Origin: Bacteroidetes bacterium CG2_30_33_31
GTDB taxonomy: Bacteria; Bacteroidota; Bacteroidia; Bacteroidales; UBA1556
Direction of reading: 5' to 3'
Assembly (NCBI GenBank): GCA_001872625.1
Contig: MNXP01000008.1
Span: 38,269-102,268, forward strand
DNA length: 64,000 nt
How positions within the stretch are numbered: position 1 is the stretch's first letter; each line of letters begins with the position of its first letter. The notes below the pieces were generated by a model. The model was not told the DNA's origin and searched no databases. It saw only the letters and a program-made list of their open reading frames with translations. The position numbers and the translations under genes are program-made. Below are positions 1 through 64,000 of this stretch, piece by piece.

Positions 1-1071
1 GTCGAAATAAATGTCGGCAAGTTTAAGTGAAGAGAATGCTTTTTGAAGATTATTTGTGGTGCTCTTTTCCACTGAAAGTTTCAGATATTCAATGGCTTTA
101 GGAATATTTTTATTTTTTAATTCTACTTCAGCAAGAGCAAAATATAATTGGTCCAAATAATCTTTATTCTTTTCATCTTTTAACATTTTAAGCAGCTGAT
201 TTACAATGTCTTTAGCGTTTCCATTGGTGCCGTCATAACATTTTGCCATGTTAATTCTGGCATTGAAATCCATTTCATAGGCTGCGTTATTTTTAAGTAC
301 TTTTTGGTAAGAAGCAATGGCATCATAAAATTGCAATCTCTTTTGCTGCACTTGTCCAAGTATAAAATAAAGTCGCGCCTTATCAGATTTTCTTTTGTTA
401 GAATTTATCGATTGATTGAGATATGGGATTGCAGCCTCATAATTTTTTTGTTTCAAATATAAATCAGCATATACCATTGGAAACAAACGTTTTACCTCGT
501 CGCTTACCATGCCTTGCTGCATTTTATTTTGAATATTGCCTAAATTTCCTCTTGCCTCATCGTAATCGCCTTGAATAACTTGTACTCTGGCAATCCACAA
601 TAATGCATCAAATTTAACAATTTCTTTATCATATTTGCTTGCTACATATTTAAATGTTTGTTTAGCCAAACCATAATCATGGCCGTAAAATCTTGAAATT
701 CCCATCATCATATAGCTGTAATACACCCATTTAACTTTTTCGGAACCATTAAAAACCATTGAATGTTGATGAATTACTATAGAAGCTTTCTTAATAGCTC
801 TATCCAGATTAAGGGCAGCATTTTTCACACCATCATCTGTTCCCAAAGGAAAAACATCAAGAATTTCTGAATAGTTATCTTTATGTTCAGATGCTATTGA
901 TTTTCGAGCATCTTCAATGGCCATTTGACCATTAAAATATGCATTATAATGAGCTGTGATATTATGAAAGTTGCGCCGTGTCCACGTATTTTTCTTGGTA
1001 GAACAGCTCCCAAAAACCAATAGGATAACTACTGTCCAAATAATAAAACTGAATTTATAAAGCCTTTTCAA
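1..1071 (-). CDS. TPR-repeat lipoprotein, N-terminal 357 codons only (gene runs off the window start); resembles T9SS/gliding lipoprotein PorW/SprE
   Basis: Absent from the ORF track because it is open at the window edge. Reverse-strand reading from TTG at 1071 gives LKRLYKFSFIIWTVVILLVFGSCSTKKNTWTRRNFHNITAHYNAYFNGQ..., a signal peptide with a lipobox Cys. The CSTKKNT...YN.YFNG opening is as I recall for SprE/PorW lipoproteins. TPR-like helical repeats follow, and the frame stays open to position 1 (ends ...LKLADIYFD). Confidence 0.6.
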   Translation of the reverse strand, partial: MKRLYKFSFIIWTVVILLVFGSCSTKKNTWTRRNFHNITAHYNAYFNGQMAIEDARKSIASEHKDNYSEILDVFPLGTDDGVKNAALNLDRAIKKASIVIHQHSMVFNGSEKVKWVYYSYMMMGISRFYGHDYGLAKQTFKYVASKYDKEIVKFDALLWIARVQVIQGDYDEARGNLGNIQNKMQQGMVSDEVKRLFPMVYADLYLKQKNYEAAIPYLNQSINSNKRKSDKARLYFILGQVQQKRLQFYDAIASYQKVLKNNAAYEMDFNARINMAKCYDGTNGNAKDIVNQLLKMLKDEKNKDYLDQLYFALAEVELKNKNIPKAIEYLKLSVEKSTTNNLQKAFSSLKLADIYFD

Positions 1072-1418
1072 TATTGATTTGTAATAATATATTAAATAAA
1101 TAGAATTAAATATCTGTTTTTCAGCAATTTAATTTTAAAAATAATTAATGCTTTATTTACAGAGATGTAATAACTTAAGTATTACAAAAATATTTTAATT
1201 ATGAATGCATTTTCACAATTCTTTTAAGAATTCTATTTTAACAAGAATCCTTAAAGTTTAATACTTTCAAAATTTCACGAAAAATAAACTCATATATTTA
1301 GGAAATGAGATTTATAAAAATTAAAAAGAAATTAACTGACTTAACTTTTTATGAAAATTTTATTGAATCAATCAATTTAGAAAACTCGATAATTATGCTG
1401 TTAATATAACAATTTAAT

Positions 1419-1426
1419 TATTTTTG
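1419..1426 (+). promoter_or_regulatory. Bacteroidota sigma-A -7 box (TAnnTTTG)
   Basis: TATTTTTG lies 32 nt upstream of the ATG at 1458 and matches the Bacteroidetes -7 consensus TAnnTTTG. Confidence 0.45.
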
Positions 1427-1457
1427 CGCGTGAATTAACTAACAGAAACTTTTACTT

Positions 1458-3242
1458 ATGGAAAATAATAAAATCTTAAGAGGTAGCGAATTCCTCGTTA
1501 AAAACATTGCTGCTGAAAATGTATTTATACCAGAACTTTTTGATGAGGAACAGAAAATGATTGTTCAAACCTGTGAAGATTTTCTTGAAGCAGAAGTTTT
1601 TCCAATACTTAATCGTATCGATAAACAAGAACCTGGATTAATGCGTGATTTGATTTCCAAAGCCGGAGAGCTTGGTTTGTTAGGAATCTCAATATCTGAA
1701 GATTACGATGGTTTTGGGCAAAACTTTGTAACCTCCATGCTTGCCTCTGAAGCTATGGGCGCTGGGCATTCCTTTTCTGTTGCTTATTCGGCTCATACAG
1801 GCATTGGAAGCTTACCATTGGCATATTATGGCACTCAAGAACAGAAGCAAAAATACCTCTCGAAGCTTGCTACAGGCGAATGGGCTGCAGCATATTGCCT
1901 AACAGAACCAAACGCTGGCTCAGATGCTAATTCAGGAAAGACACACGCTAACTTGACTGAAGATGGAAAGCATTATATTCTCAATGGCCAGAAAATGTGG
2001 ATTACTAATGGTGGTTTTGCAGATTTATTTACAGTTTTTGCAAAAATCGACAATGACCGAGTTTATTCGGCTTTTTTGGTTGAAAGCAATTGGAATGGCG
2101 TTGTAATAAATACGGAAGAAAAGAAAATGGGTATCAAAGGCTCGTCTACTGTTCAGCTATTTTTTAATGATGTGAAAGTTCCTGTGGAAAACCTTTTAGC
2201 AAAACGTGGACAAGGTTTCAGAATAGCTTTAAATATTTTGCATTTAGGAAGAATAAAACTCGGCGCGGCAGTTCTTGGTTCTGCCAAACGCACTATAACT
2301 CAGTCTGTTAATTATGCCAACGAAAGAAAACAATTTGGAATTGAAATTTCCAGTTTTGCAGCTATTAAATATAAATTGGCTCAACAAGCAATAAGAACTT
2401 GGGTAACCGAATCAGCAGTTTATCGAATTGCCGAAAATATTGACAGATTGAAAGATGAGCTTATGAATTCGGGCATGAGAAAGGAAGATGCCATTATGGA
2501 GGCTATTGCTCAGTACGCTGTTGAAGATGCTGCCATGAAAGTTTTTGGTTCTGAAACCCTTGATTACGTGGTAGATGAAGGAGTTCAGATTTTTGGTGGA
2601 ATGGGATTTTCGGCCGAAATGCCCGTTGACAGGTCTTATCGCGACTCTCGTATTAACAGAATTTTTGAAGGAACGAATGAAATTAACAGGCTACTTATTT
2701 CAGAAACTCTCATCAAAAAAGGACCAAAAGTTGGAATCAATTTTAAAGAACAGTATGAGAAAATATCTGCAGAAATCGAAAACAAGGATTTAAATAAATA
2801 TTCAGGCGATGATTTTTTTGAAGAGCTCAAATATTATTTATCAAATTTCAAAAAACTTGCTCTTCTTATTATTGGCTCATTTCTGGAAAAAATTCCTAAC
2901 GGATTTATTGCAGAACAAGAGATTATGTCAGCATTGTCAGACATTTTGATTTGTGTTTACACAGCTGAGTCAGCCATGCTTCGCAGCGAAAAAATTGAGC
3001 AAATTAATGGAGCTAATGCAGCAAAATATGCTAAAATTATTGCCGAACTTTATATGTATGATGTAACTTTCAAGATGAGAAAGCATGCTTATGACGCAGC
3101 AAATTCTTTTCTGAAAGACGACGAACTGAAATCTATTTTGGCAACAATCGACATGCTTACTGATTTTAAACCAGTAAATATTCGTGAATCCCACAGATTT
3201 TTGGCAGATAAAATTATCGAAGAAAATAACTATTGCTTTTAA
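1458..3242 (+). CDS. Acyl-CoA dehydrogenase, long (594 aa) form with C-terminal extension
   Basis: ACAD signatures YCLTEPNAGSDA, GQKMWITNG and QIFGGMGF..E.PVDRSYRDSRINRIFEGTNEINR. The length fits the FadE-like long ACADs. Confidence 0.9.
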   Translation: MENNKILRGSEFLVKNIAAENVFIPELFDEEQKMIVQTCEDFLEAEVFPILNRIDKQEPGLMRDLISKAGELGLLGISISEDYDGFGQNFVTSMLASEAMGAGHSFSVAYSAHTGIGSLPLAYYGTQEQKQKYLSKLATGEWAAAYCLTEPNAGSDANSGKTHANLTEDGKHYILNGQKMWITNGGFADLFTVFAKIDNDRVYSAFLVESNWNGVVINTEEKKMGIKGSSTVQLFFNDVKVPVENLLAKRGQGFRIALNILHLGRIKLGAAVLGSAKRTITQSVNYANERKQFGIEISSFAAIKYKLAQQAIRTWVTESAVYRIAENIDRLKDELMNSGMRKEDAIMEAIAQYAVEDAAMKVFGSETLDYVVDEGVQIFGGMGFSAEMPVDRSYRDSRINRIFEGTNEINRLLISETLIKKGPKVGINFKEQYEKISAEIENKDLNKYSGDDFFEELKYYLSNFKKLALLIIGSFLEKIPNGFIAEQEIMSALSDILICVYTAESAMLRSEKIEQINGANAAKYAKIIAELYMYDVTFKMRKHAYDAANSFLKDDELKSILATIDMLTDFKPVNIRESHRFLADKIIEENNYCF

Positions 3243-3288
3243 ATATTTCGCCCAAAACACTTTAAGGCTTGTAATATTTTAAGCTTTA

Positions 3289-3639
3289 TTATTCTGATAA
3301 AGTGATGCTTACACTTTCAATTTGACCACCAAGCGGTGGGTTCATCTTATGAAGTTTGATGTCTATAGATTCTATTTTAGCAAATCTTTTTCGTATAGCT
3401 GTTAAAATTCTGCGAGCAATATGTTCCAATAGATGCGAAGGAGTTTTCATCTCTTCTTTAACGAGAAGATAAACTTCTTGATAGTTTATAGTATCTTTAA
3501 GATTATCGCTTTCCTCGGCTTTTTCTGTTGAAGTTTCGATGTATAAATCAATTACAAAACGTGTTCCTATTACTTTTTCCTCTTCAAAATGACCATGGTA
3601 TGAAAAAAATTCCATCCCTTCTATTGCAATTACCGACAT
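3289..3639 (-). CDS. folB: Dihydroneopterin aldolase
   Basis: 116 aa. IEGMEFFSYHGHFEEEKVIGTRFVIDL...INYQEVY is typical of the FolB fold. Confidence 0.88.
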   Translation of the reverse strand: MSVIAIEGMEFFSYHGHFEEEKVIGTRFVIDLYIETSTEKAEESDNLKDTINYQEVYLLVKEEMKTPSHLLEHIARRILTAIRKRFAKIESIDIKLHKMNPPLGGQIESVSITLSE

Positions 3640-4100
3640 TGATTTCAGACTTAAATATTATTTGGCTAAAGTACTAAATTGTGCAATTGAAAAACTCTAA
3701 AATCTATGTCATCCTTTCGAGAAAAATTTACATTAAACTACAAATCTACCGAATTCAACGAAGAAATTAATAGTAATTTTTCGATATTCTGATGAGATAA
3801 AAGTTTATTTTTCTTTGAAGATAAATTGATAAAAAAATAAGATTTTTGCCTTTGGCTATAGGGATTTGCATATTCAATAAAGAAAGCATAAATATTCATG
3901 CATTGCAATCAAAGTATTTGGCAGAGAATCACAGTAAGCTGGCAAATATGCTTCGCCAATTGAAGTAAATAATGTTTTTTTAGTAAATAAAATTTTTCAG
4001 TAGCATACAAAACTATATTTATAAAGCAGCAGATATAAAGCGAGAAACGGCAATTATTTTTTTAGTCTAAAAATCTAAAATTCCATAAGCAATATTCTTG

Positions 4101-4108
4101 TATTTTTG
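4101..4108 (+). promoter_or_regulatory. -7 box TAnnTTTG
   Basis: TATTTTTG lies 41 nt upstream of the ATG at 4149. Confidence 0.4.
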
Positions 4109-4148
4109 AAGTTTCTAATTGTTAAACAATTTCTAACAAATTGAGTTT

Positions 4149-4952
4149 ATGTTATCTATTTTAAAAGAGAAGAAATTTATTATCAACTTAAGCCTTGTTA
4201 TGCTGCTGATATTGATAATTATTTGGGGAACTCTTAAATCCTTAGAAAAGTTTACAAGGCATGGGCAAGCGATTTCGGTACCAGATTTAACTGGTCAATT
4301 TTTAAATGAGATAGAAGGCAATACTGAATATCAAAATTTTACATTTACCATTGCTGATTCAGTTTATGACCTCAGCAAAGAGAAAGGCACTATTTTATCG
4401 CAAGACCCAAAACCCTCGGCACTTGTAAAAGAAGGCCGAGTAATATATCTTACTATTGTAGGAAGAAATCCAAAGCAAGTGATAATGCCTGAACTGAAAG
4501 ACCTTAGCTTACGTTCTGCAAGCTCAGTTCTTGAAACTTATGGTTTGAAAGTGGGAAATATCTCTTATATACCCGATATAGCCACTAATGCCGTGCTTCA
4601 ACAGAAATATAGAGGAGAAATTGTACCTGCTGGCCAGCTTGTAAGAATTGGGACTGTGATAGATTTGGTTCTTGGATTGGGCGAGCAAAAAGGACTTGTG
4701 CCAGTGCCTGTACTCATAGGGCTCACACATTCAGAAGCTTTTGTACTACTTCAACAATCGGCTCTGGTAGTGGGTTTAGAACATTTCGATGAGGGTGATG
4801 ATACCACATCTGTTAGAATTTATAGACAGTCGCCAATTTATAGTAAAAACAGCTCAGCAATTTATGGAAGCAAAGTTGAACTTTGGTATAAATCCGATAA
4901 AAATTTCAACTTCGATGAATATTTAGAGAAAATTGCTCTTGACACACTCTAA
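4149..4952 (+). CDS. PASTA domain-containing membrane-anchored protein
   Basis: N-terminal TM helix followed by three PASTA-like repeats (ISVPDLTGQ..., VIMPELKDLSLRSASSVLETYGLKVG, VPVPVLIGLTHSEAFVLLQQSALVVG). It lies in the PASTA-rluD neighbourhood typical of Bacteroidota. Confidence 0.75.
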   Translation: MLSILKEKKFIINLSLVMLLILIIIWGTLKSLEKFTRHGQAISVPDLTGQFLNEIEGNTEYQNFTFTIADSVYDLSKEKGTILSQDPKPSALVKEGRVIYLTIVGRNPKQVIMPELKDLSLRSASSVLETYGLKVGNISYIPDIATNAVLQQKYRGEIVPAGQLVRIGTVIDLVLGLGEQKGLVPVPVLIGLTHSEAFVLLQQSALVVGLEHFDEGDDTTSVRIYRQSPIYSKNSSAIYGSKVELWYKSDKNFNFDEYLEKIALDTL

Positions 4953-4977
4953 GAAATTATTTACGAATTAATTTACA

Positions 4978-6915
4978 ATGACCACTTTAAAAAGATTTTT
5001 AATATTCATTTTCACCATCCTTTTAGGAGGATTCTATGCATCTGCTCAGGAATTTATAAGTCCGCTTTCTTCATATCCTACTTTATTGAAATATAATAAT
5101 TTACAAGAAAAATCTACCACCAAAGGTTCATCGGCGATATTTTTGAAATTACCCTTTATTGACGATTTTAGTTATAACAGATTATCACCAGATGATAGAC
5201 TTTGGAGCAATAAATATGTGTTTATTAACAAGAGTTTTGGTGTGAATCCCGTAACTATAGGAGTTGCTACTTTTGATGCAGTAAACGACACTGGAGGCAT
5301 TTATTCTTATGCTTCTTCATTCCCCTTTATTGCTGATAGCCTCACCTCCAATTACGTTAGACTTGATTCTACCATCGGCTCATTAAATCAACTTCTCTCT
5401 CCAGCAGACTCTATTTATCTAAGTTTCTATTTTCAGCCACAAGGCATAGGAAATCCGCCAGAAAAAGAAGATTCTTTGATTTTGCAATTTTTCAATCCAC
5501 TGGCAAATTTGTGGACAAACATCTGGCAGCATGAAGGAATGTCTCTCGATAGTTTTAGAAATATGTACGGAGTAGATTTTAAAATGGTGTCAATTCCGAT
5601 TGTGAATCCAGCATATTTCTCCAAATATTTCAGGTTTAGATTCTTAAATAAAGTCAGTATTCCAAATAATACCATTCCTTCTTGGCGTTCGGGTTTATAC
5701 GACCATTGGAATTTGGATTATGTATATTTGAATAAAGATAGAAATTATGGCGATAATTCTATAAGCGACCTTGCTTTTATGGAAAGCAAAAATACTCTTC
5801 TAAAAAATTATGTTTCAATGCCTTGGGAGCAATATAAAGTTGCTGCGGCTGCCGAAATTGATAATACAATTTCAGTAAAATTTAGAAATATGGATTTAAG
5901 CCCCACTGTAAAAAACGTGAATCAGTTTTTCAGCATAGAGGATTTATATGATAAAAGTTTTTACAAAGCAACGCCTTACCCGAGTTCTTTCAACATGACT
6001 TCTGGAATGCAAGTAAATTATTTACCAAGTTATGGAGGTTATACATTTCAAAGTAGCAGTCCAAAATATGCCGATTTTGAAGTAATGTATAGAGTATTAA
6101 CAAATACGCCACCTGCCGAAAGCATAAGAACTAATGATACCATGAGATTTTACCAAAGGTTTTATAATTATTATGCCTATGATGATGGAATCCCTGAGGC
6201 AGGGTATGGCCTTTCAAATGCTTCGGCGCGTTTGGCATACAAATTTACTTTGAACAAAGGCGATTCTTTACAGGCGATAGAAATGTATTTCAATCAGACT
6301 TTGGGCAATTCAAGTCAGCAATATTTTTACCTCACTGTGTGGGACGACAACAACGGACAACCAGGAAATGTTATTTACGAAAAAGCAGGTAAAAGACCTG
6401 AATATCAGAGTGATTTATTTAAATATTATACTTATAAACTTGACAAAGGAATATATCTTACAGGCACTTTTTATGTCGGCTGGCGCCAAAATACTTATGA
6501 TAATATGAATCTTGGATTTGATATGAATAAAGACAACCACAATAAAATTTTCTATAATTCCACTGGCACTTGGCTAAATAGTTCTTTTGCTGGTACACTG
6601 ATGATTAGACCAATATTGGGCTCAGAAAAAGTTGCTTATACTGGTATTGTATCTTCAAAGCAAAACCTTGCCGACCTAATTATCTATCCCAATCCTTGCT
6701 CAACGAGTATTCTGAATATCGAAATTCAAAATCTCAGTCAAAGTGAAAAATTGAAATTAAACACTCAGATTTATAATATCAACGGACAACTTATTTATTC
6801 TGAACAGTATAGCCCCATAATTAGAACTGATAATTTGAAAAAAGGGATCTATTTAGTAAAAATATCTTCTGATGATCTTAGAATTAATAAATCCAAAAAA
6901 CTTATAATTCAATAG
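4978..6915 (+). CDS. Secreted protein of unknown function with T9SS type A C-terminal sorting domain
   Basis: Signal peptide (FTILLGGFYASAQ). The C-terminus IYPNPCSTSILNIEIQNL...NINGQLIY...KGIYLVKISSDD...KLIIQ follows the Por-secretion CTD pattern. Confidence 0.8.
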   Translation: MTTLKRFLIFIFTILLGGFYASAQEFISPLSSYPTLLKYNNLQEKSTTKGSSAIFLKLPFIDDFSYNRLSPDDRLWSNKYVFINKSFGVNPVTIGVATFDAVNDTGGIYSYASSFPFIADSLTSNYVRLDSTIGSLNQLLSPADSIYLSFYFQPQGIGNPPEKEDSLILQFFNPLANLWTNIWQHEGMSLDSFRNMYGVDFKMVSIPIVNPAYFSKYFRFRFLNKVSIPNNTIPSWRSGLYDHWNLDYVYLNKDRNYGDNSISDLAFMESKNTLLKNYVSMPWEQYKVAAAAEIDNTISVKFRNMDLSPTVKNVNQFFSIEDLYDKSFYKATPYPSSFNMTSGMQVNYLPSYGGYTFQSSSPKYADFEVMYRVLTNTPPAESIRTNDTMRFYQRFYNYYAYDDGIPEAGYGLSNASARLAYKFTLNKGDSLQAIEMYFNQTLGNSSQQYFYLTVWDDNNGQPGNVIYEKAGKRPEYQSDLFKYYTYKLDKGIYLTGTFYVGWRQNTYDNMNLGFDMNKDNHNKIFYNSTGTWLNSSFAGTLMIRPILGSEKVAYTGIVSSKQNLADLIIYPNPCSTSILNIEIQNLSQSEKLKLNTQIYNINGQLIYSEQYSPIIRTDNLKKGIYLVKISSDDLRINKSKKLIIQ

Positions 6916-6916
6916 T

Positions 6917-7948
6917 ATGAAAGAAGAAGATTTAGACTCTATAATACTTGATGATAAAGAACTCTACGAGCACTTTAGAATTGTTGCCGACAAAGGACAA
7001 GCGCAAATAAGGGTCGATAAATTCTTGATGAGCCGCATAGAAAATGTTTCAAGAAATAGATTACAGAATGCTGCAAAAGCGGGAAATATTCTCGTAAATG
7101 GCGTGGTGGTAAAACAAAATTACAGAGTGAAACCTAATGACGTTATTTCGATAGTAATGACAACACCTCCGCGAATTACTGATGTAGTTGCCGAGGATAT
7201 TCCGCTCAACATAATTTATGAAGATGCCGATATTATAATGATAAATAAAGCCGCTGGAATGGTTGTGCATCCTGCCCATGGAAATTTTACTGGCACCTTA
7301 CTCAACGGACTTAAATTTCATTTACAATATGAAATGGCTAAAAACCCTGATATTGCACCACTTTTAGCCCATCGAATAGATAAAGATACTTCTGGAGTTC
7401 TGCTGATTGGAAAAAGTGAAATGGCGCAAGCAAAATTAGCCAAGCAATTTTTTGACCATAGCATACAGCGAAAATATATTGCCATTGTATGGGGCGATTT
7501 TACTGAAGATGAAGGCACTATTGAGGGAAATATTGGTAGAAGCCTCAAAAATAGAAAGGTAATGAGTGTTTTCCCTGAGGGCGATTTTGGAAAACATGCC
7601 ATCACACATTGGAAAGTTATTGAAAGATTTGGATATATTACTGCCATAGAATGTCAACTTGAAACAGGAAGAACACATCAGATTCGTGCTCACATGAAAT
7701 ATATTGGTCATCCACTTTTTAATGATGCTAACTATGGCGGCGATCAAATTTTAAAAGGAACTACCTTCACTAAATATAAGCAATTTGTGCAAAATTGTTT
7801 TAAGATATTACCTCGCCAAGGGCTACACGCCAAGTCATTAGGCTTTATTCACCCAAAGACTAACAAGGCAATATTTTTTGACTCTGAATTGCCAAGTGAT
7901 ATGAGTGAACTAATGAACAAATGGAGACATTATGGTGCAAATAATTAA
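6917..7948 (+). CDS. rluD: 23S rRNA pseudouridine synthase, RluA/RluD family
   Basis: S4 domain (RVDKFL), catalytic HRIDKDTSGVLL motif, and GRTHQIRAH. Confidence 0.92.
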   Translation: MKEEDLDSIILDDKELYEHFRIVADKGQAQIRVDKFLMSRIENVSRNRLQNAAKAGNILVNGVVVKQNYRVKPNDVISIVMTTPPRITDVVAEDIPLNIIYEDADIIMINKAAGMVVHPAHGNFTGTLLNGLKFHLQYEMAKNPDIAPLLAHRIDKDTSGVLLIGKSEMAQAKLAKQFFDHSIQRKYIAIVWGDFTEDEGTIEGNIGRSLKNRKVMSVFPEGDFGKHAITHWKVIERFGYITAIECQLETGRTHQIRAHMKYIGHPLFNDANYGGDQILKGTTFTKYKQFVQNCFKILPRQGLHAKSLGFIHPKTNKAIFFDSELPSDMSELMNKWRHYGANN

Positions 7949-7974
7949 TTCCCAGATTAAAGCCTGATGCATTT

Positions 7975-8835
7975 ATGTCTAAAATAAAAAATTATCTGTC
8001 TTTTATAAAATTTGCTCATAGCATTTTTGCCATGCCTTTTGCCCTACTTGGGTTTTTTATGGCATTGAATATTAATAATTTAACTTTCGACTTCACTAAA
8101 CTTATCTATATTATTTTGGCAATGATTTTTGCAAGAAATTCTGCCATGGGTTTCAATAGATATATCGACAGAAATATTGATAAAAATAATCCAAGGACAA
8201 AAAACCGAGAAATACCAGCAGGAATAATTAATCAAAAATCAGCACTTATATTTGTGATTATTAATTCCTTACTATTCATTGCAACAACTTATTTTATCAA
8301 CACACTTTGTCTATGGCTCTCGCCAATAGCCCTTGCAGTAATTCTTGGCTACAGTATCACTAAAAAATTTACCGCATTATGTCATTTAGTTCTGGGTTTG
8401 GGACTTTCACTAAGTCCAATAGGAGCTTATGTAGCTGTTACAGCTTCGTTTAATAGCATACTCCCAATAATAATTTCTTTAGCTGTGCTATTATGGACTG
8501 CTGGTTTCGATATTATTTATGCCCTTCAAGATGATGAATTCGATACAGCAAATAAATTGAATTCTATTCCACAAAAACTTGGACGCCAAAAAGCATTGCT
8601 ATTATCAAGAATTCTCCATTTTATTTCTGCTTTATTGATATTAATAACTGGTTTTATGATGGCAGTATCTGCTTGGTATTTTGTTGGCACAGCTGTCTTT
8701 ATTACTCTTTTAATTAATCAACACCACCTTGTAAAGATTGATGATTTATCTAAAGTTAATCTTGCCTTTTTTACCATGAATGGAATAGCAAGCGTGATTT
8801 TTGGAATATTTTCTATCCTATCTTTCTACATATAA
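7975..8835 (+). CDS. UbiA-family polyprenyltransferase (4-hydroxybenzoate polyprenyltransferase-like)
   Basis: Polytopic membrane protein with ARNSAMGFNRYIDRNIDKNNPRTKNREIPAG and a second Asp-rich motif YALQDDEFD. Confidence 0.85.
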   Translation: MSKIKNYLSFIKFAHSIFAMPFALLGFFMALNINNLTFDFTKLIYIILAMIFARNSAMGFNRYIDRNIDKNNPRTKNREIPAGIINQKSALIFVIINSLLFIATTYFINTLCLWLSPIALAVILGYSITKKFTALCHLVLGLGLSLSPIGAYVAVTASFNSILPIIISLAVLLWTAGFDIIYALQDDEFDTANKLNSIPQKLGRQKALLLSRILHFISALLILITGFMMAVSAWYFVGTAVFITLLINQHHLVKIDDLSKVNLAFFTMNGIASVIFGIFSILSFYI

Positions 8836-8911
8836 TATTATATAAATCTGTATCTTACAATTTATTTTAAAATAATTGCATTAGATATTGACATTAGATA
8901 TTGACTATCAT

Positions 8912-8919
8912 TATATTTG
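8912..8919 (+). promoter_or_regulatory. -7 box TAnnTTTG
   Basis: TATATTTG lies inside the TTG-extended ORF and 45 nt upstream of the ATG at 8964. This argues that 8964 is the true start of the giant gene. Confidence 0.45.
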
Positions 8920-8963
8920 CGACTTATCAGTACTTATATCTTAGAACAGTTAATATTCGCACT

Positions 8964-11900
8964 ATGAAAAAAAATTACACAAAAAAACATTCTACTTTTG
9001 GTAAAGAGAAGAACCAGTTAAATATAAAGAAAAATCAAATTTCCAGCGCAAGTTTTATCATTAAAATATTAATCATTATTTTATTAATGTTCTCAATTAA
9101 ATTTGAGTTATTAGCAGATGAAGAGTATGAAGCAACGACCATAACCAGCAATGCAACAGGTGGAAATTGGAAGAATGGAAGCACTTGGGTTGGAGGTGTT
9201 GTGCCATCTTCAAGCGACTATGTAGTTATTGCCACCACTGGATTAAACTCTGTGTTTACCTCAAAAAGTTCGTATTGCGCAACCTTAACCATTAATTCTG
9301 GCGCCATTCTTACTATTAAAAGAGCTTTTACTGTAAGTGGAGCAACTTCCATTTCAGGAAGAATAAATTTCGGATCAACGAGTACAACCATTCGTGCAAT
9401 CAAATTTAGTGGAAGTGTAACCCTCAATAGCGGAGCAATTTGGGATGAAACAAATGCTGGAGCCAATAGTGTTGTCAATAATTACACTATTGCCGGTAAC
9501 TTTACTAATAATGCATCAACATTTACGGTTTTAACAGGCGTACATACTTTTAGTGGTTCATCAAAAACTATATCTGGAACTTATTCTACATCAATTCCTA
9601 AAGTTTCAATTACTGGCACAATCAACAATAGTGGAACATTTACGGTAGCAAATACACTTTATGGTTCAGGAACATTAACAAATGGAGCTACAGGAGTTTT
9701 AAACATTGGCGGAACTATTTCTGTTACTAATCTTGCTGCAAGCACTTCAGGAAATACAGTAAATTATTATGGCGGTGTTCAAACAGCCAAAGGTACAACT
9801 TATTACAATCTTACACTTTCAGGTTCTGGCACAAAAATCATTTCCTCAGTTACAGTAAATGGCACTTTATCAAGAGAGGGAACAGCCACAGTTTCTGCGG
9901 TTCCAACTTATGGTGCAGCAGCTTGTTTGCAATATCAAGGTAGCGCTGCTCAAACTACTGGTGTAGAATTTCCAGCAACTTGGTCTGGTTCTGGCGGTAT
10001 AAAAATAGAAAATGCAAATGGAGTTACTTTAGGCTCTGCAAAAAGCATAGGAGCAAACCCATTAACTATTGGTGGTACAATTAGTAATAGTATTTTCAAC
10101 GATGGCGGTTATCAGTTAACTGCAACAGGCACATTAAACCTTACTTCTGGTACATATAAATTGGGGCTTGCTGCCTCAGCTACCACTTTCCCAACTTTTT
10201 CTACCATCAACATTACCGCTGGCACAACTGTGGAATATGCTGCCACCACCACACAAACCATAAAAGGAATTTCTTATAGTAATCTCACAATAAGTGGTAG
10301 TGGAACTAATTCAAAAACAGCTGATGCTGATATTACAGTCGATGGAATATTAAACCTAAGTAGTGCCAATGCTTCAGCCACACAAGGCTGCCTAAGTATG
10401 AGCACTTTCACTTTGAATATGGGAGTCTCTGCCACCACTTCTGGCTCTGGCGATGTTACTGGAATTGTTAAACGCAACCATACTTTTGATAATAATGTTC
10501 AATATAGTTTTGGAAGCCAATATACAACTATAACCTTCTTAGGTATTGCATCTTCTAACAAACCGACATGGATTAGTTGTAAAATAAGCATCGGAAATGC
10601 ACCTTCATGGAAAAGTGCTGCCGTTAAAAGAGAATATACTTTTGCAAAAAGTGATATCGTCGGCACAGCAGATCAAATTGCTGCAAGTTTCAGATATCTC
10701 GATAGCGAGCTTAATTCAAATGATGAAACCAAGATTGTTCATTGGGATGACAATAATGGAGTGGAAGAACATGGAAAATCTAATAATGATGTTACAAATA
10801 ATTGGGTAGAATTATATGGAACAGCAATAACTTATTTGGCTCCAACAACTGCGCTGGATGATTTAAAATGGACATTAGCAAATTATGCTGCTGCGAAAAA
10901 CACTTGGGCTGGAAGTTCTACTGATTGGACTGCTGTCGGAAATTGGTCTTCTGGACACGCTCCTCTGAGTTCCGAAGAAGTTTTAATTCCATCTGGTAAA
11001 GCTTCTTATCCAGTTTTAGCAGCAAATGTTGAAGTTAAAACTTTTGAGATGGAATCTGGAGCCTCTCTTACTTCTGGCACATATAATATAACTGTAAATG
11101 GAAGTGGAGCTGCTTGGAGTAACTATGGGACATTTAGCCCTGGAACAGGCACTGTAAATTTTACCAATGGAGTGGTAACTAATATTGTTTCCATTGCCGG
11201 AACAACTGATTTCTATAATATTTCAATGAGTGCAAATACTTACGTGAAATTTGCCACTAATAGTCATATAAAGATTTCTGGTGCAGCTACGAGTTCTTCT
11301 GGATGCAAAGTTGACCTGCAATCTAACATTAACACAGTGGAATATAATGGGGCTTCGCAAAGCATTGAAAATCCGGTAGGGCCTTCGTCATCAGGATATT
11401 ATAATTTAATTATAAATAGCTCTGGAACAACCACTTTCCCTACAACCCTCGATGTTATAAACGATTTTACTTTAAATGGAGGAACCGCCTCTGCTGTAAC
11501 TACTGTAAACATTTCAGGAAATGTTTTGTTATCATCAGGAACTTTGACAGCAAATGCTTCAGCAATAAATGTTTTAGGTGATTGGACCAATGATGGTGCA
11601 ACTTTTACTTCTGGAACTTCTTCTGTAAACTTTAATAATACCAGCATTGCACAATCTATTAAAGGCACAGCTTCGAGCCAAACATTTAATAATCTCTCTG
11701 TGGCAAAATCATCAAAAACATTAAGCTGCGGTGGAAGTACAACGACATTAAATACTAAAAATCTTACAATAACTTCTGGCATTTTAGATATCGGAACGGC
11801 AGCCAGTTTAAATATCGGAGGCGATTTATCCAATAATGGAACTTTTACCACAAGCAATGGAACCATAACTTTTAATGGCACTTCTGCACAAGCCATCACA

Positions 11901-14900
11901 GGAGCAAATACTTTCAATAATCTAACAATTAATAATAGCAATGGCGTAACAGCCAATGCAAGTCAAACTGTTAATGGCGTACTTAATTTGCAAAGCGCCA
12001 ATGCTTCCACCACTCAAGGATGTCTAAAAATGGCCGATCCTTATGAACTGATAATGGGCTCCAATGCAACTACTTCGGGCACTGGCGATGTTACTGGAAT
12101 TGTAACACGCAACTCTTTCATAGCAAACACTCCATACAGTTTTGGCAACCAATATACTACATTAAATATGTCTGCGGGAGGAAGTTTACCTTCTTCGCTA
12201 AGTGCCAAAATTGAATTAACTTCTTCTGCGCTTTCATGGATGACCAATGGAATTAAAAGGCAATATAGTTTTGTTCAAACTGGAGGAACAAGTGGAACTT
12301 TAGTAACAATAAACTTACATTATTTGACTGATGAACTCTATGGAACTTCTAATGAAGGAGATTTAAATGTTTTTGATCGTGATGGCTCTGTTGGAGAAGA
12401 TCATGGAAATTCAAATTATAACACTACTTATAAATGGGTAAGTTTGAGTAATGAAATCCTTACATACCTTGCGCCAACTATTAGCGATTTTACCAGTAGA
12501 TATTGGTCTTTAGGAAAATCAACATTAAGTGGTAAAACTTGGGTTGGGGCAACTTCAACAGATTGGACAGTAGCCACAAATTGGAGTGGAAATTCTGTAC
12601 CAACTGCTACAGATAATGTTATAATTCCTGATGCTTCTACTACCGCTAACGACCCAATTTTGCCAGCTACCACTACAATTAATACTTTGAAAATTCAGTC
12701 TGGCGGTATTTTAAACGGTGGAACTGGAACTTCACTTTCCATTCAAGGGGCAACAAGTGCATGGGATAATCTTGAAGGCACTAATGGTTTTAATTGTGGT
12801 ACAAGCACAATAATATTTACAAATGCTGCCGCCACCATGTCCGACCCAACAAGTTTTTATAATGTAACCATTGCTGATGGTGCAACATTGAATCTTACAA
12901 CTAATAACACAATGAGAATTGCTGGTGTACTTTCGCTTTCTACAACAGGTATTTTAAACGCTGCTGGAAGCCAAAACACAGTGGAATATAATGGCACAGC
13001 TCAAACAGTTGTTTTACCAAATGCTGCAACTACAGGATATTATAACCTTATCTTAAGTGGAAGTGGAGCCAAAACATTACCTTCATTCCCTTTGGCAATT
13101 TATGGAAATATGGAAATTAACGGCACTGCCACTGTGAATGCTTATGACAACATTACCGTGTTAGGAAATCTTACACTTTCAAGTGGAACTACCTATAACG
13201 CTTCTTCATTTGAAACTAAAGTTGGAGGAAATTTTAACAATGGTGGAACCTTTAATGCAGGTACAGGAACTTTTACTTTTGATGGTGCTCCAGCACAAAC
13301 AATTAGCGGCACAACCACATTTAATAATTTAACCATTTCTGGCGCTGGAGGGGTAACATCTTCTAACGATTTAACAATAAATGGCATTTTAAATCTTGCT
13401 TCCGAAAACCCATCTGCCACAAAAGGCTCCTTGGAAATGACTATAAGTTATACTGATTACCCTGGTACATTAATCACAAATTATCTTAACTCCAATATTT
13501 TAAATATGGGAGCAACTGCAACCACCATAGGAATTGGCGATGTTACAGGGAAAGTAAAAAGAGCAACCATTGTTGCTAATACTCCATATACTTTTGGAAA
13601 TAAATACACTACACTTTCCCTTTCCACAGGTACTATGCCTACAGCTTTGGAAGTTTCTATTACCATTGGAAATACACCTGGAACATCAACTCCAAGCGAT
13701 GACATTATAAGAGACGCCATAAATAGAACTTATGAGATAGTGCCAACTGGCGGAAGTGGCAGCTATGTAACTGCAAATTTCCATTATTTACATTCCGAAT
13801 TAGCAAGTACTCTCAGCTCATATACAAATACTGAGTCATATTTGACAACTATGGATTATGATATAGATATAAATAATCATGGAGCCACATATTCAGATGA
13901 GCATGGTAGAGCAAACTATGATTATACCAATAATTATATTGGGCTTTCTGGGGTGCCTATTTCTTACTTTATTCAAATACCAACAACCCATGAATGGCGA
14001 ACAATTTTTACTTTGCGTGATTATAGTTCTAATTATGTAACATGGAATGGCTCAACTTCTTCTGACTGGAATTCAGCAGCAAATTGGGATCTATCACAAG
14101 GAGGCAACTCTGTGCCTACAAATACAAGCCATGTAGTAATTCCCGATGCTGGAACAACAGCATACGACCCTGTTTTGCCGTCTGGAACCACTACAATTAA
14201 CACTTTAAGTATTGAAAATGGAGGAGTATTTACCATGGGAAACAACATTTTGGTAATTCAGAATAGTTTCAGTGGTGGATGGGAAGATCAAAATCCATTG
14301 GGCAATGACCCTGGAACAAGTACTGTAACTTTTACATATCCTAATACTTCCTTGTCTGGCACATCTCGTTTCTATAATATGCAAATAGCTGATGGAGCTG
14401 ACGTTACAAATCAATTAGGAAGTATAGTTCAGGTATCAAATAGTATTTCTAAGACTGGCAGCGGTACTGGTAAATGGTATGCTGGAGTTTATAATTCAAC
14501 TGTAGAATATAATGGTAGTTCACAAACAATATTTACTCCCGACGATGCATATTACAATTTAATCTTAAGCGGTTCAGGAACCAAAACGTTGCCAGCAACT
14601 AATTTACCTATCAGAGGTAATCTGGAAATTAATGGAACTGCAGCGATAACTCATAACAATGGTACTGTTTCAATGACAGGATTAGAAGGCGACCAGTATA
14701 TTAGTGGAAACTCTCCAAGCTTTCATAATTTCATAATGAACAATACTTTTACAGGTGGCACAGTAATTTTAAATACTCCAATATCTGTGGATAATGTATT
14801 AACTCTTACCAACAATAATATAATTACTTCTACAGGTAATGAGTTAAATTTAGCAAGTGCTGGGACTGTAAGCGGTGGTAGTTCAGCAAGTTTTGTAGAT

Positions 14901-15872
14901 GGCCCAATGACAAAATTAGGAACAAGCGATTTTACATTTCCTATTGGAAATATTACAAAATACGCACGCATTGGTATTGCTGGTGCGACTGGCACTGGTT
15001 TTACTGCCCAATACTTCAATTCTCCAAACGCTAATAGCAATTCCACTCTCTCGGGAAACTTAACTAAAGTAAGTCAGATAGAATATTGGGATTTGCAACC
15101 TATAAGCTCTGGCACTATTACATCTGCTAAATTATATTTCGATGGTCAGTCGGAGAGTGGAATTACCGACCCTACTTTACTAAGAGTTGCACATTGGACT
15201 GGCGCATTATGGGAAGATTTGGGAATGAGTGCTTACGATGTAGATTTTGTAACATCTTCCTCTGGACCATCATCATTTAGTAATTATGCATTTACTATTG
15301 GTACATCAAATAATCAAACAAATCCACTTCCTATTCAACTTATTTCATTTGCCTCCGCATGCGAAAATAGCAGAAGTAAAATTGAATGGGAAACTGCCAG
15401 CGAAAGCAATATTGATTATTTTATTATTGAAAAAAGCTTCGACTTAATAAACTTTCAGAAATTAGAAATTGTAAAAGCTGCGGGTAATTCAAATACTTTA
15501 AGCTATTATTCAATATTTGATAATTCATTATCTAATGATGTGGTTTACTATAGGTTAACTCAAGTAGATTTGGATGGAAATTTTAACATTTTAAAGACGA
15601 TTATTCGCACATGCATAAATAAAACTTCTATTAATGTAAACCCAAATCCATTCACTAATAATTTTGTTGTTGGCATTAATTCCAATGGCAAAAGCAAGGC
15701 TGAAATAAAATTGTTTTCAATTGACGGTAGATTAGTATATTCCAAAACTGAAAACCTTGCTGATGAAGCTAATAACATAGTGATTGATGCAAGTACTTTT
15801 GCCAAAGGATTTTATACCCTCAAAATCTATATTGGAAACGAAAACAAGGTTATAAAAATTATTAAAAATTAG
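8964..15872 (+). CDS. Giant (2302 aa) modular beta-helix-like surface adhesin with T9SS C-terminal sorting domain
   Basis: Start moved from the track TTG at 8901 to the ATG at 8964 (MKKNYTKKHS...). Four repeated ~500-580 aa modules each open with W.G..S.DW....NW and contain TVEYNG..Q, YYNL.LSGSG.KT.P, GDVTG.V.R and YLAP. The C-terminus NVNPNPFTNNFVV...GFYTLKIYIGNENKVIKIIKN is a T9SS CTD. Confidence 0.85.
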   Translation: MKKNYTKKHSTFGKEKNQLNIKKNQISSASFIIKILIIILLMFSIKFELLADEEYEATTITSNATGGNWKNGSTWVGGVVPSSSDYVVIATTGLNSVFTSKSSYCATLTINSGAILTIKRAFTVSGATSISGRINFGSTSTTIRAIKFSGSVTLNSGAIWDETNAGANSVVNNYTIAGNFTNNASTFTVLTGVHTFSGSSKTISGTYSTSIPKVSITGTINNSGTFTVANTLYGSGTLTNGATGVLNIGGTISVTNLAASTSGNTVNYYGGVQTAKGTTYYNLTLSGSGTKIISSVTVNGTLSREGTATVSAVPTYGAAACLQYQGSAAQTTGVEFPATWSGSGGIKIENANGVTLGSAKSIGANPLTIGGTISNSIFNDGGYQLTATGTLNLTSGTYKLGLAASATTFPTFSTINITAGTTVEYAATTTQTIKGISYSNLTISGSGTNSKTADADITVDGILNLSSANASATQGCLSMSTFTLNMGVSATTSGSGDVTGIVKRNHTFDNNVQYSFGSQYTTITFLGIASSNKPTWISCKISIGNAPSWKSAAVKREYTFAKSDIVGTADQIAASFRYLDSELNSNDETKIVHWDDNNGVEEHGKSNNDVTNNWVELYGTAITYLAPTTALDDLKWTLANYAAAKNTWAGSSTDWTAVGNWSSGHAPLSSEEVLIPSGKASYPVLAANVEVKTFEMESGASLTSGTYNITVNGSGAAWSNYGTFSPGTGTVNFTNGVVTNIVSIAGTTDFYNISMSANTYVKFATNSHIKISGAATSSSGCKVDLQSNINTVEYNGASQSIENPVGPSSSGYYNLIINSSGTTTFPTTLDVINDFTLNGGTASAVTTVNISGNVLLSSGTLTANASAINVLGDWTNDGATFTSGTSSVNFNNTSIAQSIKGTASSQTFNNLSVAKSSKTLSCGGSTTTLNTKNLTITSGILDIGTAASLNIGGDLSNNGTFTTSNGTITFNGTSAQAITGANTFNNLTINNSNGVTANASQTVNGVLNLQSANASTTQGCLKMADPYELIMGSNATTSGTGDVTGIVTRNSFIANTPYSFGNQYTTLNMSAGGSLPSSLSAKIELTSSALSWMTNGIKRQYSFVQTGGTSGTLVTINLHYLTDELYGTSNEGDLNVFDRDGSVGEDHGNSNYNTTYKWVSLSNEILTYLAPTISDFTSRYWSLGKSTLSGKTWVGATSTDWTVATNWSGNSVPTATDNVIIPDASTTANDPILPATTTINTLKIQSGGILNGGTGTSLSIQGATSAWDNLEGTNGFNCGTSTIIFTNAAATMSDPTSFYNVTIADGATLNLTTNNTMRIAGVLSLSTTGILNAAGSQNTVEYNGTAQTVVLPNAATTGYYNLILSGSGAKTLPSFPLAIYGNMEINGTATVNAYDNITVLGNLTLSSGTTYNASSFETKVGGNFNNGGTFNAGTGTFTFDGAPAQTISGTTTFNNLTISGAGGVTSSNDLTINGILNLASENPSATKGSLEMTISYTDYPGTLITNYLNSNILNMGATATTIGIGDVTGKVKRATIVANTPYTFGNKYTTLSLSTGTMPTALEVSITIGNTPGTSTPSDDIIRDAINRTYEIVPTGGSGSYVTANFHYLHSELASTLSSYTNTESYLTTMDYDIDINNHGATYSDEHGRANYDYTNNYIGLSGVPISYFIQIPTTHEWRTIFTLRDYSSNYVTWNGSTSSDWNSAANWDLSQGGNSVPTNTSHVVIPDAGTTAYDPVLPSGTTTINTLSIENGGVFTMGNNILVIQNSFSGGWEDQNPLGNDPGTSTVTFTYPNTSLSGTSRFYNMQIADGADVTNQLGSIVQVSNSISKTGSGTGKWYAGVYNSTVEYNGSSQTIFTPDDAYYNLILSGSGTKTLPATNLPIRGNLEINGTAAITHNNGTVSMTGLEGDQYISGNSPSFHNFIMNNTFTGGTVILNTPISVDNVLTLTNNNIITSTGNELNLASAGTVSGGSSASFVDGPMTKLGTSDFTFPIGNITKYARIGIAGATGTGFTAQYFNSPNANSNSTLSGNLTKVSQIEYWDLQPISSGTITSAKLYFDGQSESGITDPTLLRVAHWTGALWEDLGMSAYDVDFVTSSSGPSSFSNYAFTIGTSNNQTNPLPIQLISFASACENSRSKIEWETASESNIDYFIIEKSFDLINFQKLEIVKAAGNSNTLSYYSIFDNSLSNDVVYYRLTQVDLDGNFNILKTIIRTCINKTSINVNPNPFTNNFVVGINSNGKSKAEIKLFSIDGRLVYSKTENLADEANNIVIDASTFAKGFYTLKIYIGNENKVIKIIKN

Positions 15873-15906
15873 GTTATAAAAATTATTTAAAACCATTTGA
15901 ATTGTG

Positions 15907-15941
15907 ATGGCGGCGGGCTAAAGCCCGCCGCCATTTTTTTT
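15907..15941 (+). terminator. Rho-independent terminator of the giant adhesin gene
   Basis: Perfect 12-bp GC-rich stem ATGGCGGCGGGC / GCCCGCCGCCAT with loop TAAA, followed by T8. Confidence 0.85.
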
Positions 15942-16021
15942 GTAAGATTCTTATGTTATATGTTATATTATATTTTTGATATATATAATTAAATATACAT
16001 ATATTTGCAATTCAAATACAA

Positions 16022-16501
16022 ACTATAACTATTATTTCAAATAATATTTTTGTAAATGCAAGTACATTTAGTGGTTTTTCGAGTAGCACAATTACAAACA
16101 ATATTTTCTATTATCCCAATATTTCTGGAATAGAATATTCTAATTTTAGTAACAATATTGGTTTTGGGATATCCACAACTTTTGTACAAGGAACAAATAC
16201 TGGAGGAGGCAATATGACTGCAGATCCAAAATTTGTTAATAAATATACAGGAAATTCTTATAATGACTTAGATAATTATAATCTACAAGCAAGTTCACCT
16301 GGTAAAAATGCTGGTACTGATGGAACAGATATTGGGATTTTTGGTGGCCAATATCCATTTCCCAAGAGCGTTTAGGCAAGTTATGTACATTGCGTTACTC
16401 CCGTAATACCAGTAGTTAGAGATTTAATAATTCAAAATTCTTCAGTGCCTGCAAATGGCACATTAAATTTTTCAGTAAAAGCTTATAAAACAACTAAATA
16501 A
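16022..16501 (+). pseudogene. Remnant of a parallel beta-helix secreted protein: no N-terminus or start codon, in-frame TAG at 16373-16375
   Basis: The frame reads ...ITNNIFYYPNISGIEYSNFSNNIGFG...ADPKFVNKYTGNSYNDLDNYNLQASSPGKNAGTDGTDIGIFGG.YPFPKSV*ASYVHCVTPVIPVVRDLIIQNSSVPANGTLNFSVKAYKTTK. This is the typical C-terminal end of right-handed beta-helix proteins. The only Met would give fewer than 60 aa. Confidence 0.55.
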
Positions 16502-16543
16502 CCAATAGGTTTTTTATTTTTTTAAACTTTAAATACTGAAATC

Positions 16544-17560
16544 ATGAAGAAATTATACATATTATTTGCACTTTGTTTTGGCTTTCTTGCCATGCAAGGG
16601 CAAAAATTGAAATCTACCGAATATTTCTTTGGCAATGATCCTGGCGTGGGAAATGCTATTCAAATTTCAATAAACTAGGGAGATACGCTAAATCAGGTTT
16701 TTGGTGTGCCTGTAAATTCCTTGGCTCAAGGATTTAATAGAATTTCCTTCAGGGTAAAAGATTCTGTTGGCGTTTGGAGTCAAATTCAAACTAAAATATT
16801 TTATAAATTACCCCTCCTTAACTTGGTAAGCTCAACTCCAAAAGTAAAGAGAATAGAATACTTTTTTGATACGGACCCTGGTGTGGGCAATGGAACTCCA
16901 TTTTCTATAAACCAATCAGACACAATAAATCAAATATTAAACGCCTCAATGACCAGCTTAGATTCTGGTTTTCATTTTCTTTCTATAAGAGTGATGGACA
17001 GCATAAATGTATGGAGTATTGCATTAACCGATACTTTCAGAGTTTTAGGTTGCAACACTCCTTCAGCAAGTTTTTCTGGTTTACAATCTATCTGTCTTGG
17101 AGACACAATTCAATTGACAAATAATACTTCTGGTACCGACCAGTATATTAATTATCAATGGGATATGGATAATAATGGCGTTAATGAGTTTAGCTCTTTA
17201 GGCGACACATCATTTCTTTTTGCAGCAGCAGGCACTTATAAAATTAAGCTCACAGCTACTAATTCATCAATTTTCAGTTTCGGATGTGTAGATACATCGT
17301 ATTTAACTGTTGTAGTACATCCATTACCACAAGCCATAGTTACCGTTTACGGTTCTGGGACAATCTGTCCTGGTGGATATGTTAGCATGGGAGCTCCTAC
17401 AGGTTTGGGAAATACATACAAATGGATTAAAGATGGCGTTGGAATTCCAAATACCAATACTGCAGTTTATAATGCTTATGCCAATGGAAACTATGCAGTA
17501 AAAGTTACAAGAAAACGAATTGATTCCAAAATTTTGGGGTCAATTCGTGAACTTGTTTGA
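16544..17560 (+). pseudogene. Degraded T9SS-type adhesin gene (signal peptide, two EYFF..DPGVGN repeats, PKD and Ig-like domains) with in-frame TAG at 16676-16678 and a truncated 3' end lacking the sorting domain
   Basis: The ATG at 16544 gives MKKLYILFALCFGFLAMQGQKLKSTEYFFGNDPGVGNAIQISIN*GDTLNQVFGVPVNSLAQGF..., in frame with track ORF 16706..17560. The stop aligns with Q in the paralogous repeat (SINQSDTINQ). The protein ends abruptly after NGNYAVKVT with unrelated residues RKRIDSKILGSIRELV and has no CTD. Confidence 0.65.
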
Positions 17561-17794
17561 TTCAAGACTTCTCATGGTTGAAAATTTTAATTATTTCTGA
17601 ATACAAAAGCTATATAATAGTTCTCAAAAATTACTAAGTCAGGGAGAAGCTTCAAAATTAACACAAAGAATTTGCTCTCTTGATACCAATCACAAACAAA
17701 TATCTCATATAATCCATAAGCTGATAAAGGATATAATTAACATTGATTTAACATACAAATAAGTTTAATTTAATGAAAGATTTCTAAGCTGCTA

Positions 17795-17802
17795 TACTTT
17801 TG
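17795..17802 (+). promoter_or_regulatory. -7 box TAnnTTTG
   Basis: TACTTTTG lies 28 nt upstream of the ATG at 17830. Confidence 0.45.
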
Positions 17803-17829
17803 CTGCATAATTATTAAACCATATTTATT

Positions 17830-18195
17830 ATGAAAAGCTTAACTGTTGTCTTAGTATTTTTTCTTTCATTATCAAGTGTTTACGCTGGCAATATTTCTAA
17901 AAACAATCCTACAGTTGCCGAAAATACTGAAACCTCAAGTTTATCTGTTAGTGGCAAAGTTGTTGACCTGAATTCTGGTGAATCATTGGCCGGTGCTGAA
18001 GTAAAAATTGAGGGGCTTGACTTAGTTTCCTATACAGATTTGGATGGAAAATTTGAATTCAAAAATCTAAAATCTGGAAGTTATTCTATAATTGTTACTT
18101 ACATATCTTATAAAAATAGTCTTATTGAAAATTTCCCTTTGACCAACATTTCTAATAAAAATATTGAAGTGAAATTAATGCCTAAAAGCAATTAA
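17830..18195 (+). CDS. Small secreted stand-alone CarboxypepD_reg-like domain protein
   Basis: Signal peptide plus VSGKVVDLNSGESLAGAEVKIEGLDLVSYTDLDGKFEFKNLKSGSYSIIVTYISYK. This is paralogous to the N-terminal domain of the TonB-dependent receptor at 20809. Confidence 0.7.
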   Translation: MKSLTVVLVFFLSLSSVYAGNISKNNPTVAENTETSSLSVSGKVVDLNSGESLAGAEVKIEGLDLVSYTDLDGKFEFKNLKSGSYSIIVTYISYKNSLIENFPLTNISNKNIEVKLMPKSN

Positions 18196-18241
18196 TATTT
18201 TTGAGCAAATCAAAAAAAAACAAAAAGTAATTGCATATTTA

Positions 18242-18249
18242 TAAATTTG
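18242..18249 (+). promoter_or_regulatory. -7 box TAnnTTTG
   Basis: TAAATTTG overlaps the track TTG start at 18247 and lies 22 nt before the ATG at 18271, which favours the ATG start. Confidence 0.4.
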
Positions 18250-18270
18250 CAATTTATTTATCCAATAATT

Positions 18271-18735
18271 ATGGGAAAGATTGTCATAGTATTTTTATTT
18301 ATTTTCTGCAATGTAAATATTGAAGCTCAGCAAGTTGAACTGCAAAATGGGCTTTACTATAAAAAAGGCGCATTATATTCTGGAGTTTATAAAGAGTATT
18401 TTGATAGTACTTCTACTATTAAATCAATTCTTAGAATTAAAAATGGGATTCTCGACAGCATTGCTGTGTTTTACTTTGAAGATGGAAAAATTAAAGAACA
18501 GCAATCTTACAAAGAAGGTTTAAAAGATGGAGTTTGGATTATATGGAACAATCAAGGAATTAAAACTGCTGAGGCAAGATACACATTAGATAAAAAAAAT
18601 GGCTATTGGTATATTTGGGATGACAATGGAACCAAAAGATACGAAATGCATTTTAGCAATGGTGAAAAAGATAAGACTTGGTATATGTGGGATTCAGATG
18701 GCAAACTCACTATGGAAAGAAAATTTTCCGAATAA
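18271..18735 (+). CDS. Secreted MORN-variant repeat protein (family often auto-annotated as YwqK antitoxin)
   Basis: Signal peptide MGKIVIVFLFIFCNVNIEAQ followed by repeated G.Y..Y..G/DG.W..W..NG motifs (EDGKIKEQQSYKEGLKDGVWIIWNNQG, KKNGYWYIWDDNG, GEKDKTWYMWDSDG). Confidence 0.75.
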   Translation: MGKIVIVFLFIFCNVNIEAQQVELQNGLYYKKGALYSGVYKEYFDSTSTIKSILRIKNGILDSIAVFYFEDGKIKEQQSYKEGLKDGVWIIWNNQGIKTAEARYTLDKKNGYWYIWDDNGTKRYEMHFSNGEKDKTWYMWDSDGKLTMERKFSE

Positions 18736-18983
18736 TCTCAATTGATAATATGGCGCTTTTTCAACTATCTTGTAGTTGATTAATAAATCTAATCTTAGCC
18801 TAATTATTTTCAATAAAAACTAAATTCAGTCATACGCGATAATTAATCCAGATAATCTTCCTACACAAAAAAACTTCTAAAATAATTGAATATGAATTTT
18901 ATATAAAGAGTAGTTAACATAACTTTAATGGCAATTTAAAAATCAATTATTGTTGTCATAACACTAAAAAAAATAAGTAGAAA

Positions 18984-18991
18984 TACTTTTG
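18984..18991 (+). promoter_or_regulatory. -7 box TAnnTTTG
   Basis: TACTTTTG lies 27 nt upstream of the ATG at 19018. Confidence 0.45.
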
Positions 18992-19017
18992 CCGAATAAA
19001 TTAAACAATTAAATATT

Positions 19018-20628
19018 ATGAAAAATTCATTACTCTTATTTATGCTTTTCATTGGATTGGGAAACTTTCCAGCAATTGGTCAAATCTCAGATCCATTTTT
19101 TGAACATGTAACCTATAGAGGCGCTTTTGGCAATGTAGATTGGACATCGGGCTGGGCAAATTGGAATCCACAAAACTCTAATTATCCTGTCACCACTGCA
19201 ACAATTTCTGGTGATATCGCAACCAACACAACTTGGACGTCAACAAACGTTTACTTACTTAGCGGTTTCGTTTATGTGAAATCAGGAGTAACTCTAACAA
19301 TTATGCCTGGTACAATTATTCGTGGCGACAAAACAACTAAAGGGACTTTGATAGTTCAAAAAGGAGGCAAATTAATAGCCGAAGGAACTCAAAATAATCC
19401 AATTATTTTTACATCTAATTTTGCCCCTGCTTCAAGAGATTATGGTGATTGGGGAGGCATAATTCTTTGCGGAAAAGCACAGATAAATATTCCAGGCGAC
19501 ACTTCATTAATTGAAGGAGGTCCTTTGGCATATTATGGCGGAGGCGCAAATCCTGATAATAGCGATAACTCGGGAAGTTTAAAATATTTGAGAATAGAAT
19601 TTGCTGGAATACCACTTCAGCCAAATCAGGAAATCAATGGATTGACTTTTGGCGGTGTTGGCAACGGAACTCAGATTGATTATATTCAAGTTTCATACTG
19701 TGGCGACGATTCTTACGAATGGTTTGGAGGTTCTGTTAACGCAAAACATCTTATCTCCTTTCGTGGTTTTGATGATGAATTTGATACCGACAATGGATTC
19801 TCTGGTAAGATTCAATTTTTCGTTGGATTGCGCGACCCAAATATTGCCGACATTTCCGGCTCAAATGGTTTTGAATCGGATAATGACGCCTCTGGCAGCA
19901 CAAATAATCCCCAAACAAAAGCTACATTTTGCAATGCAAGTTTATTTGGACCATTAGCCACTCCTAACACAACTATAAATTCAAATTTTAAACGCGCAAT
20001 GCATATTCGCCGAAATAGCGCTTTAAATATTTATAATTCTGTATTTGCTGGCTGGCCAACTGGTCTTTACTTGGACGGCACTTTGACTCAAAATAATGCA
20101 ATCTCGGGAAGTCTTAACATAAATAATAGCGTATTGGCTGGCATGATTACGTTTTTTAAATTACCTTCTTCTGGCACATGGACATCAGCAAATGAAGAAA
20201 GAACTTGGTATTTAAACCCAATTCGTTCAAATGATACATTGCCAAATAATTCTGACATGATGCTCAATGATCCTTTCAATCTTACTAATCCTAATTTTAT
20301 GCCTTTGGTAAATTCCCCTTTGCTAAAAGGTTCAATTTGGTGGGTTGATGGAATAAATACAACTAAAAGTAATATTGAAAATTTTAATATCTACCCAAAT
20401 CCTGCATCAGCTAAGGTAAATATCGAAATTAAAAATACGTCATCATCACATCTTAGCATCAAATTATACGATATCGTGGGTAATTTGATAGCTGTTATCG
20501 CTGAAGAAAACTCCGCAAAAGGAAATTATAAAAGCCAATTTGATATTAGCAATTTGAAATCAGGAATCTATTTGATAAATGTAATTGTTGGTAACGAATC
20601 AAAAATAAATAGGTTAGTTGTTAAGTAG
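19018..20628 (+). CDS. Secreted beta-helix-like protein with T9SS C-terminal sorting domain, function unknown
   Basis: Signal peptide. Conserved core YGDWGGIILCG, LKYLRIEFAG, EINGLTFGGVGNGTQIDYIQVSYCGDDSYEWFGGSVNAKH, DDEFDTDNGFSG, GSNGFESDND. CTD NIYPNPASAKVNIEI...GIYLINVIVGNESKINRLVVK. Confidence 0.8.
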   Translation: MKNSLLLFMLFIGLGNFPAIGQISDPFFEHVTYRGAFGNVDWTSGWANWNPQNSNYPVTTATISGDIATNTTWTSTNVYLLSGFVYVKSGVTLTIMPGTIIRGDKTTKGTLIVQKGGKLIAEGTQNNPIIFTSNFAPASRDYGDWGGIILCGKAQINIPGDTSLIEGGPLAYYGGGANPDNSDNSGSLKYLRIEFAGIPLQPNQEINGLTFGGVGNGTQIDYIQVSYCGDDSYEWFGGSVNAKHLISFRGFDDEFDTDNGFSGKIQFFVGLRDPNIADISGSNGFESDNDASGSTNNPQTKATFCNASLFGPLATPNTTINSNFKRAMHIRRNSALNIYNSVFAGWPTGLYLDGTLTQNNAISGSLNINNSVLAGMITFFKLPSSGTWTSANEERTWYLNPIRSNDTLPNNSDMMLNDPFNLTNPNFMPLVNSPLLKGSIWWVDGINTTKSNIENFNIYPNPASAKVNIEIKNTSSSHLSIKLYDIVGNLIAVIAEENSAKGNYKSQFDISNLKSGIYLINVIVGNESKINRLVVK

Positions 20629-20650
20629 TGTATTTCTCATTCTCACTAAG

Positions 20651-20679
20651 AGCGGCTTCAAAAGAGTCGCTTTTTTTTT
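20651..20679 (+). terminator. Probable Rho-independent terminator
   Basis: 6-bp stem AGCGGC/GTCGCT (one G-U pair) with a 9-nt loop, followed by T9, 23 nt after the stop at 20628. Confidence 0.5.
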
Positions 20680-20784
20680 GAAGAATTTATTGATTCGATT
20701 TTTAGCGTTTTTTGAAAGATTAAAATGCATACAGATTTTATCTTGAATTAATATACAGCTAACATTAAATTAATTACCCCTGCA

Positions 20785-20792
20785 TACTTTTG
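20785..20792 (+). promoter_or_regulatory. -7 box TAnnTTTG
   Basis: TACTTTTG lies 17 nt upstream of the ATG at 20809. Confidence 0.45.
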
Positions 20793-20808
20793 CCGCAAAT
20801 TAAATTAT

Positions 20809-23688
20809 ATGGAAGTCTTTTATAAATTGGTATTTCTGATATTAATATTATCTTCGAGTATATTTGCTAAATCGCAATATGGTGCAATAAGCGGCCTTGT
20901 TTTAGATGCAAAAACTGCTGAATCAATTATTGGGGCAAATGTTTTAATTACTGGAACTCACACTGGCGCTTCAACCGATCTGGACGGAAAATTCCTGATA
21001 GAAAAGATAGATTCTGGTACTTATTCCTTGACAATCTCATATATTTCGTATAAAACTATCATAATACCAAATGTACATGTTGAAAAAAATAAAATCACTA
21101 ATATTAATTTGAAATTAGAAGATATTACCACCGTTTTAAAGGAAGTTTCAATCACCGCTAAAAGGCGTGTTGATTCAGAAATTTCTGTGATGTCGATGAT
21201 AAAATCCAGCCAACTTGTTGTAAGTGGTATATCGAGCCAACAAATTAACAGAACTCAGGATAGAGATGCTTCGGAAGTTATTAAAAGAGTACCTGGTGTA
21301 AATATTATCGATAATAGATTTATTGTTGTAAGAGGTCTTTCGGAACGTTACAATGTTGTATGGCTCAATAATGTTGCCACTCCCAGTTCTGAATCTGATG
21401 TAAAAGCATTCTCTTTCGATAATATTCCAAGCTCAATGCTTGAAAGAATAATGATTTATAAAACTCCAGCTCCAGAATTACCAAGTGATTTTGCTGGTGG
21501 AGCTGTGCAGATTTTCACAAAAAATAATCCATTGAAAAACGCCTTAGAAATTTCATTCTCAAGCTCCTACCGCCGGGGAAGCACTTTTAAAGATTTTTAT
21601 ATGTACAAGGGTAGCAAAACTGATTGGCTCGGATTTGATGATGGAGCAAGAGCTTTGCCAAAAAATTTCCCCAATTACTCAGAAATGATTCAGAAAGAAA
21701 ACTCAGCTAATGAGGCAGATAAACAACTAATAACACAATGGGGGCATGAAATGAATAAAAATTGGATAGCATCTGCATCAAAAGCATCTCCCGATTTAAG
21801 GTTTTCAGCTGCATTCACTCACAGCAAACAACTAAAAAAACTTTCTTTTACCAACGTAACTTCATTAAATTATTCGTTTACAAAACAAACAAACAACATT
21901 TTTAGAGCTGATTACTTGACTTTTGACACAGTCCATGACGTGAGCGACACTTCTTATTATTTTTTCGATAAACAATTTACTTCCACTGCAAAAATTGGTG
22001 CCATAAACAACTGGTCTTTTAATGTCAACAAACATTTCAAATTGGAATTCCGAAATTTATTCAATCAGATTGGATTTACCAGAACTACTCTGCGCGATGG
22101 CCGCGACAATTATGGGGGTATAACGATAAAAGCTTATGAATACAGATTTATGAGCCGCTCGATTTATTCTGGCCAACTTGAAGGTGAACATAAATATTCG
22201 GGAGATAAAACCTTAATTAATTGGACTTTAGGATATTCTTATGCTAACAAAAAAGAACCAGACCAAAAAAGATTGACTTCAGTATTAAGTGAAGCAGACC
22301 CCAGCGACTCACATTATGGTCAATATGCTATGCAATTTTCTACAGCTGCAAACCCCGAACTTACCGGCAGAATATACACTGATATGTTTGAAAATATCTT
22401 CAATTTTGCAACAAATTATTCGCAGAAACTTAATTTTAAAAACTTTAAATACGAAATCAAGGCTGGAGTTTATATTGAGAAAAAAAATCGTCAATTCAAT
22501 ACTCGACTATTGGGCTACAGAATCGCTAAGACTTCACAATTTGATTGGAATTTGCCCTATTTGCCTATCGAAAGTATTTTTGCAAATGATAATATTAACT
22601 CAACTACTGGAATTAAAATTGATGAAAAAACCAATGCCTCTGATAGTTATAATGCAAGCAACCAATTGAATTCCGCCTATTTGGCATTTAAAATTCCTAT
22701 TGGATCTTCATTAAACTTATATGCAGGATTAAGAATCGAAAAAAATCGTCAAGAGTTAAATAGCTTTCAAATCGACAAAACTGATGCTCCTGTTAATATA
22801 AATATCGACACAATAAATTTCTATCCTTCTTTTAACCTTTCCTATAATACCGGTGAGCGAAGTTTATTCAGACTTGCCTATGGCAAAACTATAAACAGAC
22901 CAGAATTTAGAGAAATTGCACCTCTATTATTTTATGATTTTGAGAAAAAAGCTGGTATACGCGGAAATCCAGATTTAAAAAATTGCTATATCCACAATTA
23001 CGATTTACGATATGAATTTTATCCAACATTGTTTGAAATATTTTCGGTAGGTGTGTTTTACAAAAAATTTATAAATCCTATCGAAAATAAGGTGATACCA
23101 GCAGGTTCGGGATTAGATTATTCTTTCGCCAATGCCAATAATGCTTACGATTATGGCGCTGAAATCGAATTGAAAAAATCTTTAGACTTTCTAAAAAATT
23201 TCAACACTTTGCTCGCAACTTTGCGCAATTTCAACTTCATTTTTAATGCAACTTATATCAAAAGTATGGTGAAATTTCAATACGGAGATTTGCAGACAAA
23301 CAGACCTCTTCAAGGTCAATCACCATATATTGTTAACGCTGGAATTTATTATAATAATGATAGCTTGGGACTTATGATAAGCTTAAATTATAATGTTATT
23401 GGTGAACGTATTATCTATGTCGGCGATCCGTATTCAGGAAATCCTGATACTTATGAAACCTCGCGAAATGTTATTGACTTGACTATAAAAAAATCTTTCG
23501 GCAAAAAAATTGAAATTAAAGGCGGCATTCAGGATTTATTGGCTGAAACTGTGGTTTTTAGACAAAAAATCTCATATCATCAGATATTGGCTGATGGCAC
23601 TGATAACGGAATGGTCTCCAGAAATCAAACATTATTCTCATATAAACCAAGCACTTACTGGACTTTAGGATTTACTTATAAATTTTAA
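20809..23688 (+). CDS. TonB-dependent receptor with N-terminal CarboxypepD_reg domain
   Basis: ISGLVLDAKTAESIIGANVLITG...DLDGKFLIEKIDSGTYSLTISYISYK, then the plug (VIKRVPGVNIIDNRFIVVRGLSERYN), a long beta-barrel, and a terminal aromatic (...GFTYKF). Confidence 0.9.
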   Translation: MEVFYKLVFLILILSSSIFAKSQYGAISGLVLDAKTAESIIGANVLITGTHTGASTDLDGKFLIEKIDSGTYSLTISYISYKTIIIPNVHVEKNKITNINLKLEDITTVLKEVSITAKRRVDSEISVMSMIKSSQLVVSGISSQQINRTQDRDASEVIKRVPGVNIIDNRFIVVRGLSERYNVVWLNNVATPSSESDVKAFSFDNIPSSMLERIMIYKTPAPELPSDFAGGAVQIFTKNNPLKNALEISFSSSYRRGSTFKDFYMYKGSKTDWLGFDDGARALPKNFPNYSEMIQKENSANEADKQLITQWGHEMNKNWIASASKASPDLRFSAAFTHSKQLKKLSFTNVTSLNYSFTKQTNNIFRADYLTFDTVHDVSDTSYYFFDKQFTSTAKIGAINNWSFNVNKHFKLEFRNLFNQIGFTRTTLRDGRDNYGGITIKAYEYRFMSRSIYSGQLEGEHKYSGDKTLINWTLGYSYANKKEPDQKRLTSVLSEADPSDSHYGQYAMQFSTAANPELTGRIYTDMFENIFNFATNYSQKLNFKNFKYEIKAGVYIEKKNRQFNTRLLGYRIAKTSQFDWNLPYLPIESIFANDNINSTTGIKIDEKTNASDSYNASNQLNSAYLAFKIPIGSSLNLYAGLRIEKNRQELNSFQIDKTDAPVNINIDTINFYPSFNLSYNTGERSLFRLAYGKTINRPEFREIAPLLFYDFEKKAGIRGNPDLKNCYIHNYDLRYEFYPTLFEIFSVGVFYKKFINPIENKVIPAGSGLDYSFANANNAYDYGAEIELKKSLDFLKNFNTLLATLRNFNFIFNATYIKSMVKFQYGDLQTNRPLQGQSPYIVNAGIYYNNDSLGLMISLNYNVIGERIIYVGDPYSGNPDTYETSRNVIDLTIKKSFGKKIEIKGGIQDLLAETVVFRQKISYHQILADGTDNGMVSRNQTLFSYKPSTYWTLGFTYKF

Positions 23689-24033
23689 TTCTCTTTTGCT
23701 CAAAAATATAAATAAAGCTTCGCAAAAAAATTCCATTTATTATTTTCTCTGTTTTTGTATGGCTCATAAAGATGAGTGCAGTCTGGGTAATTCTTTATTC
23801 CAAAGCCAAACTGGGCAAAGATTCATCTCGGATAAATCAATATATAAACATCAGTTAAATAATACTTTAAAAGGAAATTTTTAAAAACCTTTGGCTTCAA
23901 ATATTTTTATAAGTTTTGATTTCTTAAAATATCGATAAAGTACAATTCGATATCCTCAATCGATGAAAAAATCAGGAAAATATGTGGCAAAATTCCAGAA
24001 ACTAAATACTGAATTGCCTAATTGCAAATATTT

Positions 24034-26226
24034 TTAAAATATCCCATAAGATTTTAAAAAGCCAAAATGCCACAGATAATAAAAGCATATAGCAAGCAAT
24101 ATTATTAATATAATCATTATTTTCCAAAATGGATTTTTCTTTTTGGAAAACGGATCCACTAAATTCTGTTTTGAATTTTTTGGCAGATTAGCAATATGAG
24201 TCAGCGTATTGCCAAACTGTATGTTAATAGTGGCTTTAGCATTTATAGCCCAACCATTAGAATCTAAAACTGGTGCGAGATTTCTTTTTCTTAATTTGAG
24301 CCATGCCAAAATCATTGAAGGACCCGAAATTGATAATATTAGACCTATAATTGCCAAAGGCATTTTCCACCAAACTAAACCAAAAAATCCTCCAAGAAAA
24401 GCTGTAAGCACAGAACCAATAGCGCCAAAAGCCAAACCAATAGCAGCAAAGATTCCAGCAAATTTACCTATGTCGAAAGGTGGTAATGGTGTAGCTGGTG
24501 GTACTGGCGCTGCTGTTGATTGTAAAGAATTTGTTACTCCAGCATCTACTTTTGTAGTGGTTTTTTCGATTCCAGAAGTAGCAATTGTATTCACCTCCTT
24601 ATCTTTGGCGGAAGCAAACTTTTCTATCTGTGTAGAAATAAATTTGGCAACCCTTTTATATGGCATCCAAAATGCCTTTCTGATACTTATTGGATTTTCA
24701 ATAATTTTTATAATTGTTGCATCCCAGTCCAAACCTTTCCTATCATAAAAAATAGCATTTCGTCCTAAGGAAATATTATCAATATCACCATCGGTCAAAG
24801 CTACTGCAATAATCATTTTCTCTTTTTTCACCTTCGAAAAACAATCTAAATATATCAAACAAATTCCGCTGCTGCCTGCCATACTGCTATGCTTAGCCAT
24901 ATCACTTACTTTGATGCAAAGGTCGCAGCTTCGCTGGTCTATATAAAGTGTGCCAACTTGAAAAATAGCTTTCGATTGAGGCGAATAAAAATCTGAGAAC
25001 GTAACAAAATTGTTTAATAGAGTAAATAAATCGCGGTAATACCTTGCCAATTTATCTACCAAAAAAATGTTATTTGCTTCATTTTCAAGGGCTTTATCAC
25101 TTGATATTAATGCGAATAAATCTTCCTTTTTATTTTCTTGCAAGATTTTACTTACTTCTTCCAGACCCAGAATTTCTACTAACTCACCCCCCTTTTCGGC
25201 TTTCCAATTTGAATAATTTTCAAATTTCTCTTTAAGAACATTCCATTCTTCTTCCGTCAATGCTTCTTTTGAAGCTTCATCTGTAGCAATTGCCAATCGT
25301 TTGAATTTAGATATCCTTTTTTGCCATGCTGGATTTATTCCTTTTGCGAGCGACAAAGGTTTATTTGCCTCAATTTTCGAGAGTGGAAAACTTGCAATTT
25401 CCTCCATATTTGCCGTGAGATCTTTCTGGCTTATTGCTTCTACTTGAGCTGTTAGAAGATTTAAAATATCCGTCGATTTGGAATCAAATTCTGACAATTG
25501 GCATCTTACAAAATAGTCCTCAACTTTTGATTTTACCAAATTAAAAGCTTTAAATGCATCTTCCGTGGAATCACCAAAAGGTAAAATTTTCTTATGATTG
25601 GTTTCTGCAGTAGCCTGCCAAGCTGAATAATCTTCGCAATTTTTAAAAAAATCTTCAACTATCTCTGTCGAAATTCCTGCTTTACCGCTGCGATCCATCG
25701 CCGAGCCAATAGTAGAAATAATTTCGTTTATAAGTTGCTTCAAATCAGCATCATTGGTCGATTCTTCTGTAACTATGCCGTCACCATTGAACTGCGTATT
25801 ACGAAATATTTTTTCTGTATCGGAGGTTTCCTCTACAGATATTTCTATGGATTCGCTTTTCCCTAAATTAGTAAGGATTTGTTTTGCAGAAGCTATCAAC
25901 TTTTTGCCTTCTGTACTATCTTCGTTAATTGCTGATAATGGCAAACTTGCGTTTTGCTTCAATAGATCATCGGCATTATTTATTACTGAAGTAATCCAGC
26001 GTATTGCTTCAAGAATTTCTGGAGCTCTTATTCTGTCATCTTTGTCGCTGTCGATATATTCCAAGGTTTTTGAGTCAATTTCAAGTCCATGCACTGGGCA
26101 ACTCAATGCGGTCCACAATTTTTGATCTAAATCTCCCAGATAAATTAAATCATCTCCCGATTCCAAATTCACTCTGTTGACTCCTCCTACACGAGAAAAC
26201 TGCCAAATATGATCGCTTTTTTCCAT
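24034..26226 (-). CDS. Hypothetical 730-aa protein: large acidic N-terminal domain with an EF-hand-like loop and C-terminal glycine-zipper TM segments
   Basis: No signal peptide. DSDKDDRIRAPE (aa 59-70) fits the 12-residue EF-hand loop. Pro-rich linker AAPVPPATPLPP, then FAGIFAAIGLAFGAIGSVLTAFLGGFFGLVWW, MPLAIIGLILSISGPSMILAWL and a last TM FWKIMIILIILLAICFYYLW. I recognise no named family. Confidence 0.75.
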   Translation of the reverse strand: MEKSDHIWQFSRVGGVNRVNLESGDDLIYLGDLDQKLWTALSCPVHGLEIDSKTLEYIDSDKDDRIRAPEILEAIRWITSVINNADDLLKQNASLPLSAINEDSTEGKKLIASAKQILTNLGKSESIEISVEETSDTEKIFRNTQFNGDGIVTEESTNDADLKQLINEIISTIGSAMDRSGKAGISTEIVEDFFKNCEDYSAWQATAETNHKKILPFGDSTEDAFKAFNLVKSKVEDYFVRCQLSEFDSKSTDILNLLTAQVEAISQKDLTANMEEIASFPLSKIEANKPLSLAKGINPAWQKRISKFKRLAIATDEASKEALTEEEWNVLKEKFENYSNWKAEKGGELVEILGLEEVSKILQENKKEDLFALISSDKALENEANNIFLVDKLARYYRDLFTLLNNFVTFSDFYSPQSKAIFQVGTLYIDQRSCDLCIKVSDMAKHSSMAGSSGICLIYLDCFSKVKKEKMIIAVALTDGDIDNISLGRNAIFYDRKGLDWDATIIKIIENPISIRKAFWMPYKRVAKFISTQIEKFASAKDKEVNTIATSGIEKTTTKVDAGVTNSLQSTAAPVPPATPLPPFDIGKFAGIFAAIGLAFGAIGSVLTAFLGGFFGLVWWKMPLAIIGLILSISGPSMILAWLKLRKRNLAPVLDSNGWAINAKATINIQFGNTLTHIANLPKNSKQNLVDPFSKKKNPFWKIMIILIILLAICFYYLWHFGFLKSYGIF

Positions 26227-26385
26227 AAAAATATTATTATTTGTGCTTAAATTCTTCTGATTAAGATGCCAAATTTATAAAATAAAGTTTTCATGAATCT
26301 AAAAAGATGATTTTTTATTAATCCATTAATTCAATGCTCGGTATTCAAAATTATTTCAGCTTAAATTTTCTATACTAATTTTTCA

Positions 26386-26393
26386 TATTTTTG
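26386..26393 (+). promoter_or_regulatory. -7 box TAnnTTTG for ileS
   Basis: TATTTTTG ends 7 nt before the ATG of a 19-codon uORF (26401) and 63 nt before the ileS ATG. Confidence 0.45.
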
Positions 26394-26456
26394 CCGATTC
26401 ATGAAAAAAGCCATGGCTCATGTCTTTATGCACTTATATATTATTTTATCTTCTAA

Positions 26457-29400
26457 ATGAAACAGAAATATAATACTTACAATTCTCTTAATCTTCCAGA
26501 ACTTGCGGATGAGGTCCAAAAGGCGTGGGAGGACAATAATATTTTTGATAAATCCATTTCAAACAGAGATGGAAAACCATCATTTGTGTTTTATGAAGGG
26601 CCACCATCTGCCAACGGTGTACCTGGAATTCATCATGTTATGGCTCGTACCATAAAGGACATGTTCTGTAGATATAAAACTTTGAAAGGTTTTCAGGTTG
26701 ATAGAAAAGGTGGCTGGGATACTCATGGCCTTCCAGTGGAAATAAGTGTTGAAAAAACTTTGGGCATCACAAAAGAAGATATTGGAAAGAAAATTTCTGT
26801 GGAAGAATATAATCTTGCTTGCCGAACTGAAGTGATGAAATATAAGAACCTTTGGGACGACCTTACTCGGAAAATGGGCTACTGGGTTGACCTCGAAAAC
26901 CCTTATATAACCTTCGATAATAAATATATTGAATCCGTTTGGTATCTACTTAAACAACTGTACAATAAACAATTGCTCTATAAAGGATATACTATTCAAC
27001 CATATTCACCAGCAGCTGGAACTGGTCTTAGCACTCACGAACTTAATCAACCTGGTTGCTATCGCGATGTAAAAGACCAAACAGCTGTAGCTCAATTCAA
27101 AATTATCAAAAATTCAAAGTCGGCATTCCTTTTCGAAAATGTCGATACCGATATTTTCTTTTTGGCCTGGACAACCACTCCTTGGACTTTGCCTTCAAAT
27201 ACTGCCTTAGCTGTTGGCACTAAAATTCACTATCTAAAAGTGTCAACATTCAATGCATATACTGGAATTAAAGAAGTTGTTATTCTTGCTAAAGAGCTAT
27301 TATCAAATTATTTCCCCGAAAAAAATAAGGATTTATCTTTTGATGGATTCAAACCTGGAGATAAAAATATCCCTTTCTTTATAATGGATGAATTTATAGG
27401 AAATGAGTTTTTAGGAATTGATTATGAGCAGCTTATAGATTTTGTAAAACCAGATGGAAAAGCCTTTGAAGTAATTAAAGGTGATTTTGTTACTACAGAA
27501 GATGGCACTGGAATAGTGCATATTGCCCCAACTTTTGGTGCCGATGACGTCAGAGCAGCAAAAGCTTCTGGAATTTGCCCGTTAATTCTTATAGATAGAG
27601 ATGGTGAACGACGTCCAATGGTCGATCTTCAAGGCAGATTTTTTAGACTTGAAGATTTGTCGTCTGACTTCGTAAAAGAATTTGTAAATGTACATTCCTA
27701 CTCCGAATTTGCTGGAAGATATGTAAAGAATGCCTACGACGAAAGCCTTTCTGAGACAGATTCTTCATTGGATGTAGATTTATCGGTGATGCTTAAAAAA
27801 GAAAATAAGGCCTTTAAAATCGAAAAACATATTCACAATTATCCACATTGCTGGCGCACCGACAAACCAATTTTATATTATCCGCTCGACTCTTGGTTTA
27901 TAAAAACCACTGCTTACAAAGAGAGAATGATTGAATTAAATAAAACTATAAATTGGAAACCAAAAGCAACAGGTGAGGGAAGGTTTGGAAATTGGCTCGA
28001 AAACCTTGTAGATTGGAATCTTTCTCGCTCACGTTTCTGGGGAATTCCTTTGCCAATATGGGTTACAGAAGATCGTAGCGAACAAATTTGTGTTGGCTCT
28101 GCCGAAGAACTTCAGTCGGAAATACTTAAATCTATAGGAAAAGGTTTCATGACAAAAAATCCTTTGCAAAATTTCGATTCTAAGAATATGTCGAAGGAAA
28201 ATTATGAAAGCTTTGACCTTCACCGCCCTTATGTAGATGATATTTTCTTGGTTTCTGCTTCGGGGAAAAAGATGATTCGCGAAGCTGATTTAATTGATGT
28301 GTGGTTCGATTCAGGCTCAATGCCTTATGCTCAATTACATTACCCTTTTGAAAATAAAGAAAAATTAAATAATCTTTTCCCAGCAGATTTTATTGCTGAA
28401 GGTGTTGACCAAACTCGTGGTTGGTTCTTTACACTTCATGCTATTGCTACCATGGCTTTCGACAGCGTAGCCTACAAAGCCGTGATATCTAATGGATTGG
28501 TGCTCGATAAAAATGGCAATAAAATGTCGAAGCGACTTGGCAACGCTGTTGACCCTTTTATCACCCTCAAAAAATTTGGTTCAGATGCCACCCGCTGGTA
28601 TATGATTACCAATGCTCAACCTTGGGACAATCTGAAATTTGATGAAGATGGTATAGCCGAAGTTCAACGCAAATTCTTTGGAACTTTATATAACACCTAT
28701 TCCTTCTTTGCCCTCTACGCAAATATCGATGGCTTTCAATACAAAGAACCAGAAATTCCTTTTGAAGAAAGACCTGAATTAGATAGATGGATACTTTCCG
28801 AACTTAATTCTTTGATTCAAAATGTTGAGAATTCTCTGGATTATTTTGAGCCTACAAAAGCTGGTAGATTTATTCAATCTTTTGTAGATGAATACCTTAG
28901 CAACTGGTATGTTCGATTGTCGCGCCGAAGATTTTGGAAAGGTGATTATTCTTTGGATAAAATATCTGCTTATCAAACTCTTTATCAATGTCTCACTGTG
29001 GTAGCAAAACTCGCCTCTCCTATTGCACCATTTTTTACCGATAAGCTTTTCAACGATTTGAATTCTATCACCAAAAAAGAGCAAAGCGAATCTATTCATT
29101 TATGTGATTTCCCAGTGGCCAATCCAAATTATATTCAAAAAGATCTAGAAGAGAGAATGCAACTCTCTCAACAGTATTGTTCTATGGTTTTGTCGCTACG
29201 CAAAAAAGCCAAAATTAGAGTTCGTCAGCCTCTGAACAAGATAATGATTCCTGTTTCTGACAAGCATATTCAAAATCAAATTAATCTGGTGAAAGACTTG
29301 ATTTTGGCAGAAGTAAATGTGAAAGAGATAGAATATATACATGATGACAAGAACATTGTGGTGAAAATTGCTAAGCCAAATTTCAAAAATCTTGGTCCTC

Positions 29401-29885
29401 GTTATGGAAGTTTGATGAAACAAATTGCTGATTTCGTGGCAAAAATGACTAACGAAGACATTAATGCTTTTGAAAAAAACGCTTCTCTGATAGCAACAAT
29501 TCAGGGTAATATTATTGAATTTGAACCTGGAGATTTAGAAATTTTGGCGCAAGATATTCCAGGCTGGGCGGTTGCTACATTTAATAATCTTACTATTGCA
29601 TTGGATCTTACACTTACCGACGAACTTATCGATGAGGGTTTGGCAAGAGATTTTATAAATAGAATTCAAAATCTACGTAAGGACTTAAATTTTGATGTTA
29701 CCGACAAGATTTCTATTTGTGTTGAAAAGAATGATAAAATAACTACTGTGATAAGTAAATATTTTGAGTATATTTGTTCGGAAACCTTAGCCACCGATAT
29801 CAAGAATTGTGAGACTAAAGGTGAAGCGATTGAAATAAGCCAAGATTTATTTTTACGCATTGGTTTAAAGAGAGTTATTAACTAA
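26457..29885 (+). CDS. ileS: Isoleucine--tRNA ligase (long, type 2 form)
   Basis: HIGH-type motif PSANGVPGIHHV, KMSKRLGN (KMSKS), and the CP1 editing region. The 1142-aa length is typical of Bacteroidota IleRS. Confidence 0.97.
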   Translation: MKQKYNTYNSLNLPELADEVQKAWEDNNIFDKSISNRDGKPSFVFYEGPPSANGVPGIHHVMARTIKDMFCRYKTLKGFQVDRKGGWDTHGLPVEISVEKTLGITKEDIGKKISVEEYNLACRTEVMKYKNLWDDLTRKMGYWVDLENPYITFDNKYIESVWYLLKQLYNKQLLYKGYTIQPYSPAAGTGLSTHELNQPGCYRDVKDQTAVAQFKIIKNSKSAFLFENVDTDIFFLAWTTTPWTLPSNTALAVGTKIHYLKVSTFNAYTGIKEVVILAKELLSNYFPEKNKDLSFDGFKPGDKNIPFFIMDEFIGNEFLGIDYEQLIDFVKPDGKAFEVIKGDFVTTEDGTGIVHIAPTFGADDVRAAKASGICPLILIDRDGERRPMVDLQGRFFRLEDLSSDFVKEFVNVHSYSEFAGRYVKNAYDESLSETDSSLDVDLSVMLKKENKAFKIEKHIHNYPHCWRTDKPILYYPLDSWFIKTTAYKERMIELNKTINWKPKATGEGRFGNWLENLVDWNLSRSRFWGIPLPIWVTEDRSEQICVGSAEELQSEILKSIGKGFMTKNPLQNFDSKNMSKENYESFDLHRPYVDDIFLVSASGKKMIREADLIDVWFDSGSMPYAQLHYPFENKEKLNNLFPADFIAEGVDQTRGWFFTLHAIATMAFDSVAYKAVISNGLVLDKNGNKMSKRLGNAVDPFITLKKFGSDATRWYMITNAQPWDNLKFDEDGIAEVQRKFFGTLYNTYSFFALYANIDGFQYKEPEIPFEERPELDRWILSELNSLIQNVENSLDYFEPTKAGRFIQSFVDEYLSNWYVRLSRRRFWKGDYSLDKISAYQTLYQCLTVVAKLASPIAPFFTDKLFNDLNSITKKEQSESIHLCDFPVANPNYIQKDLEERMQLSQQYCSMVLSLRKKAKIRVRQPLNKIMIPVSDKHIQNQINLVKDLILAEVNVKEIEYIHDDKNIVVKIAKPNFKNLGPRYGSLMKQIADFVAKMTNEDINAFEKNASLIATIQGNIIEFEPGDLEILAQDIPGWAVATFNNLTIALDLTLTDELIDEGLARDFINRIQNLRKDLNFDVTDKISICVEKNDKITTVISKYFEYICSETLATDIKNCETKGEAIEISQDLFLRIGLKRVIN

Positions 29886-29900
29886 TAAATTTTTTGAATT

Positions 29901-30293
29901 ATGGAAAATACTGAAGAAAAAACAAAATATTCTGCTGAGGAATTGGAGGAATTTAGACAAATAATACTTAAGAAAATTGAAGAAGCCAAAGATGATATGA
30001 AAATGCTTGACGATGCTGCCAAGAATTCTGGCGAAAATGACATCAACGATACCTCGCCAACTTTCAAGGTATTGGAAGAAGGATATAACGTGATGAGCAA
30101 AGAAGAGAATAGCCAATTTGCTGTTCGTCAGGGCAAGTTTATAAAAAGTCTTGAGGCTGCATTGGAGAGAATAGATAATGGGACTTATGGAATTTGCAGA
30201 GAAACAGGCAAGTTGATTTCCAAGGAAAGATTAAGAAGTGTTCCTCATGCTACTCTTAGCATTGACGCAAAAAAAAGAATGCAAAAACCATAA
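29901..30293 (+). CDS. DksA/TraR-family regulator (degenerate zinc finger)
   Basis: Coiled-coil N-terminus, then ALERIDNGTYGICRETGKLISKERLRSVPHATLS, which has only one Cys. Conserved position between ileS and lspA. Confidence 0.8.
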   Translation: MENTEEKTKYSAEELEEFRQIILKKIEEAKDDMKMLDDAAKNSGENDINDTSPTFKVLEEGYNVMSKEENSQFAVRQGKFIKSLEAALERIDNGTYGICRETGKLISKERLRSVPHATLSIDAKKRMQKP

Positions 30294-30305
30294 ATTATTT
30301 GAATT

Positions 30306-30938
30306 TTGAAGAAAGCAGTAATTACGGTTTTAATAGTTCTATTTTTAGATCAATTTATTAAAATTTGGGTTAAATCCCACATGGAAATTGGTGATTCAAT
30401 ACCAGTGCTGGGCTCTTGGTTTTACCTTCATTTTGTCGAGAATGTGGGCATGGCTTATGGCATGACCATTGGCGGCAGCTGGGGTAAATTAGCTCTGAGC
30501 ATTTTTAGAATTTTAGCTATTGGAGGTATTGGTTATTATCTTTACACCATCATCATCAAAAAATATCATTCGCTTCTGATAATAAGCATTTCACTAATTT
30601 TCGCTGGCGCTATTGGCAATGTGCTCGACAGCGCTTTTTATGGACTTATTTTCAGCGAAAGCGGACCAATCACTCTGGCGACAATGTTTCCCGATGGTGG
30701 TGGTTACGCAGGTTTCCTTTATGGAAAAGTTGTAGATATGTTTTATTTTCCTATGTTTGAGGGAATTTGGCCAAACTGGATGCCCTTTGTAGGAGGCGAT
30801 TATTATCTGTTTTTTCAGCCAGTTTTTAATATCGCCGACGCTTCTATAAGTATAGGTGTGGCGATTCTAATTATTTTTCAGAAGAAGTTTTATACTGGCA
30901 AAAAAACTGTTTATACAGAGGATGAAGAAGAAATATAG
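30306..30938 (+). CDS. lspA: Lipoprotein signal peptidase (signal peptidase II), TTG start
   Basis: Four TM helices with LDQFIKIWV, GAIGNVLDS, VDMFYF and FNIADASISIGV motifs. Confidence 0.9.
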   Translation: MKKAVITVLIVLFLDQFIKIWVKSHMEIGDSIPVLGSWFYLHFVENVGMAYGMTIGGSWGKLALSIFRILAIGGIGYYLYTIIIKKYHSLLIISISLIFAGAIGNVLDSAFYGLIFSESGPITLATMFPDGGGYAGFLYGKVVDMFYFPMFEGIWPNWMPFVGGDYYLFFQPVFNIADASISIGVAILIIFQKKFYTGKKTVYTEDEEEI

Positions 30939-30941
30939 CCT

Positions 30942-31613
30942 ATGGTACAGCTGTTTATCGATGGAATTTTATTAGGATTTATTGTCTCTCTGTCTATTGG
31001 TCCAGCATTTTTTGCTACCATTCAGACAGGAATAAATAGAGGTTTTAAATATGGCGCTTTTTTTTCTTTTGGCGTTCTTCTAAGTGATATTTCGCTCGTA
31101 ATTATAAGCTATCTAATTGGTGCAAGGCTGTTTGATGATCCAAAAAGCAAAGTCTTTATCGGACTTATTGGAGGCATAATTTTAATAATTTTTGGTTCGG
31201 TAAGCTGGGCAAAAAAACCAGATATCCTTAAAAGAAGAAATATTAATTATAAAACTCCACTAAAACAAACTTCTTTGTTGGCATATCCTTTAAAAGGTTT
31301 TTTCCTAAATATTATAAATCCATTTCTGTTTGTTTTCTGGTTTGGGGCTTTAGGTTTTGTCGGTAAATTAGCGCCTGAAGGTGAATTGCTCCGCTCAACA
31401 GTGATATTTTTTAGCGGCACATTTACCATAACCATCTCTGCCGATTTGCTTAAAAGTTATATTGGCAATAAGATTAAAAATTTTCTTAATCCTCGTAAGG
31501 AATTATTACTAAATAAAATAGTCGGAATTGCCTTGGTAATTTTTGGAATAGCTCTAATCTTTAGAACTTTAAATGAGTACGGATTCTTTGATTATATTAT
31601 GAATAAATTATAA
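30942..31613 (+). CDS. LysE-family amino-acid exporter
   Basis: Six-TM protein with an N-terminal GPAFFATIQTGINRG-type motif and NPFLFVFWFG. Confidence 0.82.
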   Translation: MVQLFIDGILLGFIVSLSIGPAFFATIQTGINRGFKYGAFFSFGVLLSDISLVIISYLIGARLFDDPKSKVFIGLIGGIILIIFGSVSWAKKPDILKRRNINYKTPLKQTSLLAYPLKGFFLNIINPFLFVFWFGALGFVGKLAPEGELLRSTVIFFSGTFTITISADLLKSYIGNKIKNFLNPRKELLLNKIVGIALVIFGIALIFRTLNEYGFFDYIMNKL

Positions 31614-31617
31614 TAAA

Positions 31618-32403
31618 TCATTTTCTTAAAGAAAAATTCTGCTTGCTAAACCCCGAACTTATAAAGATTACTCCCATGGTAAAGAAATCTAAAGTGATTG
31701 TTACATTTTTATTGGCTTTAATTTCTTTCCAAGCATTTAACATTTCTTCCGACCATCTTATATCGTCAAAAATAAAAACCGAGTTGTTTTTTGAATATTT
31801 TAAAGCGATTTCAAAATACCGTAAAGTAGCTTCATATCTGTGGTTTCCATCAAAAATAAATGCATCAGCATTTTTAATTTTATTCATCAACTCTGGAAAT
31901 ATTTCATCGAAATTACCTTTTAATAGATGAAGATTCTTATTGGCCTTTGAGTCAAATATTTTTTTTGCTACATTTGCTATCTCCTGCGAACCTTCGATAG
32001 TAAATAATTCTGTTTCAGGATTTTCAAGATTTATAAGTAAAGCTGTTGTGCCAAATGAAGTTCCCAGTTCTACCACAGTTTTTGCGTTTGTAAATTGAAT
32101 AATCCTTGAAATAAAACTCGCCTCATTTATATTTTTTAATGAGCTTTTTGCCAAGGCACTTATTGATAGATTATTTTTTGAAAGAGTTTTTGAACCAGCA
32201 CCTAAATCATTATGAAATATCTTAATATGATTGTTAAGAAGCTCTTTTCTTATAGACTTTATTATTTCCTGCGATGAGGCTGTTGTTTTTGATTTAAAGC
32301 AATTATTATAAAAATCATAAACAAAAGGTGAATGAATTTTAAAAGCGTTTTTTGATTTCAACGCATATCTTATCCATTCAACAATTAGAATTGATTTTCT
32401 CAA
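31618..32403 (-). CDS. Class I SAM-dependent methyltransferase (O-methyltransferase-like)
   Basis: Motif I VVELGTSFGTTAL and post-I FIFDGNH...FIFDDIRWS. Confidence 0.72.
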   Translation of the reverse strand: MRKSILIVEWIRYALKSKNAFKIHSPFVYDFYNNCFKSKTTASSQEIIKSIRKELLNNHIKIFHNDLGAGSKTLSKNNLSISALAKSSLKNINEASFISRIIQFTNAKTVVELGTSFGTTALLINLENPETELFTIEGSQEIANVAKKIFDSKANKNLHLLKGNFDEIFPELMNKIKNADAFIFDGNHRYEATLRYFEIALKYSKNNSVFIFDDIRWSEEMLNAWKEIKANKNVTITLDFFTMGVIFISSGFSKQNFSLRK

Positions 32404-32424
32404 AATTTTATGTATATAAAAATT

Positions 32425-32676
32425 CTAAACGGGCATATTTATAGCTTCCACAGATTTTATTTCGGGAAGTGCTTTTATCATTGCTTGTTCCACACCTTGC
32501 TTTAAAGTCATAATACTCATGGAACAAGAGGCGCATGCTCCATGCAATTCTACATTCACCACATTATCCTCTGTCAAATTTACAAAGGTAATATCGCCGC
32601 CGTCAGCTTCCAAATATGGTCTTATTTGATCAATAACATTATTGATTTTCTGAATTAATTTATCGTTATTTTCCAT
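32425..32676 (-). CDS. NifU-like Fe-S cluster assembly domain protein
   Basis: IRPYLEADGGDITFV....V.VELHGACASCSMS..TLK.GVE is the Nfu/NifU C-terminal domain CxxC motif. Confidence 0.87.
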   Translation of the reverse strand: MENNDKLIQKINNVIDQIRPYLEADGGDITFVNLTEDNVVNVELHGACASCSMSIMTLKQGVEQAMIKALPEIKSVEAINMPV

Positions 32677-32817
32677 GTTTAGGTTTTTAAACTACTGATT
32701 ATTAAATTAATAAATTTTATGTTCTATGTATTCCAGAATGATAAAAAACAATAAATTTTGCTTTTAATTGACTGATATTTGGCATTGAACATTTTTATAT
32801 ATTCTATAAAAAAGAAA

Positions 32818-33945
32818 TTAATCTGTTGCACAACCAGCACCAGATTTCATTTGTACTTTTTTAGTTGGATTCATTTGTGTATTTCTCCATTCAATTCTAT
32901 CAATTACATTTTTAGCCAATAGGCCGAAAGCTATTCCCATTGGGTTAATTTCGTCTAAGGCAATCGGACGTCCTTTGTCGCCAGATTCCATAATACTTTG
33001 CACAATAGGTATTTCTCCAAGAAGTGGAACATCCAATTCTTTAGCAAGATTTTTACAGCCATCTTTGCCAAAGAGATAATATTTATTGTTAGGGAGTTCG
33101 GCAGGAGTGAAATAAGCCATGTTTTCTACCAAACCCAAAACAGGGACATTAATATCTTTTTGTTGATACATAGCCACACCCTTTTTAGCGTCAGCTAAAG
33201 CAACTTTTTGCGGCGTACTTACCACTATAACACCAGTTACGGCTAAGGTTTGAACTAAAGTCAAATGAATGTCGCCAGTACCAGGAGGCATATCCAAAAC
33301 AACATAATCCAATTTTCCCCAATCTCCTTCATTTATCAGTTGACTTAGCGCATTTGAGGCCATAGAACCTCGCCAAATAAGGGCTTTATTTGGGTCAACA
33401 AAAAAACCTACAGAGAGTATTTTGATGCCAAATTTTTCTATTGGAAGAATTAATGTTTTGCCATCAACTTGAGTTGCAGCAGGCTTCAGATCTTCAACGC
33501 CAAACATCATGGGAATGGAAGGCCCCCAAATATCGGCATCCAAAAGACCAACTTTTGCGCCTGTTCGAGCTAATGCTACTGCCAGATTTGCTGCCACCGT
33601 GGATTTTCCAACACCACCTTTGCCACTCGAAACGGCAATAATATTTTTGACTCCGCTTAATGGCTTCGAAGGCGCTTTAAAATTTGCTGCTTCAAATATT
33701 TTTTTTGTTTGCGTTATTTCAACTTCTACTGCTTCTTCAAGATAAAACTTTAATGTTTTTTCGGCTGCCTTAATTAATGATTTTGCAAATGGGTCTTTGC
33801 CACTTTTAGCTACTAAGTCAAATTTTATTTTAAGTCCTTCAATTGTTAAATTTTCTACCATGCCAATTTCAACAAGGCCTTTTCCTGACTCAGGATGCTT
33901 TACAAGATTTAAAATTTCTAAAACTTTATCGGTACTATATTTCAT
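32818..33945 (-). CDS. apbC: Mrp/NBP35 (ApbC) Fe-S cluster carrier ATPase
   Basis: N-terminal DUF59-like domain, deviant Walker A SGKGGVGKST, VLDMPPGTGD, and C-terminal Cys. Confidence 0.92.
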   Translation of the reverse strand: MKYSTDKVLEILNLVKHPESGKGLVEIGMVENLTIEGLKIKFDLVAKSGKDPFAKSLIKAAEKTLKFYLEEAVEVEITQTKKIFEAANFKAPSKPLSGVKNIIAVSSGKGGVGKSTVAANLAVALARTGAKVGLLDADIWGPSIPMMFGVEDLKPAATQVDGKTLILPIEKFGIKILSVGFFVDPNKALIWRGSMASNALSQLINEGDWGKLDYVVLDMPPGTGDIHLTLVQTLAVTGVIVVSTPQKVALADAKKGVAMYQQKDINVPVLGLVENMAYFTPAELPNNKYYLFGKDGCKNLAKELDVPLLGEIPIVQSIMESGDKGRPIALDEINPMGIAFGLLAKNVIDRIEWRNTQMNPTKKVQMKSGAGCATD

Positions 33946-34235
33946 GTAATAATCTGTATATTAAATTGTTAAAAAAATCAAAAGATAAATTTATTATCTT
34001 TATTTAGATTGCGTAAAGATAAGATAATTTTTTATTATGCTAATTCTTTTATTTGTTTTTTTCTAATATAAATTTCACTTTAGATTAAAATCAAATTATT
34101 TGTTTTTAAATATTAATAAATTAATAGCTGTGAATTTATTGGTTATTTTTCAAAAATTATTGTTAATTACTTTTAATTGCTCTTATAATTTTATTTTGTT
34201 TAAGCATTTATTTTTGACTTTCTAAATCTAACATT

Positions 34236-35468
34236 ATGAAAATAAAGAATATTCTTTTTATAATTATGGGCATTGCAGTTTTTCTAGGTACCATATTTTA
34301 TTATATTAATTCAAGAAATGAGGAAGAATCTGCTGATAAAGACCAAGAAGTTATCAAGGAAAAAATAGACAAGCGCTTTATTTATAGTCTTCGTTTTGCA
34401 AATTTTATGGTGGATGGAAATAAAATTAAAGAAGGAGAAACCATGTCTGATATACTTTTGCCTGCTGGGGTTTCCTATTCCAGAATTAATAATTTAATGA
34501 TAAATACAAATAAAGTTTTTGATTTAAGAAATATGAGATCTGGCAACAATTATTTTTTGTTTTTCAATAAGGATAGTGTTCCAGAATTGAAATATATGGT
34601 TTATGAAATTAATAAAATCGACTATGTAAAATATGAATTTGGCGATAGCATTTCTGCCTCTCTGGGTCATAGAAAAATTACCAGAGATACTATTTTGGGT
34701 CAAGGTGAAATTAATTCATCATTATGGAGTTCGATGCAAAAAGACGGATTGGATCCAAATTTAGCCTTGAGCTTATCAGAAATTTATGCATGGACTATTG
34801 ACTTTTATGGAATTCAAAAGGGTGATAAATATAAAGTAGTGTATGTGGTAAATTATATTGATTCTACTTATATCGGAATAGAAAAGATTCTCTCGGCTAA
34901 ATTCACTAATGCTGGCATCAATTATTACTCATTCATTTATAAGCAAGATGGTGCTGAATCCTATTTTGATGAAAAAGGTCAGAGTCTGAAAAGGGCTTTT
35001 CTGAAAGCACCATTAAAATTTGCGCGAATTAGCTCAACTTTTTCTAATAGCCGTATGCATCCAATATTGAAAATTAGGAGACCTCATTATGGAGTAGATT
35101 ATGCGGCTCCTTCAGGAACTCCTATTATGTCAATTGGAAATGGGAAGATTTTAACTGCTGGATGGAGTGGAGGTTATGGGCGTAGAATTGTTATAAAACA
35201 TAACTCTAATTATACAACTGGTTATGCTCATTTGTCACATTTTGGAAATGGAATTAGAGCAGGAACCTTTGTAAAACAAGGTCAAATAATCGGATATGTA
35301 GGCATGTCGGGTTTGGCTACCGGACCTCATCTCGATTTTAGAATTTATAATAATGGAAAACCTATAGATCCTTTAAGGATAAAATCGCCACCTGCAATTC
35401 CTATTTATAATGAAAATAAAGCTGATTTTTTGGAATTGAGAGACAAATGGATGAATCAATTAAAATAG
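34236..35468 (+). CDS. M23-family peptidoglycan metalloendopeptidase
   Basis: TM anchor, then HYGVDYAAPSGTPI...GYAHLS...QGQIIGYVGMSGLATGPHLDFR (HxxxD / HxH M23 motifs). Confidence 0.88.
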   Translation: MKIKNILFIIMGIAVFLGTIFYYINSRNEEESADKDQEVIKEKIDKRFIYSLRFANFMVDGNKIKEGETMSDILLPAGVSYSRINNLMINTNKVFDLRNMRSGNNYFLFFNKDSVPELKYMVYEINKIDYVKYEFGDSISASLGHRKITRDTILGQGEINSSLWSSMQKDGLDPNLALSLSEIYAWTIDFYGIQKGDKYKVVYVVNYIDSTYIGIEKILSAKFTNAGINYYSFIYKQDGAESYFDEKGQSLKRAFLKAPLKFARISSTFSNSRMHPILKIRRPHYGVDYAAPSGTPIMSIGNGKILTAGWSGGYGRRIVIKHNSNYTTGYAHLSHFGNGIRAGTFVKQGQIIGYVGMSGLATGPHLDFRIYNNGKPIDPLRIKSPPAIPIYNENKADFLELRDKWMNQLK

Positions 35469-35494
35469 ATTTGGAACTTAGCTAATCTTTAATT

Positions 35495-38400
35495 TTATTG
35501 ATTAATAAAATCTAAGGGAACTACTTTGGCATCTTTAAAACCAGATTTTATTATCCTTTTCATTAGTTTGTTGGCAGTGGATTTTTTATCTAATGTTTCA
35601 GTAAAATAAATATATCCCCCTTGAACTCCAATAACACAATTTATAGTTGCAATGTCATTTATTGCTTTAAAAGTAGCGGCAGTCTCCCTCGAACCTTCGC
35701 CTTCAAAAATCTTTACTACCCATTTACTTGAGTCATTTTTGATATTTGAAATAGGTATATATGCTGTATCAATAATTTCTCTATCGGCTATATTTGCACT
35801 CGTATCTTCAGTAGTTATTTGTTTATTTTGAGTTGACCTCTGAATTGGCATTACAGGTTTATTTGTATTGCTAATTCTCATTGTTCTTTCTTTTTCTACA
35901 AGGTAAAAACTTACGTTATAATTTTCAAAATCTTTGGTTACATTCAGAGGAATATTATTTTGTAAAAATTCAAATCTACTGCCAATGGCGGCATCATTTA
36001 TAATTATTTGATAATTTCCATTTGGAGCAAAAAGCACAAAAAGTCCATCCTTGTCGGTAAGTGTGCTAAAGGTTTTACCATTATCCACATTCATTGCCGT
36101 TACTCTAATATTTCCAAGAAATACAGATTTATTGTCGGTATATTTTGCCCTTTCCATAAGAATACCACCACTTATACGAGCACCTTTGCTAAGAGGAATA
36201 TAAATGGTTTTATTTTTATCAATAGTTCTATAAAATGTCTTTCCATCAAACCAGCCGCCCATCGTAGTAAGTGGTTTGGCTGTAATTACGTAATCTCCCA
36301 TTGGCAAATTATCATATTCAACCATGCCTTTGGAATTGGTAACCAATTCATAAACTTTCACTGGAGCATTAAAATCTTCTGAACTTTCTGGAGTGTTTGT
36401 TATTGTGTCATTTTTACAAAGCATTATTAACATTTCAGTGATGCCCTTTTCATTTGGATCTTGAACTCCATTACCATTTAAATCTCTGAAAGCTATTACA
36501 TTTACTTTATAAAAACGCTTTAATCCAGTTGGCATATTGACATTAAATTTTATTCCTGCGCCAAATTCAAACCTATTGGAAGTTGATTCTGGTACAATTT
36601 CTTCGGTATAAGTATTAGATTCGGCATGATATTGATTTCTTGTATAAGCGCCTTCACCATAAAACATATAACGAGCATATAAGCTAAATCTGAAACCGTT
36701 TGGAGCATAATAAAAAAGCTCTGGCCTTGTAATAAACTGATTTCTATCGTGTATTGTGGTATAAAAATGATTAATGTTAAAATTTATTTTCATTTTATTA
36801 TCCAAAAACCAATAATCGTAAAATAAGGTTGTATAAATCTTTTGTGGATTTATTTTTGTTCTAATATAGTCAACTTGCTCTATGGTATAATATGGGCCAT
36901 AATAGTATCTTGTGTTAAATTGAAATCTTTTATACCTCAATGATGATTGAACATAAGTTACAAATATATCCTTCGACCCAGCTACTCTTTGAAATTTTGT
37001 ATATCCTGCAAAAGCAGTGGTGTAAAATTTGAAAGACGTTTTTGATAATCGTCTGTATTCGAAAGCCATCCCAGCAGTACTCGATTCAATCGGATTTGAA
37101 TTAACAGTATAATATGTAGGCTGAAAAATAAACACATTTTGCTCTTTTTGATAGCTTAATTTCAGACTGTAATTGTCTTGAATATTGTATAAACTATCGT
37201 TTGTAAGTCTTCCAAAAGTATAAATATTAGGATTGAAATTGAAGCGATAGCCCGATGCCGAAAGAGTATATTGTTGGTTAATTCTATATCGTGCACTTGA
37301 TGATATTGAAAAAGTTCCACGAAGGGGACTATAATCCTTAGATCCGTAATATGAATTGGCTGTAAAACTCAGCTTCTTGAAATTGCCTGAATATCCTATT
37401 TTCCAGCCATAGCCAGTTAACTTTTTCTCGGCACCTGTTACCCAATTTAAGTTTTCCAAACTATAACCGCCACCAAATCTAATCATCTGATTTCTTGCGA
37501 CTTGATAATTCCAATCACTCGTGCCAAAATCGCCTACTACTTTATTCCAGTCATTATTTATATGTTGATAATAGTTATCGATATATAATTTTTTTCCTTT
37601 AAATGTGTGATATCCGCCAAAACCTTCTGCATAGTAATTATCAAAAAGTTTAGGTTTTCTTATGAACAATCCTCCTATAATATTAGAGCCAACATTTACT
37701 GATGCTTTAATACCTTTGCCATTAAGAGTGCTTCCTGGTCTATTAGACCCGATATCTCCTAATTCAAAAGCAAATCTTTTATGTGTGTAATTTAAGAAAA
37801 CATAATTTCCTAAATATGATTTTAAATCAATTTCATTTTTTACAAAATCTGCCTGATAATAGTATGTAAGAATGCTATTATTTGTGAATGTTTTGCTCCC
37901 AAAAATATTCAAAGATGAATAAGTGGTTTGCGAAAGCATATCGTAAGTATTTAGTTCAACTGTCATTGGGACAGACTCCACAGAGGCGTCCATGATTTTA
38001 GTGGAATTAGGAAGTTTTAAAAAATCAATATTTCCTGTCCATAATTTCGTTGTTCCACGGTCTGCAACACGCTCATTAGTAACTTTAATTTTAAGACGAT
38101 ATACTTTCGAATTTTCATTTTCATTAGAAATATTAGCGTTACTTTCTGGCAAAAATTCTTCGGTCTTATTTCTTAATGCAAGCCTAATTGTAGTATCTTT
38201 CCCTACTTTTAGAAATACTGAAAATTCATTCAAATTACTCGATTGAGTTTGTAAATTTACAAGCTCAATTTCTTTTTCGGGAAATAAGCTTACTTGCAAT
38301 GCTTCATCAGAATTGCCATTGTTGCTCAATCTTATTTCAAAATATGCAGTATCATTATTTCTACTGAAATATATTTTATTTTCGGGGGTGTAAACATTCC

Positions 38401-38830
38401 ATTGCGATAATTTGTTCACCTCAATGTACCAAATAGCATTTGTAATTGTAAAACTTTCGGAAGAAAGAAAAGCATTGACAACATAATTTGTATTCCCTTT
38501 AACATCAGAATAAGGTCTAACTCTAACAGGATAAAATGCTGAATCTTTGGCTTTAATGGTTATCTTTTGGCCTTCTTCTCCAAAAATTTTCCATGCTGCT
38601 GGAGGAGTTATTTGCAACATCAGCTCCATATCTTTGTTGGTATTATTTATAATACGCAATACATTGGTAGCTAATTCATTGCTTTTTATTTTAGACCTAT
38701 CAATTGCAAAATTCATATTAATACCGTAGGCATTCACATTTAAAGTTTTGCCATCTTGCGAAAAACCCTGAAGAAAGCAAGTAATTATTATAGCAAGTGT
38801 AAGCCAATATTTTTTTGAATTTGCTATCAT
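35495..38830 (-). CDS. 1111-aa secreted multidomain protein: two Ig-like domains, ~480-aa beta-barrel-like region, Cna-B/SdrD-B-like and CarboxypepD_reg-like domains, C-terminal SPOR-like domain. Candidate pore or platform of the pilin-like operon
   Basis: Signal peptide ...CFLQGFSQ. aa 27-280 contain patterns such as NVLRIINNTNKDMELMLQITPPAAWKI and YFEIRLSNNGNSDEALQVSL. aa ~290-775 are Tyr/Gly/Asn-rich with alternating amphipathic strands (KLSFTANSYYG, YTLSASGYRFNFN, FRFSLYARYMFYG, RFEFGAGIKFNV). FRDLNGNGVQDPNEKGI...GDYVITAKP is Cna-B/SdrD-B-like. NIRVTAMNVDNGKTFSTLTDKDGLFVLFAPNGNYQIII is CarboxypepD_reg-like. The end, KWVVKIFEGEGSRETAATFKAIN....GGYIYFTETLDKKSTANKLMKRIIKSGFKDAKVV, is SPOR-like. 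Confidence 0.75.
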   Translation of the reverse strand: MIANSKKYWLTLAIIITCFLQGFSQDGKTLNVNAYGINMNFAIDRSKIKSNELATNVLRIINNTNKDMELMLQITPPAAWKIFGEEGQKITIKAKDSAFYPVRVRPYSDVKGNTNYVVNAFLSSESFTITNAIWYIEVNKLSQWNVYTPENKIYFSRNNDTAYFEIRLSNNGNSDEALQVSLFPEKEIELVNLQTQSSNLNEFSVFLKVGKDTTIRLALRNKTEEFLPESNANISNENENSKVYRLKIKVTNERVADRGTTKLWTGNIDFLKLPNSTKIMDASVESVPMTVELNTYDMLSQTTYSSLNIFGSKTFTNNSILTYYYQADFVKNEIDLKSYLGNYVFLNYTHKRFAFELGDIGSNRPGSTLNGKGIKASVNVGSNIIGGLFIRKPKLFDNYYAEGFGGYHTFKGKKLYIDNYYQHINNDWNKVVGDFGTSDWNYQVARNQMIRFGGGYSLENLNWVTGAEKKLTGYGWKIGYSGNFKKLSFTANSYYGSKDYSPLRGTFSISSSARYRINQQYTLSASGYRFNFNPNIYTFGRLTNDSLYNIQDNYSLKLSYQKEQNVFIFQPTYYTVNSNPIESSTAGMAFEYRRLSKTSFKFYTTAFAGYTKFQRVAGSKDIFVTYVQSSLRYKRFQFNTRYYYGPYYTIEQVDYIRTKINPQKIYTTLFYDYWFLDNKMKINFNINHFYTTIHDRNQFITRPELFYYAPNGFRFSLYARYMFYGEGAYTRNQYHAESNTYTEEIVPESTSNRFEFGAGIKFNVNMPTGLKRFYKVNVIAFRDLNGNGVQDPNEKGITEMLIMLCKNDTITNTPESSEDFNAPVKVYELVTNSKGMVEYDNLPMGDYVITAKPLTTMGGWFDGKTFYRTIDKNKTIYIPLSKGARISGGILMERAKYTDNKSVFLGNIRVTAMNVDNGKTFSTLTDKDGLFVLFAPNGNYQIIINDAAIGSRFEFLQNNIPLNVTKDFENYNVSFYLVEKERTMRISNTNKPVMPIQRSTQNKQITTEDTSANIADREIIDTAYIPISNIKNDSSKWVVKIFEGEGSRETAATFKAINDIATINCVIGVQGGYIYFTETLDKKSTANKLMKRIIKSGFKDAKVVPLDFINQ

Positions 38831-38847
38831 GCTTTCTTTTAATTCTT

Positions 38848-39432
38848 TTATAAATCTTGAATGAGAATATAATCAATCCGTAAACTGTATAATCCCGATT
38901 TATATGTAAAACCTGGATTAATTTTTAAATCTACATTGAATTTATAACAGCCTGGGCTGCTAAGGTAATTGCCAGCAGTATTTGTGCCGTTATTGGGACA
39001 GCTTACACTTAAATCGGGAGCTGCAGCACTACCTATTAAATATGTGGGAGTTGCTATGTCGGTAATGGGGGAAAAGCCTGAAACTAATGATGTATTATTG
39101 GCGTTGCGCACTTGCATTTGAAGAATGCTTACTGGTGGCAAAACTCCAGAGGTTGAATATGTAGATGTTACATCTAAATATCCAGTGGAAGTAGTTGTTG
39201 CACCAACGTATAAATCCCATTGGCTTCCTGTTACATCTACCAACAATTCAAAAGCATTATATTTTATAATACCTGTGCGATAATTCTCTATTGTGTTAAA
39301 ATCAAATGAAATAGTCGATGATAAAGAAGTTATTCCAAATTCTACAGTTTGAGCAGAAACTTTTGAAGTTCCTATCATTGAAAATAGAAATATGTTAAGA
39401 CTTATTAATATAGTTAAGAAGAAATATTTCAT
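38848..39432 (-). CDS. Secreted 194-aa beta-rich protein, paralogue of the 226-aa protein; candidate minor fibre subunit
   Basis: Type I signal peptide ...TSKVSAQ. Shares ISFDFNTIENYRTGIIKYNAFELLVDVTGSQWDLYVGA, YKFNVDLKINPG and the C-terminal SGLYSLRIDYILIQDL with its neighbour. Has one Cys pair (SCPNN...GCY). The stop is 17 nt before the start of the 1111-aa gene. Confidence 0.78.
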   Translation of the reverse strand: MKYFFLTILISLNIFLFSMIGTSKVSAQTVEFGITSLSSTISFDFNTIENYRTGIIKYNAFELLVDVTGSQWDLYVGATTTSTGYLDVTSTYSTSGVLPPVSILQMQVRNANNTSLVSGFSPITDIATPTYLIGSAAAPDLSVSCPNNGTNTAGNYLSSPGCYKFNVDLKINPGFTYKSGLYSLRIDYILIQDL

Positions 39433-39469
39433 TTAATTTATTGAACTTTATATAAAAAAAACCTTCGAA

Positions 39470-39511
39470 CAAAAAAAATGAGAGAATGATAAAAATATCA
39501 TCCTCTCATTT
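39470..39511 (-). terminator. Intra-operon Rho-independent terminator or attenuator between the two subunit genes
   Basis: The minus-strand RNA is AAAUGAGAGGAUGAUA-UUUU-UAUCAUUCUCUCAUUU (16-bp stem, one G-U pair) followed by U8. It starts 8 nt after the stop of the 226-aa gene. Confidence 0.75.
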
Positions 39512-39518
39512 AAATTTT

Positions 39519-40199
39519 TTATAAATCTTCTACCAAAGAATAAACAACTTCTAAATAGTAGTAACCAGCTTGAGCATAAGCCTCATTGTTACCATTTGCA
39601 GTCAACAAAACTGTTGAATTAGGAAATGTAGCAGGAATGCTTGGCTTCAATCTCATATCAATTCTAAATTTATGAGTTGTTGGGTTATCAGCAGCTGTTC
39701 CAGGAGCAAATGCAGATCCACCACCTGAAATTGTACCAAATTGACCTGCTAAAAATTGTGTAGCTGCGGTAGGAACACCAGCTGCTACTGTTGAGTTTGT
39801 TAAACCCAATAAAGAGGTGAAACTGTTAATGTTTACAGGAGCTGTAGAAGTAACTGATGATTCAATTTCAAGAACTTCAGCTGGTAAATAAGAATTCCCA
39901 TTTGTTGAATATGCTTCAACTTGAGACCATGAGTCGCTGTTGGCATATACAAAAAGGTCCCATGCAAGTGTTGCGTCAACTTCAAGTTTGGTTGCATTAA
40001 AACGTGTTATACCTTGACGGTACTCTTGAATAGTTTTAAATACAAAATCAACTTGTGGGTTGGTTGTCATTGTAAGATTTAAAATCCCACGGAGATCCAT
40101 AGTTACATAATTGTATTCCTGATCGGATAATTGTGCGTAACTTTTTTGAGAAGTTGCGATGATAGCAACCAATGCAAATAAAAAGACTAACTTTTTCAT
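39519..40199 (-). CDS. Secreted 226-aa beta-rich protein; candidate major fibre subunit
   Basis: Type I signal peptide ...SQKSYAQ. VDFVFKTIQEYRQGITRFNATKLEVDATLAWDLFVYA, HKFRIDMRLKPS, C-terminal AGYYYLEVVYSLVEDL. No lipobox, no T9SS CTD, no Cys. Confidence 0.78.
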   Translation of the reverse strand: MKKLVFLFALVAIIATSQKSYAQLSDQEYNYVTMDLRGILNLTMTTNPQVDFVFKTIQEYRQGITRFNATKLEVDATLAWDLFVYANSDSWSQVEAYSTNGNSYLPAEVLEIESSVTSTAPVNINSFTSLLGLTNSTVAAGVPTAATQFLAGQFGTISGGGSAFAPGTAADNPTTHKFRIDMRLKPSIPATFPNSTVLLTANGNNEAYAQAGYYYLEVVYSLVEDL

Positions 40200-40218
40200 T
40201 TTAAACTACTTTTAGGTT

Positions 40219-40250
40219 AATAAATAATAAATAATAAATAATAAATAAAT
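40219..40250. repeat. Heptanucleotide tandem repeat (AATAAAT) x4.5 in the 5' leader of the 226-aa subunit gene
   Basis: aataaat aataaat aataaat aataaat aaat, read directly. It lies between a near-consensus -7 box (CAAATTTG, 40255-40262) and the ATG at 40199. Confidence 0.8.
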
Positions 40251-40449
40251 ATTTCAAATTTGGTTATCTGTGGTTTTCCCTTCCCTCAGATAGTTTGTCA
40301 ATGGTGTTTATTACGTGAAGTAGATTTTATGGTTACAAATTATTTATTTTCTTTTTATAACTAATCTATCAAAGCTGGTTAAATAATACGAATTCAGATA
40401 CATAAATATCTATTATTTATTAAAAAAATATTAAAAGCTGTATTTTTTT

Positions 40450-40490
40450 GGAATAAAACAAAGCCGACTTATGTTAAATAAATCGGCTTT
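40450..40490 (-). terminator. Possible terminator of the sulfur operon
   Basis: 8-bp stem AAAGCCGA/UCGGCUUU with a 15-nt loop, followed by GUUUUAUU on the minus strand, 23 nt after the stop at 40513. The large loop makes it weak. Confidence 0.35.
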
Positions 40491-40512
40491 ATCAAAAGAC
40501 TTCGCTTAATTT

Positions 40513-41016
40513 CTAAGTGAAAATTATTTGTGTCCTGTCGCCATCGGCTAATTCATAAAATTGGCCAATTGTAATAATGTCTTTAACTTCATCGCTCAAA
40601 TCTTCCTTTTTCAATTTGAACATGTCCACGGCCAATTTACAGGCAAAAATTTCTCCACCGCCAGCCGTAATCATTTCTAAAAATTCTGAAACACTTGGTA
40701 TGTCAAGCTTTCCCATCTGAGAGCGCATCATTGCCGAAACACCAGATTCTACACCAGGGATTGTTCCCAACAATGTTGGAAAAGGCAAACCTCCCGGCAT
40801 ACGCATGGCGGGATTGCCAACAACACCTGTATGCAGATGATTCATGAACTTTTTGGTGATTCCATCGAGGCCAAAAAAGGTAAAGAAAACTTTTGTTTCT
40901 ATACCTTCCATCACAGCTCCATTTGCCATAACTAAAGTAGCATACACGTCTTCAATTGTTCCTTTTGCGCAGATAAGACATACTTTCTGTAAAGGTTTTT
41001 TTTCTGTATCTTTCAT
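40513..41016 (-). CDS. DsrE/DsrF-like (DrsE_2 type) sulfur-relay family protein
   Basis: Start trimmed to the ATG at 41016 (MKDTEKKPLQKVCLICAKGTIEDVYATLVMANGAVMEG...FFTFFGLD...). The track start at 41076 would overlap the upstream gene by 25 nt. Confidence 0.78.
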   Translation of the reverse strand: MKDTEKKPLQKVCLICAKGTIEDVYATLVMANGAVMEGIETKVFFTFFGLDGITKKFMNHLHTGVVGNPAMRMPGGLPFPTLLGTIPGVESGVSAMMRSQMGKLDIPSVSEFLEMITAGGGEIFACKLAVDMFKLKKEDLSDEVKDIITIGQFYELADGDRTQIIFT

Positions 41017-41051
41017 ATTATATTTATTAAGCTTTTTATAAAAATTATCTA

Positions 41052-41363
41052 TTACACACAACTTGTAGGCTTGCAAATACCAGCATACTTCGAAGAAAGT
41101 TTGAGTGGACCTCCTGGGAACAGTCTGTATAATCCTTTAATATCTACAACTCCTGAGTTTCCTACTTTGCGTATTGATAGAGCTTCTCCACTATTATATT
41201 TATCGCGCAAGTATTCCAAAACTTTGAAATGCTCTTCGGTGAGTTCAATGTCGTCGCGCTCTGCTAATAATTTTGCAACATCTTTCGTCCATTGACTGGC
41301 ATCTACCAAATAGCCGTCGTCATTAAGTTTTACTACTTGTCCGTTTATTGTTAAATCTTCCAT
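41052..41363 (-). CDS. TusE/DsrC-family sulfur-carrier protein
   Basis: 103 aa. GYLVDASQWTKDVA..LAE...IELTEEHFKVLEYLRDKY and the diagnostic C-terminal arm ...KPTSCV with a penultimate Cys. Confidence 0.85.
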   Translation of the reverse strand: MEDLTINGQVVKLNDDGYLVDASQWTKDVAKLLAERDDIELTEEHFKVLEYLRDKYNSGEALSIRKVGNSGVVDIKGLYRLFPGGPLKLSSKYAGICKPTSCV

Positions 41364-41384
41364 AATAATTTGTTTTAAAATTTG

Positions 41385-42059
41385 TTATTTATTTATTGAG
41401 TTTCTAGAAATATTTTTCATAAATGTAATTAAGAATCCTAAGCCCTTTTTCACTTCAGGGCTGTTCATCTCTCTAAAAGCTTTCCATAATGAATATTCAG
41501 GAATATTATCCACTTGCAAAGATGAGTATATTTTCACCGCATTATTCACTGAATTCATCATGTCGGGTTGGGTAATTTGTTTTACTGTATTTAAAATCGT
41601 AACAACATTATCAGCTAATAATTTTACGTCTTTTGGTTCAAAACCAGTAATTACATTGTCGATAACATTGGCGAATTCTCTAAGGAATTCGAAGTAACCT
41701 TTTTTGTCAAATTCGCCCAATTTTTTGCTAATGTCAATTATCACCTCATTTGCAATAGGTCCAACATCTTTTGTCAAATCCATTACCGATTCAAGAGTGT
41801 CCATCAGGCTATTAAAATTTTTAATATTTCTTAAAAATTTTATTCCCAGGTCAGTAAGTTCAGCAGGGTTTAAGTCCACCTGACGATTTTCAAGCTCTTC
41901 TACAGTAGAATCATAAACATCTTTTCCAATGATAGAGAAATCTGAAATCAAATCTTCTATTTTCTCGGACTTAAGTTTTTGTTCCTTCACATATTCCAAT
42001 AGCAAATCCATTTTGCTGTTGAGCTCGTTTATTTGTTTTTGTATATCAACTTCATTCAT
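41385..42059 (-). CDS. DUF1641 domain-containing protein
   Basis: Helical protein with the C-terminal SLWKAFREMNSPEVKKGLGFLITFMKNIS motif typical of DUF1641. It is paired with an FAD oxidoreductase, as is usual for the family. Confidence 0.75.
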   Translation of the reverse strand: MNEVDIQKQINELNSKMDLLLEYVKEQKLKSEKIEDLISDFSIIGKDVYDSTVEELENRQVDLNPAELTDLGIKFLRNIKNFNSLMDTLESVMDLTKDVGPIANEVIIDISKKLGEFDKKGYFEFLREFANVIDNVITGFEPKDVKLLADNVVTILNTVKQITQPDMMNSVNNAVKIYSSLQVDNIPEYSLWKAFREMNSPEVKKGLGFLITFMKNISRNSINK

Positions 42060-42073
42060 AGCTATAATATCTA

Positions 42074-43312
42074 TTATAAGGTGATATTTTTCTTGCCAGC
42101 CATAGTCATGTCAGCTTCTATTGGCAACTCTTTGCCTTTCAGCAAAATATGCCAATAAATCCATCTAAAAATTACTTTACCATAATGGTTAATTTTCGTG
42201 TTTTTTAATAAACCAAAAGGACCAATTCCAGGTAAAGGGAAAGTTCCAGGCAAAGGCTCCGTTGTATAATTGAAATCTATGAGAGCACCTTTTCCGTAAC
42301 CAGTTTCTATATAACAATTAGCGTGTCCATCGAACTTAGCCATCAATGGTCGGCTTTCCATAGCTGAAATAAGGTTTTCAAATAATATTTCACTTGCAAA
42401 ATGAGCAACAGAACCAGCTTTTGATGTAGGAAGGTTAGCAGCATCACCAATCACAAATATGTTTTCGTATTTTTCCGATTGTAAGGTAAATTTGTTTGTT
42501 GGAACATAATTCATGTCATCACCAAGTCCACTCCTTGCAATCATTTCTGACCCCATATTTACCGGTACAATTGTAAGTAAATCAAATTCAATTTCCCTTT
42601 CATCATAGCTGATAATTTTTTTGTTGTCATTGTCAATTCTTTCTAAATAGAAATCTGGCACAACTTTAATATTTTTTTCTTTCATTAATTCACTCAACAT
42701 TTTTGTAGCTACAGGCTTGGTAAATGCGCCTGCCATTGGCGTTACGAAAGTGATATCAACTTTATCTCGCATACCTTTTTTGCTGAAAAAAGCTTCAGCT
42801 AAGAACACAAATTCTAATGGAGCAACAGGGCATTTATATGGCACCTCTGATATACACAATACTAATTTTCCTCCTTCCCAATCTTTGAAATATTGTTGAA
42901 GTGCTAAAGCTCCTTCTATAGTATAGAAATCGAAAATATTTTTATACCATAGTTTTCCTATTAGTCCATTGGTAATTTCTGGTCTAGTTTGAGTTCCAGT
43001 AGCTACTATCAGATAATCATAGTTTAAAGTTTTACCTCCATCTAAATATACCTTATTTTTATCAGCTTCAATTCTATCAATTGCTGAAAAAATAACTCGA
43101 ATGCCTGCTGGGAAAAAATTAGATTTTGGCTTAATTACATCTTGTTTATTGTAAATTCCGAAGGGAATAAATAAAAATCCAGGTTGATAATAGTGAGTTT
43201 TAAATTGATCAACAATCGTAATTCTCCACTCCTCTTGGTCAAGAGCATTCTTTAATTTGTTTGCCATCATAGTGCCCGCTGTACCTGCACCTAATATCAA
43301 AAGTTCTTTCAT
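42074..43312 (-). CDS. FAD-dependent pyridine-nucleotide-disulfide oxidoreductase, sulfide:quinone oxidoreductase-like
   Basis: ILGAGTAGT dinucleotide fold, second GD motif FVIGDAAN, and the two SQR-type redox Cys contexts PYKCPVAPLE and GHANCYIETGYG. Confidence 0.8.
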   Translation of the reverse strand: MKELLILGAGTAGTMMANKLKNALDQEEWRITIVDQFKTHYYQPGFLFIPFGIYNKQDVIKPKSNFFPAGIRVIFSAIDRIEADKNKVYLDGGKTLNYDYLIVATGTQTRPEITNGLIGKLWYKNIFDFYTIEGALALQQYFKDWEGGKLVLCISEVPYKCPVAPLEFVFLAEAFFSKKGMRDKVDITFVTPMAGAFTKPVATKMLSELMKEKNIKVVPDFYLERIDNDNKKIISYDEREIEFDLLTIVPVNMGSEMIARSGLGDDMNYVPTNKFTLQSEKYENIFVIGDAANLPTSKAGSVAHFASEILFENLISAMESRPLMAKFDGHANCYIETGYGKGALIDFNYTTEPLPGTFPLPGIGPFGLLKNTKINHYGKVIFRWIYWHILLKGKELPIEADMTMAGKKNITL

Positions 43313-43339
43313 ATATTATGTTGTTATTATGTTATCGCG

Positions 43340-43347
43340 CAAAAGTA
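43340..43347 (-). promoter_or_regulatory. -7 box TAnnTTTG of the sulfur operon
   Basis: Minus-strand TACTTTTG lies 28 nt upstream of the ATG at 43312. Confidence 0.45.
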
Positions 43348-43373
43348 GTTTTGGATTGTTATCTAAATAACAA

Positions 43374-43416
43374 TTTCTTATGATAATTGTCATTGATTGA
43401 CAATTATCATAAGAAA
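43374..43416. promoter_or_regulatory. Perfect 19-bp-arm palindrome; probable operator for the adjacent Crp/Fnr regulator
   Basis: TTTCTTATGATAATTGTCA-TTGAT-TGACAATTATCATAAGAAA, checked base by base. It sits in the 123-bp divergent intergenic region and contains a TGTCA-N5-TGACA core. Confidence 0.6.
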
Positions 43417-43423
43417 ATTTAAT

Positions 43424-43431
43424 TAAATTTG
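43424..43431 (+). promoter_or_regulatory. -7 box TAnnTTTG of the Crp/Fnr gene
   Basis: TAAATTTG ends 5 nt before the ATG at 43436, which implies a leaderless or near-leaderless mRNA. Confidence 0.4.
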
Positions 43432-43435
43432 TGCC

Positions 43436-44110
43436 ATGAAATGCGATTGTGATTTTTGTAGCTTAAAGACAATATTTTTTAATACCATTAATCCTAATGA
43501 ATTAGAAAATTATTGTAATGCAAAAATTCAAAGGGCATACAAAGCAAAAGAAAATATCATTAAGCAAAATGATTCTATTCAAGAATTCATATATTTAAAA
43601 GAAGGATTAGTAAAACTTTACAGAGATACGCCAGCAGGAAATCAGATTATTAGTATCGGAAAACCACTCGATTTTGTTAGTCTGCTAAGCGTATTTGCCG
43701 ATGAAAAATATTCATATTCTGTTTCTGCAATAAAAGATAGTGTCGTCTGCGTGATGAACCTGAATGATGTAAAAAAACTGATTTTAGAGAATGGCCCTTT
43801 TGCCTTAAGAATTATCACGGTGGTTAACAAAGCAACAGACAGAATTTTATTTGATTATCTTGATATAAGCCAAAAAAGATTATACAGTAGAGTTGCAAAT
43901 GTCATTATTAAATTTTCAGAACTCTCTCAAAATCTGAGTTTTGAAATGCCAATATCAAGAAAAGAAATGGCACAATTGGTAGGCATGAGTATTGAAAACG
44001 TTATTAGGACAATTTCAGATCTTAGGAAAGATAATATAATTAAAGTATATGGTAAGGATATAGAAATTTTAGATTTTGAAAAGCTTAAACATATTCGTGA
44101 CATTTCTTAA
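43436..44110 (+). CDS. Crp/Fnr-family transcriptional regulator with N-terminal Cys cluster (Fnr-like)
   Basis: cNMP-binding beta-roll (FIYLKEGLVKLY) and C-terminal HTH (SRKEMAQLVGMSIENVIRTISDLRKDNII). N-terminus MKCDCDFCSLK plus Cys27 and Cys105. Confidence 0.87.
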   Translation: MKCDCDFCSLKTIFFNTINPNELENYCNAKIQRAYKAKENIIKQNDSIQEFIYLKEGLVKLYRDTPAGNQIISIGKPLDFVSLLSVFADEKYSYSVSAIKDSVVCVMNLNDVKKLILENGPFALRIITVVNKATDRILFDYLDISQKRLYSRVANVIIKFSELSQNLSFEMPISRKEMAQLVGMSIENVIRTISDLRKDNIIKVYGKDIEILDFEKLKHIRDIS

Positions 44111-44303
44111 GGAATAACAAAACCGCTTACATCGCTTCAAATTATTCAAAAATACTAAGAAACAGCAGAAAAAGAAGCGCCTTTATAGATGCATTCGTTC
44201 CAAATTCAATGCATTAAAATTAGGTAATTTTTCAAATTTATTAGTTATGAGATGATTAAACAAAAAAAAATTAAAAAATATTTTTGGAACATCAAAATAA
44301 TTC

Positions 44304-44311
44304 TATCTTTG
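44304..44311 (+). promoter_or_regulatory. -7 box TAnnTTTG
   Basis: TATCTTTG lies 43 nt upstream of the ATG at 44354. Confidence 0.45.
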
Positions 44312-44353
44312 CAAACCTAATTTTGTAAATATTAATTTTAAAATCAGTAAGAT

Positions 44354-44638
44354 ATGACAAAGGCAGAAATCGTAGCAGAAGTTGCTAACAAGACTGGAGT
44401 AGAAAAAATAGCTGTTCAATCAGTTGTTGAAACAATGATGGAAACCATAAAGAGTTCTATGGCCAATGGCGAGAACGTTTATTTACGTGGTTTTGGTAGC
44501 TTTATCATCAAAGAGAGAGCTGAAAAAACAGGTAGAAATATTTCTAAGAATACAACAATTGTTATTCCCGCTCACAAAATTCCAGCATTTAAACCCGCTA
44601 AAACTTTTATGACAGAAGTTAAAAGCAAAATCAAGTAA
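44354..44638 (+). CDS. hup: HU-family DNA-binding protein
   Basis: MTKAEIVAEVA...VYLRGFGSFIIKERAEKTGRNISKNTTIVIPAHKIPAFKPAK is the canonical HU/IHF fold sequence. Confidence 0.92.
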   Translation: MTKAEIVAEVANKTGVEKIAVQSVVETMMETIKSSMANGENVYLRGFGSFIIKERAEKTGRNISKNTTIVIPAHKIPAFKPAKTFMTEVKSKIK

Positions 44639-44656
44639 TCAGTAAAATTTATTATT

Positions 44657-44746
44657 ATGCCAAGTGGTAAAAAGAAAAAAAGGCATAAAATGGCTACTCA
44701 TAAACGTAGAAAAAGACTGCGTAAAAACAGACATAAGAAGAAATAG
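44657..44746 (+). CDS. 29-aa highly basic peptide, probable small ribosomal protein of the bS22 type
   Basis: Below the ORF-track cutoff. ATG 44657 to TAG 44744-44746 encodes MPSGKKKKRHKMATHKRRKRLRKNRHKKK, 18 nt after the hup stop and upstream of rng. The KRHKM..HKR.KRLRK.RH pattern matches what I recall of bS22-type peptides. Confidence 0.6.
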   Translation: MPSGKKKKRHKMATHKRRKRLRKNRHKKK

Positions 44747-44875
44747 TAGCCTTTTATGTTGTAAAAATTAATAGATTGTATAATTCCATTCGGGGTTATA
44801 CAATTTATTTTATTGAAATTCCTTCCTTGAAATATACCGGAAAATCCGGTTTTTAATTTATTTAAATTTATAATC

Positions 44876-46426
44876 GTGAATAAGGATTTTATCATTGATG
44901 TTAACTCCCAAAATGTCACTATTGCTCTTTTAGAAGACAAAATGTTGATAGAGTTGCATAAAGAAAAACACGATAGTAAATTCAGTGTAGGTGATATACA
45001 CTTAGGTAAAGTAAAAAAGATTATACCAGGTCTCAATGCAGCATTTGTAGATGTAGGCTATACTAAAGAAGCTTTTTTACATTACTTAGACTTAGGTCCT
45101 CAAGTTCGTTCTTTGAATAAATATGTTAAACTTACTTCTTTTTCCAAGAATAAGCGCATACCTTTTGATAAGTTCAGATGCGAGGAAGACATTGATAAAG
45201 CTGGAAAAATTTCCGATGTTTTATCTGTTAATATGCCCGTATTAGTTCAAATTGCCAAAGAGCCTATAAGTTCTAAGGGTCCAAGAATTACGTCCGAAAT
45301 TTCATTTGCTGGACGCTATATTGTGGTAGTTCCCTTTTCAAACAGAATTACTGTATCCCAGAAAATCAAAGATTTAGAAGAACGTACAAGACTCAAAAGA
45401 CTTGTAAAAAGTATTCGCCCAGAGAATTTCGGAATAATAGTTCGTACCAATGCCGAAAATAAAAAAGTTGCCGATTTGCTTAAAGACTTAAATGATTTGA
45501 TGAGCAAATGGAATGGAATTTTCGACAAGCTACCAGACCTTAATCCACCTTCAGTGGTGTTTCGAGAATTAGACCGCACTTCCACCATTCTCAGAGATTT
45601 GCTTAACGAATCATTTAACAGCTTAGTTGTTAATGACGAGGAAATGTTTGAAGATTTGCGAGCCTACGTTAAATCCATTGATAGTTCAAAAATCGACCTT
45701 GTAAAATTATATAAGGGAAAAACTCCAATTCTTGAAAATTATGGAATTTCGAGGCAAATAAAAAGCTCTTTTGGTAAAAAAGTTAATATGGAATCTGGTG
45801 CATACCTGATAATTGAACATACTGAAGCCATGCACGTTATCGATGTAAATAGCGGCCAAAGACTTAGAAAGGATTCAAATCAAGAAAGTTCAGCCATGGA
45901 AACCAATATGGTGTCGGCTCAAGAAATTGCGCGACAACTAGTACTTAGGGATATGGGGGGAATTATTGTTATCGACTTTATCGATATGATAAATAAAGAA
46001 AATAGAAGACTCCTTTACGAAAAAATGAAGGATGTTATGAAATCTGATAGAGCGAAACATTCAATATTACCACCTTCCAAATTTGGCTTAATACAAATTA
46101 CCAGGCAAAGAGTTCGCCCAGAAATGGAAATAGAAGTTCAAGAACAATGTCCAATGTGCGGTGGCTCTGGAGAATCTAAACCTCCAATTTTGGTAATTGA
46201 CGATATCGAAAATAATATTAGATTTTTGATTTTGGAGCAAAATGAGCTTAGCTTGACATTAAAAGTGCATCCTTTTGTTCATGCTTATTTGACAAAAGGA
46301 TTGTTCAGTTACGTGTGGAAATGGTATAAATCATACAAAAAACGTATCAAAATTTTAGCTGATCCATCATATCATTTTCTCGAATTTCACTTTTTTAATG
46401 CCGACCAAGACGAAATAAAGTTTTAA
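44876..46426 (+). CDS. rng: Ribonuclease G/E family endoribonuclease (GTG start)
   Basis: S1 domain (VGDIHLGKVKKIIPGLNAAFVDVG), catalytic core (IIEHTEAMHVIDVNSG, GIIVIDFIDM), and Zn-link CPMCGGSG. Confidence 0.92.
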   Translation: MNKDFIIDVNSQNVTIALLEDKMLIELHKEKHDSKFSVGDIHLGKVKKIIPGLNAAFVDVGYTKEAFLHYLDLGPQVRSLNKYVKLTSFSKNKRIPFDKFRCEEDIDKAGKISDVLSVNMPVLVQIAKEPISSKGPRITSEISFAGRYIVVVPFSNRITVSQKIKDLEERTRLKRLVKSIRPENFGIIVRTNAENKKVADLLKDLNDLMSKWNGIFDKLPDLNPPSVVFRELDRTSTILRDLLNESFNSLVVNDEEMFEDLRAYVKSIDSSKIDLVKLYKGKTPILENYGISRQIKSSFGKKVNMESGAYLIIEHTEAMHVIDVNSGQRLRKDSNQESSAMETNMVSAQEIARQLVLRDMGGIIVIDFIDMINKENRRLLYEKMKDVMKSDRAKHSILPPSKFGLIQITRQRVRPEMEIEVQEQCPMCGGSGESKPPILVIDDIENNIRFLILEQNELSLTLKVHPFVHAYLTKGLFSYVWKWYKSYKKRIKILADPSYHFLEFHFFNADQDEIKF

Positions 46427-46454
46427 TATATCACCACAACAAAATTTATTATCT

Positions 46455-46491
46455 AAAAAACGAAGTTGAAAAATTCAACTTCGTTTTTTTT
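46455..46491 (+). terminator. Rho-independent terminator after rng
   Basis: AAAAAACGAAGTTGAA-AAA-TTCAACTTCGTTTTTTTT: a perfect stem flanked by A and T runs. Confidence 0.78.
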
Positions 46492-46514
46492 GTTGGCAAC
46501 TGAAAACTCTTTTG

Positions 46515-46522
46515 TAGTTTTG
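46515..46522 (+). promoter_or_regulatory. -7 box TAnnTTTG
   Basis: TAGTTTTG ends 5 nt before the recX ATG at 46527 (near-leaderless). Confidence 0.4.
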
Positions 46523-46526
46523 TACC

Positions 46527-47009
46527 ATGGGAGTTGAATTTTCATTTTCAGAAAAAGAGGCATTAAATAAACTTGCAAAATACTGCGCCTATCAAGACAG
46601 AAGTAGTGGCGAAGTCATGCAAAAATTGAATTCTTTTAAAATTTATGGCGAAAATGCTAATAAAATAATTGAGTTTTTAAAAGTCGAAAAATTTTTGGAT
46701 GATAAGCGTTTTGTCAATATTTATATTAAAAGCAAAATAAGATTCAAACATTGGGGCAGAAACAAAATATTTAAGGGATTAAAATCTAAATTTGCTGAAA
46801 ACGAAATAATTAATGAAGCACTTAGCAATCTGGATTTAGATGAATATAATATGGCTTTAAAGGAAGTTATAGAGAAAAAAACTAAGGAATTGGGAGGCGA
46901 ATTAAACTTTGAAAATAATAATAAAATTATTAGATACGCTCAGTCAAAAGGATTTACAATAAGTGAAATATTAAAATATTTAAACAATAAAGATGATGAC
47001 ACAAGATAA
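46527..47009 (+). CDS. recX: RecX-family regulatory protein
   Basis: 160 aa of helical repeats. ALNKLAKYCAYQDRSSGEVMQKL...DDKRFVNIYIKSKIRFKHWGRNKI is typical of RecX. Confidence 0.83.
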   Translation: MGVEFSFSEKEALNKLAKYCAYQDRSSGEVMQKLNSFKIYGENANKIIEFLKVEKFLDDKRFVNIYIKSKIRFKHWGRNKIFKGLKSKFAENEIINEALSNLDLDEYNMALKEVIEKKTKELGGELNFENNNKIIRYAQSKGFTISEILKYLNNKDDDTR

Positions 47010-48091
47010 ATTGAAAGATGTTGTTGAAAGGCTTGAAGCTTTGAGGGGGTATCTTTGAAGTTGATAAGAAAAAAATTGAAATAGAAGAAGAGGAAATTAA
47101 AACTCAGGAGCCGGATTTTTGGAACGATACAAAAATGGCCGAAGGAGTTCTAAGACATATAAAAAATGAAAAATTATGGGTGGATAAATACGAGAATATA
47201 AAATCTAAACTCGAAGATTTAGAAGTTCTCTATGAATTTGCTCATGAAGGTGAAGCTACTGAGGAAGAGGTTGATGAGTCATATTATAAGGTCTTAAAGC
47301 AACTTGACGACATGGAATTTCTTAGAATGCTTGGTCATGAGGAAGATAGACTCGGAGCTTTGATGCAAATAAATCCTGGAGCTGGAGGTACAGAAAGTCA
47401 GGATTGGGCAGAAATGATAATGAGAATGTACATCAGATATGGCGAATTAAATAATTTTAAAATAAATGTTGTAGATAAATTAGATGGGGAAGGAGCAGGC
47501 ATTAAGTCGGTTACTTTAGAATTTGAAGGTGATTTTGCTTTTGGATTTCTTAAATCCGAAAATGGTGTTCATCGGCTTGTACGCCTTAGCCCATTTGATT
47601 CTGCCAACCGGCGTCATACTTCATTCGCTTCCGTTTACGTATATCCAATTGTTGATGATAGCATCGAAATTGATGTAAATCCTGCCGATATTCGATGGGA
47701 CACCTTCCGTTCCAGTGGTCCTGGTGGTCAGCATGTTAATAAAACAGAATCAGCAGTGCGACTTCATCACGAGCCTTCGGGAATTGTAGTCGAATGTCAG
47801 GAAGATAGATCTCAGCTAAAAAATAGAGTAACAGCAATTAAAATGTTGAAATCGCGTCTCTATGAACTTGAATTAAGAAAGAAACAGGAAGCTCGTCAAG
47901 AAATTGAAAAATCAAAATTGAAAATTGAATGGGGTTCACAAATTAGATCCTATGTAATGCACCCCTACAAAATGGTGAAAGACCATCGAACAAATTATGA
48001 AACCTCAAATGTTCAGTCTGTAATGGACGGAAACTTAGATGAGTTTATTAAAGCATATCTTTTAGCGGCCAGCGAGAATATCAATAATTAG
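46993..48091 (+). CDS. prfB: Peptide chain release factor 2, expressed through a programmed +1 frameshift: join(46993..47055, 47057..48091)
   Basis: Frame 0 reads MMTQDKLKDVVERLEALRGYL then TGA at 47056. The +1 frame continues EVDKKKIEIEEEEIKTQEPDFWNDTKMAEGVL... into track ORF 47135..48091, which carries SPF (LSPFDSANRRHTSFA) and GGQ (SSGPGGQHVNKTESAVR). Confidence 0.93.
47044..47058 (+). promoter_or_regulatory. prfB +1 frameshift cassette (SD-like AGGGGG, spacer TAT, slippery CTT, stop TGA)
   Basis: AGGGGGTATCTTTGA is, as far as I recall, the same 15-nt string as the E. coli prfB recoding site. Confidence 0.88.
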
Positions 48092-48181
48092 GTGAGTCAT
48101 TTATCTTCGCTGCTAAAATCCGCAAACTTATCATTGGAGTTAAAATATTATTAAATAATATCCATAGCTCTTAACAATTGG

Positions 48182-48189
48182 TATCTTTG
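48182..48189 (+). promoter_or_regulatory. -7 box TAnnTTTG
   Basis: TATCTTTG lies 38 nt upstream of the ATG at 48227. Confidence 0.45.
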
Positions 48190-48226
48190 CAACACTATCT
48201 GAAGTTTTTATAATTTTATCAATATT

Positions 48227-49492
48227 ATGGCTGAGTTTTTCTATTCATTATATTTTCTTACTTCCGAAATGGCTCCTTTTCTGCTCTTAGGATTCTTAAT
48301 AGCTGGAGTTTTGAGAGTATTCGTACCTCAAGCATTTTTGAATAAAAAGTTAGGAGGAAATAATTTTAAGTCAGTTTTGTACGGTGCATTGCTCGGAGTT
48401 CCATTGCCACTATGCTCTTGTGGAGTTATTCCTACTGGCATTTCCCTGCGAAATAATGGGGCATCAGATGGAGCAACAATTTCATTCCTTATTTCCACGC
48501 CTCAAACAGGTGTCGATTCGATTTTTATTACATGGAGTATGTTAGGATTGCCTTTTGCTTTACTGCGACCTTTTATTGCATTTATCACAGGGATTTTTGG
48601 TGGTGCTATGGTAAATTTCTTTAATAAAAAAAATAACGATGAAAAAATCAAAGTAGCCAAATTAAATTTGAACCAACAAGATAAAAACCAGAATTTTATT
48701 GAAAAAATTCGAGAAATGCTTCGTTATTCATTTGTAACATTTCTCGATGATATTGTAAAATGGTTAGTTATTGGACTATTTTTAGCTGCCCTTCTCAATG
48801 TAATGATTCCCGAATCATTCATATCAAAATATATTGGAAATCAATGGATTGAAATGACAATTGCATTGGCTGTTTCTGTTCCACTTTATATTTGCGCCAC
48901 GGGCTCAGTTCCACTTGCTGCTGTGCTTATGCTTAAAGGTTTATCGCCAGGTGCTGCACTCGTTCTTCTAATGGCTGGCCCAGCAACAAATGTTGCAACA
49001 ATTACTGTGGTAGGGAAAACTTTAGGAACAAAAAATTTGATGATTTATCTCTCTGCAATAATTATTGGCGCCTTCTTTTTTGGATTTATTACAAATGCAA
49101 TATTGCCAACAAATTATATTCATACTCTCGGCAAAATTAACATAGATCATGTTCATGGTGGCGGAATTTTTGAATGGATCAAAATCATCTCTGCAATTGT
49201 TTTAACAATTTTATTATTGGCAGGTTTATATCGAAAATATTTTATAAATCATAATATATCTAAATCTATGGAAAAAATAAAAGGTGAACATACTGTTATT
49301 GTTGATGGAATGACATGCCACCATTGCGAAGGAAGCGTGGAAAAAAACTTGCTTGCTGTGGAAAATGTAATAGAAGTTAAGGCTGACCTTAATTCATGCA
49401 AAGTGATAATTAAAGGTGAAAATGTAGATTTCAAAAAGATTAAAGAAGTAATTGATTCAATAGGATATAAGTTTGTAAAAGTGGAAGAATAG
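48227..49492 (+). CDS. Permease (DUF318 / SO_0444-like metal efflux family) fused to a C-terminal heavy-metal-associated domain
   Basis: Polytopic membrane protein with paired Cys motifs (PLPLCSCGVIP, LYICATGSVPLA). The last ~70 aa are an HMA domain with GMTCHHCEGSVEKNL. Confidence 0.83.
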   Translation: MAEFFYSLYFLTSEMAPFLLLGFLIAGVLRVFVPQAFLNKKLGGNNFKSVLYGALLGVPLPLCSCGVIPTGISLRNNGASDGATISFLISTPQTGVDSIFITWSMLGLPFALLRPFIAFITGIFGGAMVNFFNKKNNDEKIKVAKLNLNQQDKNQNFIEKIREMLRYSFVTFLDDIVKWLVIGLFLAALLNVMIPESFISKYIGNQWIEMTIALAVSVPLYICATGSVPLAAVLMLKGLSPGAALVLLMAGPATNVATITVVGKTLGTKNLMIYLSAIIIGAFFFGFITNAILPTNYIHTLGKINIDHVHGGGIFEWIKIISAIVLTILLLAGLYRKYFINHNISKSMEKIKGEHTVIVDGMTCHHCEGSVEKNLLAVENVIEVKADLNSCKVIIKGENVDFKKIKEVIDSIGYKFVKVEE

Positions 49493-49625
49493 ATTTCTTC
49501 TTCATTAAATCTACTCTTTAATTTTTTCATAATTTTTAATTTCCTTAGCTGATAATTAGATTCTTAGTGTTGAAACAAATATTAATTTATTTCGTTTTAC
49601 ATATAATTTTATTTTAATTTTTATT

Positions 49626-50504
49626 ATGGTTGTAGGGCTATTTGGCATCGAGTTTTTTAATAATTATGTTGAATATTATCGTCAAATAATTAACTGCCTT
49701 GAAAAAGAAAAAGTTGGAATTGCAATTTATGAACCTCTTTATTCATTAATCAATGGGAATGTTACATTTAATACTGATGTTAAAACCTTTAGCGACTATA
49801 AAGACATTAAAGAAAAAGTTGATGTGTTATTTAGTATTGGTGGAGATGGAACTATTTTAAAATCAGTTACTTTAGTTCGAGATTCAAATATTCCAATTCT
49901 TGGGATTAATTTAGGCAATCTGGGATTCCTTTCCTCTATAAGCAAAGATGAAATCGAAAAATCAATATCAGCAGTAGTAAAAAATGATTACATACTCGAC
50001 AAGAGAACTCTTATTCAATTAAGCACAAACCAAAAACTTTTTGGCAATCTTAATTTTGCATTAAATGAGTTTACCGTTCACAAGAAGGATAATCTTTCCA
50101 TGGTTACTATTCATGTTTATGTCGATAATCAATTTTTAAATTCTTATTGGGCAGATGGATTGATAGTTTCAACGCCAACAGGATCAACAGGTTATAGTTT
50201 AAGTTGCTCTGGCCCAATTATAGTTCCCGATTCAAATAGTTTTATTATAAACCCAATTTCCACACATAATCTTACCGTTCGGCCAATAGTATTATCAGAT
50301 AATAGTATCATAAAAATAAAGTTGAATGGCAGAAATGATGAATTTTTATGTGGCTTGGACTCTCGGTTTGAAGTTTTTGATTCTTCAACAGAGCTAATTT
50401 TATCGAAATCACATTTTAAGATAAATCTTATTCAAATAGCATCTCACAACTTTTTTAATACAATTCGAGAGAAATTGAATTGGGGCTTAGATAAAAGAAA
50501 CTGA
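49626..50504 (+). CDS. nadK: NAD+ kinase
   Basis: GGDGTILK, NLGNLGFL, and DGLIVSTPTGSTGYSLSCSGPI motifs. Confidence 0.92.
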   Translation: MVVGLFGIEFFNNYVEYYRQIINCLEKEKVGIAIYEPLYSLINGNVTFNTDVKTFSDYKDIKEKVDVLFSIGGDGTILKSVTLVRDSNIPILGINLGNLGFLSSISKDEIEKSISAVVKNDYILDKRTLIQLSTNQKLFGNLNFALNEFTVHKKDNLSMVTIHVYVDNQFLNSYWADGLIVSTPTGSTGYSLSCSGPIIVPDSNSFIINPISTHNLTVRPIVLSDNSIIKIKLNGRNDEFLCGLDSRFEVFDSSTELILSKSHFKINLIQIASHNFFNTIREKLNWGLDKRN

Positions 50505-50546
50505 TTATCAGGATTATAAAATTATTATGACTTAACAAAATATTAT

Positions 50547-50554
50547 TAAATTTG
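50547..50554 (+). promoter_or_regulatory. -7 box TAnnTTTG
   Basis: TAAATTTG lies 30 nt upstream of the ATG at 50584. Confidence 0.4.
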
Positions 50555-50583
50555 CAAAAGGGAAAATATTCAACAAAATAACT

Positions 50584-51531
50584 ATGAAGAAAATATTTGC
50601 ATTATCGTTTCTTATTGTAGTCGTTAGCTTTCCAATGAAATCAGACGCCCAGAGACATGAATTTGGATTTTTTTTAGGAGCCGATTATTATCTCGGAGAT
50701 TTAGTATCAAGTCAGTTTGCTGGCAAACTTGGTCCCAATTTCGGATTGATGTATAGATACGATATCAATAGCAGATTTGCCACCCGAATTGCTGGTCATT
50801 ATGGCAATGTTTATGGCGATAGTAAAGATAATAAGCAAAGCTTACGGTATAAAAATTTGTCTTTTCAAACAAACATATTGGATATAGAAGCTGGATTAGA
50901 AATCAATTTTTTGGAGTTTTCTCCAGGGAGTTCAAACCATAATTTTTCACCTTTTGTTTTTGGTGGGCTTGCTGTTTTCAAATTTAATCCTAAAGCCGAA
51001 TTTAAAGGTAAATTGTATGAGCTTCAGCCACTTGGCACCGAAGGTCAAGGCACAACAGCTTATCCAGATAGAAAACCATATAAACTTATGTCAATGTCAA
51101 TTCCAGCAGGATTTGGCGTTAAATGGGCAGTGTCTAAAAAAGTGAATGTTTCTTTGGAATGGGGCATACGAAAAACGTTTACCGACTACCTCGATGATGT
51201 TAGTAGTACATATCCAGATGTAGCCCTTTTGTCTGCCGAAAAAAGTCCTGTTGCAGCAATGCTTAGCGTTAGAATGTACGAAAACTGGGCTGCCGATCAA
51301 GGATTAAATATTAGCCTTGGCGCTAATGGGCAGCCAGCAAGTATGCCCGATTATTTGGCATATCTCGAAGAACTGAAATCTGCTTCTGGAAGTCAAAGAG
51401 GTAATTCTCAGGACAAAGATTGGTATGTAATATTGGGGGCTACAGTTACATTCAAAATTGTTGGTCCAAAATCGGAGACATGCCCTGCGTATAAAAAGCA
51501 TTTTAATTACAAAGAATATCTAACATTCTAA
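50584..51531 (+). CDS. Outer-membrane beta-barrel protein (DUF6089-like)
   Basis: Signal peptide, alternating beta-strand pattern, and the conserved position between nadK and uppS in Bacteroidota. Confidence 0.68.
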
Positions 51532-51560
51532 TTTTAAGTATATTAGATTTTAAATCAATA

Positions 51561-52304
51561 ATGAGTCTTAAAAGTAAAATCGACCTTCTTCATCTGCCAA
51601 AACACATAGCAATAATTATGGATGGTAATGGTAGATGGGCAAAATCACAAGGAAAAGACAGAATATTTGGACATCATGAAGGCGTTGAATCTGTGAGAGT
51701 TATCACAGAAACCGCAGCTAATTTAGGTGTTAAATATTTGACTTTGTACGCATTTTCAAAAGAAAATTGGAATCGTCCTAAAGCAGAAGTTGAAGCTCTT
51801 ATGGATCTTCTGGTTTTATCTTTAGAAAATGAATTAGAGACTTTTCAGAAAAATAGCATTAGACTTTTGGCAATTGGAGATATTGATAGTTTGCCACCAA
51901 AAACTAAAGCCACACTTTTAAGAGTTCTTGAATCCACAAGTAACAATTCGCGTATGTCGTTGGTCTTAGCACTTAGCTATTCAGCACGCTGGGAAATAAC
52001 AGATGCGGCCAAACGCTTATCCGCTGATTTTCAAGAAGGTAAAATTAAAGTTATTGATGAAAATATTTTTGCAAAATATCTTACTACAAACAATATTCCA
52101 GACCCTGAGTTGTTAATAAGAACAAGTGGAGAATATCGACTTAGTAATTTCTTATTGTGGCAATTGGCATATTCAGAAATGTACTTTACAAATAAATATT
52201 GGCCTGAATTTAGAGCAGAAGAATTTTATGAAGCTATTGTCGATTTTCAAGGAAGAGAAAGAAGGTTTGGAAAAACAAGTGAACAAATAAAGGAAATTAA
52301 TTAA
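51561..52304 (+). CDS. uppS: Undecaprenyl diphosphate synthase (isoprenyl transferase)
   Basis: [48 protein letters not shown]. Confidence 0.95.
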
Positions 52305-54808
52305 TGAGTAAGAAAATCATTCTATCGTTTATATTATTTTTAGGAATATGGTTTGGTGCTATTGGACAAGATACCCAGACAGAAATAATAGACTATTCAA
52401 AACCAGCTGAATATATTATCGGGGGAATCACTGTTACAGGAGTACAATATCTTGATAACAAAATTATAATAATGTTATCAGGTCTAAATGTTGACGAGAA
52501 AATAAAAATACCTGGCGACAACATTAGCGACGCTATTAAGAAACTCTGGAAACAAGAAATGTTTGAATCAATCGAAATTAGTTATTCTAAAATTGAAGGC
52601 GACAGAATATTTCTTGATGTAAAACTTAAAGAGCAACCAAAATTAGCTAAATTTTCTTTCAAAGGTGTTAGAAAATCTGAAGACGATGATTTGAGAGAAA
52701 AAATGGGCCTTACCGCTGGAGATGCAATAAATAATAACGTGTTAATTAGAACAAAAAACCGTGTTAATGCATATTTTATCGACAAAGGTTTTTTAAATGT
52801 GAATACAACAATTAACCAAAAACACGACACTGCCAGTTCAAATCAAGTAATTCTATACATAAACATTGAAAAAGGTAGTAAAGTCAAAATTTCGGAAATT
52901 ATTTTGGCTGGAAATAGTAGCTTAACCGATGCTAAGTTGAAATCAAAACTTAAAGAAACTAAAGAGAAGAAATTTTATCGCTTGTGGAAAGCTTCAAAAT
53001 TCATTCAAAAAGATTTCGATGCCGACAAGGAATTGCTGGTAAAATATTACAATTCTGAAGGTTATCGTGATGCAAGAATAGTATCAGACAGTGTGCAAAA
53101 TGTAAATGATAAATTAATCAAAATAAATATTAATGTTTTCGAGGGACAACGCTATTATTTTGGTGAAATAAATTGGGTCGGTAATACAAAATATTCCAAT
53201 TCTATTTTAAGCAGTGTACTGGGAATTACTAAAGGCGATGTTTATAATCAAGAAATGCTTGAAACTCGTTTGTTTATGGATCTCGAAAAAGGAGATGTTC
53301 AATCACTTTATATGAATATGGGCTATTTGTTTTCTTCTGTTACTCCCATCGAATCTAAAATTCATGGTGACACTATAGATTTAGAAATTAGAATCTATGA
53401 AGGCAAACAAGCCCGAGTGAAACATGTTACTGTTAAAGGGAATACAAAAACACACGATAATGTAATTTTAAGAGAAATAAGAACAAAGCCTGGACAGCTT
53501 TTTAACAGAGCCGAAATCATAAGAACTCAAAGAGAACTTGCACAGTTAAAATATTTCGATCCAGAGAAATTAGGAGTAAATCCAAAGCCTAACCCAATGG
53601 ACGGAACAGTTGATATTGAATACACTGTTGAGGAAACATCCTCTGACCAGATTGAGATGTCGGTAGGTTGGGGACTTAACAGAATTATAGGAACAGTTGG
53701 AGTTTCCTTTAATAATTTTTCTACCAAAAATCTTTTTAACAAAAGCTCATGGGATCCAATTCCTTCAGGAGATGGACAAAAAATGAGTCTTAGAATGCAA
53801 TCAAACGGTGCATATTTTCAATCTTATTCAGCTTCTTTTACTGAACCATGGCTTGGCGGTAAAAAACCAAATGCTTTAACAGTTTCAGCCTATAGATCAG
53901 TGCAAACTAATGGTTTATTGCAAGGCGATGCTAATAGATCGGCGATTACAATTTCAGGAATCTCGGTTGGTTTAGGAAAAAGATTGCAATGGCCAGATGA
54001 CTATTTTACACTTTATCAGTCTGTAGGGGTACAAAATTATAATCTACAACAATATGGAGGAATATTCACCTTCTCCAATGGCAATTCTAATAACTTTTCT
54101 TACACAGTTTCTTTGAGCCGAAATTCTATTGATAGGCCTATATATCCAACATCAGGCTCTGAAATTGAAGCATCGTTGCAGCTTACCCCACCCTATTCAT
54201 TATTCAATAATAAAGATTATTCCAAAGCCACAGATCAGGAAAAATTTCTTTGGCTCGAATATTATAAATGGAAACTTAACTTCTCCTTCTACACTGGGCT
54301 TGGTAAATCTAAAGTGGCATCAGATTTGGTATTGCACGCCAGAGCTAAATTTGGGTTCCTTGGAAGTTATAATAGTGTTATCGGCGATTCACCCTTTGAA
54401 AGATTCTATCTCGGAGGAGATGGTCTATCAGGGTTTTCACTCGATGGTCGCGAACTGGTAGGTATGAGAGGATATCAAAATAATTCCCTTACCCCAAGTA
54501 ATTCTGAGGGTTACATTGGTGGAACGGTATTTTCTAAATATACTCTCGAGCTTAGATACCCACTGACAAAAAATCCTATGGCAACAGTTTTCTTCCTCGG
54601 TTTTCTTGAGGCTGGAAACGATTGGAGTTCTATTCGCAACTTTAATCCTTTTGATGTGCATAGGTCTGCTGGTATTGGAGCAAGAATATATCTACCAATG
54701 TTTGGGCTTTTAGGTCTTGATTGGGGTTATGGTTTCGACCCAATTGATGGTTCGCCAGGTAATGATGGAAGCATCTTCCATTTCTCAATAAATGGCTCAA
54801 TAGATTAG
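52304..54808 (+). CDS. bamA: Outer membrane protein assembly factor BamA
   Basis: Five POTRA-like repeats followed by an Omp85 barrel (RFYLGGDGLSGFSLDGRELVGMRGY..., GLDWGYGF). ATGA overlap with the uppS stop. Confidence 0.93.
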   Translation: MSKKIILSFILFLGIWFGAIGQDTQTEIIDYSKPAEYIIGGITVTGVQYLDNKIIIMLSGLNVDEKIKIPGDNISDAIKKLWKQEMFESIEISYSKIEGDRIFLDVKLKEQPKLAKFSFKGVRKSEDDDLREKMGLTAGDAINNNVLIRTKNRVNAYFIDKGFLNVNTTINQKHDTASSNQVILYINIEKGSKVKISEIILAGNSSLTDAKLKSKLKETKEKKFYRLWKASKFIQKDFDADKELLVKYYNSEGYRDARIVSDSVQNVNDKLIKININVFEGQRYYFGEINWVGNTKYSNSILSSVLGITKGDVYNQEMLETRLFMDLEKGDVQSLYMNMGYLFSSVTPIESKIHGDTIDLEIRIYEGKQARVKHVTVKGNTKTHDNVILREIRTKPGQLFNRAEIIRTQRELAQLKYFDPEKLGVNPKPNPMDGTVDIEYTVEETSSDQIEMSVGWGLNRIIGTVGVSFNNFSTKNLFNKSSWDPIPSGDGQKMSLRMQSNGAYFQSYSASFTEPWLGGKKPNALTVSAYRSVQTNGLLQGDANRSAITISGISVGLGKRLQWPDDYFTLYQSVGVQNYNLQQYGGIFTFSNGNSNNFSYTVSLSRNSIDRPIYPTSGSEIEASLQLTPPYSLFNNKDYSKATDQEKFLWLEYYKWKLNFSFYTGLGKSKVASDLVLHARAKFGFLGSYNSVIGDSPFERFYLGGDGLSGFSLDGRELVGMRGYQNNSLTPSNSEGYIGGTVFSKYTLELRYPLTKNPMATVFFLGFLEAGNDWSSIRNFNPFDVHRSAGIGARIYLPMFGLLGLDWGYGFDPIDGSPGNDGSIFHFSINGSID

Positions 54809-54829
54809 TAAAAATTTAAATTTAAACCA

Positions 54830-55420
54830 ATGAAAAAACTTATTTTTATCGCGCTTATGATGATAAGCGCTTCAGCTGCAAGTTATGCACAGAAATTTGC
54901 TTTTGTCGATTCACAATATATTTTAGATAATATTACTGAATATCAAATGGCTCAAAATCAACTTGATGAACTTGCAAAAACATGGCAAAAAGAAATAGAT
55001 GCTAAAATTGCCGACATCGATAAACTCTACAAAGCTTATCAAGCCGATGCAGTTTTATTGCCCGAAGATTTGAAAAGAAAAAGAGAAGATGGAATTCTTA
55101 ACAAAGAAAAAGAAGTAAAACAATTACAACAAAAACGCTTCAGCACTGACGGAGATTTGTATAAAAAAAGAGCTGAATTAGTAAAACCAATACAAGACAA
55201 AGTTTATAATGCAATTGAAGAATTGGCCAAAGAAAAGGGATACTCCGTTATGTTTGATAGATCGGGCTCAGGTACAATACTCTACGCTGATGCCAAATTT
55301 GATAAAAGCGATGAAATTTTACAAAAACTTGGATATACACCTGCGAATAAAACAACAACAAATAGCTCTTCGAAACAACAAGAATCCACAGAAGATGAGG
55401 ATAATGGAGTGAGAAAATAA
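54830..55420 (+). CDS. OmpH/Skp-family periplasmic chaperone
   Basis: Signal peptide, KFAFVDSQYIL, long coiled coil, position downstream of bamA. Confidence 0.87.
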   Translation: MKKLIFIALMMISASAASYAQKFAFVDSQYILDNITEYQMAQNQLDELAKTWQKEIDAKIADIDKLYKAYQADAVLLPEDLKRKREDGILNKEKEVKQLQQKRFSTDGDLYKKRAELVKPIQDKVYNAIEELAKEKGYSVMFDRSGSGTILYADAKFDKSDEILQKLGYTPANKTTTNSSSKQQESTEDEDNGVRK

Positions 55421-55448
55421 ATTAAAGCCGAGCTTAAAATAATTTATT

Positions 55449-55456
55449 TAAATTTG
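55449..55456 (+). promoter_or_regulatory. -7 box TAnnTTTG
   Basis: TAAATTTG lies 50 nt upstream of the ATG at 55506. Confidence 0.4.
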
Positions 55457-55505
55457 CAGATGTTTTTGACGAAAAGCAATTATTTTTAAACACAAATATT
55501 TTTTA

Positions 55506-56051
55506 ATGAAGACAATTAGAATTTTATTAGTATTCCTTTTAGTAGGAACAGTTATGGGTGTAAGTGCCCAAAAGAAAACAAAGGTTGGAACCATTGACTC
55601 GCAAACATTGCTTCAAATGATGCCAGAATATGATTCCATTCAAAAGGTTTATGAAAAGGAATATAACCAAATGCAACAAACTGGACAGCAAATGTATGCC
55701 GACTTGCAAAAACTACAACAGGAATTTGTTGCCAAGCAAGACAGCATGACTTCTTTTATGAAAAGCATGAAAAAGCAAGAAATTGAAGATCTATCAAATA
55801 GAATTCAAACATTTGAACAAAGTGCTCAAACACAATTACAAACTATTATTCAGCAATTACAGCAACCAATCATTGATAAAATTAAAAAAGCAATTGAAAG
55901 CGTAGCTAAGGAAAATTCTTATACTCAAGTGATTGACACTGCTACAGGTGCTCTTCTTTATTTTGATGAATCATTTGATTTGATGCCACAGGTTAAGCTA
56001 AAGCTTGGACTTATTAAGTCTTTACCAGCGACCCCAGCGGGAGGAAATTAA
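55506..56051 (+). CDS. OmpH/Skp-family periplasmic chaperone (second copy)
   Basis: Signal peptide, KVGTIDSQTLL, Q-rich coiled coil. Confidence 0.85.
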   Translation: MKTIRILLVFLLVGTVMGVSAQKKTKVGTIDSQTLLQMMPEYDSIQKVYEKEYNQMQQTGQQMYADLQKLQQEFVAKQDSMTSFMKSMKKQEIEDLSNRIQTFEQSAQTQLQTIIQQLQQPIIDKIKKAIESVAKENSYTQVIDTATGALLYFDESFDLMPQVKLKLGLIKSLPATPAGGN

Positions 56052-56066
56052 ATTCTAATACCCAAG

Positions 56067-56103
56067 AAAAACCCCTATAAATCTTGATTTATAGGGGTTT
56101 TTC
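56067..56103. terminator. Bidirectional Rho-independent terminator between convergent ompH and pepD
   Basis: AAAAACCCCTATAAAT-CTTG-ATTTATAGGGGTTTTT: a perfect 16-bp stem with A and T runs on both sides. Confidence 0.82.
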
Positions 56104-56116
56104 TTTTCTTGTTCAC

Positions 56117-57577
56117 TTATTTCTCTTCTGGTATTCTTCTTAAAAGCTCTACTAACAAATCCCAAAACATTTTTGCTGTGTCAATTTTTATTCTTTCATC
56201 TGGCGAATGAGCTCCTTTGATAGTAGGCCCAAAAGATATCATATCCATAAGTGGATATTTTTTTCCAATAAGACCACACTCCAAGCCAGCGTGTATTGCT
56301 AAAACCTTTGGCTCTTTGTTAAACAATTCTTTATATGCTTTTTTTGTGATCTCAACGATTTCAGATTTCAGGTTAGGAGTCCAACCCGGGTATCCATCGG
56401 TATGTTCAACCTTCCCACCCACAGAAAGGAAATTAGTGCGCACCATCTCACATGCGCTATTGAGGGATGATTCTACTGAACTTCTCTGGCTCGTGGTAAT
56501 TAGAATATTATCGTCTTTCATTTTTACAGACGCCAAATTTGTGGAAGTTTCGACGAAGTTTTCAATATCTTGCGACATTGCTATAACTCCATGAGGACAA
56601 GCATATAGAGAATAAATAAGCTTGTCGAAATTATTGTTAGTAATTACAAAATCGGGTTTCTCAGCAATTAATGTTTTAACGAATAAATTTGGTTCAGTTG
56701 TGTGATATTCGTTCTTGAATTGTTTTTCTAATTCGGTTGTAATTTCAATTATTTTTTCCACATGGTTTTCCTTGATTAATAAGGTGGCGAAAGCTTCTCT
56801 TGCAAGAGCATTGCGTAAATTTCCACCATTAATATCAGATAGTTTTACATTGTACCTAATCTTTATAGCATATAAAACTCTGGTTAAAAGTTTGTTTGCA
56901 TTGGCAAATCCTTTATTGATATCATCGCCCGAATGACCGCCATGAAGGCCTCCAATAATTATTTTAATAGCTTTTTTATCCTTATCTGGAATAATTTTTT
57001 CTATAGGCAATTTTATTATCGTGTCTCGTCCACCAGCACAACCAATAAATAGTTCCCCTTCATCTTCTGAGTCGAGATTTAATAGAATTTTACTTTTTAA
57101 AAAATCCTTTTCCATTGCAAAGGCACCTGTTAAGCCTGTTTCCTCATCCACAGTGAAGAGAGCTTCAATTGGCCCATGTTCGATAGTTTTGTCGGCAAGA
57201 ATTGCCATGCTTGCAGCAATACCAATACCATCATCAGCACCTAAAGTAGTGCCAATAGCTTTTACCCATTCGCCATCTATTTTGGTTTCAATAGAATCAG
57301 TTTCAAAGTTGAAATCAAGGTCAGAATTCTTTTCACAAACCATGTCCATGTGGCATTGAAGTACCACCATTTTGGTATTTTCTCTTCCCAAAGTTGCTGG
57401 TTTATAAATAAGAACATTTCCAATATTGTCCACTGTAGTTTTCAACTTCAGTTTTTTGCCAAAGGCTACTAAAAATTTTCTAATATTTTCTTCTTTCTTT
57501 GAAGGTCTAGGAATTTGCGTTATCTGGTGGAAATATTTCCACAATGGCTTTGGTTCAAGTTGGGTTATATCGTTCAT
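56117..57577 (-). CDS. pepD: Aminoacyl-histidine dipeptidase (M20C, PepD)
   Basis: IPRPSKKEE, LQCHMDMVCEKN, TLGADDGIGIA, FTVDEETGLTGA, GGHSG, HAGLECG. Confidence 0.92.
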   Translation of the reverse strand: MNDITQLEPKPLWKYFHQITQIPRPSKKEENIRKFLVAFGKKLKLKTTVDNIGNVLIYKPATLGRENTKMVVLQCHMDMVCEKNSDLDFNFETDSIETKIDGEWVKAIGTTLGADDGIGIAASMAILADKTIEHGPIEALFTVDEETGLTGAFAMEKDFLKSKILLNLDSEDEGELFIGCAGGRDTIIKLPIEKIIPDKDKKAIKIIIGGLHGGHSGDDINKGFANANKLLTRVLYAIKIRYNVKLSDINGGNLRNALAREAFATLLIKENHVEKIIEITTELEKQFKNEYHTTEPNLFVKTLIAEKPDFVITNNNFDKLIYSLYACPHGVIAMSQDIENFVETSTNLASVKMKDDNILITTSQRSSVESSLNSACEMVRTNFLSVGGKVEHTDGYPGWTPNLKSEIVEITKKAYKELFNKEPKVLAIHAGLECGLIGKKYPLMDMISFGPTIKGAHSPDERIKIDTAKMFWDLLVELLRRIPEEK

Positions 57578-57587
57578 ATTTATTTTA

Positions 57588-58244
57588 TTACAAATAATTT
57601 TTCAATTGTTTAATTGTTTGTTTTGGATTTTCAGATTTAAATATTGCATTTCCAGCAACCAAGATTTTTGCTCCAGCATCTATAATTTTTCTATAATTTT
57701 CTGTATTTACACCTCCATCGACTTCAATTTTGACATTTAGATTTTTTTCTAAAATCATTTTTTTTAGTTTAATGATTTTAGAATACGTATTTTCAATAAA
57801 TTTTTGACCTCCAAAGCCAGGATTTACTGACATTATTAAAACCAAATCCAATTCATTTAATACATCGTCAAGCAAACTTACAGGAGTATGAGGGTTTAAT
57901 GCAACGCCTGCCAACATTCCGTTTTCTTTTATAGCCGAAATTGTACGATGAAGATGATTACATGCCTCATAATGAACACAAAGAATATCAGCTCCAGCTT
58001 TTGCAAAATCTACTATATATCTTTGAGGGTCCACAATCATCAGGTGGACGTCAAGTTTAATTTTTGATTGTTTTTTTATCTGCGAAATAATTGGCCAACC
58101 AAAAGTAATGTTAGGAACGAAAATACCATCCATTATATCGAGGTGGATATATTCGGCTTCGCTTTCATTGAGCATTTTAATTTCATCACTTAAGTATAAA
58201 AAATTGGCAGAAAGTAATGAAGGAGATATTTGTATGTCTGACAT
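57588..58244 (-). CDS. rpe: Ribulose-phosphate 3-epimerase
   Basis: ISPSLLSANF, HLDIMDG.FVPNITFG, MSVNPGFGGQKF, VDGG. Confidence 0.95.
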   Translation of the reverse strand: MSDIQISPSLLSANFLYLSDEIKMLNESEAEYIHLDIMDGIFVPNITFGWPIISQIKKQSKIKLDVHLMIVDPQRYIVDFAKAGADILCVHYEACNHLHRTISAIKENGMLAGVALNPHTPVSLLDDVLNELDLVLIMSVNPGFGGQKFIENTYSKIIKLKKMILEKNLNVKIEVDGGVNTENYRKIIDAGAKILVAGNAIFKSENPKQTIKQLKNYL

Positions 58245-58270
58245 AATTAATTCATTTGAGATTGTAAAAA

Positions 58271-58296
58271 TAAAAAAAAGGCGGATAAACCGCCTT
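58271..58296 (-). terminator. Rho-independent terminator after rpoD
   Basis: Minus-strand AAGGCGG-UUUAU-CCGCCUU followed by U6, 8 nt after the rpoD stop. Confidence 0.75.
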
Positions 58297-58303
58297 AAAA
58301 AAA

Positions 58304-59167
58304 TTAACCCAAATAGGTTTTTAAAATTTTACTTCTCGATGTATGTTTCAACCGTCTGATAGCTTTTTCTTTTATTTGCCTAACTCTTTCTCTAGTTAAG
58401 TCAAATCTTTCTCCAATTTCCTCAAGAGTCATTGGATGTGCGCCATCTAAACCATAGTAAAGCTTTATCACATCAGATTCGCGAACAGTAAGGGTAGAAA
58501 TTGCTCTGCTAATTTCCTTACGTAAAGAATCATAAAGAAGTCCAGTTTCTGGTGTTGGAGTATCATTCTGACGAATTACGTCGTACATATTTGTGTCCTC
58601 ATCCTGAATAAGAGGTGCATCCATTGAGATATGGCGGCCCGAATTTTTCATGGAGTCTTTCACTTCTTTCTCAGTGATATCAAGTTTATCAGCAATTTCA
58701 TCGGGATTTGGTGGTCTCTCAAATATTTGCTCTAAGGAGTTATAAGTCTTGTTGATTTTATTTATTGCTCCAATTTTATTAAGTGGCAATCTCACAATTC
58801 TTGATTGTTCGGCCAAGGCCTGAAGAATGGATTGTCTAATCCACCAAACTGCATAAGAGATGAATTTGAAACCTCTTGTTTCATCAAACCTCTGAGCGGC
58901 TTTTATCAATCCAAGATTACCCTCATTTATTAAATCAGGAAGACTTAAGCCTTGATTTTGGTATTGTTTTGCTACAGAAACCACAAATCGCAGGTTTGCT
59001 TTTGTCAATTTTTCTAAAGCTCTTTGGTCACCTTGTTTAATCTTTTGAGCTAAAGCCACTTCCTCATCAGCAGTAATTAAATCGACACGGCCAATTTCTT
59101 GAAGATATTTATCAAGGCTGGCGGTTTCGCGGTTAGTAACTTGCTTAGATATTTTAAGTTGTCTCAT
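58304..59167 (-). CDS. rpoD: Primary RNA polymerase sigma factor (short Bacteroidota sigma-A)
   Basis: Region 2 ([49 protein letters not shown]) and region 4 ([27 protein letters not shown]). The 287-aa length is typical of the phylum. Confidence 0.95.
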
Positions 59168-59211
59168 TTACAGGTTTTATTTATAATCAAACTATTTCAA
59201 TACGAGTGCCT

Positions 59212-59252
59212 ATATAAAATGTTTCAATGGAAAATTTCTTTTCCATTGAAAC
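59212..59252 (-). terminator. Hairpin terminator after pnp
   Basis: Perfect 14-bp stem GUUUCAAUGGAAAA / UUUUCCAUUGAAAC with a 4-nt loop, 9 nt after the pnp stop, followed by AUUUUAUAUA. Confidence 0.65.
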
Positions 59253-59260
59253 GATTATCT

Positions 59261-61504
59261 TTAGTCGTTATTTCTGCGGAAATTTCTATTTCTATTATCG
59301 CCACCACCATTATTAGGTCTTCTATCGTTGCTTGATTGTGGACGACGTGGTTCGCGATGTTGTTCTTCAGGCATTCCTTCTGGTCTTGGTATCAATGCTT
59401 TATGAGAGAGTTTCATTTTGCTATTTTTAGAATCTACTTCTAAAAGTTTGACATCAATAGTATCACCTTCTCTCAACACATCTTCTACTTTTTCAATTCT
59501 AATCCAGTCAATTTCAGATACATGGAGCAATCCTTCTTTGCCAGGAAGAATCTCAACGAATGCACCATAAGGCATTATACTTTTAACCGTTGCTTTATAA
59601 ACTTCACCAACTTCGGGTACCGAGACTATTCCTTTAATCCAGTTTTTAGCAGCTTCAATGGAGCTTTTATCAGCCGAAAGGATTTCAATTTTCCCTTTTT
59701 CATCTACTTCTTCAATAATAATTGTGGTTTTGGTAACCTTTTGAATTTCTTGAATAATTTTTCCACCTGGTCCAATTACAGCGCCGATAAATTCTTTGTC
59801 GATAAACATTTTTTCTATTCTTGGCACAAAGTCTTTATAATCAGCTCTTGGCGTTGAAATAGTTTCTTCAATTTTACCTAGTATATGAAGTCTTCCTTTT
59901 TTTGCTTGCTCTAAAGCTTCTGCAAGAACTTCAAAAGAGAGTCCTTCAACTTTTATGTCCATTTGGCAGGCAGTAATTCCATCTCTTGTTCCAGTAACTT
60001 TAAAGTCCATATCACCCAAGTGATCTTCATCACCTAAAATATCTGAAAGCACGGCATATTTACCTGTTTGTTCGTCTGTTATCAAACCCATAGCTATGCC
60101 CGAAACAGGTTTTTTAAGTTTTACACCAGCATCCATTAGAGCCATAGTTCCGGCGCAAACAGTAGCCATTGATGAAGAACCATTTGATTCAAGTATATCA
60201 GAAACTATTCTAATAGTGTATGGATTTTCCTCCCCTATTGGAATCATTCTTTTTACAGCTCTTAAAGCTAAGTTTCCATGTCCCACTTCACGGCGTCCCA
60301 CACCACGCATCATGCGCGCTTCTCCTACTGAAAAAGGAGGAAAATTATAATGTAAAATTAAATCGCTTCTACCTTCAAATACAACTCCATCAATAATTTG
60401 CTCATCAAGTTTACTACCTAATGTAACAGTTGTGAGTGATTGAGTTTCACCTCTTGTAAAAATTGCAGAACCATGAGCAGATGGCAAATAATCTACTTCC
60501 GACCAAATTTGACGTATTTCATCTAATTTACGGCCATCTAATCTAATTCTATCTTCTAAAATCATTTTTCTTACCGCCTTCTTTTCAACTGCGTGATAAT
60601 ATCTGCTTATTTGAAAAGCTTTTTCTGCCGCATATTCAGCATCAAGAGTTTCTATAAATTCTTTTTTGATATTTCCAAAAAGCTCAGAGCGCAGGTGTTT
60701 GTCGGCGTTACATTGTTTTGCAACTAAATATGCTTTTTCGAAAAGTTCTTTTTCGATTCTTTCTTTTAGCTCATCGTCATTAGTTTCGTGACAATATTCT
60801 CTTTTAATTAAAGATTTTTCCACTTCTGCCGCCATATCAATTTGAGCTTGGCATTGAACTTTGATTGCTTCATGAGCTACCTTGAAAGCCTGCATCATAA
60901 GGTCTTCTGAAACCTCATTCATTTCTCCTTCTACCATCATAATATTGTCCATGGTAGCAGCAATCATTAATTCCAAATCAGCTTTTTCAGTAATGTCTAT
61001 GGCAGGATTAATAATAAATTCTCCATTATAATATGCAACTCTAACTTCGGAAATTGGGCCATGAAATGGAATATTAGAAACTGTTAATGCGGCGGAAGCA
61101 GCAAGGGCTGCATAAGCATCAGGAGCTACATTTTTTTCGGCAGAAATTAGGGTAACAAGTACTTGAGTTTCTGCATGGTAGTTGTCAGGAAATAGTGGAC
61201 GCAAAGCGCGGTCGATAAGTCTTGATATTAATATTTCATATTCTGAAAGTCTGGCTTCTCTTTTGAAAAAGCCGCCAGGAAATTTTCCTGATGAAGCGTA
61301 TTTTTCTTGGTAGTCAACAGATAATGGCATGAAGTCAACATTTTCTTTGGCTTCTTTACTTGATACAACTGTAGCTAAAAGCATTGTTTTGCCTACTTTA
61401 ACTATTACCGATCCGTCGGCTTGTTTTGCTAATTTGCCAGTCTCGATAGTTACTTCTTGACCATCGGGCAAATTAAAAGACTTTGTAATTACATTTAATG
61501 ACAT
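59261..61504 (-). CDS. pnp: Polyribonucleotide nucleotidyltransferase (PNPase) with Arg/Asn/Gly-rich C-terminal tail
   Basis: Two RNase PH domains, KH ([14 protein letters not shown]) and S1 ([20 protein letters not shown]), plus a ~40-aa tail [36 protein letters not shown]. Confidence 0.97.
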
Positions 61505-61599
61505 GTTTTCTTATTTATGTGAAATTGTGTTAGTTATCGGGCGAATTCCCAATATTATTTTCTTATATTATTTATTAAAATGCAGATTATATAAAACAC

Positions 61600-61631
61600 A
61601 AAAAAGGTAATTGCTCCCAATCACCTTTTTT
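61600..61631 (-). terminator. rpsO terminator or attenuator hairpin in the rpsO-pnp intergenic region
   Basis: Minus-strand AAAAAAGGUGAUUG-GGAG-CAAUUACCUUUUUU (one G-U pair), 20 nt after the rpsO stop. Confidence 0.65.
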
Positions 61632-61650
61632 GTAGTAAATAATTATAAAA

Positions 61651-61920
61651 TTATTTTCTTATACCAAGTTCTTTTATTACAGCACGATAACGATTGATGT
61701 CGATTTTGACTAAGTAATCAAGTAATCTTCGACGTTTCCCTACTAAAAGCACTAAGGAGCGTTCTGTAGCAAAATCCTTACGATTTTCTTTCATGTGCTC
61801 TGTTAGATGTGTGATGCGTTCGGTAAATAAAGCTATTTGACCTTCGATTGAGCCTGTATCAAACTCACTTTTCCCAAACTTTTTGAAAATTTCTTTCTTT
61901 CTTTCGATTGTTAAATACAT
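61651..61920 (-). CDS. rpsO: 30S ribosomal protein S15
   Basis: 89 aa. GSIEGQIALFTERITHLTEHMKENRKDFATERSLVLLVGKRRRLLDYL. Confidence 0.97.
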   Translation of the reverse strand: MYLTIERKKEIFKKFGKSEFDTGSIEGQIALFTERITHLTEHMKENRKDFATERSLVLLVGKRRRLLDYLVKIDINRYRAVIKELGIRK

Positions 61921-61981
61921 AATCTTAATTAATTTGTTAATAAATATTTAGACCGCCATGACCGTCTAAAATTACGGGGGG

Positions 61982-61989
61982 CAAAAGTA
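61982..61989 (-). promoter_or_regulatory. -7 box TAnnTTTG of rpsO
   Basis: Minus-strand TACTTTTG lies 62 nt upstream of the ATG at 61920. Confidence 0.45.
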
Positions 61990-62047
61990 CAACGGACTTT
62001 TCTATTTACCAAATTTATTTTTTGTTATCTTTGAGCAAAATATCAAT

Positions 62048-64000
62048 ATGAGTTTTAGGGTTTACAAGTCTTCAGCTGGTTCTGGCAAAACTACTACATT
62101 AGTAATGGAATATCTGCAGTTAGCAATAATGAATCCAGAAATTTTTAATTCTATTGTTGGCATTACTTTTACGATAAAGGCTACTAATGAGATGAAATCG
62201 CGAGTAATGGATACTCTTTCAAAAATCGCGCTTTCTGAAGGAAAATTTGACCAAGTTATAAATACTATTTTCTTAAATATTAACAAAGTAAAAGCGACTT
62301 CTGAAGATGAATTTATCGCTAATTCAAAAAAATTACTTCAAAATATACTTCATAATTATTCGAATTTCGCCTTTAGCACAATAGATAGTTTTGTGGTGAA
62401 TATTGTAAAATCCTTCGCATACGATTTAGGTTTGCCAATGGATTTTGAAATTGAACTTGATAAAGAATTAATTATTGAAGAAGCTGTGGCTTCGCTAATT
62501 TCCAAAGCTGGATATGATGAGGATTTAACTCTACATTTAATCCATCATATTGAAAATCAATTGGATGCTACTTCAGATACTCGATTGGATGTTGTGATTG
62601 GAAATTTAGCTCAATTACTTTTTAAGGATTCATTTTCCAATTTTAAAAAAGTTATTGGCACATTAGGCAAAGGTGAAATTAAGGATTTTAGCAATAAAAT
62701 TATTAAGGACTTCAAAAAACTTGAGCTTGAAATTAGTGATATTGGAACAGCTGCCACTAAATTAATTCAATCGAAAAATATCAACTCATCTCATTTTTTT
62801 TACGGAAATAAAGGGATTGCTAAATATTTCGAAAACCTTGAAAACCTAAGTGATAATAATATTATCCCAAATAGTTATGTGGTGAAAACTATTGAGGAAG
62901 ATAACTGGTTTTCGAATAAGTGCAGTCTGGATTCTGAGCTTAGCATATTAGAAATTAAACATCAATTGATTGATTATTATAATATTGTAATTTCAAAAGC
63001 AACAAAATACCTCGACTTATATGTGATTCGAAAAAGTATAGAATCCGTGGCTTTACTTAATGAAGTTGCTATAGAAATTCAGAATTTTTATCAAGAAAAT
63101 TCTGTAATCCATTTGTCGGAAACTGTTGAAAGAATTTCAAATATTGTTTTAAAAGAGCAAATGCCATTTATTTATGAGAGAATTGGAAATGTTAATAGGC
63201 ATTATTTGATTGATGAATTTCAGGATACATCAGTAATACAATGGCAAAGCTTGCTTCCTTTAATCGAAAATTCACTTTCATTTGGATATTTAAATCTAAT
63301 TGTGGGAGATGCAAAACAATCTATTTATCGATGGAGAGGAGGTGATTTTGAGCAATTTGTAGATTTACCAATTATAAAAGGCAGCCACCAAAACTCAATT
63401 TTAAAGGAAAGACAAGACATTTTGAATAGAAATTATGAGGAGAAATTTCTTAATCGCAATTATCGGTCTTGCTTGTCGGTGGTTAAGTTTAATAATGATT
63501 TCTATGAGTATATTAAATCCAAAAATTATACAGATATTATTAGCAAAGTTTATGATAATCACCATCAAGAACCATTTTCTAATAAAAAAGGTTATGTGGA
63601 AATTAGCATTTCCCCTGAGCAAGGCGCTGATAAACTTACAACTTTAAAAAAAATTAATTCAATAATATCAGATTTATTATTTAGAAATTTTAATTATCAA
63701 GATATAGCAATATTGGCCAGAAAAAATGCTAATCTGCTTTTGGTTGCTGATTCGCTTTTAGAGAATTCAATTCCTGTAATTTCTTCACAAAGTTTGCTGT
63801 TGAAGTCTTCATTGCATATTTGTTTTATCATAAATTTTATTTCATGGCTCAATAAATTTGACGATAAAGTTAGTAAAACCGCAGTTATATTCTATCTTAT
63901 TGAGCAAGATATTATTCTTCAAAATGAATTTGATAAATATTTTGACTGCAAAACTCCAGCAGATTTATTGGGATTAATTGCCAAAAGCAAAGAAAAAAGC
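62048..64000 (+). CDS. UvrD/AddA-like superfamily-1 helicase, N-terminal 651 codons (runs off the window end)
   Basis: Absent from the ORF track because it is open at the edge. The ATG at 62048 gives MSFRVYKSSAGSGKTTTLV (Walker A), FSTIDSF, and HYLIDEFQDTSVIQW (motif II). The frame is open to 64000. Confidence 0.85.
   Translation, partial: MSFRVYKSSAGSGKTTTLVMEYLQLAIMNPEIFNSIVGITFTIKATNEMKSRVMDTLSKIALSEGKFDQVINTIFLNINKVKATSEDEFIANSKKLLQNILHNYSNFAFSTIDSFVVNIVKSFAYDLGLPMDFEIELDKELIIEEAVASLISKAGYDEDLTLHLIHHIENQLDATSDTRLDVVIGNLAQLLFKDSFSNFKKVIGTLGKGEIKDFSNKIIKDFKKLELEISDIGTAATKLIQSKNINSSHFFYGNKGIAKYFENLENLSDNNIIPNSYVVKTIEEDNWFSNKCSLDSELSILEIKHQLIDYYNIVISKATKYLDLYVIRKSIESVALLNEVAIEIQNFYQENSVIHLSETVERISNIVLKEQMPFIYERIGNVNRHYLIDEFQDTSVIQWQSLLPLIENSLSFGYLNLIVGDAKQSIYRWRGGDFEQFVDLPIIKGSHQNSILKERQDILNRNYEEKFLNRNYRSCLSVVKFNNDFYEYIKSKNYTDIISKVYDNHHQEPFSNKKGYVEISISPEQGADKLTTLKKINSIISDLLFRNFNYQDIAILARKNANLLLVADSLLENSIPVISSQSLLLKSSLHICFIINFISWLNKFDDKVSKTAVIFYLIEQDIILQNEFDKYFDCKTPADLLGLIAKSKEKS

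Follow-up and report, generated by a model that had tools for sequence, protein, structure and literature searches.

A Bacteroidota operon encoding a TLP-1-family subunit, a paralogue and an usher-like barrel, and its probable role in building a surface fibre

We identified a minus-strand operon of three co-directional genes, called A, B and C here, in an uncultured Bacteroidota bacterium, within a 64 kb stretch of DNA (the window). The open reading frames, whose coordinates were checked, lie exactly where the earlier note had placed them, with 86 nt between A and B and, as it had also reported, 17 nt between B and C. The operon and its flanking signals are as follows.

40457-40493, minus strand: terminator-like hairpin of the DsrE-like upstream gene (16-bp stem, then a U-run)
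40200-40456, minus strand: A/T-rich operon leader and promoter region, read from the sequence
40218-40248: perfect tandem repeat of the heptamer TTTATTA (4.4 copies, found with TRF), lying 19-49 nt before the start codon of A
39519-40199, minus strand: gene A, 226 aa, predicted major fibre subunit of the TLP-1 family
39476-39511, minus strand: stem-loop (16-bp stem) with T-run, directly 3' of gene A
38848-39432, minus strand: gene B, 194 aa, predicted paralogous minor subunit
35495-38830, minus strand: gene C, 1111 aa, predicted usher-like outer-membrane protein

The hairpin at 40457-40493 (dG -18.8 kcal/mol, z = -4.9 against shuffles) delimits the transcription unit of the operon on its 5' side. 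In the leader that follows, the TTTATTA repeat is lineage-specific and showed no copy-number variation among the copies available, Rfam families gave zero matches, and a sigma-70 scan stayed at background level, pinpointing no promoter.

Genes A and B encode small exported proteins with the following features.

40134-40199, minus strand: A signal peptide, residues 1-22, SPase-I type
40080-40133, minus strand: A predicted donor-strand region, residues 23-40
39954-39962, minus strand: A invariant W80-D-L82
39522-39569, minus strand: A C-terminal groove strand, residues 211-226
Residues 1-27 of B, minus strand: B signal peptide, mature start at Q28
38998-39000, minus strand: B conserved Cys145
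38947-38949, minus strand: B conserved Cys162

Read from the sequence, both signal peptides are of the SPase-I type, end in A|Q and have no nearby Cys, in agreement with the type I signals without a lipobox described previously. Neither protein has a Pfam or NCBIfam match, including to T9SS sorting domains, spore-coat-U, DUF4402 and FimA/Mfa, so that the earlier view of A and B as members of no named, T9SS or FimA/Mfa family holds. The same absence of matches gave no support to the spore-coat-U/DUF4402 link that had been suggested for them by analogy with archaic chaperone-usher pilins; the family is instead that of TLP-1. TLP-1a and TLP-1b (PDB 9IKJ/9IKK; CryoSeek) are 8-nm tubular fibrils of pond water, solved by cryo-EM in 2024 (PMC11494351). 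The fibril is a homopolymer held together by donor-strand exchange, protomer n being completed by the N-terminal strand of protomer n+4, and its organism, genes and machinery were unidentifiable to its authors (PMC11494351). With exchange from n+4 to n, four exchange-linked chains make up the tube.

Searched alone against the PDB with phmmer, A matched 9ikk_A (E=1.9e-11) and 9ikj_A (E=2.7e-11), and the profile of its family matched the full chain (residues 2-236 of 237) of 9ikk_A at E=3.8e-57 and 9ikj_A at E=1.3e-56. The AF2 model of A is weak (pLDDT 50), and its only significant Foldseek matches are 9ikj and 9ikk. Judged by sequence comparison, A is a homologue of the TLP-1a/b subunit (PDB 9IKJ/9IKK). 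The two are members of one protein family, with an N-terminal strand, an F.F motif, W-x-L and a C-terminal strand in common, and the predicted mature N-terminus of A coincides with the first modelled TLP-1 residues. Residues from about 23 to 40 of A are predicted to form beta1, and conservation within A is highest in this donor region and in the C-terminal strand. In contrast to A, TLP-1 is a structure alone, without gene, organism, minor subunit or machinery; the 8-nm, four-chain tube is that of TLP-1, and the fibre predicted for the window may or may not share this geometry. Furthermore, A belongs to a sister subfamily and is only 29% identical to TLP-1b, and its quaternary structure may therefore differ. 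P0182 and the A gene of locus L004 lie nearer to TLP-1, at 37-41% identity.

The proposal that A and B are paralogues was confirmed by BLASTP (E=4e-13, 27% identity) and by profile-profile alignment of the two families with hhalign (99.9% probability, E=5.9e-33), and the motifs quoted for them (F.F..I..Y..G, W-D-L and a C-terminal G.Y.L strand) are conserved columns of both. B shares the fold of A; its direct match to 9ikj is weak (E=0.03). The family alignment begins at A41/B31, and mature B has no counterpart of A residues 23-40, the segment aligned to the donor strand. We also found natural B-A fusions. In one of these, P0180, a B-like domain (E=7e-13) is followed after about 4 residues by a full mature A-like subunit (E=3.9e-47), and the A-like part of such fusions starts at its donor strand. 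A predicted groove without a donor strand would confine B to the acceptor end of a chain, and B is probably an initiating or capping subunit.

The stem-loop directly 3' of A (39476-39511; dG -20.4 kcal/mol, z = -5.5) has a comparable counterpart, differing in sequence, in 47/47 non-redundant related loci. It is likely a partial terminator (attenuator) through which more A than B or C would be made, a layout that implies a high-copy structural subunit.

The A-B-C module, present at 53 loci and spread over at least four Bacteroidota orders, is conserved yet rare. Its cultured carriers include Alkalitalea saponilacus DSM 24412, Geofilum rubicundum JCM 15548 and a Pedobacter strain. Among loci with enough flank, B follows A in 46 of 50 and C follows B in 39 of 42, and the B-C spacing is tight. 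A fourth gene, D, which encodes a PapD-like protein of two Ig domains, lies directly after C in most related loci (30/36 on the same count). Most members of the D family have PapD-like superfamily matches and one was named PapD by JGI; part of the family matches WxLIP_PGBD (PF06030), and D has no transmembrane helix. Only in the window's own clade, its closest relatives, is D missing from the operon. The earlier claim that chaperone and usher are lacking therefore stands for the window, where neither Pfam (no PapD or PapC family match in A, B or C) nor the D family HMM, run against a six-frame translation of the whole 64 kb, detected one; as to the chaperone, it does not extend to most relatives.

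The WxLIP match raises an alternative, which we regard as improbable, that in this lineage A and B stay unpolymerised in the envelope, for example as wall- or surface-bound proteins akin to Gram-positive WxL proteins with a WxLIP-like partner, that C is their anchor or porin, and that fibres are confined to the TLP-1 subfamily. W-x-L is invariant in both A and B, UniRef carries one A homologue under the label 'WxL domain-containing', and the low identity of A to TLP-1b fits this reading too. Gram-positive WxL/WxLIP (DUF916-DUF3324) loci likewise pair a small single-domain protein with a larger one carrying that domain C-terminally, and have a two-Ig-domain partner, WxLIP, for which strand insertion into WxL, beside the WxL N-terminus, has been predicted (PMC10599100). 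However, even with the threshold relaxed to E<=10 the Pfam model of WxL matches no member of the A or B family, the TLP-1 profile match spans the whole chain, conservation of A peaks in the donor-strand region in both subfamilies, and the attenuator layout points to an abundant structural protein. D also differs from WxLIP in its lack of a membrane helix, and Gram-positives have no outer-membrane component. To our knowledge, WxL proteins do not polymerise.

Gene C encodes a large protein with the following predicted parts.

38759-38830, minus strand: signal peptide, residues 1-24
38417-38722, minus strand: Ig-like NTD1, residues 37-138
38015-38401, minus strand: Ig-like NTD2, residues 144-272
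36536-37981, minus strand: beta-barrel, about residues 284-765
36152-36535, minus strand: transthyretin-like CTD1, residues 766-893
35894-36106, minus strand: CTD2, residues 909-979
Residues 984-1020, minus strand: disordered linker
35501-35722, minus strand: SPOR-like alpha/beta domain, residues 1037-1110

The AF2 model (mean pLDDT 83) has the order Ig-Ig-barrel-Ig-Ig-SPOR, and its secondary-structure string shows no evident plug domain; the barrel may have about 24-28 strands. The best specific structural matches in Foldseek are the ushers FimD (3rfz_E, E=1.2e-11) and PapC (7lhg_C, E=4.7e-11) over some 800 aligned columns, albeit with low TM-scores (0.24/0.32). No sequence similarity links C with ushers or with any protein of solved structure; Pfam gave weak matches to SdrD_B, CarboxypepD_reg and FixG_C, and SPOR (PF05036) is present in the C homologues P0145 and P0163. 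NTD1 and domain 1 of D are remote homologues (94% probability). According to its model C is usher-like in layout, though undetectable as an usher by sequence, and the suggestion of a barrel in place of an usher gives way to a barrel that itself resembles one.

The barrel alone is fitted at least as well by TonB-dependent receptors as by ushers (TMt 0.42-0.47), and these receptors, LptD and MtrB all exceed ushers in TM-score. C might thus be a nutrient-uptake or general barrel of TonB-dependent transporter or LptD type, with A and B as accessory proteins unrelated to fibres, but this was already disfavoured and we consider it very improbable. C has zero Pfam TonB_dep_Rec or Plug matches and begins with two Ig-like domains rather than a plug, A and B lack a lipobox, and the linkage of C to donor-strand-exchange subunits and to a PapD-like gene is strict across dozens of genomes.

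We judge the A-B-C system to be a real, undescribed chaperone-usher-like fibre system that is unrecognisable by sequence, and put at roughly 0.65 the probability that its products assemble a TLP-1-type surface fibre by such a route. A would be exported by Sec, cut before Q23 and polymerised as its N-terminal strand (about 23-40) fills the incomplete Ig-like fold of a neighbour, as in TLP-1a/b, with the conserved hairpin keeping it in excess over B and C. B would be the first subunit and accept the donor strand of the first A, a direction of fibre growth that we infer. From its model, C may act in export and assembly as an outer-membrane platform, the large barrel providing passage, the Ig-like domains handling subunits on the periplasmic side and the SPOR-like domain tying it to peptidoglycan. 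In most relatives the capping of subunit grooves ahead of assembly presumably falls to a free periplasmic D; in the window's clade a D copy elsewhere in the genome, or the D-like N-terminal domain of C, could substitute.

Several observations count against this route, among them the lack of sequence similarity between C and ushers, the low usher TM-scores and the weak model of A. Two more are that D is absent from the window, and that a single usher threading one linear chain leaves the four chains of TLP-1 unexplained. These two suit extracellular nucleation of the curli or TasA kind, in which C is only a secretion pore, surface-held B nucleates by capturing the donor strand of the first A in its open groove, and further A monomers add distally without chaperone or usher-style catalysis. 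The n+4 geometry is hard to make through one pore (PMC11494351), archaeal cannulae polymerise by donor strand without a chaperone (10.1101/2024.12.30.630787), and a groove without a donor strand suits a cell-proximal nucleator as well as a tip. Nevertheless, the tight linkage of PapD-like D to C in most lineages, the four Ig-like domains placed around the barrel in usher-like order and the usher matches make nucleation unlikely, and nothing hints at what would hold B on the cell.

The interpretation of A and B as pilin-like subunits with the barrel as their assembly partner is supported by the homology of A to TLP-1a/b, by the match of C to ushers and by the occurrence of A, B and C together in dozens of genomes, the co-occurrence that the earlier note had proposed to look for. 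That note was largely right; what it took for a possible undescribed fibre system is new in its genes, hosts and machinery, whereas a relative of the fibre itself was solved in 2024.

The chaperone-usher-like reading finds a close parallel in Pap and Fim pili (PapC/FimD usher, PapD/FimC chaperone). Subunits there polymerise by N-terminal donor-strand exchange, the first subunit has no donor strand (FimH or PapG, as B would be here), the gene of the major subunit stands first with a hairpin behind it, and a two-Ig-domain periplasmic partner is present, as in the window's relatives. The usher, like C, combines a large barrel with a domain on its N-terminal side and two beta-sandwich domains at the C-terminus. 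On the other hand, homology to the Usher, PapC_N/C and PapD Pfam families is undetectable in the window's system, C has no evident plug, two N-terminal Ig-like domains (one D-like) and a SPOR-like peptidoglycan anchor, and the chaperone gene is missing from the operon in the window's clade. Exchange also runs from n+1 to n in Pap and Fim pili, compared with n+4 to n in TLP-1, and the host phylum is Bacteroidota, where the described donor-strand pili are of type V. Type V pili (FimA/Mfa1) also polymerise by strand exchange, but their pilins are protease-processed lipoproteins that donate a C-terminal strand, whereas A and B carry SPase-I signals, have neither a lipobox nor a Pfam match to FimA/Mfa, and belong to a system that would use the N-terminal strand. 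The recently found Pam pili of the Candidate Phyla Radiation (bioRxiv 10.64898/2026.03.03.709456) have unrelated pilin families, membrane-anchored chaperones and no outer-membrane usher-like protein; like the system proposed here, however, they polymerise by donor-strand exchange, with PapD-like chaperones encoded in the operon and a single-domain, donor-strand-less pilin predicted at the tip.

Three co-directional open reading frames were identified on the minus strand, with coordinates that agree with those of an earlier note in which a three-gene pilus-like system had been proposed:

39519-40199, minus strand, gene A, predicted major fibre subunit (226 aa)
38848-39432, minus strand, gene B, small subunit paralogous to A (194 aa)
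35495-38830, minus strand, gene C, predicted barrel protein (1111 aa)

A and B are separated by 86 nt and B and C by 17 nt, and across related loci the B-C spacing is nearly always 1-20 nt. The paralogy of A and B claimed in the earlier note is borne out by BLASTP (E=4e-13, 27% identity) and by comparison of family profile with family profile (99.9% probability, E=5.9e-33). Its reading of type I signal peptides without a lipobox also stands: read from the sequence, both are of the SPase-I type, ending SYA|Q and VSA|Q, with no lipobox Cys. The Gln at +1 is conserved and is found also in C (Q25) and in the family of D, the fourth gene of related loci, which encodes a PapD-like protein with two Ig domains; exported proteins of Bacteroidota typically carry one. 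The 194-aa start of B is backed by N-terminal hydrophobic regions in 32/32 aligned B homologues. One public gene call (L062:9453-9983) has B start at an internal Met, and the resulting 176-aa protein would have no signal peptide.

Searches of PDB sequences with A matched 9ikk_A and 9ikj_A (E=1.9e-11 and 2.7e-11; 16 chains per entry), and a profile of the A family built from 29 diverse members matched 9ikk and 9ikj at E=3.8e-57 and 1.3e-56 over residues 2-236 of 237. The entries 9ikj and 9ikk were also the sole PDB entries returned by Foldseek (E=3e-5 and 6e-5, TM 0.45) for an AF2 model of A which, coming from a shallow alignment (65-92% identity) and having a pLDDT of 49.7, is too poor for judging the groove. 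Both, titled 'Cryo-EM structure of TLP-1a/TLP-1b' in the Foldseek output, belong to the TLP-1a/b fibrils, 8-nm homopolymeric helical tubes with a 15-Å lumen from filtered pond water, which were solved in 2024 at 3.2-3.5 Å as the first CryoSeek structures (PMC11494351). In these tubes the Ig-like fold of protomer n is completed by the N-terminal β1 of protomer n+4, that is, by donor-strand exchange (PMC11494351). The TLP-1 sequence was read from the density map with an AlphaFold model of an unannotated Flavobacteriales protein as guide; the authors obtained no match in their own metagenome or mass spectra, stated the source species and identity as unknown, and described no assembly genes (PMC11494351). 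In our literature search, TLP-1a/b were mentioned by the CryoSeek series alone, and we found neither a paper describing this gene cluster nor a later one closing the gap in source, gene and assembly.

Their sequences place A and B in the TLP-1 family. Identity between A and TLP-1b is 29%, and the closest among the relatives fetched (the homologous protein P0182 and gene A at locus L004) are 37-41% identical to TLP-1b; the A of the window therefore represents a sister subfamily within the TLP-1 family. The first residues of the TLP-1 chain align with A residues 27-44, and this N-terminal segment is the most conserved stretch of A, with a mean top-residue frequency of 0.65 compared with 0.33-0.39 in the exposed middle and 0.63 in the C-terminal strand. 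We infer that the segment is β1, the donated strand, its exact residues following from the TLP-1 paper, which describes β1 only as N-terminal (PMC11494351).

Searches against known families agree in large part with the earlier note. A and B fit no named Pfam or NCBIfam family, as it had held, and gave noise only; candidate matches to FlxB reductase (E=0.13) and IcmM (E=0.057) were rejected, as was a match of B to the AafA fimbrial subunit (E=0.21, not significant). The T9SS C-terminal domain (PF18962 or TIGR04183-type), which it had reported missing, was found in none of A, B or C, and the same T9SS sorting-domain Pfam model was readily detected in an unrelated neighbour gene of the related locus L034. 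Nor is there a PapD-family chaperone (PF00345/PF02753) in the window by Pfam searches of the three proteins or by a D HMM run on the six-frame translation. What did not hold is the suggested link to spore-coat-U (PF05229) and DUF4402 (PF14352) proteins, for which A, B and 32+29 family members gave no match at E<=10. Type V pili (FimA/Mfa) were likewise not indicated, with no lipobox Cys in the A and B signal peptides and no Pfam match.

Searched directly against 9ikj, B gave a weak match (E=0.03). When the two family profiles are aligned, the match opens with residue 41 of A and residue 31 of B, and mature B starts at Q28, so A residues 23-40 (QLSDQEYNYVTMDLRGIL), which align to the extreme N-terminal end of the TLP-1 chain, have no counterpart in mature B. 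A groove without a strand would fit only the acceptor end of a chain, and B would thus most likely be the subunit placed first, for initiation or capping, as FimH and PapG are. A single-domain pilin that lacks a donor strand and is predicted to form the tip is also found in CPR Pam pili (bioRxiv 10.64898/2026.03.03.709456). The B family has a conserved Cys pair (C145/C162 in B).

The two subunits also occur as natural fusion proteins of ~420-457 aa (P0180, P0188, P0192 and about 12 other representatives; L060:304-1665). In P0180, a B-like domain at residues 57-224 (E=7e-13 with the B profile) is followed after ~4 residues by mature A-like sequence at 229-453 (E=3.9e-47), and this A-like part is complete, beginning at its own donor strand. 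The one contig fetched for these fusions is 1.8 kb long. The B-then-A layout is that of engineered donor-strand-complemented chaperone-usher pilins, and the fusions lend independent support to an interaction in which B receives the strand of A.

An AF2 model of C built from a 43-sequence alignment (mean pLDDT 83) has the following layout.

Domains of C by residue
1-24, signal peptide
37-138, NTD1, β-sandwich
144-272, NTD2, β-sandwich
~284-765, one long run of β-hairpins, a barrel of roughly 24-28 strands (from the model)
766-893, CTD1, β-sandwich
909-979, CTD2, β-sandwich
984-1020, disordered linker
1037-1110, α/β domain with a SPOR-like pattern

The β-sandwich domains have weak Pfam matches to SdrD_B and CarboxypepD_reg. 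In the model the last domain has the order E-H-E-E-H-E (pLDDT 77-92); the C-terminus of the window's own protein has no Pfam match, and the aligned C homologues P0145 and P0163 match SPOR (PF05036) at E=4e-7 and 1e-6. Since peptidoglycan is the ligand of SPOR domains, the C-terminal half of C would lie in the periplasm. When the model was compared with the PDB by Foldseek, the very top matches included FimD (3rfz_E, E=1.2e-11, 829 columns) and PapC (7lhg_C, E=4.7e-11; 6cd2_C). The usher matches as a group span E=1e-11 to 1e-9 over ~800 aligned columns with TM-scores of only 0.24-0.32, as expected from differing domain orientations. Hydin, which is built of PapD-like ASH domains, ranks beside the ushers, and next come TonB-dependent receptors, LptD and MtrB (1e-7 to 1e-6), which are barrel-only matches with higher TM-scores.

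Sequence searches with C returned none of the usher families (PF00577, PF13954, PF13953) in Pfam/NCBIfam and no PDB match with either the single protein or the family profile, and a profile of its NTDs found only generic Ig/macroglobulin-like proteins in the PDB (YfhM, E=0.014). A classical usher has an N-terminal domain, a 24-strand barrel with a plug and two C-terminal Ig-like domains, whereas the model of C reads Ig-Ig-barrel-Ig-Ig, and no plug domain is evident in its secondary-structure string. On structure alone, the reading of C as usher-like is moderately supported; the genomic context lifts it to strong.

In most fetched loci, C is followed immediately 3' by D, a protein of ~270 aa with a signal peptide and two Ig-like domains (for example L015:10808-11635, L011:5227-6114 and L004:2467-3300). 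Members of the D family have sub-threshold matches to Cep192_D6 (25/32), OCRL-ASH (18/32), WxLIP_PGBD (16/32), MSP (15/32, best E=6e-6), PapD_N (9/32) and PapD_C (2/32), and the D profile searched against the PDB found Scs2/VAP MSP domains and the chaperone FaeE. One member is called 'P pilus assembly chaperone PapD' by JGI, and PF06030 is precomputed for many members; in our search D reached 24.6 bits with PF06030, under the gathering score of 27.3 bits. Domain 1 of D ends, just before domain 2, in an alternating-hydrophobic strand (…TFQFVVHIFQTPP) that appears to resemble the G1 donor strand of PapD. Profile comparison of this domain with NTD1 of C gave 94% probability (E=1.2e-7, 65 columns), a remote homology by which the C of every clade has a built-in D-like domain.

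Within the window D was not found, either by blastp or by an HMM run against the six-frame translation of all 64 kb, and it is absent from the flanks of the closest relatives (loci L007, L008, L009, L012 and L034). The genes 3' of C in this D-less clade are unrelated and include an M23 peptidase, TerB-like proteins, iPGM and a T9SS cargo protein. The search covered the 64-kb window, which is part of a ~104 kb metagenome contig, and a copy of D may lie elsewhere in the same genome, since the system is split between loci in Chitinophagales. There, three MAGs have an A-B locus (L043, L045, L051) and a separate C-D-A′ locus (L055, L054, L052), each of the two with its own A-type gene. In Alkalitalea saponilacus (L002/L003:12527-12991) the gene of an IS200-type Y1 transposase lies between C and D; the insertion could affect the expression of D, which matters for work with that strain.

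One genome from each of 185,579 species was scanned with patterns built from close relatives of A, which under-sample more distant members; this gave 53 loci, all in Bacteroidota. The carriers among Marinilabiliales/Bacteroidales are Geofilum, Alkalitalea, Natronoflexus, Carboxylicivirga, Saccharicrinis, Draconibacterium and Prolixibacteraceae; those among Sphingobacteriales are Pedobacter and Paradesertivirga; the others are Chitinophagales and one Flavobacteriaceae MAG. Co-occurrence of the three homologues across the phylum, proposed in the earlier note as a check, was clear at loci with enough flanking sequence, where B follows A in 46/50, C follows B in 39/42 and D follows C in 30/36. By architecture, ABCD is seen at 30 loci, ABC at 11, CDA or CDAA at four and AAABC or AAABCD at two. 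The A-B-C trio is kept even in metagenome contigs whose C is just 22-25% identical to that of the window, and the genes flanking the module are not conserved. The A family is rare, with 146 of 1.84 billion cluster representatives matching at E<=1e-3.

At two loci (L039:2289-4840 and L048:5196-7472), three tandem A genes, 61-63% identical to the A of the window, precede B and C, which suggests that the major subunit has diversified antigenically or functionally. Conservation is far higher in A than in C: at L011, where D is present, A is 81% and C only 36% identical to the proteins of the window, and at L007, which has no D, the values are 90% and 64%. This contrast suggests module shuffling or very unequal evolutionary rates.

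Our overall model, to which we give a probability of about 65%, is an usher-type one. A and B would be exported by Sec and their grooves capped, optionally, by D or by the D-like domain of C; C would be the site of export and polymerisation, taking B first and then A by donor-strand exchange; and the SPOR-like domain would tie C to the wall. The system would work like the chaperone-usher pathway, yet its proteins fail the tests by which usher and chaperone families are recognised from sequence. Five features set it apart from that pathway: the register of strand exchange, the pair of Ig domains at the N-terminus of C, the SPOR-like anchor, the absence of an evident plug and the occurrence of variants without D. 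In classical chaperone-usher pili the exchange runs from n+1 to n along a single chain, whereas in the solved TLP-1 member it runs from n+4 to n (PMC11494351).

A tube of this kind consists of four exchange-linked chains and could not be made by one pore threading one chain, so it calls either for a modified usher model or for a scheme like that of curli or TasA, where C serves only as a pore and polymerisation is nucleated extracellularly by B. Unless the usher model is so modified, the n+4 geometry and the D-less clade speak for assembly outside the cell, and a B without a donor strand fits the two schemes alike; however, the order of the domains in C, which resembles that of ushers, and its tight linkage with D favour the usher model, and we consider the curli- or TasA-like scheme, its main rival, improbable.

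The usher-type model can be carried further, into a set of proposals that we regard as speculative and, taken jointly, rather unlikely. In the D-less clade, C would be a fused chaperone-usher whose PapD-like NTDs cap the grooves in cis, three genes being enough without a free chaperone; the n+4 register would come from several C pores or from one pore serving four grooves in turn; and A/B and D may be the diderm counterpart of the WxL-WxLIP pair, in which case WxL proteins would also work by strand complementation. The parallel with WxL/WxLIP clusters is a lead drawn solely from the WxLIP-like domain of D and a W-x-L motif. A WxLIP partner consists of PF06030, DUF3324 and a TM helix, whereas D has no C-terminal TM helix. 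The WxL Pfam model had no match in 61 members of the A and B families at E<=10, and the UniRef label 'WxL domain-containing' on one homologue could not be reproduced.

The window and its relatives answer in outline the questions of maker, gene and assembly that the 2024 CryoSeek study of TLP-1 had left. The fibres are made by Bacteroidota (Marinilabiliales/Bacteroidales, Sphingobacteriales, Chitinophagales and some Flavobacteriales) and encoded in a compact A-B-C(-D) module, and the machinery looks chaperone-usher-like, diverged beyond sequence recognition. An orphan structure is thereby supplied with genes, hosts and candidate machinery, and usher-type pilus biogenesis would be extended to a phylum known for type V pili and T9SS adhesins. 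The clades with and without D provide a natural experiment on the need for a free chaperone, and the making of a four-chain exchange tube is raised as a structural puzzle. Cultured carriers for direct testing include Alkalitalea, Geofilum, Natronoflexus, Carboxylicivirga, Pedobacter and Paradesertivirga.

Two hairpins were found at the operon:

39476-39511, hairpin directly 3' of gene A (16-bp stem and T-run; dG -20.4 kcal/mol, z = -5.5)
40457-40493, hairpin between the upstream DsrE-like gene and the operon (16-bp stem and U-run; dG -18.8 kcal/mol, z = -4.9)

A structure comparable to the hairpin after A is present in 47/47 non-redundant loci, with divergent sequences, and the 110 nt past the A stop codon have a dG ≤ -20 kcal/mol at every locus (n=47), compared with a shuffled-control median of -15. 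In operons of the pap/fim type the abundant major subunit comes first and the low-copy assembly genes after it, a layout in which such an element is expected, and together with this layout the hairpin points to a putative partial terminator. An Rfam search of the operon and its leader gave no match, and a sigma-70 promoter scan stayed at background level, as expected for Bacteroidota.

Upstream of A, 19-49 nt before its start codon (window 40218-40248, minus strand), is a perfect tandem repeat of the heptamer TTTATTA (x4.4). In close relatives the motif is present just once, and an identical JGI contig has the same copy number as the window. We rejected it as a phase-variation tract, its copy number being constant among the available copies, with no evidence of slipped-strand change. 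Farther upstream (40513-43312, minus strand) are genes for a pyridine-nucleotide disulfide oxidoreductase (412 aa), an HMP-family protein (224 aa), a DsrC-like protein (103 aa) and a DsrE-like protein (~167-187 aa); this cluster looks like a small sulfur-handling module, parted from the pilus operon by the terminator hairpin.
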